Positions 1 through 64,000 of a stretch of 64,000 bases of DNA are shown piece by piece. The translations under genes and the position numbers were made by a program. This stretch comes from a virus. The notes under the pieces were generated by a model. It was not told the DNA's origin, ran no database searches, and was given only the letters and a program-made list of their open reading frames with translations. The stretch's first letter is position 1; every line of letters begins with the position of its first letter. The stretch spans positions 80,688-144,687 of IMG/VR virus record IMGVR_UViG_3300047510_001256; one strand, 5' to 3'.

Positions 1-2205
1 AGCATCTCCAGATGCACGAACACCAAAAGTATATCCACTAATTCTACCGGGTTGATATCTAAATGCTTTTCTTGATATTAAAAAAGCTCTAGATACAGAT
101 GCTGGTCCTGCTCCAGGCAAAGAATCATTGATTGGGGATATTGTTAATCCGATTCCAAAATCAATTCCTATAATATACTTAACAATATCAGGTAAATTTT
201 CTACGTCATTGGGAGTCAGTAATCCTTGACCTGGAATAGTTAATTGTAATCTATTTAATTTTTTCCAAGATGTTTCTAACGTATCGCACTGATTACATAA
301 ATCTCCAAAAGTATTATATGCTTGATTCAAGGGGAAAACTAAATTCCTAAACATCAATCCTGGAGACTTGAACTGCATGTCACCATTAATATTAACCGTC
401 GATTTACTAGTTTCGCCAATTACAGTGAAGTAAGTATCATTAGTAGTTCCCGGACGATTTTTCCATTCCGTCCATAAAAATCCAACATCTTCATTAAAAT
501 GTATAGTTCCATCAAATAAACTATATGTTCTTAATGTTCCTATCGGTTCAACTCCCGGTTTTGGAACTCCATCTACAGTATCACCAATGTAATAAATGTT
601 TTCCCCTGCTAAAAATGGACTGATCAGAGCTTCATTATTATCATAGTATGGGAATTGTTTGTTTGTTATTCTAGGATCATCCCCTAAAACATATTCCAAG
701 TCTGTAGAAGCAAAACTTGCAACGTAAGGAAAGAAGTTTAATGCATACCCAGTATCAGTTAATCCTGAAGTCGCTGCGCCATCTCCTCTTGCTGGAGATG
801 GTGATGTTGGTTTAAAATAATCATAAAGTAACATTCCTAACTTAATGAAGTTACAAAATTTCTTATGACTTGTACTAGTTACTGATGTTGTTGAGGATGG
901 ACCTGGAGGATAAGAATAGGAATAAGACTGTGGATATGATCCAATAATAATTGCAGATTCCTCTTTTCCTTCTATGTAAGTGCTTCTATAGTGCTTTCCG
1001 TATTCTCTGTTTCTTCTAGTAACCCATTCAAAGGGACTATTTTCAGATGGATCTGTGCTATAAAAAAGAAAATCATCATTGTCCAATCCATAAGTAGAAA
1101 CATTAGAAAATAATCCTAACTGTGTTTCTGCTTTAGGAATTCCAAGAATACTAGAACTAACTTCACTGAATAAAGGAAACTGTTCTTCTATAGGTAAAAC
1201 TGGATCAACTTGTCTAGTGTCTCTACGATAAATTGCACCAACGCCAGAGAATTTTCCAACACCTACACTAACCAATGGTTTTTGATTTGTTACGGCAAGT
1301 GATAAAAATACAGTAGAATCATCTTGAACAGAAGAAACAGATCTAAGTTCATTTGCTGGCACTGTGCTAGCAATAATATTAATTTGTGCGGGGGTGCTTC
1401 CAGAAGCAGTTCCTGTATTTAAAGTTACCGTTCCAGTAACGTATCCTTTACCACCTTGAATGATAGTATAGGAAGCTATTTGACCATTACCAACACTATC
1501 AACTCTAATTACTAATCCATCACCAGTAGCGGCTTTTACTATATCACCTTGATTATAAGAATTACCAGCAGAAACTATTGCGGGAACACCTTTACCAGTA
1601 ACAACCCCAACTAGTTCACCAGTAGGAAGAACTAATTTATTTTTTATTTGCAATTCCGATGTGAATTTAGTTCCTTCTCCGGAAACTAACGTTCCAACTC
1701 CAGTAATTCTAGCAACAGCATTGTTTAATGGTTGTCCGGATGGGGATGGAATTGTGAATTGTGTTCCTGCTACATAATTACTTCCACTTGATCCGGTTTT
1801 CGGAATGATACTACTTAAAGATCCGGTTAGAGAATCTACAATATAAGTAACAACTCCGTTTCCATCGCCATCAGAAGAGAGAACAAAATCCCCACCATTA
1901 ACAAATCCCCCACCAGGATTTATAACTTCTATAGAAAGTATGCTATCATTTAATATAAAGAAATTTTTTCCAGTTAATCTATAATCAATTTGTTTGAAAG
2001 TTTTACCCTCATCAGTAAAAACAATTGATGTTGCTTTGGAAGATACTGCTTCAGATGATAAAGTTATATTTTGTTCTGATACAAGAATTGTTCCGCCAGA
2101 GTCTGTTAAAACTTGTCCTGTTTGTAAATTATAAAGTGGTTGATTACTGGGCACAACCGGAGCTGGTTGCTTGTCGTGCCCTATTCTAATATCTAATCCA
2201 GACAT
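1..2205 (-). CDS. Large virion structural protein, partial (3' end runs off the window); paralog of the adjacent 1277-aa protein
   Basis: Not in the ORF track. Manual translation from ATG 2205 (MSGLDIRIGHDKQPAPV...) appears open to position 1. Shares PIEEQ..SEV..S.LGIP..E..LG.F..V.TY and FRYQPGR motifs with 2209..6042. Confidence 0.8.
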   Translation of the reverse strand, partial: MSGLDIRIGHDKQPAPVVPSNQPLYNLQTGQVLTDSGGTILVSEQNITLSSEAVSSKATSIVFTDEGKTFKQIDYRLTGKNFFILNDSILSIEVINPGGGFVNGGDFVLSSDGDGNGVVTYIVDSLTGSLSSIIPKTGSSGSNYVAGTQFTIPSPSGQPLNNAVARITGVGTLVSGEGTKFTSELQIKNKLVLPTGELVGVVTGKGVPAIVSAGNSYNQGDIVKAATGDGLVIRVDSVGNGQIASYTIIQGGKGYVTGTVTLNTGTASGSTPAQINIIASTVPANELRSVSSVQDDSTVFLSLAVTNQKPLVSVGVGKFSGVGAIYRRDTRQVDPVLPIEEQFPLFSEVSSSILGIPKAETQLGLFSNVSTYGLDNDDFLFYSTDPSENSPFEWVTRRNREYGKHYRSTYIEGKEESAIIIGSYPQSYSYSYPPGPSSTTSVTSTSHKKFCNFIKLGMLLYDYFKPTSPSPARGDGAATSGLTDTGYALNFFPYVASFASTDLEYVLGDDPRITNKQFPYYDNNEALISPFLAGENIYYIGDTVDGVPKPGVEPIGTLRTYSLFDGTIHFNEDVGFLWTEWKNRPGTTNDTYFTVIGETSKSTVNINGDMQFKSPGLMFRNLVFPLNQAYNTFGDLCNQCDTLETSWKKLNRLQLTIPGQGLLTPNDVENLPDIVKYIIGIDFGIGLTISPINDSLPGAGPASVSRAFLISRKAFRYQPGRISGYTFGVRASGDA

Positions 2206-2208
2206 ATA

Positions 2209-5200
2209 TCACTGTTCCTCCCAAGTAATGCTGGCGAGTATGTTCCCGCGAGCTGCGTAATTAGTTCCCTGTAAGTATGTAGACTTGGAAGAAGCACAGA
2301 TATATAATGTCTCCTGAACATCGGTTAATGGGAAAGAAAGATAATCTTTATTGTAATCGAAGTATGGAGAAAGTTGATATTCTTCTCCAGAATTTGGAGA
2401 GAAAATAGTGGTTATAGTAGTTCCAGTTCCTGGAATTGGACTTCTTTGTTCAGTATCTGTTTCGATAGCAGACAATCTTGCCAATGTAGAGGTTGGGAAT
2501 GGTTGAGTCACACCACTCAAATCAGGATTTACTGGAGCTCCATTATCACCAGATGGTCCTCCCCATCTTCCCGCAATTAAGAATTTTCCTCTGATGATAA
2601 TCTCATCAATTGTTACTTCATATGCAGAAAAATAATACTTACCAGTATCTGAAGATCTATCCAAAATTCCTAGTGTAGTGAATGCCTGACCAGAAGTATC
2701 TCCTAGAACAGTATATCTAAACCATCCATATACTCTTTGTCCAGGTTGTAAATAATCTCCACCAGTAACTTGAATGCTTGCATCAGGAAGAAGAATTCTT
2801 TTACCTCTCTTTCCAATATTAATACCATTACTAGCACTAACTGCAAAACTACTTCCAACTCCAGGATTATCAAATGTCTGGAACGCAGGAGTTTTAATTA
2901 ATTCAACAGCTAAAGACTCAGAATCAGATGTAACACCAGTAGCGAGACGAGTTGGATAAATTTGAACTCTATTTCTCACGCCATTAATTTCAGTTCTGCA
3001 CTTAATTCCAACTAGTGGTTGAGGTCTTCTAACAACAAGACTGATACTGCCAGAAGTTGCATTGATAGTCCTAGTCAAATAAAGTTTTTTATTTACTGGA
3101 TCCACAAACGATACTCTAACATCTTGATCTGTTGGATTTGTGGTGATGACTTTTGCATTCATATAATAATCACTAATTGGAGGTCTGTTGGCAGAAGAAC
3201 CATTTCCAAAAAATTCAGTAGCACTTCCGTTAAATTGTAAATAAGGAGCATTTACATATCCAGATCCAGGAGTATTATCCTGACCATTCCCTGCAAATGT
3301 ATGCATTGCCCCTGCACCACTATGATTAATCTCATCGAATACGTATCTAGATCCGCCAATCTCCTTAAGAGTTTCCGAAGCATATGAGAATAGTCTTACA
3401 GTTCCTCTATCTCCACCATCAATATAGTATGAAGCACCATACTTGGTTAACTGCTCTGATGTAGATCCATACCCAGACTCACTATTAAGTCTACGATCTG
3501 CATTTAAATATCCATAAGCATTCTCATTGCCGCCTCCGTAACACATATATGTGATTGGAAGAGTAGCGTTACCAAGTGAAGCAACCTTCAACTGGTTAGA
3601 TGCTCTAAGGTGATGAACTCTCACCCATCTTGCTTCATTATTTTCTACTGGAACATAGGCTAAGAATGTTGCACCAACAGCACCATACCAGGAGAATTCA
3701 ATCTTATACATGGTTACTTTTGTTGGATCTAATTCCCAAATACTATTATAAGTTATTTGTTCATTTGTTGTTGGATCTAATACATCAGATCCAGCTTTAT
3801 TTGATAGAACATTATCACTGTAAACGACTTTAGTTGTTGTTCCGTTTAATTTTTCCTGACTCATTCTGGAGCGAGGAACTCTATACTCATAAACTTTATA
3901 ATACTTAGGATCCACATTGAACCAAACCCAGTTCTTGTAAAGTCTCTTATTTACATAATTAATTTGTCCTTTAATATCGTCAGTATTATTGAAAACAGAA
4001 TCTATGTATCCAACAGAATTTGTTGCTGCTGACTGAGCAGGAGGATAAACGTATGGGAAAGCACCATCCACATATTGTTCTGGGAATCCTTCCTGTCCTG
4101 GTCTAGTTTCATCACTATATTGACGACCAGCATAGGTTCTTTCATCAGATGGAAGAACAAATACGGTTGGAGTTCTTAATGATAATCCAAGATTTACTAT
4201 CGTAGAATTCTCTCCAGATTCAGAACCAATCGCAGTTCCTAAAGAAACATCAGAACCATTCTGTCTAACTGCATCAAGATCAAAAACTTCAATATCTCCA
4301 TATGCTTTCGTGGAATCACTTGCCCATGGATTTGTTGTGTTTCCTGATCCATAAATCTCTTCATTTCCTGGATATCTAGAAAATCTTATATACTGATAAA
4401 TGTTTTGTGATCCACTTACTGTCTCAACTCTTTGCTTTATGTCAAGTTGTCCAGTTGTGAATTCAGAAACATACCAAATACTGCCATCTTTAACAAGAGC
4501 AGAGGATCCAGTATCTCTCAAATCTACATTAACTCCATTTGTTTCAAAAGTAAATCCCTGACCAATTTGTAATAACTCTGCTCCTGCAGGAACTTTTACT
4601 TTTAAATATTTGGATGTATTGCCATCAATAAGATTGACAATTTCATAGTTAACTCTTGCTTTTAATAAAGAAGGATCAAATGCTGCTGCATGAACCATCA
4701 CTAATCCATCTCTAAGAAGAGTTAACTCTCCAGCCGAAGATCCAGTTGGACTTGTTGGGATAGAAGAATAGTTAAAATCTGTATCAAATTTACCGAGAGC
4801 TCTCAGTAAAATATTGTTTAAAAGATTGTCTACTGCGGAAGATGCTCCCGATTCTATAACACCAATACCAGTCGAAGGTATACCTAATGTAGTTCTAGAA
4901 ACATAAGTGACACTTCCTATATCACCACCACGACTGATTGTAAGTGGCGTAGTTGTTCTTGTTGTATTTGGAGCATTTCCAGCAAAAATATCCTTAATGG
5001 CATCAAGGATAACATCATATCTTGCTATCTCATCATTTGCTGTTTTAGATCCAATTCCACTTTGGACATATAATGAAACAGTTCCAGGAACATTTGTATT
5101 AAAAAATCTTAATGTATTATAAACAGTAGAAGCATTTCCACCATACTTCAAATCATGTAGAATACCTTCAATAATAAGTCCAGAGTCCTTTCTACATTTT

Positions 5201-6042
5201 GGAGCATCTCCTGCTAAAGTTATACTTGTAGCAGCAAGTTCTTGTAAATATGGTTTGTTAGCCTCAAGTAATCTATACGCAACTGGATATGTTGGACTGG
5301 AAGTTTGGATTTGAGGAATACCAGTCCAAGCATAATCTTGATCTTGTGCCCCAGAAACAGATCCAAATGGAAGAGGATTGTCACGAATAATTGATTGTGT
5401 TCTTCTTACAACAGTAAAATTATCGCCACGACCATCGTTTCTTGATTCAAAGTAATACCCATCAAATTTATCAAAGATGCCATACTTTTTAATTGCTGGA
5501 TTCTTAATTGCAACTCCAGTAGTAGCATTATCAGTAACAGTATATGGTGCTCTAGTTAGTTTAACACCAAAGGTAGCTGCAGAAACACGGCCTGGTTGAT
5601 ACCTAAAGAAACGCTTTGAAGTTAGAATAGTGTATTCATCTGATGGTGCCTCAATCATAGCACCAGCTTCTTCTGCAATGTGAGTTAAACCCCAATCAGC
5701 ATCTCCAATTAATCCCGCATACTTTGGTCTGAGAGTGACTCCATCACTTTGAAAAATTTCTGCAGAAGTAAATTGCTCTGGGAACTGAGACCATTCTGTT
5801 GGGTTAACATCATATGTATTAACATCTGCGAATATACCTAAAGCAACTTCAGATCTAGGAATACCTAAGAGTGACAGAGCAACCTCAGACTGTTGCTTAT
5901 TTTGTTCTTCAACCGGAATGGCAGTTTGATCGCTTGCAACAACAACTGGCACAGAATTTGCTGATGTCTGTTGACCAGGAGGAACTGGAGCAGTTCTTCC
6001 AACTACAACAACAGCGGCATTATTATTTACACCTGTAGCCAT
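2209..6042 (-). CDS. Large virion structural protein (tail/baseplate-associated, cyanomyovirus type)
   Basis: 1277-aa G/S/T/N-rich ORF preceded by a TATAAATA late promoter (6080-6087). Confidence 0.7.
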   Translation of the reverse strand: MATGVNNNAAVVVVGRTAPVPPGQQTSANSVPVVVASDQTAIPVEEQNKQQSEVALSLLGIPRSEVALGIFADVNTYDVNPTEWSQFPEQFTSAEIFQSDGVTLRPKYAGLIGDADWGLTHIAEEAGAMIEAPSDEYTILTSKRFFRYQPGRVSAATFGVKLTRAPYTVTDNATTGVAIKNPAIKKYGIFDKFDGYYFESRNDGRGDNFTVVRRTQSIIRDNPLPFGSVSGAQDQDYAWTGIPQIQTSSPTYPVAYRLLEANKPYLQELAATSITLAGDAPKCRKDSGLIIEGILHDLKYGGNASTVYNTLRFFNTNVPGTVSLYVQSGIGSKTANDEIARYDVILDAIKDIFAGNAPNTTRTTTPLTISRGGDIGSVTYVSRTTLGIPSTGIGVIESGASSAVDNLLNNILLRALGKFDTDFNYSSIPTSPTGSSAGELTLLRDGLVMVHAAAFDPSLLKARVNYEIVNLIDGNTSKYLKVKVPAGAELLQIGQGFTFETNGVNVDLRDTGSSALVKDGSIWYVSEFTTGQLDIKQRVETVSGSQNIYQYIRFSRYPGNEEIYGSGNTTNPWASDSTKAYGDIEVFDLDAVRQNGSDVSLGTAIGSESGENSTIVNLGLSLRTPTVFVLPSDERTYAGRQYSDETRPGQEGFPEQYVDGAFPYVYPPAQSAATNSVGYIDSVFNNTDDIKGQINYVNKRLYKNWVWFNVDPKYYKVYEYRVPRSRMSQEKLNGTTTKVVYSDNVLSNKAGSDVLDPTTNEQITYNSIWELDPTKVTMYKIEFSWYGAVGATFLAYVPVENNEARWVRVHHLRASNQLKVASLGNATLPITYMCYGGGNENAYGYLNADRRLNSESGYGSTSEQLTKYGASYYIDGGDRGTVRLFSYASETLKEIGGSRYVFDEINHSGAGAMHTFAGNGQDNTPGSGYVNAPYLQFNGSATEFFGNGSSANRPPISDYYMNAKVITTNPTDQDVRVSFVDPVNKKLYLTRTINATSGSISLVVRRPQPLVGIKCRTEINGVRNRVQIYPTRLATGVTSDSESLAVELIKTPAFQTFDNPGVGSSFAVSASNGINIGKRGKRILLPDASIQVTGGDYLQPGQRVYGWFRYTVLGDTSGQAFTTLGILDRSSDTGKYYFSAYEVTIDEIIIRGKFLIAGRWGGPSGDNGAPVNPDLSGVTQPFPTSTLARLSAIETDTEQRSPIPGTGTTITTIFSPNSGEEYQLSPYFDYNKDYLSFPLTDVQETLYICASSKSTYLQGTNYAARGNILASITWEEQ

Positions 6043-6079
6043 GGTTATTCCTCGATGGTGATTACTAGTTCTCTTCTGT

Positions 6080-6087
6080 TATTTATA
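6080..6087 (-). promoter_or_regulatory. T4-type late promoter TATAAATA
   Basis: Exact consensus about 40 nt upstream of a structural gene. Confidence 0.75.
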
Positions 6088-6088
6088 A

Positions 6089-9000
6089 TTAGAAACTAAT
6101 ACCAACTATACCTTTTGCGATAGTAAATGTGTTTCTAATAGAGGCATATCCATTGACTGCATTAGTTCCGACAGTGGTTAAAGTGCCAGTGGCAGCTCCA
6201 ATAACACCCAATGAATCTTCGGATCTTGCCGAAAGAGTTAGCACATAAGTTGGTCCTGTAGTGACCGCCTTAGTAATGACTTCCCATATTAGAGTTCCAG
6301 TTGCTGTAACATTTGGATTGTAGGTGTGTGAACTGGATATTTTAATATAAGATCCTTGTGATACTGCATCATATAAAACTTTAGATACAGTTAATTTATA
6401 ATTACCCGACTGAACTTCTCCAGAAATAATTGTAAAATTGACATCAGATCCAACATCAACATATCTGATACCAAATGCTCGGTATACATTATACTGATTT
6501 GGACCGGGAGGATTAGAAGCAATAATTGCATTTGCTCCCGCCTGACCGATATTAAATAAAACTTGACCAATAGTAGGGTCAGTAGTTGCCAATTGACCAT
6601 TAATAATTCCAGAAGGTTGATACTGAATTACATCAACTCCATTCAATAATATAGGACTCAGGAAGTTAATAGTTTCTACACCTCCAGAAACAGAAACTGG
6701 TAACACTTGTGCTCTGATATTTACATTTGAAAGATCTACTCCAGAACCATTTTCAATATATTGTAATACTGGAGTGAAATTATCAGAAGCACCTTGTTGA
6801 ACAATTAAATTGACGCCATTAAAATCGCTATCATAACTATCAGGAACAGGAATCCATTCGTCGGCAGGACCAAGAATCAAGTTGTTTAATACGTCAGTTT
6901 TACTTGCTCCATAAATTCTTAATCCGGTTCCACAATTTCTGATTGTGCATCCATTAACAGCGAGTACATTTGTCGAGTTGAGAATTACTGGTCCAGGGAA
7001 ATCTCGGAATACACAGCTAGATATGATAGTTGTATCTCCTTCATCAGCAACAATACAAGGAGTTGCAAATCTTTCAACATCAGCACCATTGTAGAATACA
7101 CAACTATCAATTGATAAGTTTTCGGATCCTCCTGCAACTAAAGCAGGACCAGCAGATTGTCTAATTTTAACATTAGTCATCCTAAAGAACTTACTATTAA
7201 TTGCATTAATTACTGCATCATTAGTTTGCGTTTCTGTTCCAGTATCAAAGTTTGACAATGGACCAAGAACTTGGAATTTAGCAGATCCATCAAATACAAT
7301 GTCTCCAAGAGAGCAATCTAGAGCACCTTCTGTGCCAACGTCAGAACCATCAAAATTAATAGATTTAAGCATATTACCACGCTGTCCATCAGCTGATGAA
7401 CTAGTATCGGTAATTCCCTCAGTATTCCAATATTGTCTATGTAATATAGTAGCATCTGCTAACCCTCTTAGAGTAAATCTATCTGGGATTACTAATTGTC
7501 TAATTAAATATGTTCCTCCAGGAATAACTAGGAAATCTCTTCCATTAAACTTAGCAGAATTGATTGCATTTTGTAATGGTTTAGTATCATCATGATACAT
7601 GTAAACACTTTCTGTTCCGATGTTATTATAAAGAGTTACAACATTTTCATCCGGATCAGAAAGTGGTTCTTCCGACCATATAGCACCTCTTAAAGTTACT
7701 TGATTTGTTGCCAGATTTATATTTAAAATATCCGAAGAAACAAATCCATGTCTATGCTGCCCTGGATAGTTTGGTGAATGTGGAATATGGATTTCGTCTT
7801 CTCTAGGATTTGATGGGTTACTTCCAAATGAACCATCATCACCTCTTAAACTATTTGTTGTTACGTCATAACTACCGTAATCCTGATACTGGACGTTGTT
7901 TCCACCAGAAAAATACTTTGCACCAACAACCGCAATCAATTTAAAATTATCTCTATTCAATCCGCCAATAAGATCTGTTCTTGCATTAAGTGCTGGTTGA
8001 AGATCAGATCCTGGGTCAGCAGCTGCAAATCTATATACCAAAACAGATTGGCGAGAATTTTGTCTCTGTAGTGCGATCGTGTTGTAATTTTCTTCGTTTA
8101 AATTATCTGGACTATTGTTAAATACAATTTGATTAGTTGATGGAACGGCACATCCAGAGACATCTCCAGTCTCAGTATCAAATACAGCTGTAACATACAC
8201 ATAGCACCAACGATTGCCGGTTGGTAGAGGATTAGATGCAACGGTTGATTGTGGAGCAGGAACAGTTCCAAATTTAGTCGAGAGATTTTGTGTGCTGCTT
8301 ACACCATAAATTTTAACGTTATGATTTGGTTTAAATTTACTGGCGTCTGGAACTGTAACAACAACTCTAGACAATCCACTGATATTTACGCTTGTAATTG
8401 CGCTGACATTATATCTATTTGGATCACCACTTGCTCCAAATTCTTCCGGAGCACCAAAGTCGGTTTCCGAAGGCAATAGCATATTATTATAGTTTACACC
8501 ATCATTTGTAAACTGCCATCTACCATCTGACTCACTCCATCTTAATGCTGTATCTAAAAGTGATCCTCGGTTTACTTGAATTACAGCATCATCATCACCA
8601 AGACCAGATGGAATTTCGCTATCTGGTAAATCGGAATTCAATCTAATTAAATTAGTTCCAACAAATAGATCAGACAATCCAATTTTAGAACCATTAACAT
8701 TAAGAGATCCTTCAATTACTAGGTCTCCTGTAAATGTGGATTGTCTCTTAGATTCTGATACATTTACAACAAAAGATGCGTTAGTATTTGCTCCCTGAAC
8801 AATTGTTACAACATCACCATTCTTATAATTTCCATTACCCTGATTATTAATTGTTACACTACTAACTTGACCAGAATTTGTTGTAATATTAACGGTTAAT
8901 CCAGATCCATTTGGTGATGTTGTTGATACAGCAGTTCCATTTGTATAACCAGATCCAGGAACTAAACTGTTTACCGCAACACTCTTTCCTTGATATGTTG

Positions 9001-10336
9001 CATTAGGAACATTGGATGATTTAATTACAAATGATGTTGCCGTGTTTATACTTTGAACTATGTAAATTCCATCTAGATGCGGATTACTAGTGTTGAAAAT
9101 TTTAACCCTATCACCAGCAAGATATTCATGCCCTGTTGCATTTACAGTAGCATTTCTAGTTCCATCGGGATTAACGGTAGATGAAACTACAATTGATTGA
9201 ATATTTACTAATTGATATGCAGCATTATTTACATGTAAATTTTGAATACTATCAGTTACATCTCCAGTAGTAAAGTTTGGAGATGTATTAATACCCTGAT
9301 AAATTTCAGATCCTGGAACAGCAGCAGCAACATAATCAAAAGTTCCGCTAGAAGAATTATAACTTAAACTACCAGTGGCAGTAAACAAACTGCGAATATC
9401 TTGTGTTGTGATACCTGCGTATGATAGTTGTCCTGTTCCAGTATCTAAATTGATACTACCCCAAGAATAAGCATTATCAGTTTCTGTTAAACCAGTGTTA
9501 TTTGGATTACCTCCAACTGTGCTAAATCTCTGTCTAATCTGTGAATCTGATACACCAGTAAATCTAATTTGACCAGCATTAGTTCCAGTTGCACTATAAC
9601 TTAGTGATCCATATCCAGACACATTAGAAACAGATACTGATTGTCTAATTTCTGTCTGTGTTATACCAGTATATTGAAATATTCCTGTCGATGCACTATA
9701 AGTAAGCGAACCAAATCCACCATTATTACTTGGACTTAATGCTGCACGAAAATCAGATCTCTTTGGACCAACGTATGTAAAGACTCCAGAATTATTGTAA
9801 GAGAAGGAACCGTATCCAGTTGTCTCAGGATCTCCAGTTTGATTAGCAGTATTGTTTACGCTTAGATCATTGAATTCAATGGCAGAATCAGCAGAAATAG
9901 AAAGTATATTTCCAGAATCATTATAGTTAACAGTAATACCAGTGCCACCTTGAATTAAAGCCGCTACTCTATCATCAACTCTCTCATTAGTAAAATATAA
10001 ATTAGTTCCTTCAGCAAGATCAAACGTAGTAAACTGAGAAAGATTAAACTCAGTTGCACCCTGAACTTCTAAATTTCCAGTGATAAGAACATTTTTAAAT
10101 GTTACATCAGATGTTGGAGAAATTGCTTGCGGAAGAGAAGTCCAGGATACCTGTGAACCACCATTAATGGCAGTAAGATACTGACCTGTGTTACCATCAC
10201 TTCCAGTACTATCAATGATAGATCCAGATACCTTCAGATCTTCGCCAGCTGGAATTGTTAGTCCAGTATTAGCAGTAACTTCTCTTGTTACTGCACCATC
10301 TAGCGAAGCTAAACTATTGACTTTAATAAGGGACAT
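6089..10336 (-). CDS. Tail fibre/tailspike with C-terminal right-handed beta-helix (pectate-lyase-like) domain
   Basis: 1415 aa. DLAEGTNLYFTNERVDDRV motif and GSLSYxxxTGxFxY fibre repeats; DDTKPLQNAIN...IPGGTYLI beta-helix cap followed by I.SC.F/I.NC repeats. Confidence 0.75.
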   Translation of the reverse strand: MSLIKVNSLASLDGAVTREVTANTGLTIPAGEDLKVSGSIIDSTGSDGNTGQYLTAINGGSQVSWTSLPQAISPTSDVTFKNVLITGNLEVQGATEFNLSQFTTFDLAEGTNLYFTNERVDDRVAALIQGGTGITVNYNDSGNILSISADSAIEFNDLSVNNTANQTGDPETTGYGSFSYNNSGVFTYVGPKRSDFRAALSPSNNGGFGSLTYSASTGIFQYTGITQTEIRQSVSVSNVSGYGSLSYSATGTNAGQIRFTGVSDSQIRQRFSTVGGNPNNTGLTETDNAYSWGSINLDTGTGQLSYAGITTQDIRSLFTATGSLSYNSSSGTFDYVAAAVPGSEIYQGINTSPNFTTGDVTDSIQNLHVNNAAYQLVNIQSIVVSSTVNPDGTRNATVNATGHEYLAGDRVKIFNTSNPHLDGIYIVQSINTATSFVIKSSNVPNATYQGKSVAVNSLVPGSGYTNGTAVSTTSPNGSGLTVNITTNSGQVSSVTINNQGNGNYKNGDVVTIVQGANTNASFVVNVSESKRQSTFTGDLVIEGSLNVNGSKIGLSDLFVGTNLIRLNSDLPDSEIPSGLGDDDAVIQVNRGSLLDTALRWSESDGRWQFTNDGVNYNNMLLPSETDFGAPEEFGASGDPNRYNVSAITSVNISGLSRVVVTVPDASKFKPNHNVKIYGVSSTQNLSTKFGTVPAPQSTVASNPLPTGNRWCYVYVTAVFDTETGDVSGCAVPSTNQIVFNNSPDNLNEENYNTIALQRQNSRQSVLVYRFAAADPGSDLQPALNARTDLIGGLNRDNFKLIAVVGAKYFSGGNNVQYQDYGSYDVTTNSLRGDDGSFGSNPSNPREDEIHIPHSPNYPGQHRHGFVSSDILNINLATNQVTLRGAIWSEEPLSDPDENVVTLYNNIGTESVYMYHDDTKPLQNAINSAKFNGRDFLVIPGGTYLIRQLVIPDRFTLRGLADATILHRQYWNTEGITDTSSSADGQRGNMLKSINFDGSDVGTEGALDCSLGDIVFDGSAKFQVLGPLSNFDTGTETQTNDAVINAINSKFFRMTNVKIRQSAGPALVAGGSENLSIDSCVFYNGADVERFATPCIVADEGDTTIISSCVFRDFPGPVILNSTNVLAVNGCTIRNCGTGLRIYGASKTDVLNNLILGPADEWIPVPDSYDSDFNGVNLIVQQGASDNFTPVLQYIENGSGVDLSNVNIRAQVLPVSVSGGVETINFLSPILLNGVDVIQYQPSGIINGQLATTDPTIGQVLFNIGQAGANAIIASNPPGPNQYNVYRAFGIRYVDVGSDVNFTIISGEVQSGNYKLTVSKVLYDAVSQGSYIKISSSHTYNPNVTATGTLIWEVITKAVTTGPTYVLTLSARSEDSLGVIGAATGTLTTVGTNAVNGYASIRNTFTIAKGIVGISF

Positions 10337-10367
10337 ATTCTTCCCGCAATATACTATTCCTTCTAGT

Positions 10368-10375
10368 TATTTATA
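10368..10375 (-). promoter_or_regulatory. T4-type late promoter TATAAATA
   Basis: Exact consensus upstream of the tail fibre gene. Confidence 0.75.
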
Positions 10376-10386
10376 AAGTCATTATA

Positions 10387-10457
10387 AGCGGGTGACGGGG
10401 ATCGAACCCGTGACAAGAGCTTGGAAGGCTCGCATGTTACCGCTACACCACACCCGC
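10387..10457 (-). tRNA. tRNA-Gly (TCC)
   Basis: GCGGGTG...CCTTCCAAG...GGTTCGATCCC...CACCCGC cloverleaf; no encoded CCA. Confidence 0.95.
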
Positions 10458-10473
10458 AGAAAAGTCCGAAGAC

Positions 10474-10698
10474 TTAAGTATATTTCCTGTAAGCAGGAAC
10501 ACCATCAGGATCTAACCATTTGGTGTATTCAAAATCTTCAATTGCAGTTGACATTTGAAGAGAATTATCACATAGATACATGTCTTTATATCTATTCGTG
10601 TAAGAATTCATCTTCTGAATTCTAAAGTCTGGATGACCATTATCTAGTGTACCACATTCAACATAACGATAGGGGAATCTTTCAAGTAAGATTTTCAT
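10474..10698 (-). CDS. Cyanophage-type hypothetical protein
   Basis: 74 aa (LERFPYRYVE...WLDPDGVPAY); ATGA-type overlap with the upstream ORF. Confidence 0.7.
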   Translation of the reverse strand: MKILLERFPYRYVECGTLDNGHPDFRIQKMNSYTNRYKDMYLCDNSLQMSTAIEDFEYTKWLDPDGVPAYRKYT

Positions 10699-10889
10699 GG
10701 AGCATCATCGTGGTCTGTCATCATATCATACCACTCCTTGTCGGCAATGTCAAGAGCTGGAACGGCAGCAACTGCTCTACCATCAGGCATTCTGATCATA
10801 AAGTACTGCTTGTCCTTCTCTATCTTATCCATATACTCTTCAAAGTTTTCTTCAAACTCTTCTTGTGTAACTTCAATTACTTCGTTCAT
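10695..10889 (-). CDS. Phd/YefM antitoxin-like small protein
   Basis: VTQEEFEENFEEYMDKIE...FMIRMPDGRAVAAVP resembles the Phd N-terminal fold pattern. Confidence 0.5.
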   Translation of the reverse strand: MNEVIEVTQEEFEENFEEYMDKIEKDKQYFMIRMPDGRAVAAVPALDIADKEWYDMMTDHDDAP

Positions 10890-11277
10890 GTGTGATATCC
10901 TCGTAGTCCTGTAGTATTCCTCGTTTGAAATGTAATTTTAATCGTGGCCATGTTTCCCATGATCCTTTCCAATTTGCCACATGTACTTCAACATATTTTG
11001 TAATTAAACAGGGAACATATCTACCATGTTGTCCGGTAGGAACCCATTCAAAGTTTAAAAACTTCATCTTGGGATCATATCTTGGATCGTCCTCTTCAAT
11101 AATCTCAAATGTATTTGTTCCCCGATAATCAGGATACCATAGAACTCCATTTGGATCTAACCAATAGTCAGTCATTGTGCCACCAATACCATCTTCAATG
11201 TCTTTGGTTTGACACACTACATTTGTAAATTGCTCACCCAAATCATATGATGAGCGAAAATAATCAAACATTCCCAT
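10873..11277 (-). CDS. Phage hypothetical protein (MGMFD...QTKD type)
   Basis: 134-aa ORF in a tightly overlapping operon. Confidence 0.7.
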   Translation of the reverse strand: MGMFDYFRSSYDLGEQFTNVVCQTKDIEDGIGGTMTDYWLDPNGVLWYPDYRGTNTFEIIEEDDPRYDPKMKFLNFEWVPTGQHGRYVPCLITKYVEVHVANWKGSWETWPRLKLHFKRGILQDYEDITHERSN

Positions 11278-11542
11278 GTTTCTCTACCGTAGCCCTCCAA
11301 AAATCAGATGTCATGTTATTAGATCCTTCAACCTTGGCAACAATGACACCATCAATTAAAGCAACTAAAGTTGGTGTGGCAACTACACCACAATCATTGG
11401 CAAATTGCGTCCATTGATTTCCAACTTTAGCATTGGTGATGGTGATAACATTTTCCCAACCTTCAACTTTCTTTAGTTGTGTCTCAGCATACATGCATGG
11501 ACGGCAACCTTCTTGAACAAACAAATGAATATCAGTCATCAT
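11264..11542 (-). CDS. Thioredoxin/glutaredoxin-like protein
   Basis: GCRPC motif and cis-Pro V(A)TPTLV motif. Confidence 0.75.
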   Translation of the reverse strand: MMTDIHLFVQEGCRPCMYAETQLKKVEGWENVITITNAKVGNQWTQFANDCGVVATPTLVALIDGVIVAKVEGSNNMTSDFWRATVEKHGNV

Positions 11543-11903
11543 CTAACTCCACATCATCTACAAGATCTGTTAATCTTTTTATAAAGTCTTCATCCATAGG
11601 AATGAGTTTTTCTTCACCACGATCAATACGATCTACCATTTCAAGCAACTCTTCAAGAAAATACTTTGGATAAGTATCATCTTCGCCAAGAGATACCCAA
11701 AACCATTCAAGACATTCTTGTTCTGGATCGTCATTTTTGAGTAGAGCATAGTCTTTATAGTTTGATCCCATAAGATCAGCCCAGATTCTAAATGCTCCAC
11801 GAATAGATTGCCAACCAGTCATCCAACAATGACCGATCCAATATTCCCACCAGTTGAGGGTGGTTTTGTTTTTGTTTGTTCCCTTAACTGGTGTGCTATA
11901 CAT
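11532..11903 (-). CDS. Hypothetical protein (Trp-rich N-terminus)
   Basis: 123-aa ORF within the operon. Confidence 0.7.
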   Translation of the reverse strand: MYSTPVKGTNKNKTTLNWWEYWIGHCWMTGWQSIRGAFRIWADLMGSNYKDYALLKNDDPEQECLEWFWVSLGEDDTYPKYFLEELLEMVDRIDRGEEKLIPMDEDFIKRLTDLVDDVELDDD

Positions 11904-11904
11904 A

Positions 11905-12150
11905 TCAAATCATACAACAAAGTTCTTTTTCTTTTAGATATTTAATTGATTCTTTGCAACCGCCTAGTGGAATGTCCCCTAATACGATCTGTGGAAATGT
12001 TGCTCCTTTACCAAACTCAGAATAAAACTCTTCTTTTGTAAAGTGCTCTCCCAATTCATAGACAACATAATCTAGACCTTGATGTTGTGCGATGAAAATA
12101 AATTTCTGGCAATGCGAACATCCTGGTTTTGAATAGATTGTTAGACTCAT
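11905..12150 (-). CDS. nrdC: Glutaredoxin (NrdC-like)
   Basis: YSKPGCSHC, TFPQI and LGGC motifs. Confidence 0.85.
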   Translation of the reverse strand: MSLTIYSKPGCSHCQKFIFIAQHQGLDYVVYELGEHFTKEEFYSEFGKGATFPQIVLGDIPLGGCKESIKYLKEKELCCMI

Positions 12151-12815
12151 TTGTTTTGTGCTTCGTAATCTTTGTTGAAAGTTTCAAGTCCCTTATCCGT
12201 GAGAACATGACAATACATTTTGTCAAAAATCTCTGGGGGCATAGTAACAACATCGGCACCACTCATAAAACAACGCGAAACACTATGCACATCTCGTAAA
12301 GAAGCAGCAAGAACCTTGGTATTGATGCCGTGTAATTTATATGTATCAGAAATATTTTGTATCAGTTGAACACCATCAAAAGAATTATCATAGACTCTAC
12401 CAACAAAAGGAGAAACATAAGTTGCTCCTGCTTTTGCTGCTAGAATTGCTTGTGCTACAGAGAAGATAAGAGTTACATTAGTAGTTATCTTTTTACCATC
12501 TGTATTTTCCATGTCTGCAAAATAAGCACATGCCTTTAGTCCTTCTGGTGTGCATGGAAGTTTGATTGTGACATTTGGAGCGATAGTAAAGTAATCTACC
12601 CCTTGTCGTATCATACTAGCATAGTCATCTGCAACAACTTCTGCAGAGATAGATTCAAAATCAGGAAAACTATCGACAATTTCTTGAATGACTTCTTGTT
12701 GTGTCCTGCCAGATTTTAAAATAAGAGTTGGATTTGTCGTGACTCCATCAATTAATCCGGTAGTATATCTTTTATAGATTGCATCAACATCACCTGTATC
12801 AAGAAATATTTTCAT
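12147..12815 (-). CDS. talC: Transaldolase TalC (auxiliary metabolic gene)
   Basis: MKIFLDT, GVTTNPTLI, IKLP (Schiff-base Lys), NVTLIFS, YVSPFVGR. Start moved to ATG 12815. Confidence 0.95.
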   Translation of the reverse strand: MKIFLDTGDVDAIYKRYTTGLIDGVTTNPTLILKSGRTQQEVIQEIVDSFPDFESISAEVVADDYASMIRQGVDYFTIAPNVTIKLPCTPEGLKACAYFADMENTDGKKITTNVTLIFSVAQAILAAKAGATYVSPFVGRVYDNSFDGVQLIQNISDTYKLHGINTKVLAASLRDVHSVSRCFMSGADVVTMPPEIFDKMYCHVLTDKGLETFNKDYEAQNK

Positions 12816-12881
12816 GGGGTTACTTTGAATTGTAATATTAAATGACGACATATAATTAAAAAATAACAACAATTAGTTGAG

Positions 12882-12955
12882 TCGGGATGATAGGATTTGA
12901 ACCTACGACTTCTCGCTCCCAAAGCGAGTGCTCTACCAAACTGAGCTACATCCCG
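12882..12955 (-). tRNA. tRNA-Pro (TGG)
   Basis: CGGGATGTAGCTCAG...TTTGGGA...GGTTCAAATCC...CATCCCGA. Confidence 0.95.
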
Positions 12956-13149
12956 ATAGACTCTTTATATAGGAATTGTTCTTTGAGATTATAGAACAAC
13001 TTATGGTGTTTTGTCAAGAGGTAATATCCAGTGAGATCCTTACCATTATCAGTCCACCCATAAGAAATAACAGGTTCATTAATATCTTGTAGATCAAGTT
13101 TACGATCTGTATGAAGATAGTGATTGAAACGCTGGTGGAGGTTGATCAT
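12946..13149 (-). CDS. Hypothetical protein
   Basis: 67-aa ORF; 3' end overlaps tRNA-Pro by 10 nt. Confidence 0.55.
   Translation of the reverse strand: MINLHQRFNHYLHTDRKLDLQDINEPVISYGWTDNGKDLTGYYLLTKHHKLFYNLKEQFLYKESIGM
12988..13017 (-). promoter_or_regulatory. sigma70-type promoter for tRNA-Pro/talC
   Basis: TTGACA-N18-TATAAT. Confidence 0.7.
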
Positions 13150-13227
13150 AATTTGCTTGCTTCTGTCAGTATTTTATGACAGAAGCGTGTGAAAATCAAG
13201 ACATTCTAAAGGAATTTTATTATATCT

Positions 13228-13485
13228 TTATCTTTCTTCAAAGTCAAGACGACGCACCTTACGCTTGCGTCTCTGCTCCTGAAACTCCAAATCCTGTCTT
13301 GTTAGAACTGAATTTTGGTGACGAGGTTTTGCCCCCGAGATTATTTCTACTAGGGACAGGTCCAGTCCACTGATGTTGCCACCACGGATGGATGTAAGGT
13401 TCGGACATTGGCAACTGCGTAACTGGGATGGGTGCTCCTCTAATACTTTCCCGCAGCTCTTGCATCTGATAGTTAACATTTTCAA
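13228..13485 (-). CDS. Small Zn-ribbon protein
   Basis: CKSC...CQC motif, basic C-terminus; alternative ATG at 13479. Confidence 0.7.
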   Translation of the reverse strand: MKMLTIRCKSCGKVLEEHPSQLRSCQCPNLTSIRGGNISGLDLSLVEIISGAKPRHQNSVLTRQDLEFQEQRRKRKVRRLDFEER

Positions 13486-13559
13486 GCATTCCTTTTATGT
13501 CGTCAAGTTCTTTACGAATTTTTAAATAGCGTTCTTTATCCATATTATATATTGGACTA

Positions 13560-13631
13560 TGGGCGATACTGGATTTGAACCAGTGACCATCTCCGTGTAA
13601 AGGAGGCACTCTACCGCTGAGTTAATCGCCC
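13560..13631 (-). tRNA. tRNA-Val (TAC)
   Basis: GGGCGATTAACTCAGCGG...CTTTACACG...GGTTCAAATCC...ATCGCCCA. Confidence 0.95.
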
Positions 13632-13634
13632 TAG

Positions 13635-13823
13635 AGGGTGGTGAGATTCTATCATACTCACAATCGGGAAGGTCTCACTGATAGTAAGTGTTTTCCCAAT
13701 ACTTTCGGACTCCTTGATAGTGGATTCTCATACCTCTAGTCTCCTAGTCGTATGGCGGGTATCACCCCTGTCCTAATCTACATTACCCAGTGCTTGACCA
13801 CATAGGTTATTCTGTCACACCCA
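13635..13823 (-). ncRNA. Structured pseudoknotted RNA, probably the manA RNA motif
   Basis: Closing stem GGGUG/CACCC, several hairpins, loop-loop complement CUAUCA/UGAUAG. About 190 nt between two tRNAs, consistent with manA-type cyanophage RNAs (recalled, not searched). Confidence 0.65.
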
Positions 13824-13848
13824 GGAGAAACCCGTCAGTTTCTCCAAG

Positions 13849-13922
13849 CGTCTCGGACAGGACTTGAACCTGTGACCAACTGCTTAGAAGGCAGATGCTC
13901 TATCCAACTGAGCTACCGAGAC
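13849..13922 (-). tRNA. tRNA-Arg (TCT)
   Basis: GTCTCGGTAGCTCAG...CTTCTAA...GGTTCAAGTCC...CCGAGACG. Confidence 0.95.
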
Positions 13923-13930
13923 ATGAGACA

Positions 13931-13959
13931 ATCTTACCATAGACTGGTCGGATTGTCAA
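13931..13959 (-). promoter_or_regulatory. sigma70-type promoter for tRNA-Arg/ncRNA/tRNA-Val
   Basis: TTGACA-N17-TAAGAT. Confidence 0.65.
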
Positions 13960-14041
13960 TGGGCAGGGAGGGATTTGAACCCCCGTAGGCAGAGCCAGTG
14001 GATTTACAGTCCACCTCCATTAACCACTCGGACACCTACCC
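13960..14041 (-). tRNA. tRNA-Tyr (GTA)
   Basis: GGGTAGGTGTCCGAGTGG...CTGTAAA...variable arm...GGTTCAAATCC...CTGCCCA. Confidence 0.95.
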
Positions 14042-14127
14042 TAGAGACCTCCCTGTTTGTGCTTCAATGAGAGGCATGGGAGGGGCGAGACTGACGCGAG
14101 GTTTGGACCCCCGCTGCTCATGAAATA

Positions 14128-14156
14128 ATAGTAACAGATCACTCCTGGTTTGTCAA
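14128..14156 (-). promoter_or_regulatory. sigma70-type promoter for tRNA-Tyr
   Basis: TTGACA-N17-TACTAT. Confidence 0.65.
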
Positions 14157-14591
14157 GGGGCAATCTGGAACCCATGGGGCACAGAGTCGGATCTCTCCTC
14201 CCAGTGCCTGACACTCCTTAGTATAGCACACAGACTTGTCCACTGGTGCCTCTGAGTATCGTGGTGATGGAATCCTAACAGATCCATCGTCTCCTGTCAA
14301 GCGTTCGTATCTACGAATTGCTTCATCAACTTCTAGTTCTACCTTAGCATCCAATTGTTTTTGATGATCTACTGGATCTGGAATGTCATTCTTAAGTCCT
14401 AGTTTTTCAATGAGTGCTGTGTATATTTTCCAGAGTTGCTTCTCATCTATTTTAAAATGATCAGAAAATCCAGCAATGATTAAAGCAATAATTGAAATAA
14501 TAATGAATCCTTTTATGTGCTTTGGATTTAAAGTTGGCAATACTTTAAACTTTCCTTCTTTGAATTCAAAAAGTTTAAACATTGTCCTCAT
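14139..14591 (-). CDS. Membrane-anchored hypothetical protein with Cys-rich C-terminus
   Basis: TM segment FIIISIIALIIAGF; C-terminal CYTKEC...CAPWVPDCP. Confidence 0.65.
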   Translation of the reverse strand: MRTMFKLFEFKEGKFKVLPTLNPKHIKGFIIISIIALIIAGFSDHFKIDEKQLWKIYTALIEKLGLKNDIPDPVDHQKQLDAKVELEVDEAIRRYERLTGDDGSVRIPSPRYSEAPVDKSVCYTKECQALGGEIRLCAPWVPDCPLTNQE

Positions 14592-14895
14592 CCATATTAG
14601 TCAGAAAATCTTCAAGTGCTTGATCTAAAGCATCTTTGGGAGATGTGTATCTTCCTTTGTCTCTAAGTTTTTTAGTATCAAAAGTTAGAGTTGGAGTCAC
14701 AGATCCGTCTCTCTCTACTTTAACTTTTGCTCCAAAGATAGTTCCTTTGGGTTGAATGTTTAAGGTGTCAGCAGAGTCTAAAGAAACTTTTATCTTATCG
14801 TTCTCTGCTTTTAAATATCCTGACTTAGCAAGGACATCAACTACATCTCGCTCCCCAGGTAATTCATTATCATCTAGTTGATTAAATTTTGTCAT
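14575..14895 (-). CDS. Hypothetical protein
   Basis: 106-aa ORF after an AATAAATA late-type promoter and a GC hairpin. Confidence 0.65.
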   Translation of the reverse strand: MTKFNQLDDNELPGERDVVDVLAKSGYLKAENDKIKVSLDSADTLNIQPKGTIFGAKVKVERDGSVTPTLTFDTKKLRDKGRYTSPKDALDQALEDFLTNMDEDNV

Positions 14896-14937
14896 AGAAA
14901 GGGGAGGTGATCAGTCTCCCCACTATTTATTATATAA

Positions 14938-15300
14938 TTAGACCCTACTATAGCAAACACTGGCGACTCCTTGCCCTGGATGAGCAATAGAAGAGAACGC
15001 ACCATAAGACAAGTCAAGGGAGCGACCAGCAACGAACGGTCCTCTGTCATTCACATACACAATTACCGACTTACCATTAGATTGATTCGTAACCCGTAGT
15101 TTCGTTCCAAATGGTAGCCATTTATGTGCTACTGATTTTCCATAAGCGTTGAAGCGTTCACCATTAGCAGTAGTCCTGCCATGATATCCATCACCGATTC
15201 CATAATGTGAAGCGAGGGAACATCCGCTCGCTGCCTTTGCTTGAAGGGGTGCTAGTCCCGTAACAGCAACGGCAAGAATTGAAAGTGTTTTAAGAAGCAT
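14938..15300 (-). CDS. rlpA: RlpA-like (DPBB) lytic transglycosylase with signal peptide
   Basis: ASHYG..YHGRTTANGERFN...AHKWLPFGTKLRVTN...VNDRGPF...LDLS. Start moved to ATG 15300, which gives the signal peptide MLLKTLSILAVAVTGLAPLQAKA. Confidence 0.9.
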   Translation of the reverse strand: MLLKTLSILAVAVTGLAPLQAKAASGCSLASHYGIGDGYHGRTTANGERFNAYGKSVAHKWLPFGTKLRVTNQSNGKSVIVYVNDRGPFVAGRSLDLSYGAFSSIAHPGQGVASVCYSRV

Positions 15301-15431
15301 TAATTTGTATTGAACTCTACATCCCAATAGAAGGGGGGTATACCGCCCCTCTCGGGGGGCACCTTCCTGGGCTCTAAATGTCACACTCAAAGTCTAATGA
15401 TAAAGAGGTCTGGTGTGTTACAGACCCTTAC

Positions 15432-15486
15432 ATAGTATGGCATATTTAGTCATTTGTCAAGCTAAATAGTCCAGATTGAAAACTGG
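15432..15486 (-). promoter_or_regulatory. Composite promoter: palindromic upstream box, sigma70 promoter and internal CTAAATA late-like motif
   Basis: CCAGAT-N4-AACTGG at 15471-15486; TTGACA-N17-TACTAT; CTAAATA inside the spacer. Confidence 0.6.
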
Positions 15487-15494
15487 CACACACC

Positions 15495-15647
15495 ATGTAT
15501 CAGCTACGAGAGAATGACATTCACAGACTAATTACTGCCTGTAAGCACTATCAAAACGAGACTGGATCTGAGTTTGTCTGGGCAGAGTATCAAAATTTAG
15601 TTGACAAATTAAAATTATATCTTGAGCAAAACTTATCACAATCATAA
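15495..15647 (+). CDS. Small hypothetical protein (50 aa)
   Basis: MYQLRENDIHRLITACKHYQNETGSEFVWAEYQNLVDKLKLYLEQNLSQS; below the ORF-track cutoff. Confidence 0.6.
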   Translation: MYQLRENDIHRLITACKHYQNETGSEFVWAEYQNLVDKLKLYLEQNLSQS

Positions 15648-15668
15648 AACATTTTAATCATAAAATGT

Positions 15669-15863
15669 ATGCCAAGAGAATGGAACACTCCGATTAGAGA
15701 GCCTTGGAATGCTCCTATTCACAACACACTAAAGGCAATAGACAACCACACTCAAGAGTATTTTAAGAGTGGTGATGAATGGCATCTAGAAAAAGCAGAT
15801 ATGCTTAGAAATTATCTTCACGAACTGAAGACTTGGATACACAAACAAGAGGGTAGATCATGA
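15669..15863 (+). CDS. Cyanophage-type hypothetical protein
   Basis: 64 aa, MPREWNTPIREPWN... Confidence 0.7.
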   Translation: MPREWNTPIREPWNAPIHNTLKAIDNHTQEYFKSGDEWHLEKADMLRNYLHELKTWIHKQEGRS

Positions 15864-16009
15864 TTCAAGATTTTCCATGGGGAGTAGTAATTATCTTAGG
15901 CATGGGATTAATATTTACTGCCTATATCATTTACTACATATTAAGATTAGCATATTTGGAGACTAAAGATGTATCAATACAAGATCAAGAAGATCAACAG
16001 GGTCATTGA
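15860..16009 (+). CDS. Small single-TM membrane protein (49 aa)
   Basis: MIQDFPWGVVIILGMGLIFTAYIIYYILRLAY...; ATGA overlap with the previous ORF. Confidence 0.55.
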   Translation: MIQDFPWGVVIILGMGLIFTAYIIYYILRLAYLETKDVSIQDQEDQQGH

Positions 16010-16307
16010 TGGTGACACTATTGATGTTGATATTGATCTGGGTTTTAGTATCACACTCTCTCAAAGAGTAAGATTAAAAGATATTGATGCTGCTGAAACT
16101 AGAACAACAGACCTAACAGAAAAAGCAGAAGGTCTAGCAGCAAAAGCATGGCTAGAAAAAGAACTCTCCCGTGAGGGAGAGTGGATTATTGAAACAACAA
16201 AAGAGGACAAGTATGGAAGAATACTTGGCACTCTTTATCTTGTTGGTGATCCCGTCACATTAAATGAAAGGATGTTGAATGAAGGTATTGCTAAACCTTA
16301 TTCGTAA
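15969..16307 (+). CDS. Thermonuclease (SNase-fold) family protein
   Basis: RVIDGDTIDV, RVRL..IDAAE, DKYGRILG, LNERML.EG.A motifs. Confidence 0.85.
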   Translation: MYQYKIKKINRVIDGDTIDVDIDLGFSITLSQRVRLKDIDAAETRTTDLTEKAEGLAAKAWLEKELSREGEWIIETTKEDKYGRILGTLYLVGDPVTLNERMLNEGIAKPYS

Positions 16308-17437
16308 AAGTCGGCAGCACCAAAATCATCTGTGTAATTTGGAATCTCAAAGTCAATCACTGGTGGTGAAATCTGAGGATCATCATAGTATAGATTATCA
16401 TCAAATGGTGGAATCTCTTCGTGCCAATGATCTCCTGGATTTTGCTCTATGAATCTTCCAATGAAATCATCGTAATGCTCACTAGGAGAAGCATCATTTT
16501 CAGCATTATTGTGAGGCCCTGAATTACCTGGAGCATCATCATCTCCATTTCCCCATCCGTTGTCTTGATGGTTATCAGGTTTTCCTCCACCTCCTCCATT
16601 GCCAGGAGAATTTTCCGAATCATTATTTTGTCCTCCATCATTCTTTGAATCGCCTGGAGGTTGGTTTGGTTCGGGGTCTTGTCCATCTTGGTGATTACCT
16701 TTACCTGGATTATCGGATGCTCCTGTCTCTCCATCCCATGGCGAGTTACCGACTTCTTTATCATTACCAGGATTACCTTTGCCTGGATCTTCAGGATCAG
16801 GCTCCTCAGGATCCTCTGGGTCTGGGTCTTCTGGATCTTCAGGATCAGGCTCCTCAGGATCTTCAGGATCCTCTGGGTCAACTGGTGGGTCCACAGGAGG
16901 ATCTACAGGGGGGTCCACAGGCGGATCAACGGGTGGTTCAACAGGAGGGTCTATAGGCGGATCAACTGGCGGAACAGGGGGGTTCACAGGAGGATCAACT
17001 GGTGGGGCAGGGGGGTCTACAACTTGTTCTTGTTCTGGTAGATCGCCAACAACAATGCTGTCGTCAACATTATTCCCACTCCCAAAAGATATAGTATCAA
17101 GATTAAAAGAGATGTCATTTTTTCCAACGGGTGTAATGTCTATTCCATAAGCTTTAAATGCTTCTGCTGGAGTGATACTAGTTGGGATAATAGTATCTCC
17201 AGAAGATCCAAAGGATTCTAATGCTGGATTGGAAAAATCAATTCCTGCCGTAACTTCAACTTCACCTACATTAATTGATGGAGCATCTTCTACTGGTGTA
17301 GTGATACTTACATCACCAACTGGTGTATATCCACCAGGGAAACGAGCAGCAGCAGTAGGATCATGTGGTATTTGATCCTGAGATTGCTGACTCGTCTTGA
17401 GTGTTTCTTCGCCTTGTAATCCTAACTGATCTTCCAT
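16298..17437 (-). CDS. Acidic Pro/Asp/Gly-rich low-complexity protein
   Basis: 379 aa with (PVDP)n and (EDPEEPDP)n repeats; late-type promoter at about 17457. Confidence 0.7.
   Translation of the reverse strand: MEDQLGLQGEETLKTSQQSQDQIPHDPTAAARFPGGYTPVGDVSITTPVEDAPSINVGEVEVTAGIDFSNPALESFGSSGDTIIPTSITPAEAFKAYGIDITPVGKNDISFNLDTISFGSGNNVDDSIVVGDLPEQEQVVDPPAPPVDPPVNPPVPPVDPPIDPPVEPPVDPPVDPPVDPPVDPPVDPEDPEDPEEPDPEDPEDPDPEDPEEPDPEDPGKGNPGNDKEVGNSPWDGETGASDNPGKGNHQDGQDPEPNQPPGDSKNDGGQNNDSENSPGNGGGGGKPDNHQDNGWGNGDDDAPGNSGPHNNAENDASPSEHYDDFIGRFIEQNPGDHWHEEIPPFDDNLYYDDPQISPPVIDFEIPNYTDDFGAADFYE
16783..17020. repeat. Coding tandem repeats (12-bp PVDP units; 31-bp exact direct repeat at 16783-16813 and 16831-16861)
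   Basis: CTGGATCTTCAGGATCAGGCTCCTCAGGATC occurs twice, 48 nt apart. Confidence 0.85.
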
Positions 17438-17464
17438 AATTTTGCCTATATAGAACTATTTATT

Positions 17465-17965
17465 TTATGTTGACCATAAAGCACCTTCTGCTTTTCTTCT
17501 TCTCATCAGTCCTGCTTCTACCTTAGTGCCAGGATTACGATACAACGCTAATGCTCCTGGAACATCATTCCATCTTCCAGATTGTAATGCCTGAGTGATT
17601 GTTTTGAAGTCAGGACTTCCATAGAAGTTAGCGCCAAGATTATAAGCAAAAGATAATAGTGCTCCTCGTTTCTTATCGCTCATCTGATCCCAGTAAGGAA
17701 TCTTTTTCAACTTAGGAATGAACTGAGTTTTGATTTGATTAATTAAAAGATCATCTGCTTCTTTTTGTGTGATCTTATCAGTAATTTTAAATGGTTTCCC
17801 ATCAAAGTTTCGTGTGCTTCCCCATCCTATGGTGATAGGAAGTCCTCCAGTGTATGGATCGTAGTAGGCATCTAATTCACATCCCTCAAATTCCTTAATT
17901 AAAGCAACACCAACCAAAGGAACTTCATCAGGATTGTTTGCCCGATTGGAATTTATGGTTGGCAT
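17465..17965 (-). CDS. Phage lysozyme / endolysin (GH24)
   Basis: LIKEFEGC.L.AY.DP....TIGWGST, ALLSFAYNLG, GLMRRRKAEGALW. Confidence 0.92.
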   Translation of the reverse strand: MPTINSNRANNPDEVPLVGVALIKEFEGCELDAYYDPYTGGLPITIGWGSTRNFDGKPFKITDKITQKEADDLLINQIKTQFIPKLKKIPYWDQMSDKKRGALLSFAYNLGANFYGSPDFKTITQALQSGRWNDVPGALALYRNPGTKVEAGLMRRRKAEGALWST

Positions 17966-17967
17966 GT

Positions 17968-18678
17968 CTACTTTTTTGCTTCAAAGATTCTACCCCAACC
18001 ATCACTACCTTTGGGACACCATCGCTTCGCCAGTTCAGATCTCTTATACACAGCACCCTTGCCATTGGTTACGGGTCCAGTATAACCATCGTTGAGAGAA
18101 CCATATGGATCATTCACAACATAGTCTTCACCTTTCTTACCAATAACTACAGCCATGTGCCCACCAGTAGGAGCAGATAAAGGACCACGATGATAGAACC
18201 CGATAACAACAGGTCTCCCAGCAGCAAGCTGACGATCAAGTTCGGCAAAATTAAGATTATACTCAAAGCGTGAATCAATTCCAAAGTCTTTAAGAACTTT
18301 GGTTTGAACTGAGTGATCAGTTGAGTCGCCAATAGCGAATACCTTTCTAACATAGGCATCATCTCCCTTGGGACCAGGCAATGATCCTGGTTTGAAATAC
18401 TCTAGTGCCATAGCACAGGCAGATGAATTACAGGTTCTCTGGGCATCTCTGTAGTTATCTGTCTGTGGAAAGAATGGCACATCTAATACTGATGGCACTG
18501 CTGGAGCTACTGCTTTTTCTCTGAATGTTTTAACCCACTCAGCAGTATCTTCCATTTCTTCTGGTGCCTTTGCTTCAAGCACCTTCTCAAGTAATTCTAC
18601 TCCAGCAATATGCTTTGGATTCTTTTCATCGTAATGCTTAAAAAAGTTATGTAAATCAATTTTCATTTTTGTCTCCAA
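17968..18678 (-). CDS. Peptidase C39-like cysteine hydrolase (probable cell-wall peptidase)
   Basis: VPFFPQ..N....RTCNSSACAM, GGHMAVVIG, VNDPYG (Q/C/H/D set). Confidence 0.85.
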   Translation of the reverse strand: METKMKIDLHNFFKHYDEKNPKHIAGVELLEKVLEAKAPEEMEDTAEWVKTFREKAVAPAVPSVLDVPFFPQTDNYRDAQRTCNSSACAMALEYFKPGSLPGPKGDDAYVRKVFAIGDSTDHSVQTKVLKDFGIDSRFEYNLNFAELDRQLAAGRPVVIGFYHRGPLSAPTGGHMAVVIGKKGEDYVVNDPYGSLNDGYTGPVTNGKGAVYKRSELAKRWCPKGSDGWGRIFEAKK

Positions 18679-19000
18679 ATAATTGAATGTAATACTCTGC
18701 GTCTACTACAACTAGTGGTTTCTTACCATTCTTTTTCATAATAACAATAGGTTCATAGTCACCACAATTAGCGGATGCCTGTTCATATGCTTCCCAGATA
18801 TTTAGTTTCTCCACATTTTTACATTCAATGCTGTGAGGAAACTTTGACCTAGCAGCACGAGCCATAATGAGATCTTCTCCACCAGCACCCATGCTACGTG
18901 ATTCAATATCTTCTGGATGAACATCAAGCATCTCAATGAGTTTATCTCTCACCCATTGTTGAAGTCTACGTCCCTTTGCCTTTGCCGATTGTGGGCGCAT
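18656..19000 (-). CDS. Holliday-junction-resolvase-like PD-(D/E)XK nuclease
   Basis: SAKAKGRRLQ, GEDLI, SIECKN motifs. Confidence 0.7.
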   Translation of the reverse strand: MRPQSAKAKGRRLQQWVRDKLIEMLDVHPEDIESRSMGAGGEDLIMARAARSKFPHSIECKNVEKLNIWEAYEQASANCGDYEPIVIMKKNGKKPLVVVDAEYYIQLFGDKNEN

Positions 19001-19035
19001 AATAAAATACCTTCGTCATGGAGGTATTTATCTAG

Positions 19036-19227
19036 TCAATTGAACCAGGGATCTGGAATTTTTCCATTAGAATCTTCAGCATCCACCTTTGTTGATAATT
19101 TAGATTCTCTATGTTTTGCTGCTGTTCCTTCAGTCTTTTCAGTATCTTTTCTAGTTTTTTCTTTTTCACAATTTGAAACCAGCAAATGTATCTTTCTTGA
19201 TATCCTGCTTAATACCACCGATAACAT
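19036..19227 (-). CDS. Small hypothetical protein overlapping the nrdB end (start uncertain)
   Basis: ORF ending ...KIPDPWFN fills the gap after nrdB. Confidence 0.35.
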   Translation of the reverse strand: MLSVVLSRISRKIHLLVSNCEKEKTRKDTEKTEGTAAKHRESKLSTKVDAEDSNGKIPDPWFN

Positions 19228-20338
19228 AACTTTCTACCTCTGTTTCTTGTGGGGCAACTTGAACTTGTCCTGAATTAAACCAATGTTCTGTCCATGGAAG
19301 TGGATTGTTCTTAGCAGAAATATCATAGATGGGTTTCAAACCAATTGCTTTCATGCGACGATTAGCAGTCCATTGAACATATTGCTGGAGCAGTTTAGAA
19401 TTAAGACCAATCATAGATCCATCTTTGAACAGGTAATCCGCCCATGCTTCCTCCTCAGCAACACAATCTTTGAACATCTGAATAACATTCTCTTCTTCTT
19501 CATCCGCAATCTTAACCATATCAGGATCATCACCAGCTAACCATTTGTTGATAACCTTTTGTGTGATGGTCATGTGCTGTGCTTCATCTCGGGCAATAAG
19601 TTTGATGATCTTCGCATTACCTTCCATCTTCTGACGTTCAGCAAAAGCAAAAGAGCAAGCAAATGAAACATAAAAACGAATTGCCTCTAGAATATAAACG
19701 TTTACCATAGCGCGATAGAGTTTGCGCTTGACCTCATACAACTCACTAGTTGCTGCTGGGACACCCTCTAAGGCGTGTTGCCATTGATTACCTGCGCCCC
19801 ACTGCTGAGCTGCCTGAACAAAGTCATCGTATGCTCCAGTGACGCTCTGGGCACGTTCTAGGATCTTCTCATCAGTCAGGATGTGATCAAAGACATCAGA
19901 AGGATCTGAATATACATTCTTGATGATGTATGTGTAGGAGCGACTATGAATCATTTCCATAGTCTGCCAGATATTCATGGCAGATTCTAGTTCTGGAATA
20001 GAGCAGTAAGGAATAAATGCCATGCCAGGTGCTCTACCCTGAAGAGAATCAAGCATGATCTGATACTTCAGATTAGAAGTAAAGATGTGCCTCTCAGTAT
20101 CAGTTAGTTGCTGATAGTCAGCACGATCCTTGTTAAGCGATACCTCTTGAGGACGCCAGAAGAGTGACAACTGCTTGTCTGTTAACTTATCAAAGTCAGC
20201 ATACCTAAAATTATCGTATCTCTGAAGACCCTGTGGAGCACCAAAGAACATAGGTTGCTTGGTGGTATCCACAGAGTTGGTATTAAGAACTGTCATACCT
20301 TTAATGTCTTCGTTGAGTTTAAATTTTACAGCTGTCAC
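19166..20338 (-). CDS. nrdB: Ribonucleotide reductase class Ia beta subunit
   Basis: FWRPQEV, EMIHSRSY (radical Tyr), EAIRFYVSF, RDEAQH, VAPQETE. Confidence 0.97.
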   Translation of the reverse strand: MTAVKFKLNEDIKGMTVLNTNSVDTTKQPMFFGAPQGLQRYDNFRYADFDKLTDKQLSLFWRPQEVSLNKDRADYQQLTDTERHIFTSNLKYQIMLDSLQGRAPGMAFIPYCSIPELESAMNIWQTMEMIHSRSYTYIIKNVYSDPSDVFDHILTDEKILERAQSVTGAYDDFVQAAQQWGAGNQWQHALEGVPAATSELYEVKRKLYRAMVNVYILEAIRFYVSFACSFAFAERQKMEGNAKIIKLIARDEAQHMTITQKVINKWLAGDDPDMVKIADEEEENVIQMFKDCVAEEEAWADYLFKDGSMIGLNSKLLQQYVQWTANRRMKAIGLKPIYDISAKNNPLPWTEHWFNSGQVQVAPQETEVESYVIGGIKQDIKKDTFAGFKL

Positions 20339-22625
20339 AATCTTCCTCCTGTGAATTTAGAATTTCGTTTAACATATCTTCTATGCTTGTTAGTTGTTCC
20401 TTATCGTGATCATCCTTTTCCTTTTGGAGATCATTTGTATTCTGGTAGTAAGATGTTTTCCAACCATACTTATAAGTTGTTAGGAAATCATTTGCCATCA
20501 CTGAAGTAGGAACTTCATTATCCGGATAATGCTCCGGATTATAGGACCAGTTTCCAGAAATCGCTTGATCAAAGAATTTTTGGATAACAGCGACAATATT
20601 AATATACCCAGAATTGCTAGGCATATCCCAAAGGAGCGTATAGTTATTCTTAAGAGTTTGATACTGAGGGACAATCTGCTTGAGTGGACCCTTCTTTGAT
20701 TTCTTAACGGACAAGTAACCGCGAGGTGGTTCAATTCCATTTGTTGCGTTTGACACAACGGAACTGCTTTCCGATGGCATTTGTGCGGACAATGTTGAGT
20801 GCCTGATACCGTGAGCCAAGATGGATGTTCTAAGACTTTCCCAATCATATGAATACTCCGGTGCTACCAATTCATCAACATCTCTCTTGTATGTATCAAT
20901 CGGAAGAATGCCATCAGCATACTTAGTTCTAGAGAATCCTTCACATGCTCCTTTCTCAATTGCGATTTGATTAGAAGCCTTGAGTAGATAATACTGGAAT
21001 GCCTCAGTCAGTTTGTGAACTTCAGTGAGAGCATTGTCATCATCATACTTGTAACCACACTTTGCCAGGTAGTGAGCTAGACCAATATAACCAACGCCAA
21101 GAGAACGACGGAACTTAGTGCTGCGCTCTGCTGCCTTAACTGGATAGTTTTGATAATCAATCAGTTCTTCCAGACCGCGAACAGACAGATCACAGAGTTC
21201 TTCCAGATCATCTAGATGCTTCAGTTTACCAACATTCACAGCAGAGAGAATACACAGAGCAATCTCACCATCGGGATCGTCAATGTGTTGAATAGGATCT
21301 GTAGGAAGAGTGATCTCCTGACAAAGATTACTCATGTAAACTTTATCTTTGAATGAAGAGTGAGAGTTACAATGGTCAATGTTCATGATATAAACACGAC
21401 CAGTCTCAGCACGTTCTTTGAGAAGATCTAGAATCAGTTCCTGTGCCCGAACAGTCTTTCTTGGAAGAGACTGATCTCGTTCATAAGACTCATACAAATC
21501 GTCAAATCTATCAGTGCCAAAAGCATCATACAAACGAGGAACGTCATGTGGACTGAAGAGAGAAATCTCTCTATCTTGGATGAAACGTTCATAGAAGAGT
21601 TTAGAGATCTGGATACTATAATCTAGCTTACGAACTCTGTTATCTTCAGTTCCCTTATTATTTTTTAACACAAGGATATCTTCTATCTCTTGGTGCCAGA
21701 TTGGAAAGTGGACAGTAGCACTTCCACCACGAATCCCGTTTTGTGTACAGCATCTGACAGTTGACTCAAACTTTTTGAGGAATGGGATAACGCCTGTATG
21801 AGCAACTTCTCCGCCCCTGATCTTACTGTTGATGCCACGAATTCTGCCTGCGTTGATGCCGATGCCCGCCCTTTGAGCAACATAGCGACCAATAGCCATG
21901 TCGCTGCTGAAGATGCTATCAAGGGTGTCATCAGAATCAACCAACACACAACTAGCGAATTGTCGCAGAGGCGTCCTAACTCCTGCCATGATTGGCGTAG
22001 GAATGTTGATCTTGTGCTTGCTGATTGCGTCGTAGTATTTTTTGACATAGTACAAACGTGATTCTGGTGGGTAGTTTGCGAACAATGTGGTAGCAATCAG
22101 AATGTACATATACTGGGGAGTCTCATAGAGAGACCCAGCACTACGATCTTGAACAAGATACTTATCAACAACCTGCCTTAGTCCAGCATAGGTGAATAGT
22201 AGATCCCTATCATGATGAACATAAGAATCAATCTTGTCCCATTCTTCCATAGAATATTTACCAAGAAGTTCCCCGTCATAAATGCCTAGGGATACACCGC
22301 CAACAAGATGATCATGAACATTGGGGAATCCTACTTTCCAACCAGATCCAAAGACCTGCTTATATAGGCCGTACAACAAAAGACGAGCAGCAACAAACTG
22401 GTAGTTTGGATTATCAAGGCTGATAAGGTCACTAGCTGACCGAACCAAGATTTCTTGGATTTCATTTGTAGTAATACCATCATAAAATTGAATACCTGAA
22501 TTCATCTCAACTTCGGAAGATGAGACGCCAGACAAACCATCACAAGCAGACTCAACCATCTTGTGAATCTTTTCAATATCCAGTTGTTCTACATTACTAC
22601 TACGCTTCTTTACAGAAATGCTCAT
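20319..22625 (-). CDS. nrdA: Ribonucleotide reductase class Ia alpha subunit with ATP cone
   Basis: PTPIMAG, QFASC, SNLCQEI, MPSESSS, TSYY, C-terminal CDSC. Start probably ATG 22625. Confidence 0.97.
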   Translation of the reverse strand: MSISVKKRSSNVEQLDIEKIHKMVESACDGLSGVSSSEVEMNSGIQFYDGITTNEIQEILVRSASDLISLDNPNYQFVAARLLLYGLYKQVFGSGWKVGFPNVHDHLVGGVSLGIYDGELLGKYSMEEWDKIDSYVHHDRDLLFTYAGLRQVVDKYLVQDRSAGSLYETPQYMYILIATTLFANYPPESRLYYVKKYYDAISKHKINIPTPIMAGVRTPLRQFASCVLVDSDDTLDSIFSSDMAIGRYVAQRAGIGINAGRIRGINSKIRGGEVAHTGVIPFLKKFESTVRCCTQNGIRGGSATVHFPIWHQEIEDILVLKNNKGTEDNRVRKLDYSIQISKLFYERFIQDREISLFSPHDVPRLYDAFGTDRFDDLYESYERDQSLPRKTVRAQELILDLLKERAETGRVYIMNIDHCNSHSSFKDKVYMSNLCQEITLPTDPIQHIDDPDGEIALCILSAVNVGKLKHLDDLEELCDLSVRGLEELIDYQNYPVKAAERSTKFRRSLGVGYIGLAHYLAKCGYKYDDDNALTEVHKLTEAFQYYLLKASNQIAIEKGACEGFSRTKYADGILPIDTYKRDVDELVAPEYSYDWESLRTSILAHGIRHSTLSAQMPSESSSVVSNATNGIEPPRGYLSVKKSKKGPLKQIVPQYQTLKNNYTLLWDMPSNSGYINIVAVIQKFFDQAISGNWSYNPEHYPDNEVPTSVMANDFLTTYKYGWKTSYYQNTNDLQKEKDDHDKEQLTSIEDMLNEILNSQEEDCDSCKI

Positions 22626-23614
22626 ACTTTTTTCCATGCGTTAAAACGAATTTGTGCTTCTAGTCCTTTGTAGGTATTTGATTCTACCACAGACTGAACG
22701 TTATGTCCAGCCATCACCATGTCATTAATATCCTTCTCGGTGATTGAAGAAGGCCAGATGACTACCGGATCTCCGTGCTGTATGGTTTTAGCAATCTTAG
22801 CACAGATCTCTCTGTTGCGTGGTTCGTTGTCGTATACGAAGACGAACTGACAATTATAATTGCTAAGTTCAACATCGCTACCACACATAGCAATGCTGTT
22901 TCCAATGAAGGTGGAATCAAACGGACCTTCTGTGACATATACTAATTCCTCTTTGTTTACTTTATCAAGACCATAAACCTTGGGTTTACTCTCATCAAGA
23001 ATGATTGTAATGTATCTCATCTTTGCTTTAGGAGCAAGAGATCTACCTTGATATCCAAAGAGTTTACCTGTTTCGTCCCTAAGAGGAATTATAATACGTG
23101 GACTATCCTGTTTAAGATTATCAAATGATTTCTTAATGGTGTTGGTCCATTGTTTGAATTTGGGACAATAGTAGAAACTATCTAAATCTTTAATTTGTCT
23201 GTTTGTGAGGTATTCCCTTGCGGGATGTGTTGTATTTAGTTCTGAAATTTTCTCTAGATCAATATCAACTTGTGTTGATTTGAAGATTGGTGTATCAAAG
23301 TCTAGATCATTGATGGTTGACTTTCGCTTAGGTTTAGTTGTATTGCTTTTATACTTCTCCATGATGTATTCATCATGAAGCATCTGATTATTATCTTTGA
23401 GAAAGTTAGCAAGATTCCTACCGGCACCACAATTGTGGCACTTAAAGATCATCTCATTCTGAATGCGAAAGAAGTATCCCCGTGCTTTATCTTGACGCTT
23501 CTTACTATCGCCACAGTAAGGACAACGAAAGTTATACAGATTGGTCTTCTTCTTTGAAAAATTTTGGAGTTGCGGAGAAACTAATTGTATATACTTAACA
23601 TCAAGATAACTCAT
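22622..23614 (-). CDS. gp61: DNA primase (T4 gp61)
   Basis: NFRCPYCGDS...KCHNC Zn finger; TEGPFDS and DNEPRN TOPRIM motifs. Confidence 0.95.
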   Translation of the reverse strand: MSYLDVKYIQLVSPQLQNFSKKKTNLYNFRCPYCGDSKKRQDKARGYFFRIQNEMIFKCHNCGAGRNLANFLKDNNQMLHDEYIMEKYKSNTTKPKRKSTINDLDFDTPIFKSTQVDIDLEKISELNTTHPAREYLTNRQIKDLDSFYYCPKFKQWTNTIKKSFDNLKQDSPRIIIPLRDETGKLFGYQGRSLAPKAKMRYITIILDESKPKVYGLDKVNKEELVYVTEGPFDSTFIGNSIAMCGSDVELSNYNCQFVFVYDNEPRNREICAKIAKTIQHGDPVVIWPSSITEKDINDMVMAGHNVQSVVESNTYKGLEAQIRFNAWKKV

Positions 23615-24039
23615 CTAGCATGGGGGGTCGTCGTCTCTCTATTATAGTGACTCTCCATCATGTTGTCAACAAAGGTTGGGACAATTGCTGAAGCGGCCCC
23701 AATGACCAACACAGCAAGGGATCCTATGGTAACTGCCTGCCATCTGAATTTCAATAGATCATCAATTGTTTTTTCAACAGATTCTAATCTACCAATGACT
23801 TGATTATGTTCTCTTGAATTTTGATGCTTAACATCTTCAATCATTTTAACAATGAGTTCATCTGTTCTCACACTTTGTTCTAATTTTTCATCATGTTTGG
23901 TTAGTATAGTGGCAATCTTATTATTAGATTCACCTATCTTGTCCACTGCTGCTTCTAGTTTATCTATCATCTGCTTTGATAAATCTTCGTAGATCTCAAA
24001 CTTAGATGACAAAACTTCTAACTTTGCTTTTCCAAACAT
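23611..24039 (-). CDS. Coiled-coil protein with C-terminal TM segment
   Basis: 142 aa heptad region followed by KFRW and a hydrophobic helix. Confidence 0.65.
   Translation of the reverse strand: MFGKAKLEVLSSKFEIYEDLSKQMIDKLEAAVDKIGESNNKIATILTKHDEKLEQSVRTDELIVKMIEDVKHQNSREHNQVIGRLESVEKTIDDLLKFRWQAVTIGSLAVLVIGAASAIVPTFVDNMMESHYNRETTTPHAR
23641..23669 (-). promoter_or_regulatory. Consensus sigma70 promoter for primase-nrdAB
   Basis: TTGACA-N17-TATAAT, perfect match. Confidence 0.8.
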
Positions 24040-24056
24040 GTCTCCTAGTTGTTTTA

Positions 24057-24746
24057 CTAAACGTTACGGATAGCAAAGTCAAGAGCACTTTGATATGACG
24101 AAGCGTTCTTGTTGAGCATATAACGGAAGGCATGTTGATTGTCGCCTTCTAGTCCAGCATATGCTGCGGCAATTTTTCTAGCAGAGAATTGATCCAGGTT
24201 CTGAACTCCTCCGTCAGCAAACTGAATCTTTGCGTATGATGTTTCTGATGTGTTTGTTGGTTTGGTTGCTACATCAACAGCAGCATCAAGAACATCGTTA
24301 TATTCTAGAATCATATTAGTAGTCATTTCAACTTCCTCTTTTTTGAGTTTTTGTGTTTGCGAAGACGCCTTCTTTTTGAAGTCTTGAAGTCTCGCCTTCA
24401 TCAAGGTATCCATTTCTTTTGTCTTATTAATCATTTTCTTTTTCGCTTCATCCTTCTTTTTCTGAAGATCCTTCTGGCGATTGAGCTTCTTCATCTGCCC
24501 AATCTGCTTCTGAGCTCTCTCAGTTTCTGATGGGACTGCTTCGGAAATAATAGTTCCTTCTACTTGCTCTTTCATTTTTTTACGTTGAATGCGTGATAGT
24601 AAAGTTTTTGCGCCTTTAGATCTTCCATCAACAAAGTCTTTTTTATTATTATTTTTCCACGTTCTATGTTTACGTGGATTCACAATAACTAAAGAGGGGG
24701 GAATCTCCATACCTTTAATACCAGGAGAACTAGCATTGTTAATCAT
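24057..24746 (-). CDS. Lys-rich hypothetical protein (candidate internal head protein)
   Basis: 229 aa; contains DGRSK and I/L-x-E motifs. Confidence 0.6.
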   Translation of the reverse strand: MINNASSPGIKGMEIPPSLVIVNPRKHRTWKNNNKKDFVDGRSKGAKTLLSRIQRKKMKEQVEGTIISEAVPSETERAQKQIGQMKKLNRQKDLQKKKDEAKKKMINKTKEMDTLMKARLQDFKKKASSQTQKLKKEEVEMTTNMILEYNDVLDAAVDVATKPTNTSETSYAKIQFADGGVQNLDQFSARKIAAAYAGLEGDNQHAFRYMLNKNASSYQSALDFAIRNV

Positions 24747-25099
24747 ATGAGATTTAACTCCTCAAGACAACGTTGATCTACTTCATTATTTAGTGATTCA
24801 GGTAATCTATCTAAGAAGCGCATGAACGCTTTTAACATAGACCAATATTGTTTTTCAACTTTATAAAATAACAATGGTGTGGCAGCATCATCAAATACAT
24901 TATACATGACGATGATGTGATTTAGAATTAAATGTGTCTTCAGTTCGCCTGTTGTTTCAAAGCGTTTGAAGAGGCGCTTAATGTATTTGATACGATTAAG
25001 ATCCTCTTCAAAGTCTTCTTTTGTTACTGCCGTGGGATTGTAGTAATGTTTAATAGCGAACATCTCCCAGTTGTCTGGGTTCAATTCATGAAAGTTCAT
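24743..25099 (-). CDS. Conserved T4-like hypothetical protein
   Basis: FAIKHYYNP...EDL.RIKYIKRL...HLILNHII..YNVF. Confidence 0.75.
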   Translation of the reverse strand: MNFHELNPDNWEMFAIKHYYNPTAVTKEDFEEDLNRIKYIKRLFKRFETTGELKTHLILNHIIVMYNVFDDAATPLLFYKVEKQYWSMLKAFMRFLDRLPESLNNEVDQRCLEELNLI

Positions 25100-25103
25100 T
25101 TAA

Positions 25104-25823
25104 TTATGGTGTTACGTCAACAAGTTTTAATGTAGCAGCATTGGAAGTAACTTCTTCAGCACCATTGTTTGAAGCAACCTTAACTCTATACTGATAGTTA
25201 TTCAGGTCAAGATCTGTCAGTGCTCCAGCAACAACAGTAAGTGTTGCTGTTGTGAATCCAGTATAAGCACTTGAATCAAGTGTTGAAGTAATGTTAACCC
25301 AACGTGTCTGATCTGCTGCCTTACGCTGCCACTGATACTCTAGAGTTCCACCTTCGGTAACTGCTGCTGTCACAGCAAATGTTCTCAGAACAGATGGAAC
25401 TTCAATATCTGATGTTCCGTTACCAACGTTAACTGGTTGAGCAGAAATACTGATAACTGGCATTGGAGCATCAGCAGCAATATCATCATCAGCATCACCA
25501 GTGTTAGCAGGTGCTGATCCCATTGAAACCAACTGCTGTGCCTTGTGGCGTGTCTCGCCAGCAGCATCTGTATATGTCATATACTCCCACCAACCAGGGG
25601 AGTTCAGACCTCTAGAAGTGTTTGCTTCAAGAGTTGCTTCAGACTCGTCAACAAATACAACTCTACGAGCAGCAGTAGCATAACCCTGTGCTCCAGTGAC
25701 TACACTATCACCATCGGTGATTAAAGTATTGTCGTGGTCATACTTATCTACAGAGTTTTTTTCTGTAGTGCTAAGAACTTTTAAACTTTGTGCGTCTGTT
25801 TCAGCACGGCTATACAGAGACAT
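25104..25823 (-). CDS. Virion protein with C-terminal Ig-like domain (Hoc-like)
   Basis: ISISAQP...LEYQWQR...TATLTV...YQYRVKV...SNAATL Ig pattern; TATAAATA at 25852-25859. Confidence 0.75.
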   Translation of the reverse strand: MSLYSRAETDAQSLKVLSTTEKNSVDKYDHDNTLITDGDSVVTGAQGYATAARRVVFVDESEATLEANTSRGLNSPGWWEYMTYTDAAGETRHKAQQLVSMGSAPANTGDADDDIAADAPMPVISISAQPVNVGNGTSDIEVPSVLRTFAVTAAVTEGGTLEYQWQRKAADQTRWVNITSTLDSSAYTGFTTATLTVVAGALTDLDLNNYQYRVKVASNNGAEEVTSNAATLKLVDVTP

Positions 25824-25858
25824 TTACGATACTCCAGCGTTTCCTAAAATATATTTAT

Positions 25859-25884
25859 AAAAAAAAGAGGAACCGAAGTTCCTC
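25859..25884 (-). terminator. Rho-independent terminator
   Basis: GAGGAAC-TTCG-GTTCCTC followed by a T run. Confidence 0.85.
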
Positions 25885-26035
25885 ATTTAACTAACATCTT
25901 TTTCAAGAAGTTTGTGGTAAAATCTATTACCGTATTTTCTTTGAATCTTTTTGTCTTTCCAAGATACTCAGAAAAACTGAGGAGCAGTGCCAATACAACA
26001 CTCACTCCCCAATTTGCTAACAAACATTCTATCAT
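25883..26035 (-). CDS. Small membrane protein (50 aa, holin-like)
   Basis: MIECLLANWGVSVVLALLLSFSEYLGKTKRFKENTVIDFTTNFLKKMLVK; below the track cutoff. Confidence 0.55.
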   Translation of the reverse strand: MIECLLANWGVSVVLALLLSFSEYLGKTKRFKENTVIDFTTNFLKKMLVK

Positions 26036-26217
26036 GCTTGTGGTTTGAACAGAAGTTCCTTAACAGTTTCTAGAATTGTATTATCAATGCTATTGTCAGT
26101 AGTTGAGACATACTTCTCAAGAAGAGAAATAACGAGATTCTTAACTGCTTCTGATGTTGCGAGTTTGAGTAAAAATGGTTTTACTAATGCTACGAATGCG
26201 TCCATGATGTTCTCCAT
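26032..26217 (-). CDS. Small amphipathic hypothetical protein
   Basis: VKNLVISLLEKYV.TTDNSID motif. Confidence 0.65.
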   Translation of the reverse strand: MENIMDAFVALVKPFLLKLATSEAVKNLVISLLEKYVSTTDNSIDNTILETVKELLFKPQA

Positions 26218-26231
26218 AAGAGTCGGGATAA

Positions 26232-26486
26232 TTATTTATCCTTTTTATTCTTTGCTTTCCAAGCAGTAGCATATGCGATTGACTTTTCCTTGTCGGATAG
26301 TCCATCCTTAGAGTAACCTTTCTTAATATGCTTCACCATTCTTTCATACTTTTTGCCGGGAGGTGCCTTCTCTTCAATAGGTTCTACTTCTTCTTTCTTA
26401 ACAGATGCCTGCTTGATATACTTTTTGTGATCAGATGATGACTTTTTATATTCCGCAGAATTTTCGTTTGGAATATTAGGCATCAC
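26232..26486 (-). CDS. Small basic hypothetical protein (candidate internal head protein)
   Basis: IEEKAPP...ERMVKHIKK...IAYATAWK. Confidence 0.6.
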   Translation of the reverse strand: MMPNIPNENSAEYKKSSSDHKKYIKQASVKKEEVEPIEEKAPPGKKYERMVKHIKKGYSKDGLSDKEKSIAYATAWKAKNKKDK

Positions 26487-26491
26487 CTCAA

Positions 26492-27214
26492 CTACTTTTT
26501 TGCTTCTTCAATCTCCTGACGAAGTTCTGCTTCTTCCTTCATTGCCTTCTTCTTATTGATGACGGCACTTACTTTCTTACGACGGGCATGTAGATACTTG
26601 TCAGACTTGTCATGATCACCATCGTTATCAATATCCTTATCTTCTTTACCTACAGGATCCATCTTCTCAGTGATGATCTCTTCAGCAAGAATTCTATCTG
26701 CGAAGTATTCAACATCCTCTTTCTTCATTGGAACGCACTTGTCCTTTCCATTCTCAGTGCCAGCATACTTATATCCTTTCCAGCAAGCCTTGCCGTCAGC
26801 ACCTTTCTCTTTCTCAAGAACGAGAGTATAGTTATCAAACTCAATCTCATACATCTCTTTCTTCATCATCTTCTTCCAAGAAGACTTCTTATCCATCTTC
26901 TCTCCCTTCCCTTCCTTCTCACCCTTGCCATGCTCAGGACCGCAAGATTCATCCATCTTCTTCTCGCACTTAGAGCAACCCTTACCATGACAGGATTCAC
27001 ATTCTTTTTTGTATCCCTCTGCTGTTACGCCAGGAGCAGACTCCATGCCAACATACTTGGTGGGTTTTTTAATTTCTTTCTTTTTGAGAGTAGTATTCTC
27101 AATCTCTGCGCCATGAGATTGTGGATCCATTCCATCAAATACTTCTGCTACATCTACAGGTTTGCCAAGGAAACTTGACATAAGGGATTCAGTAAGAGCG
27201 TCTCTTTTTGCCAT
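26492..27214 (-). CDS. K/E-rich modular hypothetical protein (candidate internal head protein)
   Basis: CWKGY...CVP and DPVGKEDKDIDNDGD.D.SDKYL modules; TATAAATA at 27241-27248. Confidence 0.65.
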   Translation of the reverse strand: MAKRDALTESLMSSFLGKPVDVAEVFDGMDPQSHGAEIENTTLKKKEIKKPTKYVGMESAPGVTAEGYKKECESCHGKGCSKCEKKMDESCGPEHGKGEKEGKGEKMDKKSSWKKMMKKEMYEIEFDNYTLVLEKEKGADGKACWKGYKYAGTENGKDKCVPMKKEDVEYFADRILAEEIITEKMDPVGKEDKDIDNDGDHDKSDKYLHARRKKVSAVINKKKAMKEEAELRQEIEEAKK

Positions 27215-27243
27215 TGTATCTAAGTGTGTTCTTCGTTTATTAT

Positions 27244-27447
27244 TTATACTTCTCGGATATCTTTAACCCAAGCGCGGAACATCTCTCCCTCCTCAGTGAC
27301 AGCAATCACATAGTTAACTCCACTACGATGGATTGTTCCCGTTTGACCAGTCGTATTAGACATGATCACATCTCCCTCCTGAAAGATACCTTTGTGTCTG
27401 TATCTCTGGTGAGTTGATTCCTGTCTTAGTTGTTTAAAATTTTTCAT
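27244..27447 (-). CDS. Small SH3-like protein with capsid-targeting-like N-terminus
   Basis: MKNFKQLRQE...IFQEGDVI...G.I.RSGVNYVI...MFRAWVKDI.E. Confidence 0.6.
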   Translation of the reverse strand: MKNFKQLRQESTHQRYRHKGIFQEGDVIMSNTTGQTGTIHRSGVNYVIAVTEEGEMFRAWVKDIREV

Positions 27448-27995
27448 TTCAATCCCATTCCTTCCCTTACAGCGTTGTATAACGATAAAGTATTTGCTTG
27501 TCCTAACGTTTTAGGAATACCTTTCCTAAAAGTAAGCAGATCCATTTCTTTTGCTGCTTCTCTCATCTTACTAGCAGACATACCAGTAGCACCAGGAGCA
27601 TCAGGATCTCGTTCACCAGCAGATACAACTTCCAAGTGTCTATATGTATATTCAACACCATTATATCTACTAATTAAACTTTCATATTCCGGAACTCTAT
27701 CAGATCCAGCAATCAATGTCAAGTCTTCATATGTTCCTTGATATTTTTGAAGTAATTTTATGATAGTATTAATATCTTTATCATAGATGATATGGTCTTT
27801 ATATTGTGGAAACATAAGATGCATATATTGGACCTTTAAATCTGATGGCAATGGATCCGTTGGTTTTTTCTGAGTGTGCGACGGGTAGATAAAGTAGTCA
27901 TCCCTCTTAGCAATTCTTGCTACCGCATCAATCAATTTTTCGTGACCGATTGTTGGAGGATTAAATCTACCCCAGGCAACTACTACTCTGCTCAT
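27444..27995 (-). CDS. HIGH-family nucleotidyltransferase (cytidylyltransferase-like)
   Basis: GRFNPPTIGH, GSDR, SAGERDPD, MSASKMR motifs. Confidence 0.88.
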   Translation of the reverse strand: MSRVVVAWGRFNPPTIGHEKLIDAVARIAKRDDYFIYPSHTQKKPTDPLPSDLKVQYMHLMFPQYKDHIIYDKDINTIIKLLQKYQGTYEDLTLIAGSDRVPEYESLISRYNGVEYTYRHLEVVSAGERDPDAPGATGMSASKMREAAKEMDLLTFRKGIPKTLGQANTLSLYNAVREGMGLK

Positions 27996-29206
27996 TAGTC
28001 TCCAGCAACCCAGTTCTTAGATACATTAAAGTTAGCAACGCTAAATGATAATCTATCCACTAACTTAACCGCATTGGTTCCATTGCTGATAGCAACATAA
28101 CCTTCAGGAGCAGTTATCTTATATCCATCTTCAGTTCTAAGGTAAGTTCCAAACTGCTCACCCTTCTCAAGTTTACGAACAAAAAAGTTCTTAGCATTCT
28201 GTAATGTAGTATATAGTCCAACCGCCTTGAGTAAAGCAGTTTCATTTGATTCAATGAAATCTAATCCAGCGTATAACTTAGCGAGTTTAGCGGCTTTTGC
28301 TTTTGGTGTCTTAACTTTATCCGCTGCTTTCTTTACCTCATCTTGAAAATATTTCTTAAAGTCATCAACAAATTTCTTAGCACTACTCACTCTTCGTCCC
28401 TGACGAACGTATGTGTTGAAATAAATTTTCAGTCTTGGTCCTACAGTCAGTTGATCGTTCTCTTCAATCTGCTTGGCAACTTCATCTAAAAAATTTCCAG
28501 CAACACGAATAAGACTAGCTCCAGCAGTTTTCATTCGCATGAGTCTTTGCTTCTCTTGCTTTGTGATGAGAGTATCTTTTCCAAGTTGTCCAGTCTCAGC
28601 AGAGAGAACTAAAACATCTGGGCTTTTGTTTAACTTAGATATATCATATCCAAATGTAGCATTTAAATTTTCAACTGAGTTACCTTTATATGTGGTATGA
28701 AATACCACACCTATCTTTGCTCGCTTTGCTTTTTCATAAAATGGAGATCCTTCTGGAATAGCATATGTGATGGTATTAGGTTGAAATGTGATACATCTTT
28801 TACCATCAATGGTTTCGTATTTTTTGTCGTCAGTAAAAAGTAAATCTCCTTGAGCAACTCCTGTAATTCCAAGCGCAGGAAAATATTTTAAAGCATCCTT
28901 AAGTTTAGATACCAATCCAGGAGCATGTCCATGATTCCTATCAACATCCTCCGGAGTTATGTTTATTTTTGCGTCCTTATTAAATACAGATTTTGTTCCC
29001 ACAAAGAATTGATCTGTTCCAGGATACATACCACAAAATATAGCTGGAGCCCCATCCCATTTGGTTGTAATTTTAAAATTATTGTTTCCCTGTCCAGTAA
29101 AAGTTTTAGCAAGTAGATCTAAAAATTTAAACGCATCACTCGCACCTTGCTTACCATCAAGCAAGATACTATCTTCTAAATGTTCTAGGTGTGTGTTCTT
29201 ACTCAT
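27995..29206 (-). CDS. DUF6267-type protein with ATP-dependent ligase/capping-enzyme nucleotidyltransferase motifs
   Basis: HLEHLED; TTKWDG (motif I), QGDLLF, PEGYVAI, VKLVDR. Confidence 0.7.
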   Translation of the reverse strand: MSKNTHLEHLEDSILLDGKQGASDAFKFLDLLAKTFTGQGNNNFKITTKWDGAPAIFCGMYPGTDQFFVGTKSVFNKDAKINITPEDVDRNHGHAPGLVSKLKDALKYFPALGITGVAQGDLLFTDDKKYETIDGKRCITFQPNTITYAIPEGSPFYEKAKRAKIGVVFHTTYKGNSVENLNATFGYDISKLNKSPDVLVLSAETGQLGKDTLITKQEKQRLMRMKTAGASLIRVAGNFLDEVAKQIEENDQLTVGPRLKIYFNTYVRQGRRVSSAKKFVDDFKKYFQDEVKKAADKVKTPKAKAAKLAKLYAGLDFIESNETALLKAVGLYTTLQNAKNFFVRKLEKGEQFGTYLRTEDGYKITAPEGYVAISNGTNAVKLVDRLSFSVANFNVSKNWVAGD

Positions 29207-31035
29207 CTTAGGACAGTTCTGATTCCCTTTACTTCCATTTTATTTTTTATTTGTTTATAAAATTGTTTAAAATCAGTCGTGATGAAAACTTGGAACTGAG
29301 GAGACGCAGTGATGGCCCCTTTATATCTTACCTCCAAATTTAACAAAGGAAGATTATCAAGTCTCATAGTGTAATACAATTTGGCAGCGGATGCCGTAGG
29401 TTCAAATGCTTGACTCTTACCATTCCAAGTTTCTAACACCATAGCACCAGGCTTCTTAATAGCACTAGGATTACCAATTGAGTTTATTCCCGAAGAAAAC
29501 ATAATATTAAAAATTTCTTTCATCAAAGCTGTGCTCTTTTCATCAACTTTTCCCACAACAATTTTTCCAGTTCTCTTATCAATACTTCCCGTTCCAGTAA
29601 TCAAACTAAAATAGAAGTGGGAATTTTTGACGTATTCGTTAATATCTAATCTAAAAGCAAGATCTAAAAATTCCCTAAAGTTATTAGGGTCTGACATCAC
29701 ACGACGAAATACTTTATCTAAAGTTTCAAAGAAAAAATTATTGGGATATTTTGTTCCTCTATATTCTTTTCCTGTAAGTGAAGCATTTTTATCATCTCCA
29801 GAGAGAGCATTGTTTAATTTAGTTTTCCAATCAGAAGCAGGTTTTGTGGGCCAGTTTGTTGGTTCTACATTATCACCTAATTTTTTTCCAGGAGGAAACA
29901 ATGGAGGTGGTCCAAGTTTTACCATATAAACTTGCTTCCAAAAATTTTCTTCAGCAGTTTTCATCTCATTTTTTTCATTGCTCTGTGCTTTCAAATAAAG
30001 GTATCCAGCTTTTTGCTTACCACTTGCAGAAGCTTCACCAACCAAAGGTTTATTTAAAAGAGTTGGGTCATCATTCAAACCCGATTTTTTCTTTAAAGAT
30101 ATTCCCCAGTAATATTCAACACTATCTTTAGTAAATTTTATAATTAAATCGGACGAATTGTATGCTTTAATTAATTGATCTTTAGTAGGATCTTTTCCTT
30201 GCAACCCAGCTCGCTTGAGTTCAGCGTCCCATTTAGAACCTGTTTGAAATACTTTATTCACATTAGCATTATTTTTTCTCATTAAAAAATTAACCCAGTT
30301 AGAGACAGAAAGTGCTTTTGCTAAATTTACAATATCTCCCTCAATTAATTTTGCTTCTTTGTTACTATGCCCTATAACTTGTGTATAATTTGAATGAATT
30401 TCTTTAGTAATTTTATTAAGTGCTTCATTTCTATCAGCAACATTCATCGTATTGATGTTTGATACCGGAATAATTTTACCCATAGCAATCAAAGTTCCAG
30501 TCATCAATTCATGAGGATCTCCTTTATCCGATGTAAGACCCTTCGCATAGATCACAAAAAGATTGATTGGACTACCTTCTATATTTCCATCTTCATTGTA
30601 TTTAAATGCTCTCAAATAAATTGTGTTTGCTCCGTCAGAGTAAGATGCGTTTCTAGTAAAAGCCCAATCTTCAACAACAACATTCATTAAATTCATCGCA
30701 AAGTATGACTGATATTCTAGTCTAATACTTTCCAAGTGTGGTCCCATAGCATTCCACACTTTACTCAATACATTATTTCTCTGATTGTTATTGTGAACAG
30801 TTATTTTTAATCCGTATCCAGACTTTTCCAACTTCCCAACAGACCTATTGTTATCTACTGGATGAGTATAGGCAAAATCATCATCAGATAAACCACTATT
30901 GTGTTGAGAAATTACTTTAGCAATATCAATTCTCTCAGCAATAATTTTAGATTGTCTCTCGTAAAATTTTTTGGCAACATCCGATGATGGACTTATTTTC
31001 CCGACATTATTTCTAGTAAGTTTTTTTACTGCCAT
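29203..31035 (-). CDS. Putative PD-(D/E)XK-like endonuclease (about 610 aa)
   Basis: DPHELMT...SSDLIIKF...GISLKKK. Start moved to ATG 31035 because the track start lies inside tRNA-Ser. AATAAATA late-type motif at 31061-31068. Confidence 0.55.
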   Translation of the reverse strand: MAVKKLTRNNVGKISPSSDVAKKFYERQSKIIAERIDIAKVISQHNSGLSDDDFAYTHPVDNNRSVGKLEKSGYGLKITVHNNNQRNNVLSKVWNAMGPHLESIRLEYQSYFAMNLMNVVVEDWAFTRNASYSDGANTIYLRAFKYNEDGNIEGSPINLFVIYAKGLTSDKGDPHELMTGTLIAMGKIIPVSNINTMNVADRNEALNKITKEIHSNYTQVIGHSNKEAKLIEGDIVNLAKALSVSNWVNFLMRKNNANVNKVFQTGSKWDAELKRAGLQGKDPTKDQLIKAYNSSDLIIKFTKDSVEYYWGISLKKKSGLNDDPTLLNKPLVGEASASGKQKAGYLYLKAQSNEKNEMKTAEENFWKQVYMVKLGPPPLFPPGKKLGDNVEPTNWPTKPASDWKTKLNNALSGDDKNASLTGKEYRGTKYPNNFFFETLDKVFRRVMSDPNNFREFLDLAFRLDINEYVKNSHFYFSLITGTGSIDKRTGKIVVGKVDEKSTALMKEIFNIMFSSGINSIGNPSAIKKPGAMVLETWNGKSQAFEPTASAAKLYYTMRLDNLPLLNLEVRYKGAITASPQFQVFITTDFKQFYKQIKNKMEVKGIRTVLR

Positions 31036-31071
31036 TCCTACAAGTACAATGCCACAGGAATATTTATTAAG

Positions 31072-31155
31072 CGGAAAGGGTGGGATTTGAACCCACGGTG
31101 CTACTAACACGGCAGTTTTCAAGACTGCTGCCATAAACCACTCGGCCACCTTTCC
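31072..31155 (-). tRNA. tRNA-Ser (TGA)
   Basis: GGAAAGGTGGCCGAGTGG...GCAGT CTTGAAA ACTGC, long variable arm, GGTTCAAATCC...CTTTCCG. Confidence 0.95.
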
Positions 31156-31161
31156 AATAAA

Positions 31162-31386
31162 TCACCAATGCCTGATGACACCAGCGATAATATAACAATT
31201 AGTTATAAAGTATGTAGCGAACAAAAATGTTCTCATGATGGCAACGGCATCAGATTCTTTATCACAATCACTTGCTTTTTGACCTAATGCCTTTGCCCAT
31301 ATACGCCAGAGGCGTCTACAGGTCGCCTTCTTCACGATTCTCAGAGTAGTAGATATCAAACTGACCACCAGGATAACGCTTCTCAA
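31162..31386 (-). CDS. Small membrane protein (start uncertain, possibly GTG 31335)
   Basis: WRIWAKALG.K....ESD.VA..RT...TNC.I.AGVIRHW. Confidence 0.6.
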   Translation of the reverse strand: MRSVILVVSLISTTLRIVKKATCRRLWRIWAKALGQKASDCDKESDAVAIMRTFLFATYFITNCYIIAGVIRHW

Positions 31387-31720
31387 GTTTCTTCACATTG
31401 CGCTCAAGAACTTCCTCAAAGGAAACTCCAAGTGCCAGAGTTGCTTGAGCAACATACCACATGATGTCACCGAGTTCAATGATCAGATGCTCGCGGTTAT
31501 CTTCATTAAAAGGTTTGCCTTGGAAGATCATCTTCTTAACGATCTCAAGAAACTCACCACCCTCAGCATTAATGCCAACGCCAGCAGTAAGCAGTCGTTC
31601 AATATTGGCACCCTTACGATCCAACTCAACGAGACGATCAGAGAGGGCAACAAAATCTGTTGAAGCATCAGAAGTAACTGCGTCAACAAATGTTTCGTAT
31701 CGTTTGAAATCAATGTTCAT
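31316..31720 (-). CDS. mazG: MazG nucleoside triphosphate pyrophosphohydrolase
   Basis: AEGGEFLEIVKK, ELGDIMWYV, N..KL.KRYP. Confidence 0.92.
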   Translation of the reverse strand: MNIDFKRYETFVDAVTSDASTDFVALSDRLVELDRKGANIERLLTAGVGINAEGGEFLEIVKKMIFQGKPFNEDNREHLIIELGDIMWYVAQATLALGVSFEEVLERNVKKLEKRYPGGQFDIYYSENREEGDL

Positions 31721-31722
31721 GT

Positions 31723-33111
31723 TTAATAAAATTCAGAAAATTTACTTATCCTGTTCTTGTTGTCAAAGACTCCAACATTCGCATCCTCTTCTAGGAAATC
31801 AAGATCAGATGCTAGGTCGCTGTCATCTCCAACATTATAGAGCTTCATCTTCGCTCTGTCAATACCCACTTTGAACTTTCGTTTGTCTGTGGGATCGTTG
31901 TATCTGTTCTTCAACTGCTTCACCATGATGGTGCCTTCCTGTTCTAATTCCTCTGTGGAGATTAAAGCAAACATAAAGTCAGCAGTAGCAGGAAGACCGA
32001 ATGATTCGGAAGTGTCAGTCAGTTCCAGATCAGTATTACCAAATCCAGAACGAGTTGTCTGTGTAGCAGAGACCAAAGGCACCTCATACTTCACAGCAAG
32101 ACCACGAAGTTCTTCAGCAATAGACTTCACGAAAGTGTAAGAGTTCACAATGGAACCTTTGAGTCTTGCTGAGTTACAGATGTTGAGATAGTCAACAAAG
32201 ATGATATCCGGTTTGAATTCTTTCTTAAGAGAAAGTTCATTCAGCAATGCTTGGAAGTGTCCAGCATGTGCTGATGCTGTTGGATACTCTTTGATGATCA
32301 ATCTACCACGAGTCTTGCGACTCAGTTCTTCAACAGAACTTTTGAAACGATGCTCAGGAATGCTCACCAGATCCTTGATGTTAGTGTCAAGAAGGTGGGC
32401 GTCAATCCGTTCAGCAATCTTTTCCTCTGCCATCTCTAGAGTGATGTAGAGGACGTTGTAACCATCCATCAAACACGATCCTGCCATGTGGCACATGAAC
32501 AGAGATTTACCAACACCAGTGCCAGCAAGGGCAATGTTCAGTGTCTTCTTAGGCAGTCCACCTTTAGTGATGTAATTAAAGGTGTCAAGATCAAAGGCGA
32601 TCTTCTCTTCTGTTTGATGATAGAAGTTGTATCGTTGATCAATACAATCTAGATAGTCGTGTCCGATGTGTTCATCAAACGATACTCCCAGGGCCTCTTG
32701 TAGGATACTTGGGATCGCATCCTTTGATAGTTTTTTATCACTTCCTTCCGCGATCTTGACTGACTTGAGTAAAGCATTGTAGATTGCTCGCTCCTGACAC
32801 CATTTCTCTGTGGCATCAACGAGCCAGGAATAATCAATCTCAGTATCCGAGAATGCCTTGACCATCTCCACAGAGTTTTTAAGATCGTCTTCAAAGACAT
32901 CTTTACGAGAGTTAAGTTGAAGAATGACAACTTCTTTCGTCGGGATCTTGTCGTATTTGGTAGAGAAATCATAGATCTCTTCATAGATAAATTTTTCAAC
33001 TTGTTCAGCAAAATAGTCTGGTTTGATATGAGGAATGACTTTACGATAGTATACGGGATCATTCAGCAAGTTGCGAAGAATCGTATTCTCAAGTCGTTCA
33101 CTCATCGTCAT
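31723..33111 (-). CDS. gp41: Replicative DNA helicase (T4 gp41)
   Basis: AGTGVGKS, TLEMAEE, IKEYPT, DYLNI, SATQTTRSG, SESFGLPATAD. Confidence 0.96.
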   Translation of the reverse strand: MTMSERLENTILRNLLNDPVYYRKVIPHIKPDYFAEQVEKFIYEEIYDFSTKYDKIPTKEVVILQLNSRKDVFEDDLKNSVEMVKAFSDTEIDYSWLVDATEKWCQERAIYNALLKSVKIAEGSDKKLSKDAIPSILQEALGVSFDEHIGHDYLDCIDQRYNFYHQTEEKIAFDLDTFNYITKGGLPKKTLNIALAGTGVGKSLFMCHMAGSCLMDGYNVLYITLEMAEEKIAERIDAHLLDTNIKDLVSIPEHRFKSSVEELSRKTRGRLIIKEYPTASAHAGHFQALLNELSLKKEFKPDIIFVDYLNICNSARLKGSIVNSYTFVKSIAEELRGLAVKYEVPLVSATQTTRSGFGNTDLELTDTSESFGLPATADFMFALISTEELEQEGTIMVKQLKNRYNDPTDKRKFKVGIDRAKMKLYNVGDDSDLASDLDFLEEDANVGVFDNKNRISKFSEFY

Positions 33112-34105
33112 CTACTCCATACTTAAATTGTTTTGAGATCGCAGTATCAATCTGTTCCAGGACTTCAGGTGTGAAGAACTTTTCAGGATCCTTCATGATC
33201 TCCTTACCCCAGAACTTCTTGCCATCAATCTCGTAGCGACCACCACTGCTGGGCCACGGAGCATAGTCTAGCAGACCATGATACCTTTGTAAACCCCTTG
33301 CGTCAAAGAAGAGTTGGACCTCTGCCTTGGATCCTTCCTTTGTCAGACGGGACTTTTTCGCCTCGCATTTAATAATGTTTCCGACATGTTCTGTTCCATC
33401 TTTCTCTTTCTTCTTTGATAAGAAGATAATAGTAGAAGAGGCATACTTAAGACCGCTACCACCGCCCATCTCTTTAGTAGGAACATAGGAACCAATTACA
33501 TCGTAGGTGTGATTTGTCATTAACATGGGGATACCTGCCTTACCAAGTTTCATTGTAAGAACTCGGAAGGTAGATTTTACAATCTGTGACTTGGTGAAGT
33601 CTCTAGCTTCACTGCCTTTGATTGCGTCATCAACTTCTTTCTGAGTTGGCAGATTGCCTAGACTATCTAGGACAAACATCATGGGTTTCTTTTCATCTTG
33701 CTTCAGATAGTTCTCAACAATTTTGATTGAGACCTCACGGAATTCTTGAATAGTTTCTACAGGATATAGTAATACGCGAGAAGTATCAATACCTCTAGAC
33801 TCAAACATGTCACTGGAAATAGCAGACTCGCTTTCAAAATAAACGACCATGCCATCAGGATTACTATCAAGGAAATACCTAACGACACTAAGACAAAAAT
33901 AAGTCTTCCCAACGCCGCTCTCTCCTGCCAAAGCGGTGATCTTGTTTGAAGGAATGCCTCCAAAAATTGAACCACTAACGATGGCATTGAGCATGTAAGA
34001 ACCAGTATCAACGAAACCGCTGATGTCGCCAGCAGCAACTCCATCGGATACGAATCCAACATATTCATTTTTACTTTCTTTGACTATTTGATTTAAGAAT
34101 TCCAT
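33098..34105 (-). CDS. uvsX: RecA-like recombinase UvsX
   Basis: AGESGVGKT, VLDSLG, TNHTY, MGGGSGLKYASS. Confidence 0.95.
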   Translation of the reverse strand: MEFLNQIVKESKNEYVGFVSDGVAAGDISGFVDTGSYMLNAIVSGSIFGGIPSNKITALAGESGVGKTYFCLSVVRYFLDSNPDGMVVYFESESAISSDMFESRGIDTSRVLLYPVETIQEFREVSIKIVENYLKQDEKKPMMFVLDSLGNLPTQKEVDDAIKGSEARDFTKSQIVKSTFRVLTMKLGKAGIPMLMTNHTYDVIGSYVPTKEMGGGSGLKYASSTIIFLSKKKEKDGTEHVGNIIKCEAKKSRLTKEGSKAEVQLFFDARGLQRYHGLLDYAPWPSSGGRYEIDGKKFWGKEIMKDPEKFFTPEVLEQIDTAISKQFKYGVDDDE

Positions 34106-34107
34106 AT

Positions 34108-36609
34108 TTAAAAGAAGCTAAGAACAGAAGTTGTTTTTTCAGATTTCCACCCAATACATTCTAGCACATTCTGAACTGGTTTGAGAAACTTCTTCTCAAA
34201 TTGTAGGGAGTAGTCAACATACTTCTCAAGATTAAACTCCTTTGGAATCTCACCAAAGAAAGCAATCACTGCTTCACCAATTGGATTTGGATCTTTAAGA
34301 TAAACGTATTTGACTTTCTCACCCTCTTGGATGGATTGGTATTTGTATTCAATTTTATGTTTTTTAAGAAGGTAATTATAGATCAGAGATCCCTTGACGG
34401 CAATTGGTGTGCCAGTCTTCTCACCTTTCTTGTAGATTGTATAAGGACTACGATACTTTGCCAGATTATTTACGCCGCTAGGAGTAGCAATCGCAGCATA
34501 GTTTTGTGTCTTGGTATCCTTCTTGACTTCAGCAATGTAATCAATCAGATCTTCATTTGTTTTGTTGATGATGATCTGATATGCCTGATACAATTTGTCT
34601 CTGAAGTATTGTGGAGTTGAGGATCGTGCGGTCTCAAGACCACAGATCTTCAGTTTAGGTTGCTTGTATCTAACACCCTCGCTGTCCCATACATTCAAGG
34701 CATAGCGTTTCTTGGCAGTCCAGAATCCGCGACTAGCGATGTTCTCTCGCTTCATCTTCATCTTCTGTTCGTATGCGTTCACATACTCTGCCAGCGTTTG
34801 GTAAGAACTTTCAATAAAAGGTTCAAGTTCCATCGCACACACCTTGTCAAGGAAATTAACAATTTCCTCATCAGTTTTTTCTCTTCCTTGGAGTATACAT
34901 TTGACAAAAGGACCAAGGTTAAGATACATGGAATCAGTATCCATAGCAACGACATAATCTTCTCCATCAGTTTTGAGAATCTTATTGAGATGTGCGTTCA
35001 TACACTTCTCAATCCAGCGAATAGAAAGCTGACCAGACAAAGTAATTGCTTCAGCAATCTCCAGCATATAATAGCGGAAGTGCTGGTTTCCAATCGCACC
35101 ATAGGCAGAGTTGAGTGAGATCTTCTTTGCCATCTGAATGTTATTGTAGCGAGCAATATCTTTCATCAACTGAATTGTTGGTGTCTTTTCATATTGCTTC
35201 TTTGCCTCAAGCATCTTCTTCTTATAGATCACACGCTCATCATACATCTTCTTCATCATCTTAGGGAGAAACCCTTGCTTGGTTGTATCGTAATACGTTC
35301 CATTGGCGCAGAGAGTTTTATCCTCAAGATCAGAAAGATTCAGTTCTTGATTAAGCAGTTTGTCTACATTGACAGAAGGATGACGCTGTGGCAGTAGAGT
35401 CTCTGGGGAAAGATTATACTGCATGATCAAGTGAGGATACAGAGAGTTAAGGTCAAAGGAAATTACCCAGTCATAAATGCCGGGAATAGGTTCCTTGACA
35501 TATGCTCCAGCATACTTCTTGTCTTTCTCTGATTCAGACTTAGGTGGAATGGCAACTTTATTCTTCAGCAATTCAATGTAAATGTAGTTGTCCCACATAC
35601 GAACCTGCGAGAATACATCCTCAAAGTTTACCTTTGCGTCGTATGCCATAGTGAACGCAAGGTCAAGAAGCTTCATCTTGTCATCAAGTTGATCAACAAG
35701 GCGAACGTCATGAATGTTATATTCAATAAACTTCTGCCAGTCTTTGGTATAGAACTCTTTGAACGTATCGTATTCAGAGTGATCTAGTTTTGTAGCACCA
35801 AGTTCCACAAAGCAGATGTGATTCAAAGCATATGATTCTTGATTAGTATAAGTAAACTTTTTGTAAAGTTGAATGTAATCAAGAATAGACATGCCAAGAA
35901 TATCACATGCTGTCTGCTCTTTATTATTGATTTCAATCTTGCGAGTTGAAACAAGTCTCCACGGCGAAAGCATCCGAAGATACTTGTCACCAAGAATTCT
36001 AGTAATACGATTGGCGATGTAGGGCATGTCAAAGAACTCTACGTTCCAACCTGTGATCACATCAGGATAATTCTCTACCCACCAGTGAACAAAGTTGGTG
36101 AGCATTGCCTGCTCATCTTTGAAATGTAGATAATCTACATCGTCAAACTTATTGTCAAATGGTTTTGCTCCCCAGACAGTGATGCGACCACTATAAGAGT
36201 CCTTCAAACTAATGGACAGGATTGCTTGGTCTGCTGTTTCAATATCTGGGAAACCATTTTCTGCTGCTGTCTCAATGTCAATATTAAATACACGGATCAG
36301 AGAAGCATCGTATTTAATCTCATCCTCAGGATGTTCCTCGGCAATGTATTGATAGAGATAGCGTGTGTTTCCATAGACGGGAACATCTGTTTTAGAACAA
36401 CGCTTTACAAAGTCCTTTGCTTCCTCAATAGATCCTTGAGGAACAGGGGAAATGAGTTCACCTTGTAATGTTTTCCACTCGGAATAATTACGCGATTTGA
36501 TATAGAGAGTAGGGGCAAAAGGAACCTTCTCAGTAATCCTCTTCCCCCCCTGATACCCCACCACCAGCAGGCGGTTCCCCGCCTGTTCTATCTTCGTGTA
36601 AAACTTCAT
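34108..36609 (-). CDS. gp43: DNA polymerase family B (T4 gp43)
   Basis: DIET exonuclease motif, FDLNSLYPH, KISLNSAYG, DTDS, KKRY. Confidence 0.97.
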   Translation of the reverse strand: MKFYTKIEQAGNRLLVVGYQGGKRITEKVPFAPTLYIKSRNYSEWKTLQGELISPVPQGSIEEAKDFVKRCSKTDVPVYGNTRYLYQYIAEEHPEDEIKYDASLIRVFNIDIETAAENGFPDIETADQAILSISLKDSYSGRITVWGAKPFDNKFDDVDYLHFKDEQAMLTNFVHWWVENYPDVITGWNVEFFDMPYIANRITRILGDKYLRMLSPWRLVSTRKIEINNKEQTACDILGMSILDYIQLYKKFTYTNQESYALNHICFVELGATKLDHSEYDTFKEFYTKDWQKFIEYNIHDVRLVDQLDDKMKLLDLAFTMAYDAKVNFEDVFSQVRMWDNYIYIELLKNKVAIPPKSESEKDKKYAGAYVKEPIPGIYDWVISFDLNSLYPHLIMQYNLSPETLLPQRHPSVNVDKLLNQELNLSDLEDKTLCANGTYYDTTKQGFLPKMMKKMYDERVIYKKKMLEAKKQYEKTPTIQLMKDIARYNNIQMAKKISLNSAYGAIGNQHFRYYMLEIAEAITLSGQLSIRWIEKCMNAHLNKILKTDGEDYVVAMDTDSMYLNLGPFVKCILQGREKTDEEIVNFLDKVCAMELEPFIESSYQTLAEYVNAYEQKMKMKRENIASRGFWTAKKRYALNVWDSEGVRYKQPKLKICGLETARSSTPQYFRDKLYQAYQIIINKTNEDLIDYIAEVKKDTKTQNYAAIATPSGVNNLAKYRSPYTIYKKGEKTGTPIAVKGSLIYNYLLKKHKIEYKYQSIQEGEKVKYVYLKDPNPIGEAVIAFFGEIPKEFNLEKYVDYSLQFEKKFLKPVQNVLECIGWKSEKTTSVLSFF

Positions 36610-36850
36610 GATATGTAAGATACGCTGCTTTTAACTCTGGACCCGGTTCTATCATAGTATCACAATCCATGAACCGGATGGCGCATTGTGACACTTGGTA
36701 ATCTGGTATGTATCTCACCAGTTCTTGATCTTTGACAATCATTGGAGACTTCAGCAGAAGATCTGGATCACCAATTTCGGTTTCCAATTCTTCTGCCTCA
36801 GCTATGATCCAATCACTCTTCAGTTTCAGCAGGAGTATCAGTTGACTCAT
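36530..36850 (-). CDS. Hypothetical protein (Sm-like), overlaps the gp43 start
   Basis: MSQLILLLKLKSDWIIAE...GDPDLLLKSP. Confidence 0.55.
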   Translation of the reverse strand: MSQLILLLKLKSDWIIAEAEELETEIGDPDLLLKSPMIVKDQELVRYIPDYQVSQCAIRFMDCDTMIEPGPELKAAYLTYHEVLHEDRTGGEPPAGGGVSGGEEDY

Positions 36851-37196
36851 CTTCGGGGATCTCATCTACAATATCGACAGAATTAAAGTATTCAATTTTT
36901 TCAGCAAAGGCAGCATCAAGATTTGGATCTGGTGCTGTAACACAAACAACCGCATCATAAGGAACTCGGAAAACTCTGTCGAGAGTAAATGGATTCCAAC
37001 GAGCAAATCTTACCTTACTTCTATCAGCAGGATCTTCAGCTTCAGGATTTTCGTAAAGCTCTAGAGCAAAAGGATCACTCAATTGAAGACCAACTCCTTT
37101 TCTATCATCTCCTTCGCCTTGATAAATTTCGCGCACTTCACAGATAATATTCTGTCCAGTTTTCAACGTAACAATGGATGCCATAATAGTATTCAA
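36813..37196 (-). CDS. Hypothetical protein (Sm-like)
   Basis: IVTLKTGQNII...F.RWNPF.....F.VP.D.VV....P. Confidence 0.65.
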   Translation of the reverse strand: MNTIMASIVTLKTGQNIICEVREIYQGEGDDRKGVGLQLSDPFALELYENPEAEDPADRSKVRFARWNPFTLDRVFRVPYDAVVCVTAPDPNLDAAFAEKIEYFNSVDIVDEIPEDESTDTPAETEE

Positions 37197-37207
37197 ACCT
37201 CTTAATT

Positions 37208-37243
37208 AGTATAGCAAAAAATATGGGGGGCGTCAAGCCCCCC
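37208..37243 (-). promoter_or_regulatory. Terminator hairpin with embedded sigma70 promoter for the gp43 operon
   Basis: GGGGGC-TTGAC-GCCCCC stem and T run overlapping TTGACG-N17-TATACT. Confidence 0.6.
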
Positions 37244-37252
37244 TGAGTTTAT

Positions 37253-37687
37253 TTAGAACCAGTCTTTTCTTTTGTGATGATCAGGAACAATCTTACCCAA
37301 CATGATTGTTAAGAGCCCATCCTCAAATTCAACTGATCTAACTTCCGTTTCATCTGTGAGGGTCCAAGATCTGGTGAAAGATCTTTGAGCCATTCCTCTG
37401 TGGATAAACGTTGTGTCTGTTTCTCTGTCTTCTTTTTGTCCTTCCACGAATAGTTTTCCATCTTGGGTATACACGTTAACTTCTTTTTTCTTAAATCCAG
37501 CCAACGCAATCTCAAGTCTAGACTCTACATTACTAATTTCAATGTGATTGTATGGTGGATAGTTGGATGACGTTTCGTGAAGAGTGAAAATTCTATTGAA
37601 GTATTCGTCCATACCGATGGTATTTTTCGTGATCTTATCCATGAGGACAGGAAGATCATTAGCAGTATAACGCATTAAAGTGTTCAT
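37253..37687 (-). CDS. hsp20: Small heat-shock protein Hsp20
   Basis: NYPPYN, LEIALAGF, HRGMAQRSFTRSWTL, FEDGLL. Start moved to ATG 37687 after AAGGAG. Confidence 0.93.
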   Translation of the reverse strand: MNTLMRYTANDLPVLMDKITKNTIGMDEYFNRIFTLHETSSNYPPYNHIEISNVESRLEIALAGFKKKEVNVYTQDGKLFVEGQKEDRETDTTFIHRGMAQRSFTRSWTLTDETEVRSVEFEDGLLTIMLGKIVPDHHKRKDWF

Positions 37688-37853
37688 TGTTTTTTTTCTC
37701 CTTGATAAGCGAGTGTGTGAATTAGGATCCCTAAGGCATCCGTAGCGTATGGGGGGTGATACCACCTCTCTCCCATCACTACTAATTTATCACACTTTTC
37801 AAATTTTCACAACCACTGAAAATTACGGATTACTGAAAAATTTAGTTCGGTTC

Positions 37854-38270
37854 TCACTTCTTACGTCCAATATTATACTTAGACTCAAGAGACCACTCAT
37901 CCTTTTCCTTGAATGCCAACACCTTAATTTGATTCAATGGTGCCAGATCTCCAATTCTTTCTTCTTGAACAACGCTGATCAATCCCCAGTCTGAAAGAAG
38001 TTTGGCAATACGATTCCTTCTTTGAACATCATTCAAAGAGAGATTAGTTTTCTTGCCATCCAGAGCAAAGAGTTCTTTAAAATGAACAATGTAGTATCTA
38101 CCCTGCTTGTGTAGGATGTGGCAAGATTGATAGAGTTTTCTTTCTTTACGAGAGGCAACGCCAATGCGAGTGAGAGTTTCTCTTACTTTTAGAAAATCAT
38201 CTGGTTCGGTAAGAACAACCTCCACCATATCAGTAGGTTCCCATTTCACTTCGGTAATTTCAGCAGTCAT
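37854..38270 (-). CDS. regA: Translational repressor RegA
   Basis: DDFLKVRETLTRIGVAS, LYQSCHILHKQGRYYIVHFKELFALDG. Confidence 0.97.
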   Translation of the reverse strand: MTAEITEVKWEPTDMVEVVLTEPDDFLKVRETLTRIGVASRKERKLYQSCHILHKQGRYYIVHFKELFALDGKKTNLSLNDVQRRNRIAKLLSDWGLISVVQEERIGDLAPLNQIKVLAFKEKDEWSLESKYNIGRKK

Positions 38271-38653
38271 TTCATTCCACCTTTATACAATAATTGTCTT
38301 ATCTTATCTAGTTGATCTACTGTGAGAATTCTCAGTGCGTCAAGTGCCTTATCGTCATTATAACCATAATACTCCTTGACTAATTCAAGATGCTCAAGAG
38401 ATTGCTTTTTCAACCAAGGAGAGAATCTCTTTCTTGGTTTCAAAGTATTTATAAGGAAATCATACTGCATCTTCTTAGGAAGTTGATGATGCTTATTCAT
38501 TTCATTTGCATACATCACAGCATCCATGTGACCAGACAAACATTTATTAATAATATATGGAGGATAGGCACTGATAGCCTCAGTGTCATCCCCCATGATA
38601 TCTTTCTTAGATTGATTGATGGAATATAAGTAATCTTTTAATTCAGGTTTCAT
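38267..38653 (-). CDS. gp62: Clamp loader small subunit (gp62)
   Basis: YPPYIINKCLS, ANEMN, QYDFL, RKRFSPW, VKEYYGY. Confidence 0.92.
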   Translation of the reverse strand: MKPELKDYLYSINQSKKDIMGDDTEAISAYPPYIINKCLSGHMDAVMYANEMNKHHQLPKKMQYDFLINTLKPRKRFSPWLKKQSLEHLELVKEYYGYNDDKALDALRILTVDQLDKIRQLLYKGGMK

Positions 38654-38793
38654 TTAAATACGGCAGTGACACCAACAACTTTAGCGGTAGGGTTGCGGGC
38701 AAGTGCTGTCTGACGAGCATCTTGATAGTTTGCTGCTTCAACAATCTCGTCAAAGACTTTACCGGCAACGTAGAGTTGAACTTTAACTTTCAT
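38650..38793 (-). CDS. Small cyanophage-type hypothetical protein (47 aa)
   Basis: MKVKVQLYVAGKVF...TALARNP.AKV; start moved to ATG 38793. Confidence 0.65.
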   Translation of the reverse strand: MKVKVQLYVAGKVFDEIVEAANYQDARQTALARNPTAKVVGVTAVFK

Positions 38794-39649
38794 AATTAAT
38801 AAGGACGAGTTCCTTTCGGTCTGCTTGATCCATTGTATACGATCCGGTGGACCGCATGGTGTAGGTGTGTGCAAATTCCGCATCTGTCCACCCGCTGCTG
38901 AGGAAGCGGTCTTTGACCTCGTTTGACGAATTGTAACTGATACACATTGGCATGTTGTGATTCAGATTACATTTGCTAGCAAAGTCAACATGATCAAATG
39001 ACTTATGCATTGAACCTTTACGACCATAAAGATTATCTTTAATGTCATAGGGTGGATCCAAATACATGAATGCCTTGCTGTCACAATCCATCAACATGGA
39101 GTAATCCAAGTTTGTAATGTTCCAGTGCTGAATCAATTGAGAATACTCAGGCAGTTTCTCAATACCATTCAAAGAGAAGTTACTGACACTTGCCTGCTCA
39201 GAGAACGAGGAAGATTCAGTCAGTCCAGAGAAAGAACATTTGTTCACAATGTAGAAACGAACAGCGCGTTCAAACTGACCAGTTGCTGGATCGTTCAGAA
39301 TATCTTTTGAAATTTTAAACAAACCACGAGCTGCTTCTGTAGTGTCAGAGGTATTCTTGAAGTGAAGAAGATGTGCTCTCAGTTGCTCAGGAAACTGCTG
39401 GAGAATGGTCCAGAAATCGTAGAGAGGACCATACAGGTCATTGACCCACACAGGCATGTATGGGTAGCGTCTAGAGACCTCTAGGGCAACGCTCCCGCCG
39501 CCCAGGAAGGGTTCCCGATACTCGCGGTAGTCCGACAGGTCAGGGAAGTATTGGAACAGCTTGGAGACCGCCCTAGACTTGCCTCCCGGATACCTGAGGG
39601 GAGTCTTCAGAGATTTGGTAGTCCGCTTGGTTGTATTTAAGGTATTCAT
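38783..39649 (-). CDS. dam: Dam-family DNA adenine methyltransferase
   Basis: LRYPGGKS, EPFLGGGS, VNDL, YLDPPY. Confidence 0.9.
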   Translation of the reverse strand: MNTLNTTKRTTKSLKTPLRYPGGKSRAVSKLFQYFPDLSDYREYREPFLGGGSVALEVSRRYPYMPVWVNDLYGPLYDFWTILQQFPEQLRAHLLHFKNTSDTTEAARGLFKISKDILNDPATGQFERAVRFYIVNKCSFSGLTESSSFSEQASVSNFSLNGIEKLPEYSQLIQHWNITNLDYSMLMDCDSKAFMYLDPPYDIKDNLYGRKGSMHKSFDHVDFASKCNLNHNMPMCISYNSSNEVKDRFLSSGWTDAEFAHTYTMRSTGSYTMDQADRKELVLINYES

Positions 39650-39800
39650 AAAAAATGTGTTTCATTTCACGTTGGGTCATACCGCAATGTTTTGCTGCGG
39701 CGGGCAATGTCATTCTAGCACGAAACAAAGCTTCGTTTGCTTCTCTCACATTCTGTGGGGTTGTCTTCACAGCATGTTCTTTTAAATGCTCATAGTTCAT
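39573..39800 (-). CDS. Small HTH-like hypothetical protein
   Basis: MTLPAAAKHCGMTQREMK. Confidence 0.6.
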   Translation of the reverse strand: MNYEHLKEHAVKTTPQNVREANEALFRARMTLPAAAKHCGMTQREMKHIFYEYLKYNQADYQISEDSPQVSGRQV

Positions 39801-39986
39801 TTACTTTTCATCCATTTCAAAATCTTCAATTTGATCAGCAGAAACTTCATGCTCACCAGCAATTAGATACCAGTGATGACCAGCGCGTTCTCCAAGGTAT
39901 TTCATTTGATCTTCCTCAAAGATATTCTCACGCATCGCTGCTTGAATTTTAAAATGGATTAGTTCTTCTTTAGTAGGGACGTTCAT
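39801..39986 (-). CDS. Hypothetical protein
   Basis: 61-aa ORF translationally coupled within the operon. Confidence 0.6.
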   Translation of the reverse strand: MNVPTKEELIHFKIQAAMRENIFEEDQMKYLGERAGHHWYLIAGEHEVSADQIEDFEMDEK

Positions 39987-40936
39987 TTGAATTCACAACT
40001 CATCATAATTTCAGTAAGGAAAGCTAGGAGATTAATCTCCTGATCAGCAACTTGCGGCACATAAGTTTGATACTTAGCACAGACTAACACCAACTCAGGA
40101 ATATATTTTTTGACGACATATTCATCCGAGGTGTTATAGATCTTGCTGATCACATTGGTAGGATCATTGTTAAGATTATCAACGACCCACTTCCTGACAG
40201 AGGTGTAGTCTTTACTCTTCATGGAAGCATACAAAGATTCTACACGAATGTCTGGGATTAAGGCAAGAGCATCAGGACCAATAGTTCCATTAGAAGCAAG
40301 TGCCTGAATCTCATTAATCAATCTACGCCAGTCAGGATAATACCTTTGGAGTAGTTTGGCAATCACACGATCATCATGTTCAATCTGTTCATGAACAAGA
40401 ATAGTTTTGATACGCTTCAGAAATTGAAGTTGAATATCTTTCTTATCTTCTTCAGGAACTTTGAACTGAACTACAGAACAACGAGAATGAAGTGGTTCAA
40501 TAATCTTGTTGATGAAGTTACAAGTAAAGATGAATCTACAATTACTATGAAACTCCTCTACAGCATTACGCAGCGAAAGTTGAACATCATTGGTGGTGTT
40601 GTCTGCCTCGTCAATAATGACGACTTTATGCTTAGCACCAGATGTTAAGGAGACAGTTGTGGCGAATTGCCTGACTTTGTTTCGGATGGTATCTAGGAAT
40701 CTACCTTCATCAGAACCATTGATAACGATGTAAGAAGCACCAAGTTGTTCACACAATGCTTTCGCAATCGTTGTCTTTCCCACACCAGCAGTGCCAGACA
40801 AAAGAAGATTAGGAATCTCACCCTGATCTAGAAGTCCATTAAAGATATCTTTAATACCATCCGGAAGAATACAATCTTCCACACACTTTGGACGATATTT
40901 CTCAACCCACAAAAAGTCACTCATATTTAAATCCAT
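39983..40936 (-). CDS. gp44: Clamp loader large subunit (gp44)
   Basis: LWVEKYRP, GTAGVGKTT, IIDEAD, SRC. Confidence 0.96.
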   Translation of the reverse strand: MDLNMSDFLWVEKYRPKCVEDCILPDGIKDIFNGLLDQGEIPNLLLSGTAGVGKTTIAKALCEQLGASYIVINGSDEGRFLDTIRNKVRQFATTVSLTSGAKHKVVIIDEADNTTNDVQLSLRNAVEEFHSNCRFIFTCNFINKIIEPLHSRCSVVQFKVPEEDKKDIQLQFLKRIKTILVHEQIEHDDRVIAKLLQRYYPDWRRLINEIQALASNGTIGPDALALIPDIRVESLYASMKSKDYTSVRKWVVDNLNNDPTNVISKIYNTSDEYVVKKYIPELVLVCAKYQTYVPQVADQEINLLAFLTEIMMSCEFK

Positions 40937-41436
40937 TCAGGTTTTCGTTGCGGCATACGAAGATAATTAGATGAAGCCCAAGGTTTGGATGCGATATAAC
41001 GTTTGTAAGCAGTAAAAGTGTCAATGCTTGTGTCATGTTTAAATTCATCTGGCATCGCACGAACGAAGGGTGTCACCTTATCTAATTTACCTTTTGGGAA
41101 AAGGTAGTATGCTTGGAGCAATGTATTATAGCACGAATGCGTCTTGCCGTAACGCACTGAGTATTCGTCACACAGATTCATTCCCCACTTAATAAGCCAG
41201 TAGGAGTTATCCACTGACTCCGCTGCCCATTTTGTACATGGATGATTACGGAAAGCACCTTTCTCTGTCTTATAGGGCGTCCCGTCTGTCTTTCCCAAAG
41301 TTCCATAAGAATGATACCAAGAAGAAGCAATGATGCTAAGCATCTGACAACATTCCAGGGGCATCTTAACAATATGTTTATCGGGAAGACAGATAGCACT
41401 TTCAGCAGGGAATGGATGTGTGACGAAGATGTTCAT
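40927..41436 (-). CDS. Pyrimidine-dimer DNA glycosylase / DenV-like protein
   Basis: MNIF...DKHIVKMPLECCQMLS, NHPCT.W, EY..RYGK.H, AMPD. Confidence 0.75.
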   Translation of the reverse strand: MNIFVTHPFPAESAICLPDKHIVKMPLECCQMLSIIASSWYHSYGTLGKTDGTPYKTEKGAFRNHPCTKWAAESVDNSYWLIKWGMNLCDEYSVRYGKTHSCYNTLLQAYYLFPKGKLDKVTPFVRAMPDEFKHDTSIDTFTAYKRYIASKPWASSNYLRMPQRKPEWI

Positions 41437-42107
41437 TGTTCAAGAGCTATGTAGTAAACAAGATCCATAGTTTTGTTCTTCCATTGTGAAATACCAGCAG
41501 TTGCGATGCTGACTTCATAATCACCAGGGAGAAGGACAAGGTTCTCAACCTTCATGTTAACAGAGAAGTCACCAGTGGCATCACCTTGAAACGATTGTTC
41601 ATAGGTGTTGCTGGTCTCATCTTCAAGGTCACATACTGTAGCAACTACCTTACCTTCAACAGAAGCGATTGCCATATCCTCAAGATTAAAAATGTTTGCT
41701 GCTTTTTTGAGTGCCTTGATATCATTCTCAGCAACGTCAAATTGAACATCAAATCCAGAAATCTTTACATCACGATTAGGTGCTGCCTTGAGAGTGATCT
41801 CAGGATTGCTGAAGTAATACTTTGAATACCTAGATCCACTACGAATAGTCACATAGTTATCGTTGGTGAAATCCAGAGTGGGATCCTGAAACAGAGTAAT
41901 TACATTCAGGAAATTACTCAGATCATAGATAGCAAAGTCCTTGGGAAATTCTTCAGCACAAGTATACTTAGAAAGGATGTGTTCAGCATTGCTGATTGTC
42001 CTCAGTTGATTACCAGCACTCACCACAATAGATGGATTGATGCTGGCGTAGTTCGCTAGAATATCCAGTGTTTCTTTACTTAATTTAACTTTACTCATAA
42101 ACCCCAT
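41433..42107 (-). CDS. gp45: Sliding clamp (gp45)
   Basis: KLSKETL.IL.N.ASIN.S, FAIYDL..FL, LLPGDY.V.I, YYIALE. Confidence 0.94.
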   Translation of the reverse strand: MGFMSKVKLSKETLDILANYASINPSIVVSAGNQLRTISNAEHILSKYTCAEEFPKDFAIYDLSNFLNVITLFQDPTLDFTNDNYVTIRSGSRYSKYYFSNPEITLKAAPNRDVKISGFDVQFDVAENDIKALKKAANIFNLEDMAIASVEGKVVATVCDLEDETSNTYEQSFQGDATGDFSVNMKVENLVLLPGDYEVSIATAGISQWKNKTMDLVYYIALEQ

Positions 42108-42405
42108 TACGCAGATCTGTCATGGTAGCAATCTTATGCTCATTCAATTTTTGTTCTTTCTGATCCAACCAATAAATTAGAAGGAAAGCATAGTGAATGA
42201 CTTTGAACAAATCCCTACGCCACTGCCCTTTGCTTGGGCGATCAATATATTTTTGAATATTACCAGCAATAAATCCTTCACGCCAGGAAGGACGAATCTT
42301 TTCAATAGTCTGAAGACCATCTTCATCACTATAGTGCTGCTGATAAGTAGAGCTTACATAAGCTTCGTATTCCCTCAGCAATTCATCTTCATTAAACTTA
42401 AACAT
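42091..42405 (-). CDS. DUF3310-like conserved phage protein
   Basis: FKFNE...TY.QHY...GF..GNI.KY..R...RRDL.KVIHYA; start moved to ATG 42405. Confidence 0.7.
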   Translation of the reverse strand: MFKFNEDELLREYEAYVSSTYQQHYSDEDGLQTIEKIRPSWREGFIAGNIQKYIDRPSKGQWRRDLFKVIHYAFLLIYWLDQKEQKLNEHKIATMTDLRNGVYE

Positions 42406-42560
42406 CACTCCTCCCATAGAAATAGCATATCTGTATAATAGCACTCTTTAATCTCTCCGTCAAGATCTTGGACTTTGATGCGAGTGTCAACATCAACAAT
42501 CTTAACGGTCTCGCCGTCTTTAGTGACGGCGAGAGCACCAACTTCAATATCAGTTATCAT
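42405..42560 (-). CDS. Small hypothetical protein (51 aa) containing an internal TTGACG-N17-TATTAT promoter
   Basis: MITDIEVGALAVTKDGETVKIV...; below the track cutoff. Confidence 0.55.
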   Translation of the reverse strand: MITDIEVGALAVTKDGETVKIVDVDTRIKVQDLDGEIKECYYTDMLFLWEE

Positions 42561-43677
42561 ATTCAACCTCTAAACGAATAGGTTCCAGAGGATCAGCGTC
42601 AGGATTCACAGAAGCATCCATCTTATCATAGAGTTCCATGAACATCTGCTTAGTCTCTTCATCAAATCGGTTGACACAAACATTGATGGACTTCATACGA
42701 TCATTGAAGATAGTGAAGGCACGAACAATGTGAGTCAGACGACGAGTAGAAATGATCTCGTCAACACCACCATCTTTGAAAGTCTTACGGATCACATCTG
42801 CCCAGTCAGAGAGTTTCTGACAGAAATCAGAGTCATCACCGCCAAGAGAAGCAAGCAGTTTCTCAAGAATCTTCTGTTCTACTTTGGCAGTAGGATAATC
42901 TTGCTCAAAGGTGAGAGCAAAACGCTCAAGAAATGCCTCGTTAAGAACATTGGTGCCGATAAAACGACCATCATCAGAACCTTTACCTTTGGTATTGGCA
43001 GTAGCGATGATGTTAAAACCAGCAGCAGGTTTCACATAGCGACCGATCTTCTTCAGGAATACACCATTGCCCTCAAGAATAGATTGAAGACAAAGGATCT
43101 TGTTAGAGGCAAGGTCAACTTCATCCAGTAGAAGAATAGCACCACGCTCCAGTGCTTCAATCACGGGACCATTGTGCCAAGCAGTGTTACCATCCTGAAG
43201 ACGGAAGCCACCCAGAAGATCATCCTCGTCGGTCTCAATCGTGATGTTGACGCGAATGAGTTCACGCTTCAGTTGAGCACATGCTTGCTCTACAGAATAA
43301 GTCTTACCATTACCAGACATACCAGTAATGAACAGAGGGAAGAACTTCTTAGATTGGATGATCTTCTTCACATCGGTAAAGTTACCGAACGAAACAAAGT
43401 TGTCATCTTTGCTAGGAATGAGAACTTGATCATGACGCTCCATAACAGCAGGAGCAGCAGGAGGAGCAGCATAGGTTTGCTCAAGTTTCTCTTGAATGGT
43501 CAGGTTCCACTTACCATGACCAGATTTATATTGCTCAAGACGCTTTTTAACAGTAGGCAGGGAGACACCAAAGTGATCTGCTGCTGCCAGAAGTTGAGGA
43601 GTAGCAACTTCGCTACCATAAGAAATAGTCAGATAGTCAACCAGTTGATCGTTAGTCATAGAAACAAGTCGGGGCAT
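42550..43677 (-). CDS. cobS: CobS/MoxR-like AAA+ ATPase
   Basis: GMSGNGKT, RVNITIETDEDDLLGG, LLLDEVD, ATANTKG, FLERF, ISTRRL. Confidence 0.9.
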   Translation of the reverse strand: MPRLVSMTNDQLVDYLTISYGSEVATPQLLAAADHFGVSLPTVKKRLEQYKSGHGKWNLTIQEKLEQTYAAPPAAPAVMERHDQVLIPSKDDNFVSFGNFTDVKKIIQSKKFFPLFITGMSGNGKTYSVEQACAQLKRELIRVNITIETDEDDLLGGFRLQDGNTAWHNGPVIEALERGAILLLDEVDLASNKILCLQSILEGNGVFLKKIGRYVKPAAGFNIIATANTKGKGSDDGRFIGTNVLNEAFLERFALTFEQDYPTAKVEQKILEKLLASLGGDDSDFCQKLSDWADVIRKTFKDGGVDEIISTRRLTHIVRAFTIFNDRMKSINVCVNRFDEETKQMFMELYDKMDASVNPDADPLEPIRLEVEYDN

Positions 43678-43700
43678 TGGTCGTTTGTGTTGATGAAATA

Positions 43701-43758
43701 AGTATAAGGCATACCCGCCGCCATGGGAAGGGGCGGGTGCCAGTTTGTCAGGTGGTCC
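43701..43758 (-). promoter_or_regulatory. Early-type promoter with palindromic upstream box
   Basis: CCAGTT-N4-AGGTGG box located 34 nt from TATACT. Confidence 0.55.
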
Positions 43759-45939
43759 TCACGCGATGTGTTGGATAAACGAGGTGAGGATTTTCTTGTT
43801 ATTCTGTTTAGCTTTGGTCATCTTCTTGAATGCTTTGGTGATGGCAGTTTTACCAGCACCATCTTTCACATCAAGATCAGCATCTTCATTCATCGCATTG
43901 TTAGCGATGGCATAAAGAGAAGTGAAAGCAATCGGACTAGGAATAACCACAGAGCGATCTTTCTTCCAATCCTTCATGAGTTTGTCATAGTCTTCGCGCC
44001 AACCACCATAACCGCGAATGAATCCAGTCAGACCAGAACCCTGAACAATACGGAATCCGAGAACATTCACACCAGGATTGCGATCACGAACTTGTTGAAT
44101 CAGTTGGTTGGTAAGATTCTCAAATCCATTCTTCAGTTGTTGATACACGCGACCAGTTTTACGATCACGAAGACACCACTGACCATCAATACGATTCGCT
44201 CCAACTTTACGAACCTCACCATCAGGATCAGCAGCATATGCTTTACCAACAACAGATCCACATGCTTCACCATCAGTCAGAATACAGACATTCACTTTCT
44301 GAATATCACTAGATTTCCTGAATTGAGGAATGATGTAATTCAGAGAAACAATCGCTTCATTCAAAGGAGTGCCGGAGAGACCGAGACCATGAGTAGCAGA
44401 ATAGTTAGCATACATGGTTTGAGCATAAACTTCACGCCAGATATTCTTACACTGGCGTTCATATTCACGAGAATTAGAACGAGAAGAAATAAGATTCAGC
44501 ATAAAGAAAGTCTTAGGAATGAAGAACTCTTTCTCTTTGATGCCATCGTGGTAGGAGCGAATCTCATCCATGTAGGAGGAATTGTCTGCCTTAGTATTGT
44601 TAGTAATGGCACGACGAGCAACACCCCACTCATTCGTGAAAGCATAGACTTCAAAAGGAATCTGAACTTTCTTACAGAAGTTGGTAAGGGACAGAAGTTG
44701 CTTCAGAGTATTCAGAAGAACATCCGACATAGATCCAGACCAGTCCAGAACAAAGATCAGACCATGATTCTTACCTTCAGGAATCACACTAATCTTCTTG
44801 AAGATATCTTCCCTGAACATGTAAGTATGAAGCTTGGAAGTGTCAAGAACGCCAGTCTTAGATACAGCAGCACGGGCATACTGATCAGCAGACTTACGCA
44901 TCTCAAACTCTTTCACAAGGTAGTTAACTTCCTTGATGGATTCGTTTTTGAACTTACGATACTCAAAATCTACATTAGAATAATCATTCTCAAAATTTGC
45001 TGCGTTGGCAAACCGAACTTGGTAGGCGTCAATCCAATCATGAACTTCCTTCCAATCAGCAACGATGTTATTCAGATCAACAGACTCAGCAATCTCAAAG
45101 TAACGAATGTCAGAGCGACCAGCATTATTCAGTTGCTCAACTTTCTCGTCAAAATTATCTTGAGTTTTTATCTCGTCAGGATCGTTATGATGACCGCCAC
45201 CTTGGCTCGTAGATTCATCTAGATCATTCTCGCCTTCATCCTCTTGATTATCAGCACCAGCAGAAGGTTGTTGATCAGAAGACTCTTCATCGGAATTAGA
45301 CTCCATCTCCATCTGTTCAGATTGATCCTGAGATTGTTCGCCCTGAGCAGAAGAATTTTGAGTCAGACTCTCGGGTTCTTCCTGTTCTTCCTGCTGTTGT
45401 TCTTTAGAGAACTTATAGATCTCCCGTGCCAGATCAACTGCCTCATCAAAAGTTTCAACTTCAGCAGCACGATCTACATACTCAATCTCTTCATGAGAGA
45501 AGGGAACAAGACAAGACGCACCAATCTTATAATGAATGTTGATGCGATCAATCAGATTATACTTGCTCAGATCTTCATCATTGGTGCCGAAGAAATCATC
45601 GTCAGCAAGTTCTTTGTATCCACGGGCAAAGGTCTTGGGCAGACCTTGATACCGACGCTTCATAAGTTTCTCAACACGAACATCTTCAATGATGTTGAGA
45701 TAACCTTTGGGAATATCCATCTTGCCGAACCACTCGGTAGGAGTGAAGAGGGCATGACCCACTTCATGTGCCACCAGCATATCGTATACAAACCCAGACG
45801 CCCGCTCCCAGAGAGGCAGGGTCAGAATACGATTGTCAATGTCAAACGATGCTGTAGGGCAACGCTTGTGCTCCACAATCAGGTTTTCGGTAGCAAGCAG
45901 TCTCGCCAGACCGCCCTTGATTTCGTGGTTGATCGTCAT
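43759..45939 (-). CDS. CobT-like protein: N-terminal HExxH metallopeptidase-like domain, acidic linker and vWA domain
   Basis: AHEVGHAL, EDVRVE, VLDWSGSM (MIDAS), LSGTPLNE, LTDGE. Probable ATG at 45939 (MTINHEIK). Confidence 0.8.
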   Translation of the reverse strand: MTINHEIKGGLARLLATENLIVEHKRCPTASFDIDNRILTLPLWERASGFVYDMLVAHEVGHALFTPTEWFGKMDIPKGYLNIIEDVRVEKLMKRRYQGLPKTFARGYKELADDDFFGTNDEDLSKYNLIDRINIHYKIGASCLVPFSHEEIEYVDRAAEVETFDEAVDLAREIYKFSKEQQQEEQEEPESLTQNSSAQGEQSQDQSEQMEMESNSDEESSDQQPSAGADNQEDEGENDLDESTSQGGGHHNDPDEIKTQDNFDEKVEQLNNAGRSDIRYFEIAESVDLNNIVADWKEVHDWIDAYQVRFANAANFENDYSNVDFEYRKFKNESIKEVNYLVKEFEMRKSADQYARAAVSKTGVLDTSKLHTYMFREDIFKKISVIPEGKNHGLIFVLDWSGSMSDVLLNTLKQLLSLTNFCKKVQIPFEVYAFTNEWGVARRAITNNTKADNSSYMDEIRSYHDGIKEKEFFIPKTFFMLNLISSRSNSREYERQCKNIWREVYAQTMYANYSATHGLGLSGTPLNEAIVSLNYIIPQFRKSSDIQKVNVCILTDGEACGSVVGKAYAADPDGEVRKVGANRIDGQWCLRDRKTGRVYQQLKNGFENLTNQLIQQVRDRNPGVNVLGFRIVQGSGLTGFIRGYGGWREDYDKLMKDWKKDRSVVIPSPIAFTSLYAIANNAMNEDADLDVKDGAGKTAITKAFKKMTKAKQNNKKILTSFIQHIA

Positions 45940-45971
45940 GTCGTTTCGCTCGTATGAAACCAATATACACG

Positions 45972-45997
45972 AAAAAAGAGGGGGCACAACCCCCCTC
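45972..45997 (-). terminator. Rho-independent terminator after gp46, nested in an early-type promoter
   Basis: GAGGGGG/CCCCCTC stem plus T6. Confidence 0.75.
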
Positions 45998-47726
45998 AGT
46001 CCAGTTCGTGAACTGTCTCCTTGAGCACCGAGAAATTTTTAATCTTCTCAGCAGTAAACGTTCTACCAAACTTGTCCTTCATTTGTTCTTTGTGACTGAT
46101 GACAAATACATTTGTTTTATCATCAAAGTTCCTCAGAATCCAACCCAGTTCACCAGTGCCATTTTGATCAAGTGATCCGTCAAAGATCTCATCAAGAATT
46201 AGGAGATTAGTATCCACGCTATTCTTAAGTTTAGCAATAGCTCTCCAAGTAAGCAGAAGAGAAATATCAATCCTAGCTTTCTCTCCCTCCGAAAAAGATT
46301 CATAGGAGAAGGTATCTCTGTATCTTGATTTGATAGTTTCTTCAAAGTTTTCATCCAGGGTAAAGTTCACATAGAAGTCCATGGATTGTAGATACTGATT
46401 GATCAGTTTGTTCATCGTGGGCAAATACCTTTTGATGATTCTGGTCTTGATACCATTGTCCCTCAGGAGCATGGCAGCAGCAGTCATACAATCTCTTTCT
46501 ATTTTAACCTCGGATAGACTTTTTTTAAGATTCTCGTAATCTTTCTTAAGGGAATCTAATTTCTCGTATGCCTGTCCCTTCTTCTCTTTTTGTGTCTTGA
46601 GGTTCTTAATGTCATCAGAGATTGATGTCATTGCTCTATCAAGATACTCAGATTCCTTCTTAGTCGTAACCATATCAGTATTAATCTGATGTTGAAGAGT
46701 GCTGAGTCTAGAAAGTTCTTTCTCTCTTTCTTCTTCAACTTTAATCTGTTCGGTCAACTCAAGAAGTCCAGTCTCTATCTTAGAGATTGTAGAATTGAGC
46801 TTAGCAATCTCATTTACTTTAATTGCTTGTTCGATACTTTGAGTGCAAGTTGGGCAGTTGTCATTCTGATTAAAGAAAGCAATGTTCTTATTTGCGTGTT
46901 CAATCTTTCCTTCAAACTTACCGCGAAGACCATTCAATTGTTTGATCTTACTCTTATCAAAAACAACCTTACTTATCTCTTCGGCAACAAATCCCATGTC
47001 TTCTGCGAGTGAGAAGTATTGGAGATCAAGAGAATTCTTTTTCTCTAGATGAGATTTGAGTTCCTGCTTTCTTTCGTTGATACGATTGTCAACATCTTCC
47101 TCAACTTTCTTGATAAAAGATTCCTGCATCGCAACTTTTTCCTCAGCAAGATCAGATTGATAATCAATATCTTTCACCTGATCAGTAGCAACTTTCAACT
47201 TCTCTTTCAGTTTGGTATTCATGACAGAGAAGATTTGAATATCAAGAATGTCCTCAATAATCTCACGGCGTTGTGCCACTGGCAGGCGCATGAATGGGAC
47301 AAAGGTAGAAGAACCCAGCACCACAATCTGAGTAAATGACTTGTAGTTCATCTTCAGAATGTTCTGTTCTAGTTGTTTTTGATAATCAATCGTAGTGGAA
47401 GATTGATCCAACATCTGACCATTCTGATAGATCTCAAACAGATTAGGTTTGATACCACGAACAATTCTATATTGATTCTTGCCGATACTGAATTCAATCT
47501 CTGCTTTACAATCAGAACCATTAATGCTGTTCACCAGCATAGGCTTATTGATCTTACGGAATGGTTTCCCAAAGAGAGAAAAAGTCAACGCATCTAAGAT
47601 GGTTGACTTACCAGATCCATTTGTTCCTACAATCAGATTCGTTTTGCTGGAGGTCAAATCTATTTCGGACCATTGTGCTCCAGTGGAAAGAAAGTTCTTC
47701 CAACGAATTTTTTCAAAGCAAATCAT
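45996..47726 (-). CDS. gp46: Recombination endonuclease subunit, Rad50/SbcC-like (gp46)
   Basis: GTNGSGKST, CPTC zinc hook, FSEGEK, LILDEIFD. Confidence 0.96.
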   Translation of the reverse strand: MICFEKIRWKNFLSTGAQWSEIDLTSSKTNLIVGTNGSGKSTILDALTFSLFGKPFRKINKPMLVNSINGSDCKAEIEFSIGKNQYRIVRGIKPNLFEIYQNGQMLDQSSTTIDYQKQLEQNILKMNYKSFTQIVVLGSSTFVPFMRLPVAQRREIIEDILDIQIFSVMNTKLKEKLKVATDQVKDIDYQSDLAEEKVAMQESFIKKVEEDVDNRINERKQELKSHLEKKNSLDLQYFSLAEDMGFVAEEISKVVFDKSKIKQLNGLRGKFEGKIEHANKNIAFFNQNDNCPTCTQSIEQAIKVNEIAKLNSTISKIETGLLELTEQIKVEEEREKELSRLSTLQHQINTDMVTTKKESEYLDRAMTSISDDIKNLKTQKEKKGQAYEKLDSLKKDYENLKKSLSEVKIERDCMTAAAMLLRDNGIKTRIIKRYLPTMNKLINQYLQSMDFYVNFTLDENFEETIKSRYRDTFSYESFSEGEKARIDISLLLTWRAIAKLKNSVDTNLLILDEIFDGSLDQNGTGELGWILRNFDDKTNVFVISHKEQMKDKFGRTFTAEKIKNFSVLKETVHELD

Positions 47727-47727
47727 A

Positions 47728-47997
47728 CTAATCTTCTTCAGGAGTGGGTGGGACTATGAGATCATCTCTAGTGATTATAACATATCTTTGATCGCGTTGC
47801 TCGCAAACCTTTACAAAATGTTCATCTTCTATCTGGAAGATCTGAAGGGGAGGGTAATGCTGTGGTCCTGCTTCTAACATATAGTAGTAGCGTTCAGCAT
47901 CTTCCTCATCTTCAAATACAGGTATAACATATTCTCCCTCCTCATCAACGATGGAGTAGACACCTTCTTCTTTGTCCTCCAGTGTAATGATGAACAT
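47728..47997 (-). CDS. DUF3110-like protein
   Basis: EGVYS...VFEDEEDAERY..MLEA...LIVPP resembles the cyanobacterial DUF3110 pattern. Confidence 0.6.
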   Translation of the reverse strand: MFIITLEDKEEGVYSIVDEEGEYVIPVFEDEEDAERYYYMLEAGPQHYPPLQIFQIEDEHFVKVCEQRDQRYVIITRDDLIVPPTPEED

Positions 47998-49040
47998 TAT
48001 ACTAACTCAAGACTTTCAATATATAGGTTTCGCATGAGATTCTTAAGGTTTGATTTGTCTACGGACATTTCTACTTCATCAATATATTCATTGAGAAGAG
48101 TGACTGTATCTTTGACTTCAAGATCGGGATCATCAACTAGATCATTTTCAACTAATGTTTCGAGAATCTTAACATCGTGAGCACCTGCCTTGTAGAGATC
48201 ATCAACTAATTTTTCAAAAGCATAATAGTCTTGCTTTTGCTCAACGATGATCTTTACAAAACACTTGGAGTAATCAGTTGCTGTGTATTCAAACTCACCC
48301 TTACTATCGTTGTAGTAAATCTTCTTGAAGATCTTGAAAGGATTCTTGTGGAATGTCAGCTTCTGAACATCAGGTTCAAAGGTATGAAATCCTCTAGTAT
48401 CATCACAATCATTCCAGAACATTTGATAGGGATTACCGAGATATGTGATGTTACCTTTGGTGCTCCTGTGGTGAAAGTGACCAGAGAAAACCCTCTCAAA
48501 CTTAGAGAACATTTTTGGATCCATACCATGATCCATTGTCATACCAGGAGTCACTTCAAATCCATTGAGTTCAAGATGACCCATCGCAATTTTAGCAGGA
48601 GTCTGTTCAATAAACTCTTTGGTCTGTTCTAGATTACCAGAGTTAATCCAGGGAATCAGAGCAATCTTACTACCGCCAAGATCAATTGTAGTTGCTTGTC
48701 CGTAGATGTGTATATTATTGTATTCAGAAAGAAGAAGATCTGGTGAGTTAATGTCGTTGGTATTTTTATAGTAAGTATCGTGATTACCAAGAATCATGTG
48801 AACTTCAACATTCATTTTCTGAAGAGTATCAAAATATGAATGGCGAATACGCTGCCATACATTAAAGTCAATACTCTTTCTGTTGTCAAAGGTATCACCA
48901 AGATCAATAACATGTTTGATCTTATTTTTAATCAAGTATGGAAAGAATACTTCCTGATAGAAACTATTAAAGTATTCCCAGAACTGATTAGAACCTTTTC
49001 GTCCGTCTAAATGTTGATCTGTAATGAGAGCAATTTTCAT
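47997..49040 (-). CDS. gp47: Recombination endonuclease subunit, Mre11/SbcD-like (gp47)
   Basis: ITDQH, LGDTFD, GNHD, GHLE, SGHFH. Confidence 0.96.
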   Translation of the reverse strand: MKIALITDQHLDGRKGSNQFWEYFNSFYQEVFFPYLIKNKIKHVIDLGDTFDNRKSIDFNVWQRIRHSYFDTLQKMNVEVHMILGNHDTYYKNTNDINSPDLLLSEYNNIHIYGQATTIDLGGSKIALIPWINSGNLEQTKEFIEQTPAKIAMGHLELNGFEVTPGMTMDHGMDPKMFSKFERVFSGHFHHRSTKGNITYLGNPYQMFWNDCDDTRGFHTFEPDVQKLTFHKNPFKIFKKIYYNDSKGEFEYTATDYSKCFVKIIVEQKQDYYAFEKLVDDLYKAGAHDVKILETLVENDLVDDPDLEVKDTVTLLNEYIDEVEMSVDKSNLKNLMRNLYIESLELV

Positions 49041-49534
49041 CGGTTTTCCATTCTAACTTCAATGTTTTCTTTAATAGATGTCATGTCAGAATAACTTTGA
49101 TTCATACCTGCCATGTCACCATCAAACTTATCAGTATACATCAGGTGATCAAAACCTGTCTTCTCAACAATCTTTGCCTTAATATCTAATTGCTTTTTCT
49201 CTTTTTGAATACGCCGCAGAAAAGCATACCAGATAATTTGTGTGAAGTAGGCAAATGGATTCTTTGATTTTTCTGGATTAAAGTTATCAATATACTGGAC
49301 ACAATTTTCTATACCATCAGAAATCATTTCTTCCCTGAACATGTAGTTCACGAAGTTTGGTTTATAGGAAAGGTGTGTAGCAATCTTGAGAAAGCATTCT
49401 CCAATGTAATTAGGAATACGCGGTTTTGGTTTACCAGTTTCAATTGCCTGATTAACTTTTGTTTTGTAAAGAATTAATGCTTCTAAAAATTCTTTATTAT
49501 TAACGTAGTATTCTTTGCTTTTTGTTTTGGACAT
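49037..49534 (-). CDS. gp55: Late transcription sigma factor (gp55)
   Basis: YYVNNKEF, YIGECFLKIA, EMISDGIENC, NPFAYFTQI; start moved to ATG 49534. Confidence 0.95.
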   Translation of the reverse strand: MSKTKSKEYYVNNKEFLEALILYKTKVNQAIETGKPKPRIPNYIGECFLKIATHLSYKPNFVNYMFREEMISDGIENCVQYIDNFNPEKSKNPFAYFTQIIWYAFLRRIQKEKKQLDIKAKIVEKTGFDHLMYTDKFDGDMAGMNQSYSDMTSIKENIEVRMENR

Positions 49535-49565
49535 ATTCCATTGGATGTTTTCTGGGCGTGTCTGA

Positions 49566-49594
49566 ATCATAACAGATGCTGGGGATCCTGTCAA
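49566..49594 (-). promoter_or_regulatory. sigma70 promoter for gp55
   Basis: TTGACA-N17-TATGAT. Confidence 0.75.
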
Positions 49595-49600
49595 GGGGGC

Positions 49601-49629
49601 TTGACAAACCTCAGAAACTAACCTAGAAT
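49601..49629 (+). promoter_or_regulatory. Divergent sigma70 promoter firing antisense into the upstream operon
   Basis: TTGACA-N17-TAGAAT. Confidence 0.6.
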
Positions 49630-49669
49630 AAGCTTGTCGGGAAAAGATAAGAGTATAGCTTATAGCTTG

Positions 49670-50116
49670 TTATGACTTCTTAAAGATCTCCTCTAGTTTC
49701 TTTTTAGTATCTTCTACTGAACCTAGATAACCTTTTTCCGATAGATCATTAATATTTTGTCTTGCTTTGGAGTCTGTATAAGATCCCATGTCAAGTTTAT
49801 CTTGTTTATGTTCTTTAGGATGTTTTGATTTTTGTTCAACAACATCTAGATAGAATTCTTTAATATTATCATCAAGTTCCGATAAAGTAATTATCTGATT
49901 CATTCTGATAATAAACATGGTCTCATATGTGGCATGGATCCATTCACGGAGAACGAATCCTTCCACACTTTGCTTGCCTTTCTTTTGATTCATTGTTTCC
50001 ACAATCATAGGATTCTCAACTAGGATTGAATCCTCATCAGGTAGGTAACAAATTTTTGCTACCAATTCTTCACCTGAACTTAACTTGATTGTGGAATAAA
50101 ATTCTTCTTCCATCAT
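49670..50116 (-). CDS. Conserved hypothetical protein (Sm-like)
   Basis: FYSTIKLSSGEELVA...GYLGSVED.KK.LE.IFK. Confidence 0.7.
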   Translation of the reverse strand: MMEEEFYSTIKLSSGEELVAKICYLPDEDSILVENPMIVETMNQKKGKQSVEGFVLREWIHATYETMFIIRMNQIITLSELDDNIKEFYLDVVEQKSKHPKEHKQDKLDMGSYTDSKARQNINDLSEKGYLGSVEDTKKKLEEIFKKS

Positions 50117-51579
50117 GTTAGGTTGACTTTGATAATTTCATAGTTAAAATTCTCCTCTTGATAGATCTTTAATCTTTCACGAAGATGACGAAGTGTATAA
50201 TTCTCTCTCCCTGACTCTGAAGAAATATTATCAGCAATGTCGTATAGTGTTGCTATTTCTTTGCCCTCTCCCTTTCTAAGAACTCTTCCAATACTTTGGA
50301 GATTCCTGACACGGGATTTAGAGGGGCTAGCAAAAATAATATTGTGAAGACGTTTAATGTTGATACCAGTGCTAAAAGTTCCGTAGGACGCAATAATAAT
50401 GGCATCATTTTCTTGTTCAGTAATTTGACGAACTAATTCACGATCTTCTGTATCTGTGGAACCATGGACAAAGAACACTTTGCGATCATGATCTACATTG
50501 CTATTTATGAGTTCATACAAAGGTTCCCCATGCTTCTCCACATAGTTGAAAAGCACTAGTGTGTTACCTTCTATATCCTTGACTAGGTTCTTGATCAGAT
50601 TGTTTCTCTTCTTGTTAGTAACAATAAATTCCATCTCTTCGTGGTAGTCTTCAAAGTATTGATACTCATGTTTACAGAGTAATACTTTAATTCTAAGATT
50701 GGATAGGTATCCTTTTTTGATCAGATCATCAGTTTTAGTTACCTTTTCACATGATCCGAACAATCCTTCCAGCACCCACTTGTGTGTCTTGCTACCATCA
50801 AGTGTTCCTGTGAATCCAAAACGATACTTCGCATTATGTAACTTAGTCATCAGACCAGTCAGTGATTTTGCTTTGAATAGATGTGCCTCGTCTCCAATGA
50901 CACAATCAATGTCATCAAAATATAGTTTGGGGAACTTGTAAATGGATTGCCAAGTAGAGATAATGATTTGTTTGTCAGTGTTCTTATCTTTACCTGAATA
51001 AATTTTATGCATGTAATGATCTGCCTTCCAACCATACTCATTGAAGTCCTTCACCATCTGTTCTACAAGTGAAGTGGTTGGAACAATAATTAAAATTTTA
51101 TTATTTCTTGCGTGATAGTATCTAACAAGAGAATAAATCATTAAAGATTTACCAGATCCTGTAGGTGACAGAAACAATCCTCTGTTGTTTTTGATTGCTC
51201 TGTATACAGTTTCGTATTGATAATCTCTTGGTTTGACTGAGGAGATTTTATCCATGAAACCCTTCACTGCTGGAGGGGTCACAAAATCATTATCCTCTAT
51301 GACATCACCATAATATTTGTTTGGTAGATACTCAATCTTGTATGCTTTCTGCTGAGCCCATTCTTGTAACTGATTGAGTAGACCACAATAGATCTCCCCC
51401 GTTCCTGGGGAGTATAAACGAATCGTTCCATCCCAGTATTTGTATCTGGGATTTCTTTTTAGGAATTTTGCTTCAGGAACTTCAAACGTAAAGTAGTCTG
51501 AGAGTTCCTGATGGACATGAAGATCACCTTTGATTTGAAAGTAAACTTCGTTCTTCTTCTGAATGGTGATTAGTGTCAT
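50113..51579 (-). CDS. uvsW: SF2 helicase UvsW
   Basis: PRDYQ, SPTGSGKS, GDEAH, GFTGT, QSIGRVLR. Confidence 0.96.
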   Translation of the reverse strand: MTLITIQKKNEVYFQIKGDLHVHQELSDYFTFEVPEAKFLKRNPRYKYWDGTIRLYSPGTGEIYCGLLNQLQEWAQQKAYKIEYLPNKYYGDVIEDNDFVTPPAVKGFMDKISSVKPRDYQYETVYRAIKNNRGLFLSPTGSGKSLMIYSLVRYYHARNNKILIIVPTTSLVEQMVKDFNEYGWKADHYMHKIYSGKDKNTDKQIIISTWQSIYKFPKLYFDDIDCVIGDEAHLFKAKSLTGLMTKLHNAKYRFGFTGTLDGSKTHKWVLEGLFGSCEKVTKTDDLIKKGYLSNLRIKVLLCKHEYQYFEDYHEEMEFIVTNKKRNNLIKNLVKDIEGNTLVLFNYVEKHGEPLYELINSNVDHDRKVFFVHGSTDTEDRELVRQITEQENDAIIIASYGTFSTGINIKRLHNIIFASPSKSRVRNLQSIGRVLRKGEGKEIATLYDIADNISSESGRENYTLRHLRERLKIYQEENFNYEIIKVNLT

Positions 51580-52052
51580 TACAATCCATTAGTAAATTTC
51601 TCCCATTCAATAGCGTTCTTAATAAGATAATTTCTCTGGTTAATCATCTTCATGACGTTATCCAGATAATTGAGCATGACTTCAATAAGTTTTACCTTAC
51701 CTTCTAGGTTAAGAATATCTTCGTCTGAATCCAAATAAACACGCATTTTTTCTGAAGTCTTAATGCTGGAACCAAATGGTTTCTCGGCATATACTTTTGC
51801 GTCTGCTTCACCTCCGTAGTATTCTCTTTTGTCTTTAATTAATTTTCGGATTTCAAACTCTAGCGATACCTTCAACAACGAAAGATCGCTATGATGGTTT
51901 AAGTATTTATTGTGCTGGTAAGGAGTCTCTAAAGATAACTTGCTGAGATTCTCTGTGTATTCTTTGTTCTTAACATCAAAGTCAATTTGACTATCTTGAT
52001 TCCATTCCTCTTTAATTTTATCAAATAATTTAATCAGTTTATCCAGGTTCAT
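51579..52052 (-). CDS. uvsY: Recombination mediator UvsY
   Basis: W..DS.ID...HNKYL...K.EYY.G.A...KPF...IKNAIEW.KF; start moved to ATG 52052. Confidence 0.9.
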   Translation of the reverse strand: MNLDKLIKLFDKIKEEWNQDSQIDFDVKNKEYTENLSKLSLETPYQHNKYLNHHSDLSLLKVSLEFEIRKLIKDKREYYGGEADAKVYAEKPFGSSIKTSEKMRVYLDSDEDILNLEGKVKLIEVMLNYLDNVMKMINQRNYLIKNAIEWEKFTNGL

Positions 52053-52551
52053 AGACTTTAAATCGCTTATCACGGAAACTCATGGTAGCATACTTGAACG
52101 ATGCCTGTGCTGTAATCACTTCGTTCTCTCCCACTGTAGCATCAAAGTTAATTTGAGACAAGCTGTATGGGAACAGATATTGGAAGTCTGCTATTAAATT
52201 TGGATTTAAATTTGACGTATGAATAATTAATCTTGCTGAAGATAATTTCAATGGTGCCGTATCTTCAGACTGACCATTGACACGAATCCAATTAAAAATC
52301 TCAGCATAATTTTCCATGTCTTCATCAATAATAAAATTGACTTGAAGATCTCCATACGATACTCCACCACCACCAATGATAGGGAATGATCTCCACATGG
52401 TAGGAACCTCAGTTACAGGAACTGAGATATCAGGAAAGTTAACAGATTGACAAAAGAAATCAACACCAGGAAATATCTCTAGTTCTAATTGAAATCCTAT
52501 TGGCGTTAAAAAATTTCTATTTTTAGGTTGTGTTTCCGCCCAATTACTCAT
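52039..52551 (-). CDS. gp3: Tail completion / sheath terminator (gp3)
   Basis: NRNFLTPIGF, VDFFCQSVNFP, F.IDEDMENY.EI.NW, FP.SLS. Confidence 0.9.
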   Translation of the reverse strand: MSNWAETQPKNRNFLTPIGFQLELEIFPGVDFFCQSVNFPDISVPVTEVPTMWRSFPIIGGGGVSYGDLQVNFIIDEDMENYAEIFNWIRVNGQSEDTAPLKLSSARLIIHTSNLNPNLIADFQYLFPYSLSQINFDATVGENEVITAQASFKYATMSFRDKRFKVYEPG

Positions 52552-52696
52552 TTTCTATTCCATATAAACAATTGTAGTCATCCCAATAATAGTCATCTGT
52601 CTCATATATTGGACAAGGTTCTTCAAATAAAATGCCTACTCTGTATTTATTTACCCTGTCTAAGAGGCACAAAAAATCCTTATCTTCCATATTCAT
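52544..52696 (-). CDS. Small hypothetical protein (50 aa)
   Basis: MNMEDKDFLCLLDRVNKYRVGILFEEPCPIYE...; overlaps its neighbours. Confidence 0.4.
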   Translation of the reverse strand: MNMEDKDFLCLLDRVNKYRVGILFEEPCPIYETDDYYWDDYNCLYGIENE

Positions 52697-52844
52697 CAAT
52701 AGCATCCAATGCTTTATTCAAATACTTATGTGCTAATTCTTTGGGACTTATATTCCAATTGTAAATATTTTCATTGTATAATTCATTTTTTAATTTTAAA
52801 AGAATATGTTTAAATTCTTGTTTATTCAGTTCCCCTCTAGGCAT
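52680..52844 (-). CDS. Small cyanophage-type hypothetical protein (54 aa)
   Basis: MPRGELNKQEF...KLKNELY...KELAHKYLNKALDAIDEY; below the track cutoff. Confidence 0.6.
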   Translation of the reverse strand: MPRGELNKQEFKHILLKLKNELYNENIYNWNISPKELAHKYLNKALDAIDEYGR

Positions 52845-52871
52845 TGCTCTTAAGCAGACATACCTATGTAT

Positions 52872-52899
52872 AAAAAAAAGACCCCCTCAGAGGGGGTCT
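52872..52899 (-). terminator. Rho-independent terminator after gp23
   Basis: AGACCCCCT-CTG-AGGGGGTCT followed by a T run. Confidence 0.85.
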
Positions 52900-52919
52900 G
52901 TGTTGTTATGTGAATAGAC

Positions 52920-54407
52920 TCACATAAGGTTCTTGATTTGTACTCTTCTGTAGTACTGGTTGCGGTTAGCGGTCAGATCGCCTTGATCTGGATTGCCATT
53001 TGTCTTGGTTACAAATGGATTAGCAACCATGCCATAACGAGTCTTGAATGCAATCTTAGGCTGGAAGGTGTTAGGATCAATAGATCTTAACTGCTGGAGT
53101 GGAACATATGGGCAATAGAACAGACCAGCATCATAAGGTGAGGATCCCTTATAACCCATTACATAGTAATGAGTGTTGGAAATGTTAGCCGAATATGGGT
53201 CGATGTAGACTTTGATGCGACCATTCATGGTTCCTACCATGAGGTTGCCGGTGTCGTCTACTTCACCGATACCAGGACCACCAGCACCACTTAGACCTGA
53301 GGTGTAATCCAGAACACCAGCCATTGCCATTGCGGAAGCAACGTCAGCAGAAGTGATGAGGAAGTTACCTTTGCCTCTGCGAGTCTCTTGAGCAATAGCG
53401 TTAGCATCACGCTCCATTTGGAACATGAGACCCTTCCACTTCTCAACTGACCAACGACCATTGGAGTCAACGTCGAGGTCAAACTGACCAGCAACGGCAA
53501 CGTTGTTCTGAGCACCAGGCTTAGCAATGGTGTATACTGTACGAACTACTTCTCTGTTGATCTCAGCAAGAATCTCGCTTGAGAGCAGGTTAGCAAGTTC
53601 ACCCTCAGCATCAAGACCATGAATTGCTCTGAGGTCTTGTGCCAGTTCTAGAGTATACTCAGCCTTGAGTGCTCTTGTTCTTGCGAACACAGAAGTCTTC
53701 TCAATACTGAAGCTCATTTCGTTGAAGAGAGTTGTGCCTGAACCTAGGGTTTCAGCGTCATCTCTTTCAATTCCACGAACGCCTGTTGCGCCACCTTCGT
53801 ATGTGCCAGGAGTTGGACTATCGTTAAGGATAGCTGGGTTAGCAGCAAGATTTCCTGGAGTCTGTGATTGAACTGTACCGAGTGGAGTGATGTTATCACC
53901 AGTGCCTGCGGTATAATCAATGTTGTAATTAGGAATACCAGAAGTTGCTCCAGTTGGCGAAGTTGCAGAGAAGTTTGCATCAGGCTCGTTGAAGAGTGCT
54001 TCTGGACCTTGACGAAGGCCAGAACCTTGCTCCTGATAGTGCGACTTCATTGCGAAGATTAGACCAGTAGGACCGCTCATTGGTTGAACGCCACAGATAT
54101 CATATGCCATTAGATTAGGCATTGCTCTGCGAACGAGACCGATGAGGATTGGGTCGAAACCAGCAAGACCACCAGTTTCTGGTGTTCCAGATAGACCGCC
54201 ACCCGATAGGGCACCGCCTGAACCAGTTAACCCACCAACTGTGTTTGGTGCTTCTGAAAGCATACCGCGCTCCTCGCGGATCATTCTTTCTGTGTTTTCT
54301 AGTAGTTGAGCGGTAACTGAAAGCTTATGCTTATCCGCAATTTTACCTGCGGCATCGCTATTAAGAACAGGGGACCACTTTTCTACTAGAGCTCTTGGAC
54401 TTGACAT
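52920..54407 (-). CDS. gp23: Major capsid protein (gp23)
   Basis: GFDPILIGLVRRAMP, GVQPMSGPTGLIFAM, RALKAEYTLELAQDL, FYCPYVPL, KTRYG. Confidence 0.98.
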   Translation of the reverse strand: MSSPRALVEKWSPVLNSDAAGKIADKHKLSVTAQLLENTERMIREERGMLSEAPNTVGGLTGSGGALSGGGLSGTPETGGLAGFDPILIGLVRRAMPNLMAYDICGVQPMSGPTGLIFAMKSHYQEQGSGLRQGPEALFNEPDANFSATSPTGATSGIPNYNIDYTAGTGDNITPLGTVQSQTPGNLAANPAILNDSPTPGTYEGGATGVRGIERDDAETLGSGTTLFNEMSFSIEKTSVFARTRALKAEYTLELAQDLRAIHGLDAEGELANLLSSEILAEINREVVRTVYTIAKPGAQNNVAVAGQFDLDVDSNGRWSVEKWKGLMFQMERDANAIAQETRRGKGNFLITSADVASAMAMAGVLDYTSGLSGAGGPGIGEVDDTGNLMVGTMNGRIKVYIDPYSANISNTHYYVMGYKGSSPYDAGLFYCPYVPLQQLRSIDPNTFQPKIAFKTRYGMVANPFVTKTNGNPDQGDLTANRNQYYRRVQIKNLM

Positions 54408-54447
54408 TTTTTTGCTCCGTTTGTTTTTAGAAAAGTTTGAACGTTAA

Positions 54448-55614
54448 TTATGAATTCCAGGTATGAAGTGCTCTGGTATATGCCGCCATTGATGGTGACA
54501 TATCCTCAGAGATTTCAACTGGATTTTCATCAACTGTGCTCCTTACAGAATCAGACTTAAAGTATGATTCTTTGATGGTTGTTAGTTTCTTCAGATAATC
54601 CTCTTCGGATTTAAACTCAACACCTTCAGATAGAGCAGCAAGTTTTTCTTTCTGAGTATCAGCTAGACCTTCTGAAACAGTGTTCAGAATTACAACGCCT
54701 TTAACTTCAGAGAGTTGCTTACTAATTTCAATATTGCTCTTAACCTGTTCGTTAAGGCGATTTTCCATTTCACGAATAGTTTCAGCCATCTCCTCAACGA
54801 CATCAACTTTGTCGTCTGGGATGTTGACGTGGTGCGAACTAAGAACATTCAGGAATCCTGAAATGAGTTCTTCGTTGAGTTCGTTTTTAATGCCACGATC
54901 AATGGCCACTTGGTTTTCTTCTAACCAGCGGTTGATTGCGTAGTTCACTGTGCCATCTACTTCCTCGCTAATTTCTGCTTTAGCAGATTCTACTTGTGCT
55001 GAAAGTTGAGCGGCAAAGTGCTCTACAAGTCTGTCGTACTCTTCTGAGATCTTTGCTTTCACTGCTGCTTCAAAGATTGTTGCTACTTTTTCTTTGAATT
55101 CTTCGGAAAGATCTAGACCTTCTGTGAGTGCTTTTACGTCGTCAGATACGTCAAATGATTCAAACGATGGTTTGATGGGATATGTAACTGCTGCTCCAGT
55201 TGACGTTCCATAAGCAACCTGAACACCAACAGTAGGTGCTGGATCAGGATGATGATTTGGATGACGTTGTTGTGGATCACCAGAAACTGGTGAAATGGGA
55301 GCAGCTGCCTTAGCACCAGGATTCTCTTCGCCATCTTCATTATTGGAATGAAGAGGAGCAGAAGTGCTGCCTCCCAAATCTGTTGGAGACTTTGCTCCAT
55401 ATGCCTTATCAGCAGATACTGTTGGAGCAGGTTCTTTTGCTGGTGTATTGCGCTGCTGGGGATCACCCGAAACAGCTGTGGGGTCTGAACCAGAACCAGG
55501 AATTACATCCGCTTTGACTGTAGGAGCAGGCTCCGCAGTCATAGTTGGCATACTTTCCATCAAATTGTTCTGAGCAACAAACTCACCAAACTTTTCGTTT
55601 AACATATCTGACAT
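54448..55614 (-). CDS. gp22: Prohead core scaffold protein (gp22)
   Basis: LSEEFKEK..TIFEAAV, EGLADTQKEKL..L.E, IKESYF, MAAY. Confidence 0.93.
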   Translation of the reverse strand: MSDMLNEKFGEFVAQNNLMESMPTMTAEPAPTVKADVIPGSGSDPTAVSGDPQQRNTPAKEPAPTVSADKAYGAKSPTDLGGSTSAPLHSNNEDGEENPGAKAAAPISPVSGDPQQRHPNHHPDPAPTVGVQVAYGTSTGAAVTYPIKPSFESFDVSDDVKALTEGLDLSEEFKEKVATIFEAAVKAKISEEYDRLVEHFAAQLSAQVESAKAEISEEVDGTVNYAINRWLEENQVAIDRGIKNELNEELISGFLNVLSSHHVNIPDDKVDVVEEMAETIREMENRLNEQVKSNIEISKQLSEVKGVVILNTVSEGLADTQKEKLAALSEGVEFKSEEDYLKKLTTIKESYFKSDSVRSTVDENPVEISEDMSPSMAAYTRALHTWNS

Positions 55615-55664
55615 CTGAGTTTTCCTCTTAACTTTGATATTTAGTGCTAATGTTATTTATTAAA

Positions 55665-56312
55665 TTAGAGATTTGAAACAAATCTCTCAAACGCACGGAC
55701 AATGTTTTCTTCCAATGCGTGTTTTGCGGAGTTATCAATGCTGTTTTTGAGGGACGAAATTTGACGTTCTCTCAAGATTCCACCTTCCCATACCCACTCT
55801 TTTCCTTCCATAATTCCATTCACAAATGCGTCTGGAGCAGAGGGATCTGCTACAATATCAGCAGCAGTGGCGAGCATGAAATCATCACGAACATAGTTAG
55901 CACCATTCTTTTCTTCTAGAGATCCCATGCCTCTAGAAGACACTCCAAGTCTGACTCCTTCATCTAGGAGAGACTTAGCAATCTTACCCATAGGAGTATC
56001 AAGAATTCTTGCCTTGCCAATGAAGTTTGTTCCTTCTTTTTTAAGCGATGTAATCTTATGTGATACTCTATCCAGATTGACTGTAGGACCATCGGGATGA
56101 CCTAACTCACCGAGAGCACGACCAGAGACAACATACTCTTCATTGTAACGATTTACTTCCTTCTCAAGAATTCCTAACGGATAAACTCTTCCGTTACGAT
56201 TCTTAATCTCGGATTGTAAAAACACTCCTTCAATGTAGAGATTCTTTTTGCCGCCAGATTCTTCAACTAGAACCTGAACTGATTCAAAATTTCCCTCGGT
56301 GATTAGTTTCAT
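55665..56312 (-). CDS. gp21: Prohead protease (gp21)
   Basis: MKLITE, NRNGRVYP, GELGHP, GVSSRGMGS, DIVADPSAP. Confidence 0.97.
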   Translation of the reverse strand: MKLITEGNFESVQVLVEESGGKKNLYIEGVFLQSEIKNRNGRVYPLGILEKEVNRYNEEYVVSGRALGELGHPDGPTVNLDRVSHKITSLKKEGTNFIGKARILDTPMGKIAKSLLDEGVRLGVSSRGMGSLEEKNGANYVRDDFMLATAADIVADPSAPDAFVNGIMEGKEWVWEGGILRERQISSLKNSIDNSAKHALEENIVRAFERFVSNL

Positions 56313-56506
56313 TCTTCTTGTTCCTGTGCGGATGTTTTATCCATGATTTCATCATACATTGTGTTAGCAAGAATCTCTTTGTAAGCATCTAATACTTCTG
56401 AAGATCTTGCCATCATCACATCATTGATAAGATCAATTGCATTAGATCTATTACCAGAAGCAACCTGATCTACTGCCTTTGATATTGATTGTAAAGTTTC
56501 TGACAT
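56309..56506 (-). CDS. Small prohead core protein (gp67/68-like position)
   Basis: 65 aa between gp20 and gp21, with a late-type promoter. Confidence 0.6.
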   Translation of the reverse strand: MSETLQSISKAVDQVASGNRSNAIDLINDVMMARSSEVLDAYKEILANTMYDEIMDKTSAQEQEE

Positions 56507-56530
56507 AACTATATCAATTTACGATATTAT

Positions 56531-58237
56531 TTATTTAGACGAGGAAGAGGGTTTAGGTTTAGGTGCAGCCTTCATTTTTTGAAGTTCTCTTTGATGTTCA
56601 GCATCCGCAGCTTCTTGATCCCTCATCATTTGATCCTCAGCATTTTGAGCATCCATCTCTGGCGCAAATGCTTGGTTCTGACGATCCATCATGTCAAAGG
56701 TATTGACATCAGCAGGATCCATAATGAGACCCATACTAATTTCAGCATTCATTTGCTTATCAATTTCCTTATATTCTTTCTCACTTTGCATCAGAACCTT
56801 CTTACGGATCCACTCAATAGAAACATACTTACCAGCAAACATATCAAATTGAGTTGCGATTTGAATTCTTTGAAGATTTAATTCTGCTTCCTTAAGTTCA
56901 TTGAAGTGATTATCAAATAAGAAGTCATATTGAATATGCTCCTTCATGTCATCCCAATCTTCTGGGGTAATAACTTTTTTGAGAATCAGTTGAGTCTTCA
57001 GAACATCGTTGAAGATCTCTGTAAATCTTTTACGGAGACGACCGATGAATTTAGTAAACTTAAGTTCATCCCTGAGAACCTCTGTGGTCTTACCAAGATT
57101 AAACCCTTTGTTGTCATCAGTAAGGCGGGAAGGTGGTAGATTGAGTGAGTTGTAAAGTTTCTTTTTGAAATACTCAAGATCCTTGAGTTCACCAAGATTC
57201 TGACCGCCTGGTAATACAGAGATCTCAGTTCCTCTGCCGCCTTCACGACGAGGAAGCCAGAAGTCTTCAAGCATTGACATATGCTTTTTGTCATCACGAA
57301 TCTCTCCTGTGTTAGCATCATATACAAGTTTGTTGCGATAGCGAGCCATAACATCACGAAGATATTGCTCTGCTTTCACCTTAGGAAGATTACCTACATC
57401 AATGTAGAAGATTCTTCTTTCTGGTGCGCGTGATAAACGATAGATAACAATTGCGTCCTCAATCATTCTCAGTTGATTGTGAACTTTAATTGCTTTATGA
57501 AGGAAACTAAGAGTCATCTTTTTAGTCATATCTTGGAGTCCAGATCCGCAATATGTAATTGCGTCCGAAGCAATACGAACTCCTTGAGAAATTCCGTAAT
57601 CAGATATTCCGCTTACGGCAGGCATGTTCCCGCCAAATCCTCTGGGGTTATAAACATAATAATCAATATACTCCCCCCAATCATATTCTAATGCTGTGCC
57701 CTTTAAAGCATGTTCATCTGATGAATCTTTTCCAATCTTTTGTCTTACTTTCTTAATTTTAAGAGGATCAATCTGTCTCAGTTCTGTGATTCCCTTATTT
57801 GGATTAGCAAGATCAACTACTTTGTGATAATATAAACGACCATCAATATACCATTGACGAATAATATTATGTGCGTTTAAATCAAAATCTAACATTTTCA
57901 AGATGTAATCAAATTCATCTCTAATTTTATTTTTTAAATTAGCACCAACATTTAAATTTGATAATTCAATTTCTACCGGAGCATCATTGGCATCGGTAAC
58001 TAAAAATTCATTTACAATCTCATCCACGGCAGAGTCAATCTCTGGATGAAGAGCCATGGCACGATAACGCTTGATGAGTTCAAACTCATTTCTTGCATTA
58101 CCACCCTCCACATCAACATATGTGCCGAAGTATCCACCGGCAACTGTAGTAATATCTTCATTAGAAGTGGGCGGAACAGGAGATTGACCTACCTGATCCG
58201 CCCTTTTATTAATGAGAAATCCAAATAATTTACTCAT
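56531..58237 (-). CDS. gp20: Portal vertex protein (gp20)
   Basis: WYIDGR, RAPERRIFYIDVGNLPK, EDFWLPRREGGRGTEI, RDELKF. Confidence 0.98.
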   Translation of the reverse strand: MSKLFGFLINKRADQVGQSPVPPTSNEDITTVAGGYFGTYVDVEGGNARNEFELIKRYRAMALHPEIDSAVDEIVNEFLVTDANDAPVEIELSNLNVGANLKNKIRDEFDYILKMLDFDLNAHNIIRQWYIDGRLYYHKVVDLANPNKGITELRQIDPLKIKKVRQKIGKDSSDEHALKGTALEYDWGEYIDYYVYNPRGFGGNMPAVSGISDYGISQGVRIASDAITYCGSGLQDMTKKMTLSFLHKAIKVHNQLRMIEDAIVIYRLSRAPERRIFYIDVGNLPKVKAEQYLRDVMARYRNKLVYDANTGEIRDDKKHMSMLEDFWLPRREGGRGTEISVLPGGQNLGELKDLEYFKKKLYNSLNLPPSRLTDDNKGFNLGKTTEVLRDELKFTKFIGRLRKRFTEIFNDVLKTQLILKKVITPEDWDDMKEHIQYDFLFDNHFNELKEAELNLQRIQIATQFDMFAGKYVSIEWIRKKVLMQSEKEYKEIDKQMNAEISMGLIMDPADVNTFDMMDRQNQAFAPEMDAQNAEDQMMRDQEAADAEHQRELQKMKAAPKPKPSSSSK

Positions 58238-58266
58238 AACATAAGGTCTATAACTGTGCTATGACC

Positions 58267-58274
58267 TATTTATA
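58267..58274 (-). promoter_or_regulatory. T4-type late promoter TATAAATA
   Basis: Exact consensus upstream of gp20. Confidence 0.75.
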
Positions 58275-58285
58275 GACCTTAGTTA

Positions 58286-58924
58286 TTAGGTGGTTGTTCC
58301 GCTTGCTGTTGCAATTTGAGCACCAGTGTCAGGAATACTTCCACCTTGACCTCTTCCTTGTGTTGCTGTCCAGTAGGAATACTGGAATTCAACTGTAAAT
58401 TCTTCAATCTGATCATTGCTGTCATAAGCAAGATCAATCTGAGAAACTGAGGTTGGGAATGCATACTTCAGAAGATATGTTCTGATAGCATTAGAATTTG
58501 TATTGGCGCTATCTTCTGTAGTTTCAGCAGCTCTTTCAAGTTGAAGAACTTTAAGATCTACTGAATATCTACCATCAGATCCACCAAGGTTTGGAAGATC
58601 AGCACCATTAAGGTTGTGGTTGTTGATGCCATTAAGCCACATCTCAAACCATCCTCTGGTGTTCATGTCCTTATCATTAAAGAATGTTGCGGACCATGTA
58701 TCAAATGTTCTGTCTCCAGCAATTTTGATTGTTCTTCCACGGAAAGGAACTTCAATCACTCCAAGACTAGATCCTGGTAGAGCAGCAGACTTACAAAGTA
58801 AGTTTACTTGCTCGTTTGGTGTTGATCCAGGACCAACACCTGTTGGAAATGGAATTTCGACACGGAACATATTAGGCTTAACGCCTTGTCCGATCTTTCC
58901 AATAAAACTACTAATTGATGCCAT
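58286..58924 (-). CDS. gp19: Tail tube protein (gp19)
   Basis: LCKSAALPGS, VPFRGR..KIAGDRTF, IEEFTVEF.Y.YW. Confidence 0.96.
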   Translation of the reverse strand: MASISSFIGKIGQGVKPNMFRVEIPFPTGVGPGSTPNEQVNLLCKSAALPGSSLGVIEVPFRGRTIKIAGDRTFDTWSATFFNDKDMNTRGWFEMWLNGINNHNLNGADLPNLGGSDGRYSVDLKVLQLERAAETTEDSANTNSNAIRTYLLKYAFPTSVSQIDLAYDSNDQIEEFTVEFQYSYWTATQGRGQGGSIPDTGAQIATASGTTT

Positions 58925-58963
58925 TTTTGTTTACCTCTTATCTTTGTTGTTTGGGGTTAAATA

Positions 58964-61126
58964 TCAAACTCCTGTTACTTCACTGAATGTAACACCAGTT
59001 CTAGTAGCAGTTAATGTGATGGTAATGAAGTTAATTGAGCGTGTTGGTTGTAGATAGATGTCAGCAACAAACTCGTTACGATCAATAACAGATGGTGTGT
59101 TATTTGATTCGTCACAAACAACGAGGAAATCTGTAAGTCCTCTATCTGCTCTAATTTCAGCAAGATAAGAATTTACAGCACTAGAGAAACCAGATCTTGT
59201 GACGGTATCGTTCTGTTCAAACAGAACTCCCTGTGCAAGAGCATCAACTCGCCTCTCAATATTGAGGAATAGACGGCGAACGTTAATTCTATCAAATGCA
59301 GATGGTGAAGAAAGTGCTGTCTTATCTCCAAAGAGAGTAATACCGCTTCCACGGAGAGAAACGATTGGATTAATTCTTTCTGAGTAGAGGTCGTCTCTAT
59401 CAGATTGCGATGGATTGTATGCAATTTTAACAGCATTTCTAAGTGAACCTCTGTTTAAACCTGCTGGTGAATACCAGTCGGCAAGTTGTGCAGAGGTGGA
59501 TACACATAGTCCAGCAACATCTCCATTACATGGAATGTAACGATAGACATCATTGAAGCGATCATAGAGATACTTATAACCACTATCAAATACCGCATAG
59601 GATGTTGATTGGAATGAGGAGAAGAAACTTAGAATATTATCTTTGCAAGCAGATGCTGAAAGTGGCACATCTCCATTAGTTAATTGATCCCCTCTGTGTG
59701 AAGAGATGAAAGCGATACAATCTTTTCTTTCGGAAGCAATACTAATTGCAGTTGATGCCTTAGCTAATGTATTTGCTCGCGTAGTCTTTGAACCACCCAT
59801 CAGAACAAAGTCTAAATCAGTAGCGTCATAAGATCTGAAAATTTCCAGTGCGTCGTTTGGATAATCAAATCCATCATCATCTCCACCAGAGAGTGAGAAT
59901 GATTCATATCCAATGATTCCAAGAGCTCCAGGTGCAACATCATTTACATTATCATTTACACCATCGGTCCAATCTGCTCCGGAGTTAGTAACAATCGCAA
60001 ATGGATTGCTTCCTAGAACTACTGTTGACGAACCTTGATTTACTGAAGTTAAGTAATATGTATTCAATCCTTCAGGTGATTTACCACCCTGAAGCTTCGA
60101 CAGATACTGGAATGTTTCTAAAACAACTCCCGTAGATTTAGAGATAACAGCAACGTGAAACTCATCTCCACTAAATCCAAGATCAGCACCTTGAGCTGAA
60201 GTTCCTGGACGAGGACCAATCTGATTGAGTTTGATAGAAAAAGAACCAACTTGAATTGTTTCAGTTCTATACCAATCTGCTACTGATATAACTTCAATTA
60301 CGTCATTAATTACAGCTCCGATGGTTACTGTTACGTTTTCTGCTGGGGCTGCACCACCTAAAGATGTGCCTGGAACTACGATTGTATTTCCAACTGCATA
60401 TCCAGCACCACCAGTAACTGACGTTAATGTGACAGCACCGCCTTCTGTCAATGGACCTGCTCCATCAGCGTCAGCAACAACGAGAACAACTGATGCTCCT
60501 TTTACTGGATCAACGTATGTATAAGTTCCGGCAACTCTATCTGCATCTGCAGCAGCACCTGCCGTGATTGATCCACTAACAGCAACACCTGTATCGGGAA
60601 TATCAACTTCGTCTCCAGCAGCAATAGTATCACCAACAATGTATCCAGTGTTAGTAGGAGCATCGTAGTTATAAAGTTTTGCTGTCTTTCCGCCAACAAA
60701 GGTCAAAGTTGTTCCGTTAGTTGTAACTGCTGGATCAGCAGCTAGAACAATCTTTTGATCAAAACCTCTATCTACTGCAACTACCTGAAGATCGTTACCC
60801 CAAGATCCTGGAGATACTGCGGAAACCTCATTTCCTGCTCCAGAATCTGCAGTATCAACATCTGCAGAAACTGCTCTAGATACTACGAGGCGACCTCCAT
60901 AGTTGAGGAATTCTGAGGCAACAAACCAGTCCTCAGCATTAGCATCAACAGGACCACCAAATGTATCTACCAATTCTTTTTGGGAATTAATTGCTACTGG
61001 TGTTTCAACTGGACCCTTTTGGAAAGCAGCAGCGAAAGCTGCTCTAAGAGCCTGTGAATTTACGATAGTTGTATTAGTAAGATCGCGCTCCCTAATAACT
61101 ACTCCAGGCGAGACTTGACTGGCCAT
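58964..61126 (-). CDS. gp18: Tail sheath protein (gp18)
   Basis: SPGVVIRERDLT, WYSPAG.NRG, FGDKT, AFDRINVRRLF, P.RSINFI. Confidence 0.97.
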   Translation of the reverse strand: MASQVSPGVVIRERDLTNTTIVNSQALRAAFAAAFQKGPVETPVAINSQKELVDTFGGPVDANAEDWFVASEFLNYGGRLVVSRAVSADVDTADSGAGNEVSAVSPGSWGNDLQVVAVDRGFDQKIVLAADPAVTTNGTTLTFVGGKTAKLYNYDAPTNTGYIVGDTIAAGDEVDIPDTGVAVSGSITAGAAADADRVAGTYTYVDPVKGASVVLVVADADGAGPLTEGGAVTLTSVTGGAGYAVGNTIVVPGTSLGGAAPAENVTVTIGAVINDVIEVISVADWYRTETIQVGSFSIKLNQIGPRPGTSAQGADLGFSGDEFHVAVISKSTGVVLETFQYLSKLQGGKSPEGLNTYYLTSVNQGSSTVVLGSNPFAIVTNSGADWTDGVNDNVNDVAPGALGIIGYESFSLSGGDDDGFDYPNDALEIFRSYDATDLDFVLMGGSKTTRANTLAKASTAISIASERKDCIAFISSHRGDQLTNGDVPLSASACKDNILSFFSSFQSTSYAVFDSGYKYLYDRFNDVYRYIPCNGDVAGLCVSTSAQLADWYSPAGLNRGSLRNAVKIAYNPSQSDRDDLYSERINPIVSLRGSGITLFGDKTALSSPSAFDRINVRRLFLNIERRVDALAQGVLFEQNDTVTRSGFSSAVNSYLAEIRADRGLTDFLVVCDESNNTPSVIDRNEFVADIYLQPTRSINFITITLTATRTGVTFSEVTGV

Positions 61127-61175
61127 GTGATTCTCTCCGTGACATCCAAATGTAATCTAAAATTATTTATGAAAA

Positions 61176-62822
61176 TCAATAGTTCCACATGTATGAAACT
61201 TCTTCTTGAGATTGTCCATACCAAACTGACTCATCGCTTACAAAAGTCTCATCCCCAAGTCCGTCATCTATAAATCCAAATGGTGCCATATCCTGTTCTA
61301 TCTGATCTTTTTGATCCTCATAAATTCTTTTACGAATATCTTGATCAGTCATTTCTTTGAAATAATCTTGCATGACCAACCAGGCAAACAAGACCATACA
61401 CATCACTAAGTCATCATGATATCCTTCATCGGCTTCAAATGATTGTTTCTTCTGAATAAATGTTGTTAACTCAGATAAAATTTCATAGTCATTAAAAATT
61501 AATTTATCTTCCTCAATAATTGCCTTTAAATTAGAACATCCAATCTTCTTTACAGTCACACTCATCTTGACACCAAGTTGAGTCTTATTACCAGAAAATC
61601 CCTGACCAACTATCTGACCAGCACGACCACGCATCGCACACATCAACACATTGGGATATTCAAGATCGTAATTTAATGTGGAAGCAATACTATCACCAAT
61701 ATCATTTACCTCACATAAAATATAAGGCATATTATATTCTTTTGCTACCTGAAAAATTACACTGGGAAATAGAACTGGTTTGATTGTATTATTTCTATAC
61801 TTAGCAACGATACGATACGGTAATGTAGTAATATCATATACAATAAATGCTGAGTAGTCGCCACCAATACCTCTAGCAACGTCAACAGTTATAATATACT
61901 CATGATTTTCAATTGCCTTTTCATATACATCTAATCCAGCATTTGATTTAATTGGATCAACAAATGTAAGATTTTGAAGTTTGGATGCTGAAATTAAAGT
62001 ATCAACCGAACCCAGGAAGTTACATTCAAATTCTTGAGTAAACTGACGCTCTGATGTATTGGCAATTGTTATTCTTTTCCAATCAGCATCTCTTCCAGGA
62101 ACTTGAGACCAATGAACTTCATTAAAGACATATCCATTCTTTCCATTCACAGCATTCATCCACATCTTGTAGAAGTGGTTCATACCATAAGGAGTAGAGA
62201 TAATAATAACCTTTGTTGATTTACCAGATGTAATTGTAGGATATACAGAGGCAAAGAATTCTTCTGCGATGTGGTTTGGCACGAAAGCAAATTCGTCCAA
62301 AAAGAGTATGTTAAACGACATACCCCGGACAGCAGAAGCAGATGTAGAAGCGGCAAGGATTTTGGATCCATTTTCCAATTCCATAGAACCTTTGTTCCAA
62401 ACTGCCACACCTTGTTGCATCCACTTAGGTAAGTTCTCGTAACCTAATTGTAGACGACCTAACAGGTCTCTAGCAGTTGAAGCTTTGTTTGCCAGAATAC
62501 CAATGTTGACGTTATCATTAAAGATAGCGTAATACAACAGATAGGAAACCACAGTCGTTGATTTACCAGTCTGTCTAGGAAGTTTGGCAATGTTAAATCT
62601 GTTTTCATGGAAGTCACTAATCAGTTTCTCCTGAAAGTCCCACATTTCAAATGGGACAATACCTTCGTCAAGAGAAATGATCTTCATGTAGTTTCTTGCG
62701 AAATACACGGGATCCTGTTTACATCTTAAATATTCTTCTACTTGATCTTTGGTAAATTCAATTTCAACTCCAACCTTTTTAAGATTGGGATTACCAAGAT
62801 ATAATTCTTTATTACCGCTCAT
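61176..62822 (-). CDS. gp17: Terminase large subunit (gp17)
   Basis: YLGNPNLK, PRQTGKSTT, FLDEFAF, DVARG, HDDLVM. Confidence 0.97.
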   Translation of the reverse strand: MSGNKELYLGNPNLKKVGVEIEFTKDQVEEYLRCKQDPVYFARNYMKIISLDEGIVPFEMWDFQEKLISDFHENRFNIAKLPRQTGKSTTVVSYLLYYAIFNDNVNIGILANKASTARDLLGRLQLGYENLPKWMQQGVAVWNKGSMELENGSKILAASTSASAVRGMSFNILFLDEFAFVPNHIAEEFFASVYPTITSGKSTKVIIISTPYGMNHFYKMWMNAVNGKNGYVFNEVHWSQVPGRDADWKRITIANTSERQFTQEFECNFLGSVDTLISASKLQNLTFVDPIKSNAGLDVYEKAIENHEYIITVDVARGIGGDYSAFIVYDITTLPYRIVAKYRNNTIKPVLFPSVIFQVAKEYNMPYILCEVNDIGDSIASTLNYDLEYPNVLMCAMRGRAGQIVGQGFSGNKTQLGVKMSVTVKKIGCSNLKAIIEEDKLIFNDYEILSELTTFIQKKQSFEADEGYHDDLVMCMVLFAWLVMQDYFKEMTDQDIRKRIYEDQKDQIEQDMAPFGFIDDGLGDETFVSDESVWYGQSQEEVSYMWNY

Positions 62823-63048
62823 TATAATTCTTCAGTTCCTTATCATAATTATGTAGGGTCTCCATTCTTTCTTCCCATCCCCTACCATCTGTAGTTCCTT
62901 TAACTGGATTGATACATGTGTCATCTCCAAATCTGTCGCACACTAGAGATGCCAGTTCTGTATCGTTTCCTTTCTTATTAGTTCCTGTCCAATAGTGTTG
63001 CCCATCTATCCACTGAGCCCCACATTTAGGGCAGGTCTTTATGTCCAT
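62812..63048 (-). CDS. Small Cys-containing hypothetical protein
   Basis: CPKC...LVC...CINP; CTAAATA upstream. Confidence 0.65.
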   Translation of the reverse strand: MDIKTCPKCGAQWIDGQHYWTGTNKKGNDTELASLVCDRFGDDTCINPVKGTTDGRGWEERMETLHNYDKELKNYNER

Positions 63049-63128
63049 GTTTTTAGTCCAGAGGATACAATATTATATTTAGTTTGAGTGTATCCGTCCG
63101 TTACAATAGTTACTTAAGTTATGTAAAC

Positions 63129-64000
63129 TCAGTAGATCTCCCTCCATTGTAGAGAACAAGCAGCAACCGATGTATCATTAGTTGCTGTAGAAACAGTTTT
63201 AATAGCAACCACAAATACCTCTGAATTAGTGGAATCTAAATTTTGAGTAATTACATTTTTCTTTGCTGTTGTTATAGATCCATATGTTACGGGAGATAAT
63301 GAGTTTGGTGAAGAACCTGCTGGAATAATACCAACTGAAAAAATATCAAATGTTCCTGTAATTGTTTCAGCATTTATACAATATTCAACACCACTATTAT
63401 CATTAGCAGAAATCCAATTCAATGTGCCACCATTCAATGTTGTAGTCAATTGAGTAGCATTGGATAATTTAATTAATTCATAATAGCAATCACCGCTAGT
63501 AACGTAGATTCCTAAAGTATTTGGTCTTACTGAAATTCTATTTGGATAACCTTGAAAACTATTTTTTAAACGAATTGCCATTAAAGGAAATAAACTTCCT
63601 CCAGGAGATTTGGTTGTTCTTGTTGCTCCAGTAGCAGCAGCCCAATCAATACCATTTTCAATATATCCTCCTTCCGACATCACAGTAGAGCAGATCTGAT
63701 CCATAGACCCACCAGCAGTTGTGCCAGTATTTCTAATCTCACATCTCACTGGAAGATTTGGATTAGACATATAAACTTCTGTCAATTCATTTGAGCAGTA
63801 GTATTCGTGTGCTAAAACAATTACGCCATCATGAACGAATCCACAACGAATTCTACCAACGCCAAGCCATTGAAAGTCAATATAAATCAGTTGAGTTTTT
63901 GAAATATTGATATTAAACTTGGAAGGACCAGTGCCATCACATGGATCAATATTCCATTCTGATTGTGGCACTCTTCTCTTGTAGTTTCCTACTGTTGCTT
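63129..64000 (-). CDS. Virion structural protein, partial (5' end beyond the window)
   Basis: Frame is open to the window end. IDFQWLGVG...HEY..SN......SNPNLPVR resembles a segment of the 1277-aa protein. Confidence 0.7.
   Translation of the reverse strand, partial: ATVGNYKRRVPQSEWNIDPCDGTGPSKFNINISKTQLIYIDFQWLGVGRIRCGFVHDGVIVLAHEYYCSNELTEVYMSNPNLPVRCEIRNTGTTAGGSMDQICSTVMSEGGYIENGIDWAAATGATRTTKSPGGSLFPLMAIRLKNSFQGYPNRISVRPNTLGIYVTSGDCYYELIKLSNATQLTTTLNGGTLNWISANDNSGVEYCINAETITGTFDIFSVGIIPAGSSPNSLSPVTYGSITTAKKNVITQNLDSTNSEVFVVAIKTVSTATNDTSVAACSLQWREIY

Follow-up and report, generated by a model that had tools for sequence, protein, structure and literature searches.

DUF6267, a highly divergent predicted ligase family and its NMNAT-like partner in T4-like cyanophages

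The window analysed here is a stretch of 64,000 nucleotides from a phage identified as a T4-like cyanomyovirus. On its minus strand, a gene for tRNA-Ser(tga) (31071-31155) is followed by four overlapping genes, one of which encodes a 403-amino-acid (403-aa) protein of the family DUF6267. This locus raises the question of which kind of enzyme the 403-aa protein is, and which of the adjoining genes are functionally tied to it. In the initial annotation, the tRNA, a nuclease-like protein, a ligase-fold enzyme and a nucleotidyltransferase with a HIGH signature were regarded as one module for the processing of nucleic acid ends.

The gene arrangement described there was found in the sequence. A T4-late-promoter-like box, AATAAATA (31061-31068, minus strand), is located 2 nt past the tRNA-Ser gene and 26 nt ahead of the ATG at 31035, and is followed by the minus-strand open reading frames for a 610-aa protein (29203-31035), the 403-aa DUF6267 protein (27995-29206), a 183-aa HIGH-signature nucleotidyltransferase (27444-27995) and a 67-aa small domain protein starting with MKNFKQLRQE (27244-27447). 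Stop and start codons overlap at each junction, with ATGA between the 610-aa and 403-aa genes, TAATG between the 403-aa and 183-aa genes, and ATGA between the 183-aa and 67-aa genes. A further minus-strand box, TATAAATA (27241-27248), lies over the stop codon of the 67-aa gene and is likely the late promoter of the next gene, which codes for a charged late protein of 240 aa downstream of the cluster (26492-27214, minus strand). ATAAATA occurs 17 times in the window versus 18 times expected, and is thus not above chance; all 17 copies are on the coding strand. The late-type promoter probably drives expression of the ligase-fold gene and its partner.

Fold and motifs of the DUF6267 protein

In Pfam, DUF6267 was the only family identified for the 403-aa protein, and NCBIfam gave no assignment. 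An AF2 model of high confidence (pLDDT 94.4, pTM 0.90) shows the nucleotidyltransferase domain fold of the covalent nucleotidyltransferase superfamily. The comparison with Rnl2 and DNA ligase suggested in the initial annotation was positive on the structural side, where ligases made up 47 of the 50 matches listed, with RNA ligases at the top, as judged by aligned ranges and not by residue-by-residue superposition; on the profile side, hhalign of DUF6267 against T4 Rnl2 and gp30 gave nothing. The DUF6267 profile likewise found no ligase among all PDB sequences. Matches in BFVD were members of the family itself, followed by viral RNA ligases, and a language-model lead pointed to PF09414, for which no match to the protein was obtained at E values up to 1.

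The motifs TTKWDG, QGD, EGYV and KLVDR, on which the assignment had originally been based, are present in this order. Motif I, K49-W-D-G, was located by translation at 29051-29062, and motif IV (E368-G-Y-V) through motif V (K381) at 28064-28105, both on the minus strand. In an alignment of 96 relatives with 34-68% identity, the invariant columns are H9, K49, D51, G52, P54, K72, D121, Y148, H170, E368, G369, K381 and F388. Since K49, D51, G52, D121, E368, G369 and K381 are among them, the motifs are not a chance occurrence. In the model, K49 ends the strand 44-49 and KWDG lies at the turn ahead of the strand 55-60, while D121, Y148, E368-G369 and K381 are each placed on a predicted strand. The motifs pair one by one with those of T4 Rnl2, EGYV being identical to Rnl2 motif IV, and E312 and K326 of NgrRnl correspond to E368 and K381 according to the aligned ranges. 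Between motifs IIIa and IV, a basic helical insert of ~130 residues (about 216-348) was identified. Most of this insert is missing from a short form of 298 aa in S-RIM2, which has kept all invariant residues.

The closest folds to DUF6267 are those of the nick-sealing RNA ligases Naegleria NgrRnl, trypanosome REL1 and T4 Rnl2. To NgrRnl, a ligase of the Rnl5 type (PDB 5cot, 5cou, 6vt9), the sequence identity is 11-12%. NgrRnl contains an N-terminal OB-like domain, whereas DUF6267 has the helical bundle inside its nucleotidyltransferase domain instead and, unlike NgrRnl, goes with a HIGH-enzyme partner. The family of T4 Rnl2 and REL1 (PF09414) differs from DUF6267 in that its Pfam and PDB profiles miss the latter. 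In addition, the Rnl2-type C-terminal nick-sensing domain is absent from the 403-aa model, motif I reads KWDG in place of KIHG, and in motif V (K381-L-V) another residue takes the place of the second lysine, while R385 is conserved. Compared with the DNA ligases of T4 (gp30) and Chlorella virus (PF01068), DUF6267 gives no PF01068 signal and has neither the DNA-binding domain nor the C-terminal OB domain with motif VI, the model ending ~20 residues past motif V.

The modelled fold and the full set of invariant motifs place DUF6267, though highly divergent, in the covalent nucleotidyltransferase superfamily of ATP-dependent ligases and capping enzymes, as had been claimed for the 403-aa protein. 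Fold and motif set together make a covalent Lys49-NMP intermediate the natural prediction. DUF6267 is thus predicted to be very probably a divergent sealing enzyme of the RNA ligase type, and constitutes a new, highly divergent family within the ligase superfamily, with an obligate NMNAT-like partner; RNA repair, DNA nick sealing and NAD-linked chemistry are its candidate roles.

The HIGH enzyme and the neighbouring genes

The 183-aa protein (phrog_3041/395) matches PF01467 with 30.6 bits at a cut-off of 21. With the NadD equivalog TIGR00482, it scores 22.3 bits, far under the cut-off of 112.45, and its nearest solved relatives, 3h05 and 2h29, are NadD-like (E 0.006-0.03). The motif GRFNPPTIGH (27942-27971, minus strand) is present as first described, and its residues G9, R10, N12, P13, P14, T15, G17 and H18 are invariant in the family; T15-I-G-H18 and S140-A-S-K-M-R145, the latter within a second motif, MSASKMR, are invariant or nearly so. 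The protein therefore remotely resembles NadD, NMNAT and NadR (PF01467) in the (T/H)xGH and SxxxxR signatures of this Rossmann-type family, and JGI labels it as a NaMN adenylyltransferase. The counterpart of the 67-aa protein is fused straight after the nucleotidyltransferase domain in 27 loci, and phrog_395 spans both. The 67-aa protein is thus the usual C-terminal domain of the HIGH enzyme, encoded here by a separate gene. The SH3-like fold first proposed for it is putative, the one hint being a weak language-model match (score 0.81) to clusters of the R67 DHFR type. Other fusion partners of the HIGH enzyme among relatives are an active Pol-beta nucleotidyltransferase (GS...DLD), Zeta/AAA_33 P-loop kinases, a trait shared with NadR, and in one case a PAP2 phosphatase.

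The partnership of the 403-aa protein and the HIGH enzyme was borne out by gene linkage. Among 52 informative loci, defined by a flank of at least 6 kb, a HIGH nucleotidyltransferase gene is located 3' of DUF6267 on the same strand in 48 (92%), namely in 30 of 31 loci from IMG/VR and in 18 of 21 loci from MAGs; DUF6267 occurs without the HIGH enzyme in only four. All five complete genomes with DUF6267 contain the HIGH enzyme as well. Fusions of the two proteins exist in either order in several metagenomic proteins and in S-PM2, where the fusion has 591 aa. These data support a functional tie of the HIGH enzyme to DUF6267. With gp41/MazG on one side and gp61/nrdA on the other, the pair belongs to the replication cluster. 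Of the records of Synechococcus phages, 366 have DUF6267 and 375 the nucleotidyltransferase, compared to 377 with gp41; of those named 'Cyanophage', the number is 61 for each of the three. A word-index search for the DUF6267 family gave at least 8000 candidates, with matches in at least 2411 clusters at 50% identity. A pairing between a ligase and a HIGH nucleotidyltransferase was described in none of the papers searched, and a ligase-fold enzyme is likewise missing from the NAD+-restoring NARP systems that these papers cover, phage NARP2 and NARP3 among them (PMC13464706).

The proposed four-part module did not hold as a unit. The family of the 610-aa protein adjoins the pair in only two of 56 IMG/VR loci and in none of 35 MAG loci; close cyanophages have an unrelated PHROG at its position, and other phages have different families there. 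The 610-aa protein is hence a lineage-specific neighbour and not a conserved partner. A tRNA-Ser gene next to the pair was identified only in the window and in S-PM2, where it also lies upstream of DUF6267, and was absent from all eight other loci scanned, so that the tRNA, a sporadic neighbour, was dropped as a part of the module. Of the neighbourhood conservation expected at the outset, only that of DUF6267 and the HIGH enzyme was recovered. For the 610-aa protein itself, the nuclease-like assignment stood with respect to the fold, as its C-terminal part has a HinP1I/MspI-like PD-(D/E)xK nuclease fold. The spacing first given for its motif, D-x11-ISLK, did not stand, since the invariant residues D296 and S313-L-K315 give D296-x15-ISLK, or S295-D296-x16-S313-x-K315, and the nearer D304 is not invariant. 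The monomeric restriction endonucleases HinP1I, MspI and HhaI have E, Q or N at the position of Ser313, which makes nuclease activity uncertain. In comparison to these enzymes, the 610-aa protein is phage-encoded, has no methyltransferase partner and carries an additional N-terminal domain of ~170 residues with a weak resemblance to Pol-beta/RelA.

In other phages, the proteins encoded next after the HIGH enzyme or fused to it contain a conserved segment of ~45 aa that is also present in the 240-aa protein. By BLAST, the latter is linked directly to S-PM2p145, S-MbCM7_156 and S-RIM2_177, and through the first two to S-SZBM1 gp137 and Melnitz gp18. The S-SZBM1 protein, which has 457 aa, was detected in virions (PMC9146016).

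A T4-type capsid-targeted internal protein would be expected to have an N-terminal MKxYxxFIxE-like peptide with a prohead-protease site at its end, as in T4 ipII and ipIII, which start with MKTYQEFIAE. Such a start is present in 32-50 of the 96 DUF6267 relatives and in many of the nucleotidyltransferase proteins, compared to 2.6% of background open reading frames with the strict pattern. The 403-aa and 183-aa proteins of the window are without it, and MKNFKQLRQE of the 67-aa protein contains no L/I-x-E.

Possible function of the pair

The reading preferred here, to which we give an even chance, is that DUF6267 is an Rnl-like nick sealer and that the NMNAT-like HIGH enzyme supplies its donor or cofactor. 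Lys49 of KWDG would attack the alpha-phosphate of a nucleotide donor to form Lys-AMP, with the nucleotide and metal held by D121 (motif III), Y148 (IIIa), E368 (IV) and K381/R385 (V). The AMP would then be transferred to a 5'-phosphate end, and attack by the 3'-OH would close the break. The basic helical bundle may replace the OB or C-terminal domains by which other ligases grip nucleic acids. The substrate would most likely be a nick that already has 3'-OH and 5'-P ends, whether in DNA or RNA of the phage or in an RNA-DNA hybrid, since no real AAA_33/Pnk-type end-healing kinase was identified in cyanomyovirus genomes. In the most economical reading, the HIGH enzyme would make or regenerate an adenylylated, NAD+-like dinucleotide as ligase donor or cofactor. 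The HIGH enzyme is also found without DUF6267 in other phages, jumbo phages among them, while DUF6267 is rarely found without the HIGH enzyme.

DUF6267 could also be the missing replicative or repair DNA ligase of cyanomyoviruses, fuelled by NAD+ and sealing Okazaki fragments and nicks before packaging. Homologues of gp30 ligase and rnh were reported to be absent from cyanomyoviruses, and reviews since 2010 state that T4-like cyanophages have no recognisable DNA ligase, host enzymes being assumed to substitute (PMC2984593). In agreement with this, PF01068, PF01653 and PF09414 were absent from four complete genomes, and neither PF01068 nor PF01653 was present on the window's own contig. The position in the replication cluster and the near-universal presence among cyanomyoviruses would fit, and jumbo phages provide a precedent for NAD+ synthesis genes accompanying NAD-dependent ligases (PMC11662467). 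In such a scheme, the NMNAT-like partner would rebuild NAD+ from released NMN and ATP. However, DNA ligases rank structurally below RNA ligases, DUF6267 has neither an OB domain nor a LigA-type domain Ia, the upstream promoter is of the late type, and the capsid-targeting-like peptide of many relatives would be odd for a replisome enzyme. The Vibrio jumbo phage 2.275.O encodes a canonical PF01068 DNA ligase and an RNA ligase beside DUF6267, so that DUF6267 is not simply a replacement ligase. This explanation is considered rather unlikely.

The initial annotation had put forward RNA or tRNA repair, capping, modification of nucleotide signals or counter-defence as possible roles. A module for RNA or tRNA repair and counter-defence, in which the ligase would join broken RNA ends after a healing step in the manner of T4 Pnkp and Rnl1, would agree with RNA ligases as the closest folds, with the tRNA gene beside the pair in the window and S-PM2, and with fusion partners of the HIGH enzyme that resemble end-processing activities. 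It is nevertheless unlikely: accessory repair is disfavoured because the pair is near-core and an end-healing kinase is missing, the tRNA is not a constant neighbour, and no HIGH-family enzyme is known to act on polynucleotide ends. Quite unlikely is a role in small-molecule or protein nucleotidylylation, with the HIGH enzyme as an NMNAT restoring NAD+ and DUF6267 moving AMP to a metabolite or protein. The characterised enzymes with the ligase/capping fold are known to work on the 5' ends of polynucleotides; the basic insert is what nucleic acid binding would predict, and neither Nampt nor PnuC was noticed as a partner in the locus. Still, NadD is nearest to the HIGH enzyme, the JGI label agrees with this role, and NadR-like metabolism would fit the kinase fusions, which recall the NadR-like enzyme of NARP3 (PMC13464706). 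The cytidylyltransferase is also present in virions of S-SZBM1 and S-CREM2 (PMC9146016, PMC10665884).

A wider proposal, regarded as improbable at present, is that the Rnl-like sealing enzyme and its partner are the ligase system so far missed in T4-like cyanophages and in many other marine phages, with a minimal nick-sealing ligase charged from an NAD+-like dinucleotide that the dedicated partner would regenerate. In many lineages, both enzymes would enter the capsid by means of a T4-type targeting peptide and be injected with the DNA to act at the very start of infection.

Few viruses of the ocean are as abundant as T4-like cyanophages, nearly all of which have DUF6267 and its partner; thousands of metagenomic viral contigs contain them as well. 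The ligase-fold assignment of this near-core unknown provides a concrete candidate for the missing cyanophage ligase, and a ligase architecture in which an internal helical bundle replaces an appended domain would be new enzymology. The labels 'hypothetical protein', 'cytitidyltransferase' and 'ribonucleotide reductase alpha subunit' would be corrected across hundreds of genomes.

Gene order and putative promoters of the locus

The window is part of a T4-like cyanomyovirus genome, and its source record is a viral contig of 144.7 kb with an estimated completeness of 76%. The closest public DNA is that of Synechococcus phage S-MbCM7/ACG-2014h (72%). All genes of the locus lie on the minus strand; they are flanked upstream by uvsX, the gp41 helicase gene and MazG, and downstream by genes of late or structural type. 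The gene for tRNA-Ser(tga) (31071-31155, -) is followed by a AATAAATA box (31061-31068, -), located 26 nt ahead of the ATG at 31035. As described in the initial annotation, four open reading frames follow this box, coding for proteins of 610 aa (29203-31035, -), 403 aa (27995-29206, -), 183 aa (27444-27995, -) and 67 aa (27244-27447, -), with the stop/start overlaps ATGA, TAATG and ATGA, and the peptide motifs quoted there were all found in the translations.

A second copy of the box, TATAAATA, overlaps the stop codon of the gene for the 67-aa protein. The heptamer ATAAATA is not over-represented in the window (17 copies versus 18 expected), but every one of the 17 is found on the minus strand, which is the coding one. 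The boxes and this strand bias would fit late promoters of the T4 type. A perfect sigma-70 consensus (TTGACA, 17 nt, TATAAT) was identified at 31834-31862 (-). It lies in the 3'-terminal part of the gp41 helicase gene, shortly before MazG, and could be an early or middle promoter. On the other side of the locus, a charged late protein of 240 aa (26492-27214, -) contains a segment of about 45 aa common to S-PM2p145, S-MbCM7_156 and S-RIM2_177, and reaches the virion-detected S-SZBM1 gp137 and an internal part of Melnitz gp18 via S-PM2p145 and S-MbCM7_156. This protein is possibly part of the same conserved block of genes.

The 610-aa protein and the tRNA had been proposed as parts of one module with the two enzymes encoded downstream. 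However, the family of the 610-aa protein, phrog_3060, adjoins DUF6267 in 2 of 56 IMG/VR loci and in none of the 35 MAG loci for which upstream flank was available, so that it is not a conserved partner; in S-MbCM7 and S-RIM2, its position is occupied by phrog_1462, which has no detectable similarity. Its motif had been misread as D-x11-ISLK, the invariant residues being S295-D296-x16-S313-x-K315. For HhaI, a member of the same structural family as the HinP1I/MspI-like fold of the 610-aa protein, the motif is SD-x11-EAK (PMC7026639). Since Ser313 takes the place of an expected acid or amide, nuclease activity is uncertain. The tRNA-Ser gene also adjoins DUF6267 in S-PM2 and is missing from eight other loci, and was therefore dropped from the module. 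None of the four proteins was matched to a defence system by PADLOC.

The DUF6267 protein

The 403-aa protein belongs to Pfam DUF6267 (E 1.9e-128) and to phrog_455, neither of which has an assigned function. The family is very large, with at least 8000 candidates in a word-index search and 2411 matching clusters at 50% identity. Full-text literature searching found no papers mentioning DUF6267 or 'cytitidyltransferase'. Nearly all members assigned to 'bacterial and archaeal' genomes are on MAG contigs from many unrelated phyla (loci L088-L140), several of which are 100-190 kb long and retain a phage-like gene order; these look like phage contigs mis-binned into MAGs. One contig of 188 kb is from an isolate, Nonlabens xiamenensis 1Q3.

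Across 96 aligned members with 34-68% identity (A1), the residues H9, K49, D51, G52, P54, K72, D121, Y148, H170, E368, G369, K381 and F388 are invariant. The protein is too divergent for membership in any curated ligase family: a search against NCBIfam identified no ligase, a phmmer search of the complete PDB sequence set had no meaningful result, and hhalign comparison of A1 with the single sequences of T4 Rnl2 and gp30 gave no match. A phmmer search of the same set with the 610-aa protein was equally fruitless. The sole match of the A1 profile in the PDB, to a segment of ribosomal protein eS8 rich in Lys and Glu, was discarded as a low-complexity artefact.

An AlphaFold model from the 96-member alignment reached a pLDDT of 94.4 and a pTM of 0.90. 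Foldseek matches in the PDB were weak, with T4 Rnl1 on top (E 0.03). Structural comparison matched the model to NgrRnl (5cot; score 8.6, length 185), REL1 (1xdn; 8.1, 192), T4 Rnl2 (1s68; 7.4, 178), the Trl1 ligase domain (7.0, 198), T4 Rnl1 (6.5, 163) and DNA ligases (5.5-6.7, 152-176), while the other rows cover only the helical part of the model. In a second structural look, ligases made up 47 of 50 rows, with RNA ligases first and NgrRnl at 9.0. By arithmetic on the aligned ranges, E368 falls on NgrRnl E312, and K381 falls beside NgrRnl K326, on REL1 K306 and on the K225/K227 region of Rnl2. With high confidence, the 403-aa protein is predicted to be a nucleotidyltransferase domain of the ligase superfamily.

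The motifs of T4 Rnl2 can be paired in order with those of the 403-aa protein, named first in each case: KITTKWDG with REKIHG, GTKS with AKRTG, AQGDLLF with VFGEFAG, TITYAIP with DFYVFDI, PEGYVAIS with AEGYVLKP, and NAVKLVDRLSFS with VAIKCKNSKFS. A helical insert of about 130 residues (216-348) lies between motifs IIIa and IV, and once it is removed the IIIa-IV spacing is like that of Rnl2. The insert has a median net charge of +7.5, whereas the core is neutral, and in S-RIM2-type phages a short form of 298 aa has lost most of it while keeping all invariant residues. An OB domain is absent from the model. The conserved N-terminal HLEHxED of DUF6267 resembles the SLENHY element of Rnl2; since Rnl2 is ATP-dependent, this gives no support either way for NAD+ as the AMP donor.

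The HIGH enzyme and its linkage to DUF6267

The 183-aa protein is, by its sequence, a HIGH-signature nucleotidyltransferase, scoring above the cut-off of PF01467 and with TIGH and SASKMR invariant or nearly so. Its likeness to NadD is remote (TIGR00482, 22 bits versus a cut-off of 112), and the solved structures nearest to it are 3h05 and 2h29 (E 0.006-0.03). The 67-aa protein corresponds to the usual C-terminal domain of the HIGH enzyme, to which it is fused in 27 loci. Database names of this family, such as those of phrog_4808 and the Atlas clusters, are commonly 'ribonucleotide reductase alpha subunit' or 'NrdB', which therefore appears to be a propagated misannotation.

The linkage of DUF6267 to the HIGH enzyme is the strongest result of the analysis. 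The sample consisted of 80 IMG/VR loci and 53 MAG contigs fetched through DUF6267, the contigs being searched with a 12-sequence DUF6267 alignment. Of the loci with 6 kb of flank or more, 30 of 31 from IMG/VR and 18 of 21 from MAGs have a HIGH domain downstream in the same orientation, at a median gap of 425 nt. Among the complete genomes tested, all five carrying DUF6267 also code for the HIGH enzyme; in one of the five, a Vibrio jumbo phage, the two genes are 16 kb apart. The numbers of phage-collection records track each other, with 366 Synechococcus-phage, 61 'Cyanophage' and 24 Prochlorococcus-phage records for DUF6267 and 375, 61 and 24, respectively, for the HIGH enzyme (gp41: 377 Synechococcus-phage and 61 'Cyanophage' records). 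Relatives of the HIGH enzyme with 25-31% identity are present in enterobacterial, Pseudomonas and Erwinia jumbo phages, in which DUF6267 was not detected. Dependence thus looks one-way, the ligase-like enzyme needing the HIGH enzyme and not the reverse.

Fusions of the two proteins are known in both orders. The S-PM2 fusion protein in BFVD comprises 591 aa, with a TM of 0.95 to the 403-aa model. The RefSeq entry of S-PM2 (NC_006820; L085:3495-5274) splits it into p141 (192 aa) and p142 (390 aa), the latter a 'cytidyltransferase' containing the C-terminal half of DUF6267; given the fusion in BFVD, a frameshift in the earlier sequence would seem to account for the split.

In relatives, the HIGH domain is often found within proteins of 400-1100 aa. 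It is fused to a Pol-beta-type nucleotidyltransferase with intact GS...DLD in 22 loci, to Zeta-toxin/AAA_33 P-loop kinases in at least seven proteins, to DUF5824 in at least six, and in single cases to a PAP2 phosphatase, DUF6321 or an ATP-grasp domain. One family of about 750 aa (L012:7678-9660 and 21 further loci; alignment A5) combines an apparently active Pol-beta nucleotidyltransferase (LIGS...DADLDIN) with a HIGH domain and a domain of the 67-aa type, and has an invariant N-terminal E-SIIDIPR junction. No solved relative was found by sequence, and the profile of the Pol-beta domain was uninformative against the PDB. A kinship of the 610-aa family to this domain was rejected, as hhalign showed no relation.

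Predicted packaging and role

Among the 96 DUF6267 relatives, 32 (33%) match a strict pattern of the start MKxFxxFLxE, and a loose pattern raises the number to 50; MKSFKQFLSE and MKNFKSYLSE are examples. The strict pattern has a background of 2.6% of ORFs. T4 ipII and ipIII start with MKTYQEFIAE, a type of start that in T4 is the capsid-targeting sequence cut off by the prohead protease. Many HIGH-enzyme proteins start likewise, and in Melnitz a targeting-type peptide is present on four consecutive module genes. Such a start thus recurs in many phages on module proteins that are unrelated to each other (alignments A1 and A4; L003:3881-8544; L086:5194-6282): on DUF6267, on the HIGH enzyme, on the protein encoded upstream and on a 130-aa protein of Melnitz. 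The cytidylyltransferases of S-SZBM1, starting with MRFRQFIIEA, and S-CREM2 were detected in purified virions (PMC9146016 and PMC10665884, respectively). The recurrence of the peptide suggests that the module enzymes may be packaged and injected. The 403-aa and 183-aa proteins of the window are devoid of the peptide, of which a partial version is seen in the 67-aa protein alone. Packaging, which would be compatible with the putative late promoter, may therefore differ between lineages.

For cyanomyoviruses, homologues of the gp30 ligase and RNase H were reported in reviews to be missing, with distant homologues left open (PMC2984593). PF01068, PF01653 and PF09414 were not found in four complete genomes (S-MbCM7, S-PM2, Melnitz and a 196-kb IMG/VR genome), nor PF01068 in the window's own contig. 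DUF6267 might thus be a replacement DNA ligase; however, the Vibrio jumbo phage has, besides DUF6267, genes for an RNA ligase and for a canonical DNA ligase, which argues against a simple replacement. A role of the pair in RNA repair is a further rival. Its complete form, T4-style healing and sealing, was rejected for cyanomyoviruses because they lack a Pnk-type kinase: no genuine AAA_33/Pnk kinase was identified in the same genomes examined, so that any ligase here would act on ready 5'-P/3'-OH nicks. The pair might instead serve non-polynucleotide chemistry. The fusion partners of the HIGH enzyme fit polynucleotide end processing (kinase, phosphatase, template-independent polymerase, ligase) and nucleotide-cofactor synthesis of the NadR kind equally well; in synthesis of the latter kind, a kinase is followed by an adenylyltransferase, and it is documented in phages as NARP3 (PMC13464706).

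We give about an even chance to the reading that DUF6267 seals nicks as a polynucleotide ligase and is coupled to an enzyme of the NMNAT type. The HIGH enzyme would supply the adenylyl donor or cofactor, and the ligase would seal ready 5'-P/3'-OH nicks. What is new here within a well-known superfamily is the predicted fold assignment, the obligate pairing of a predicted ligase with a HIGH enzyme, the internal helical module and the predicted targeting peptide.
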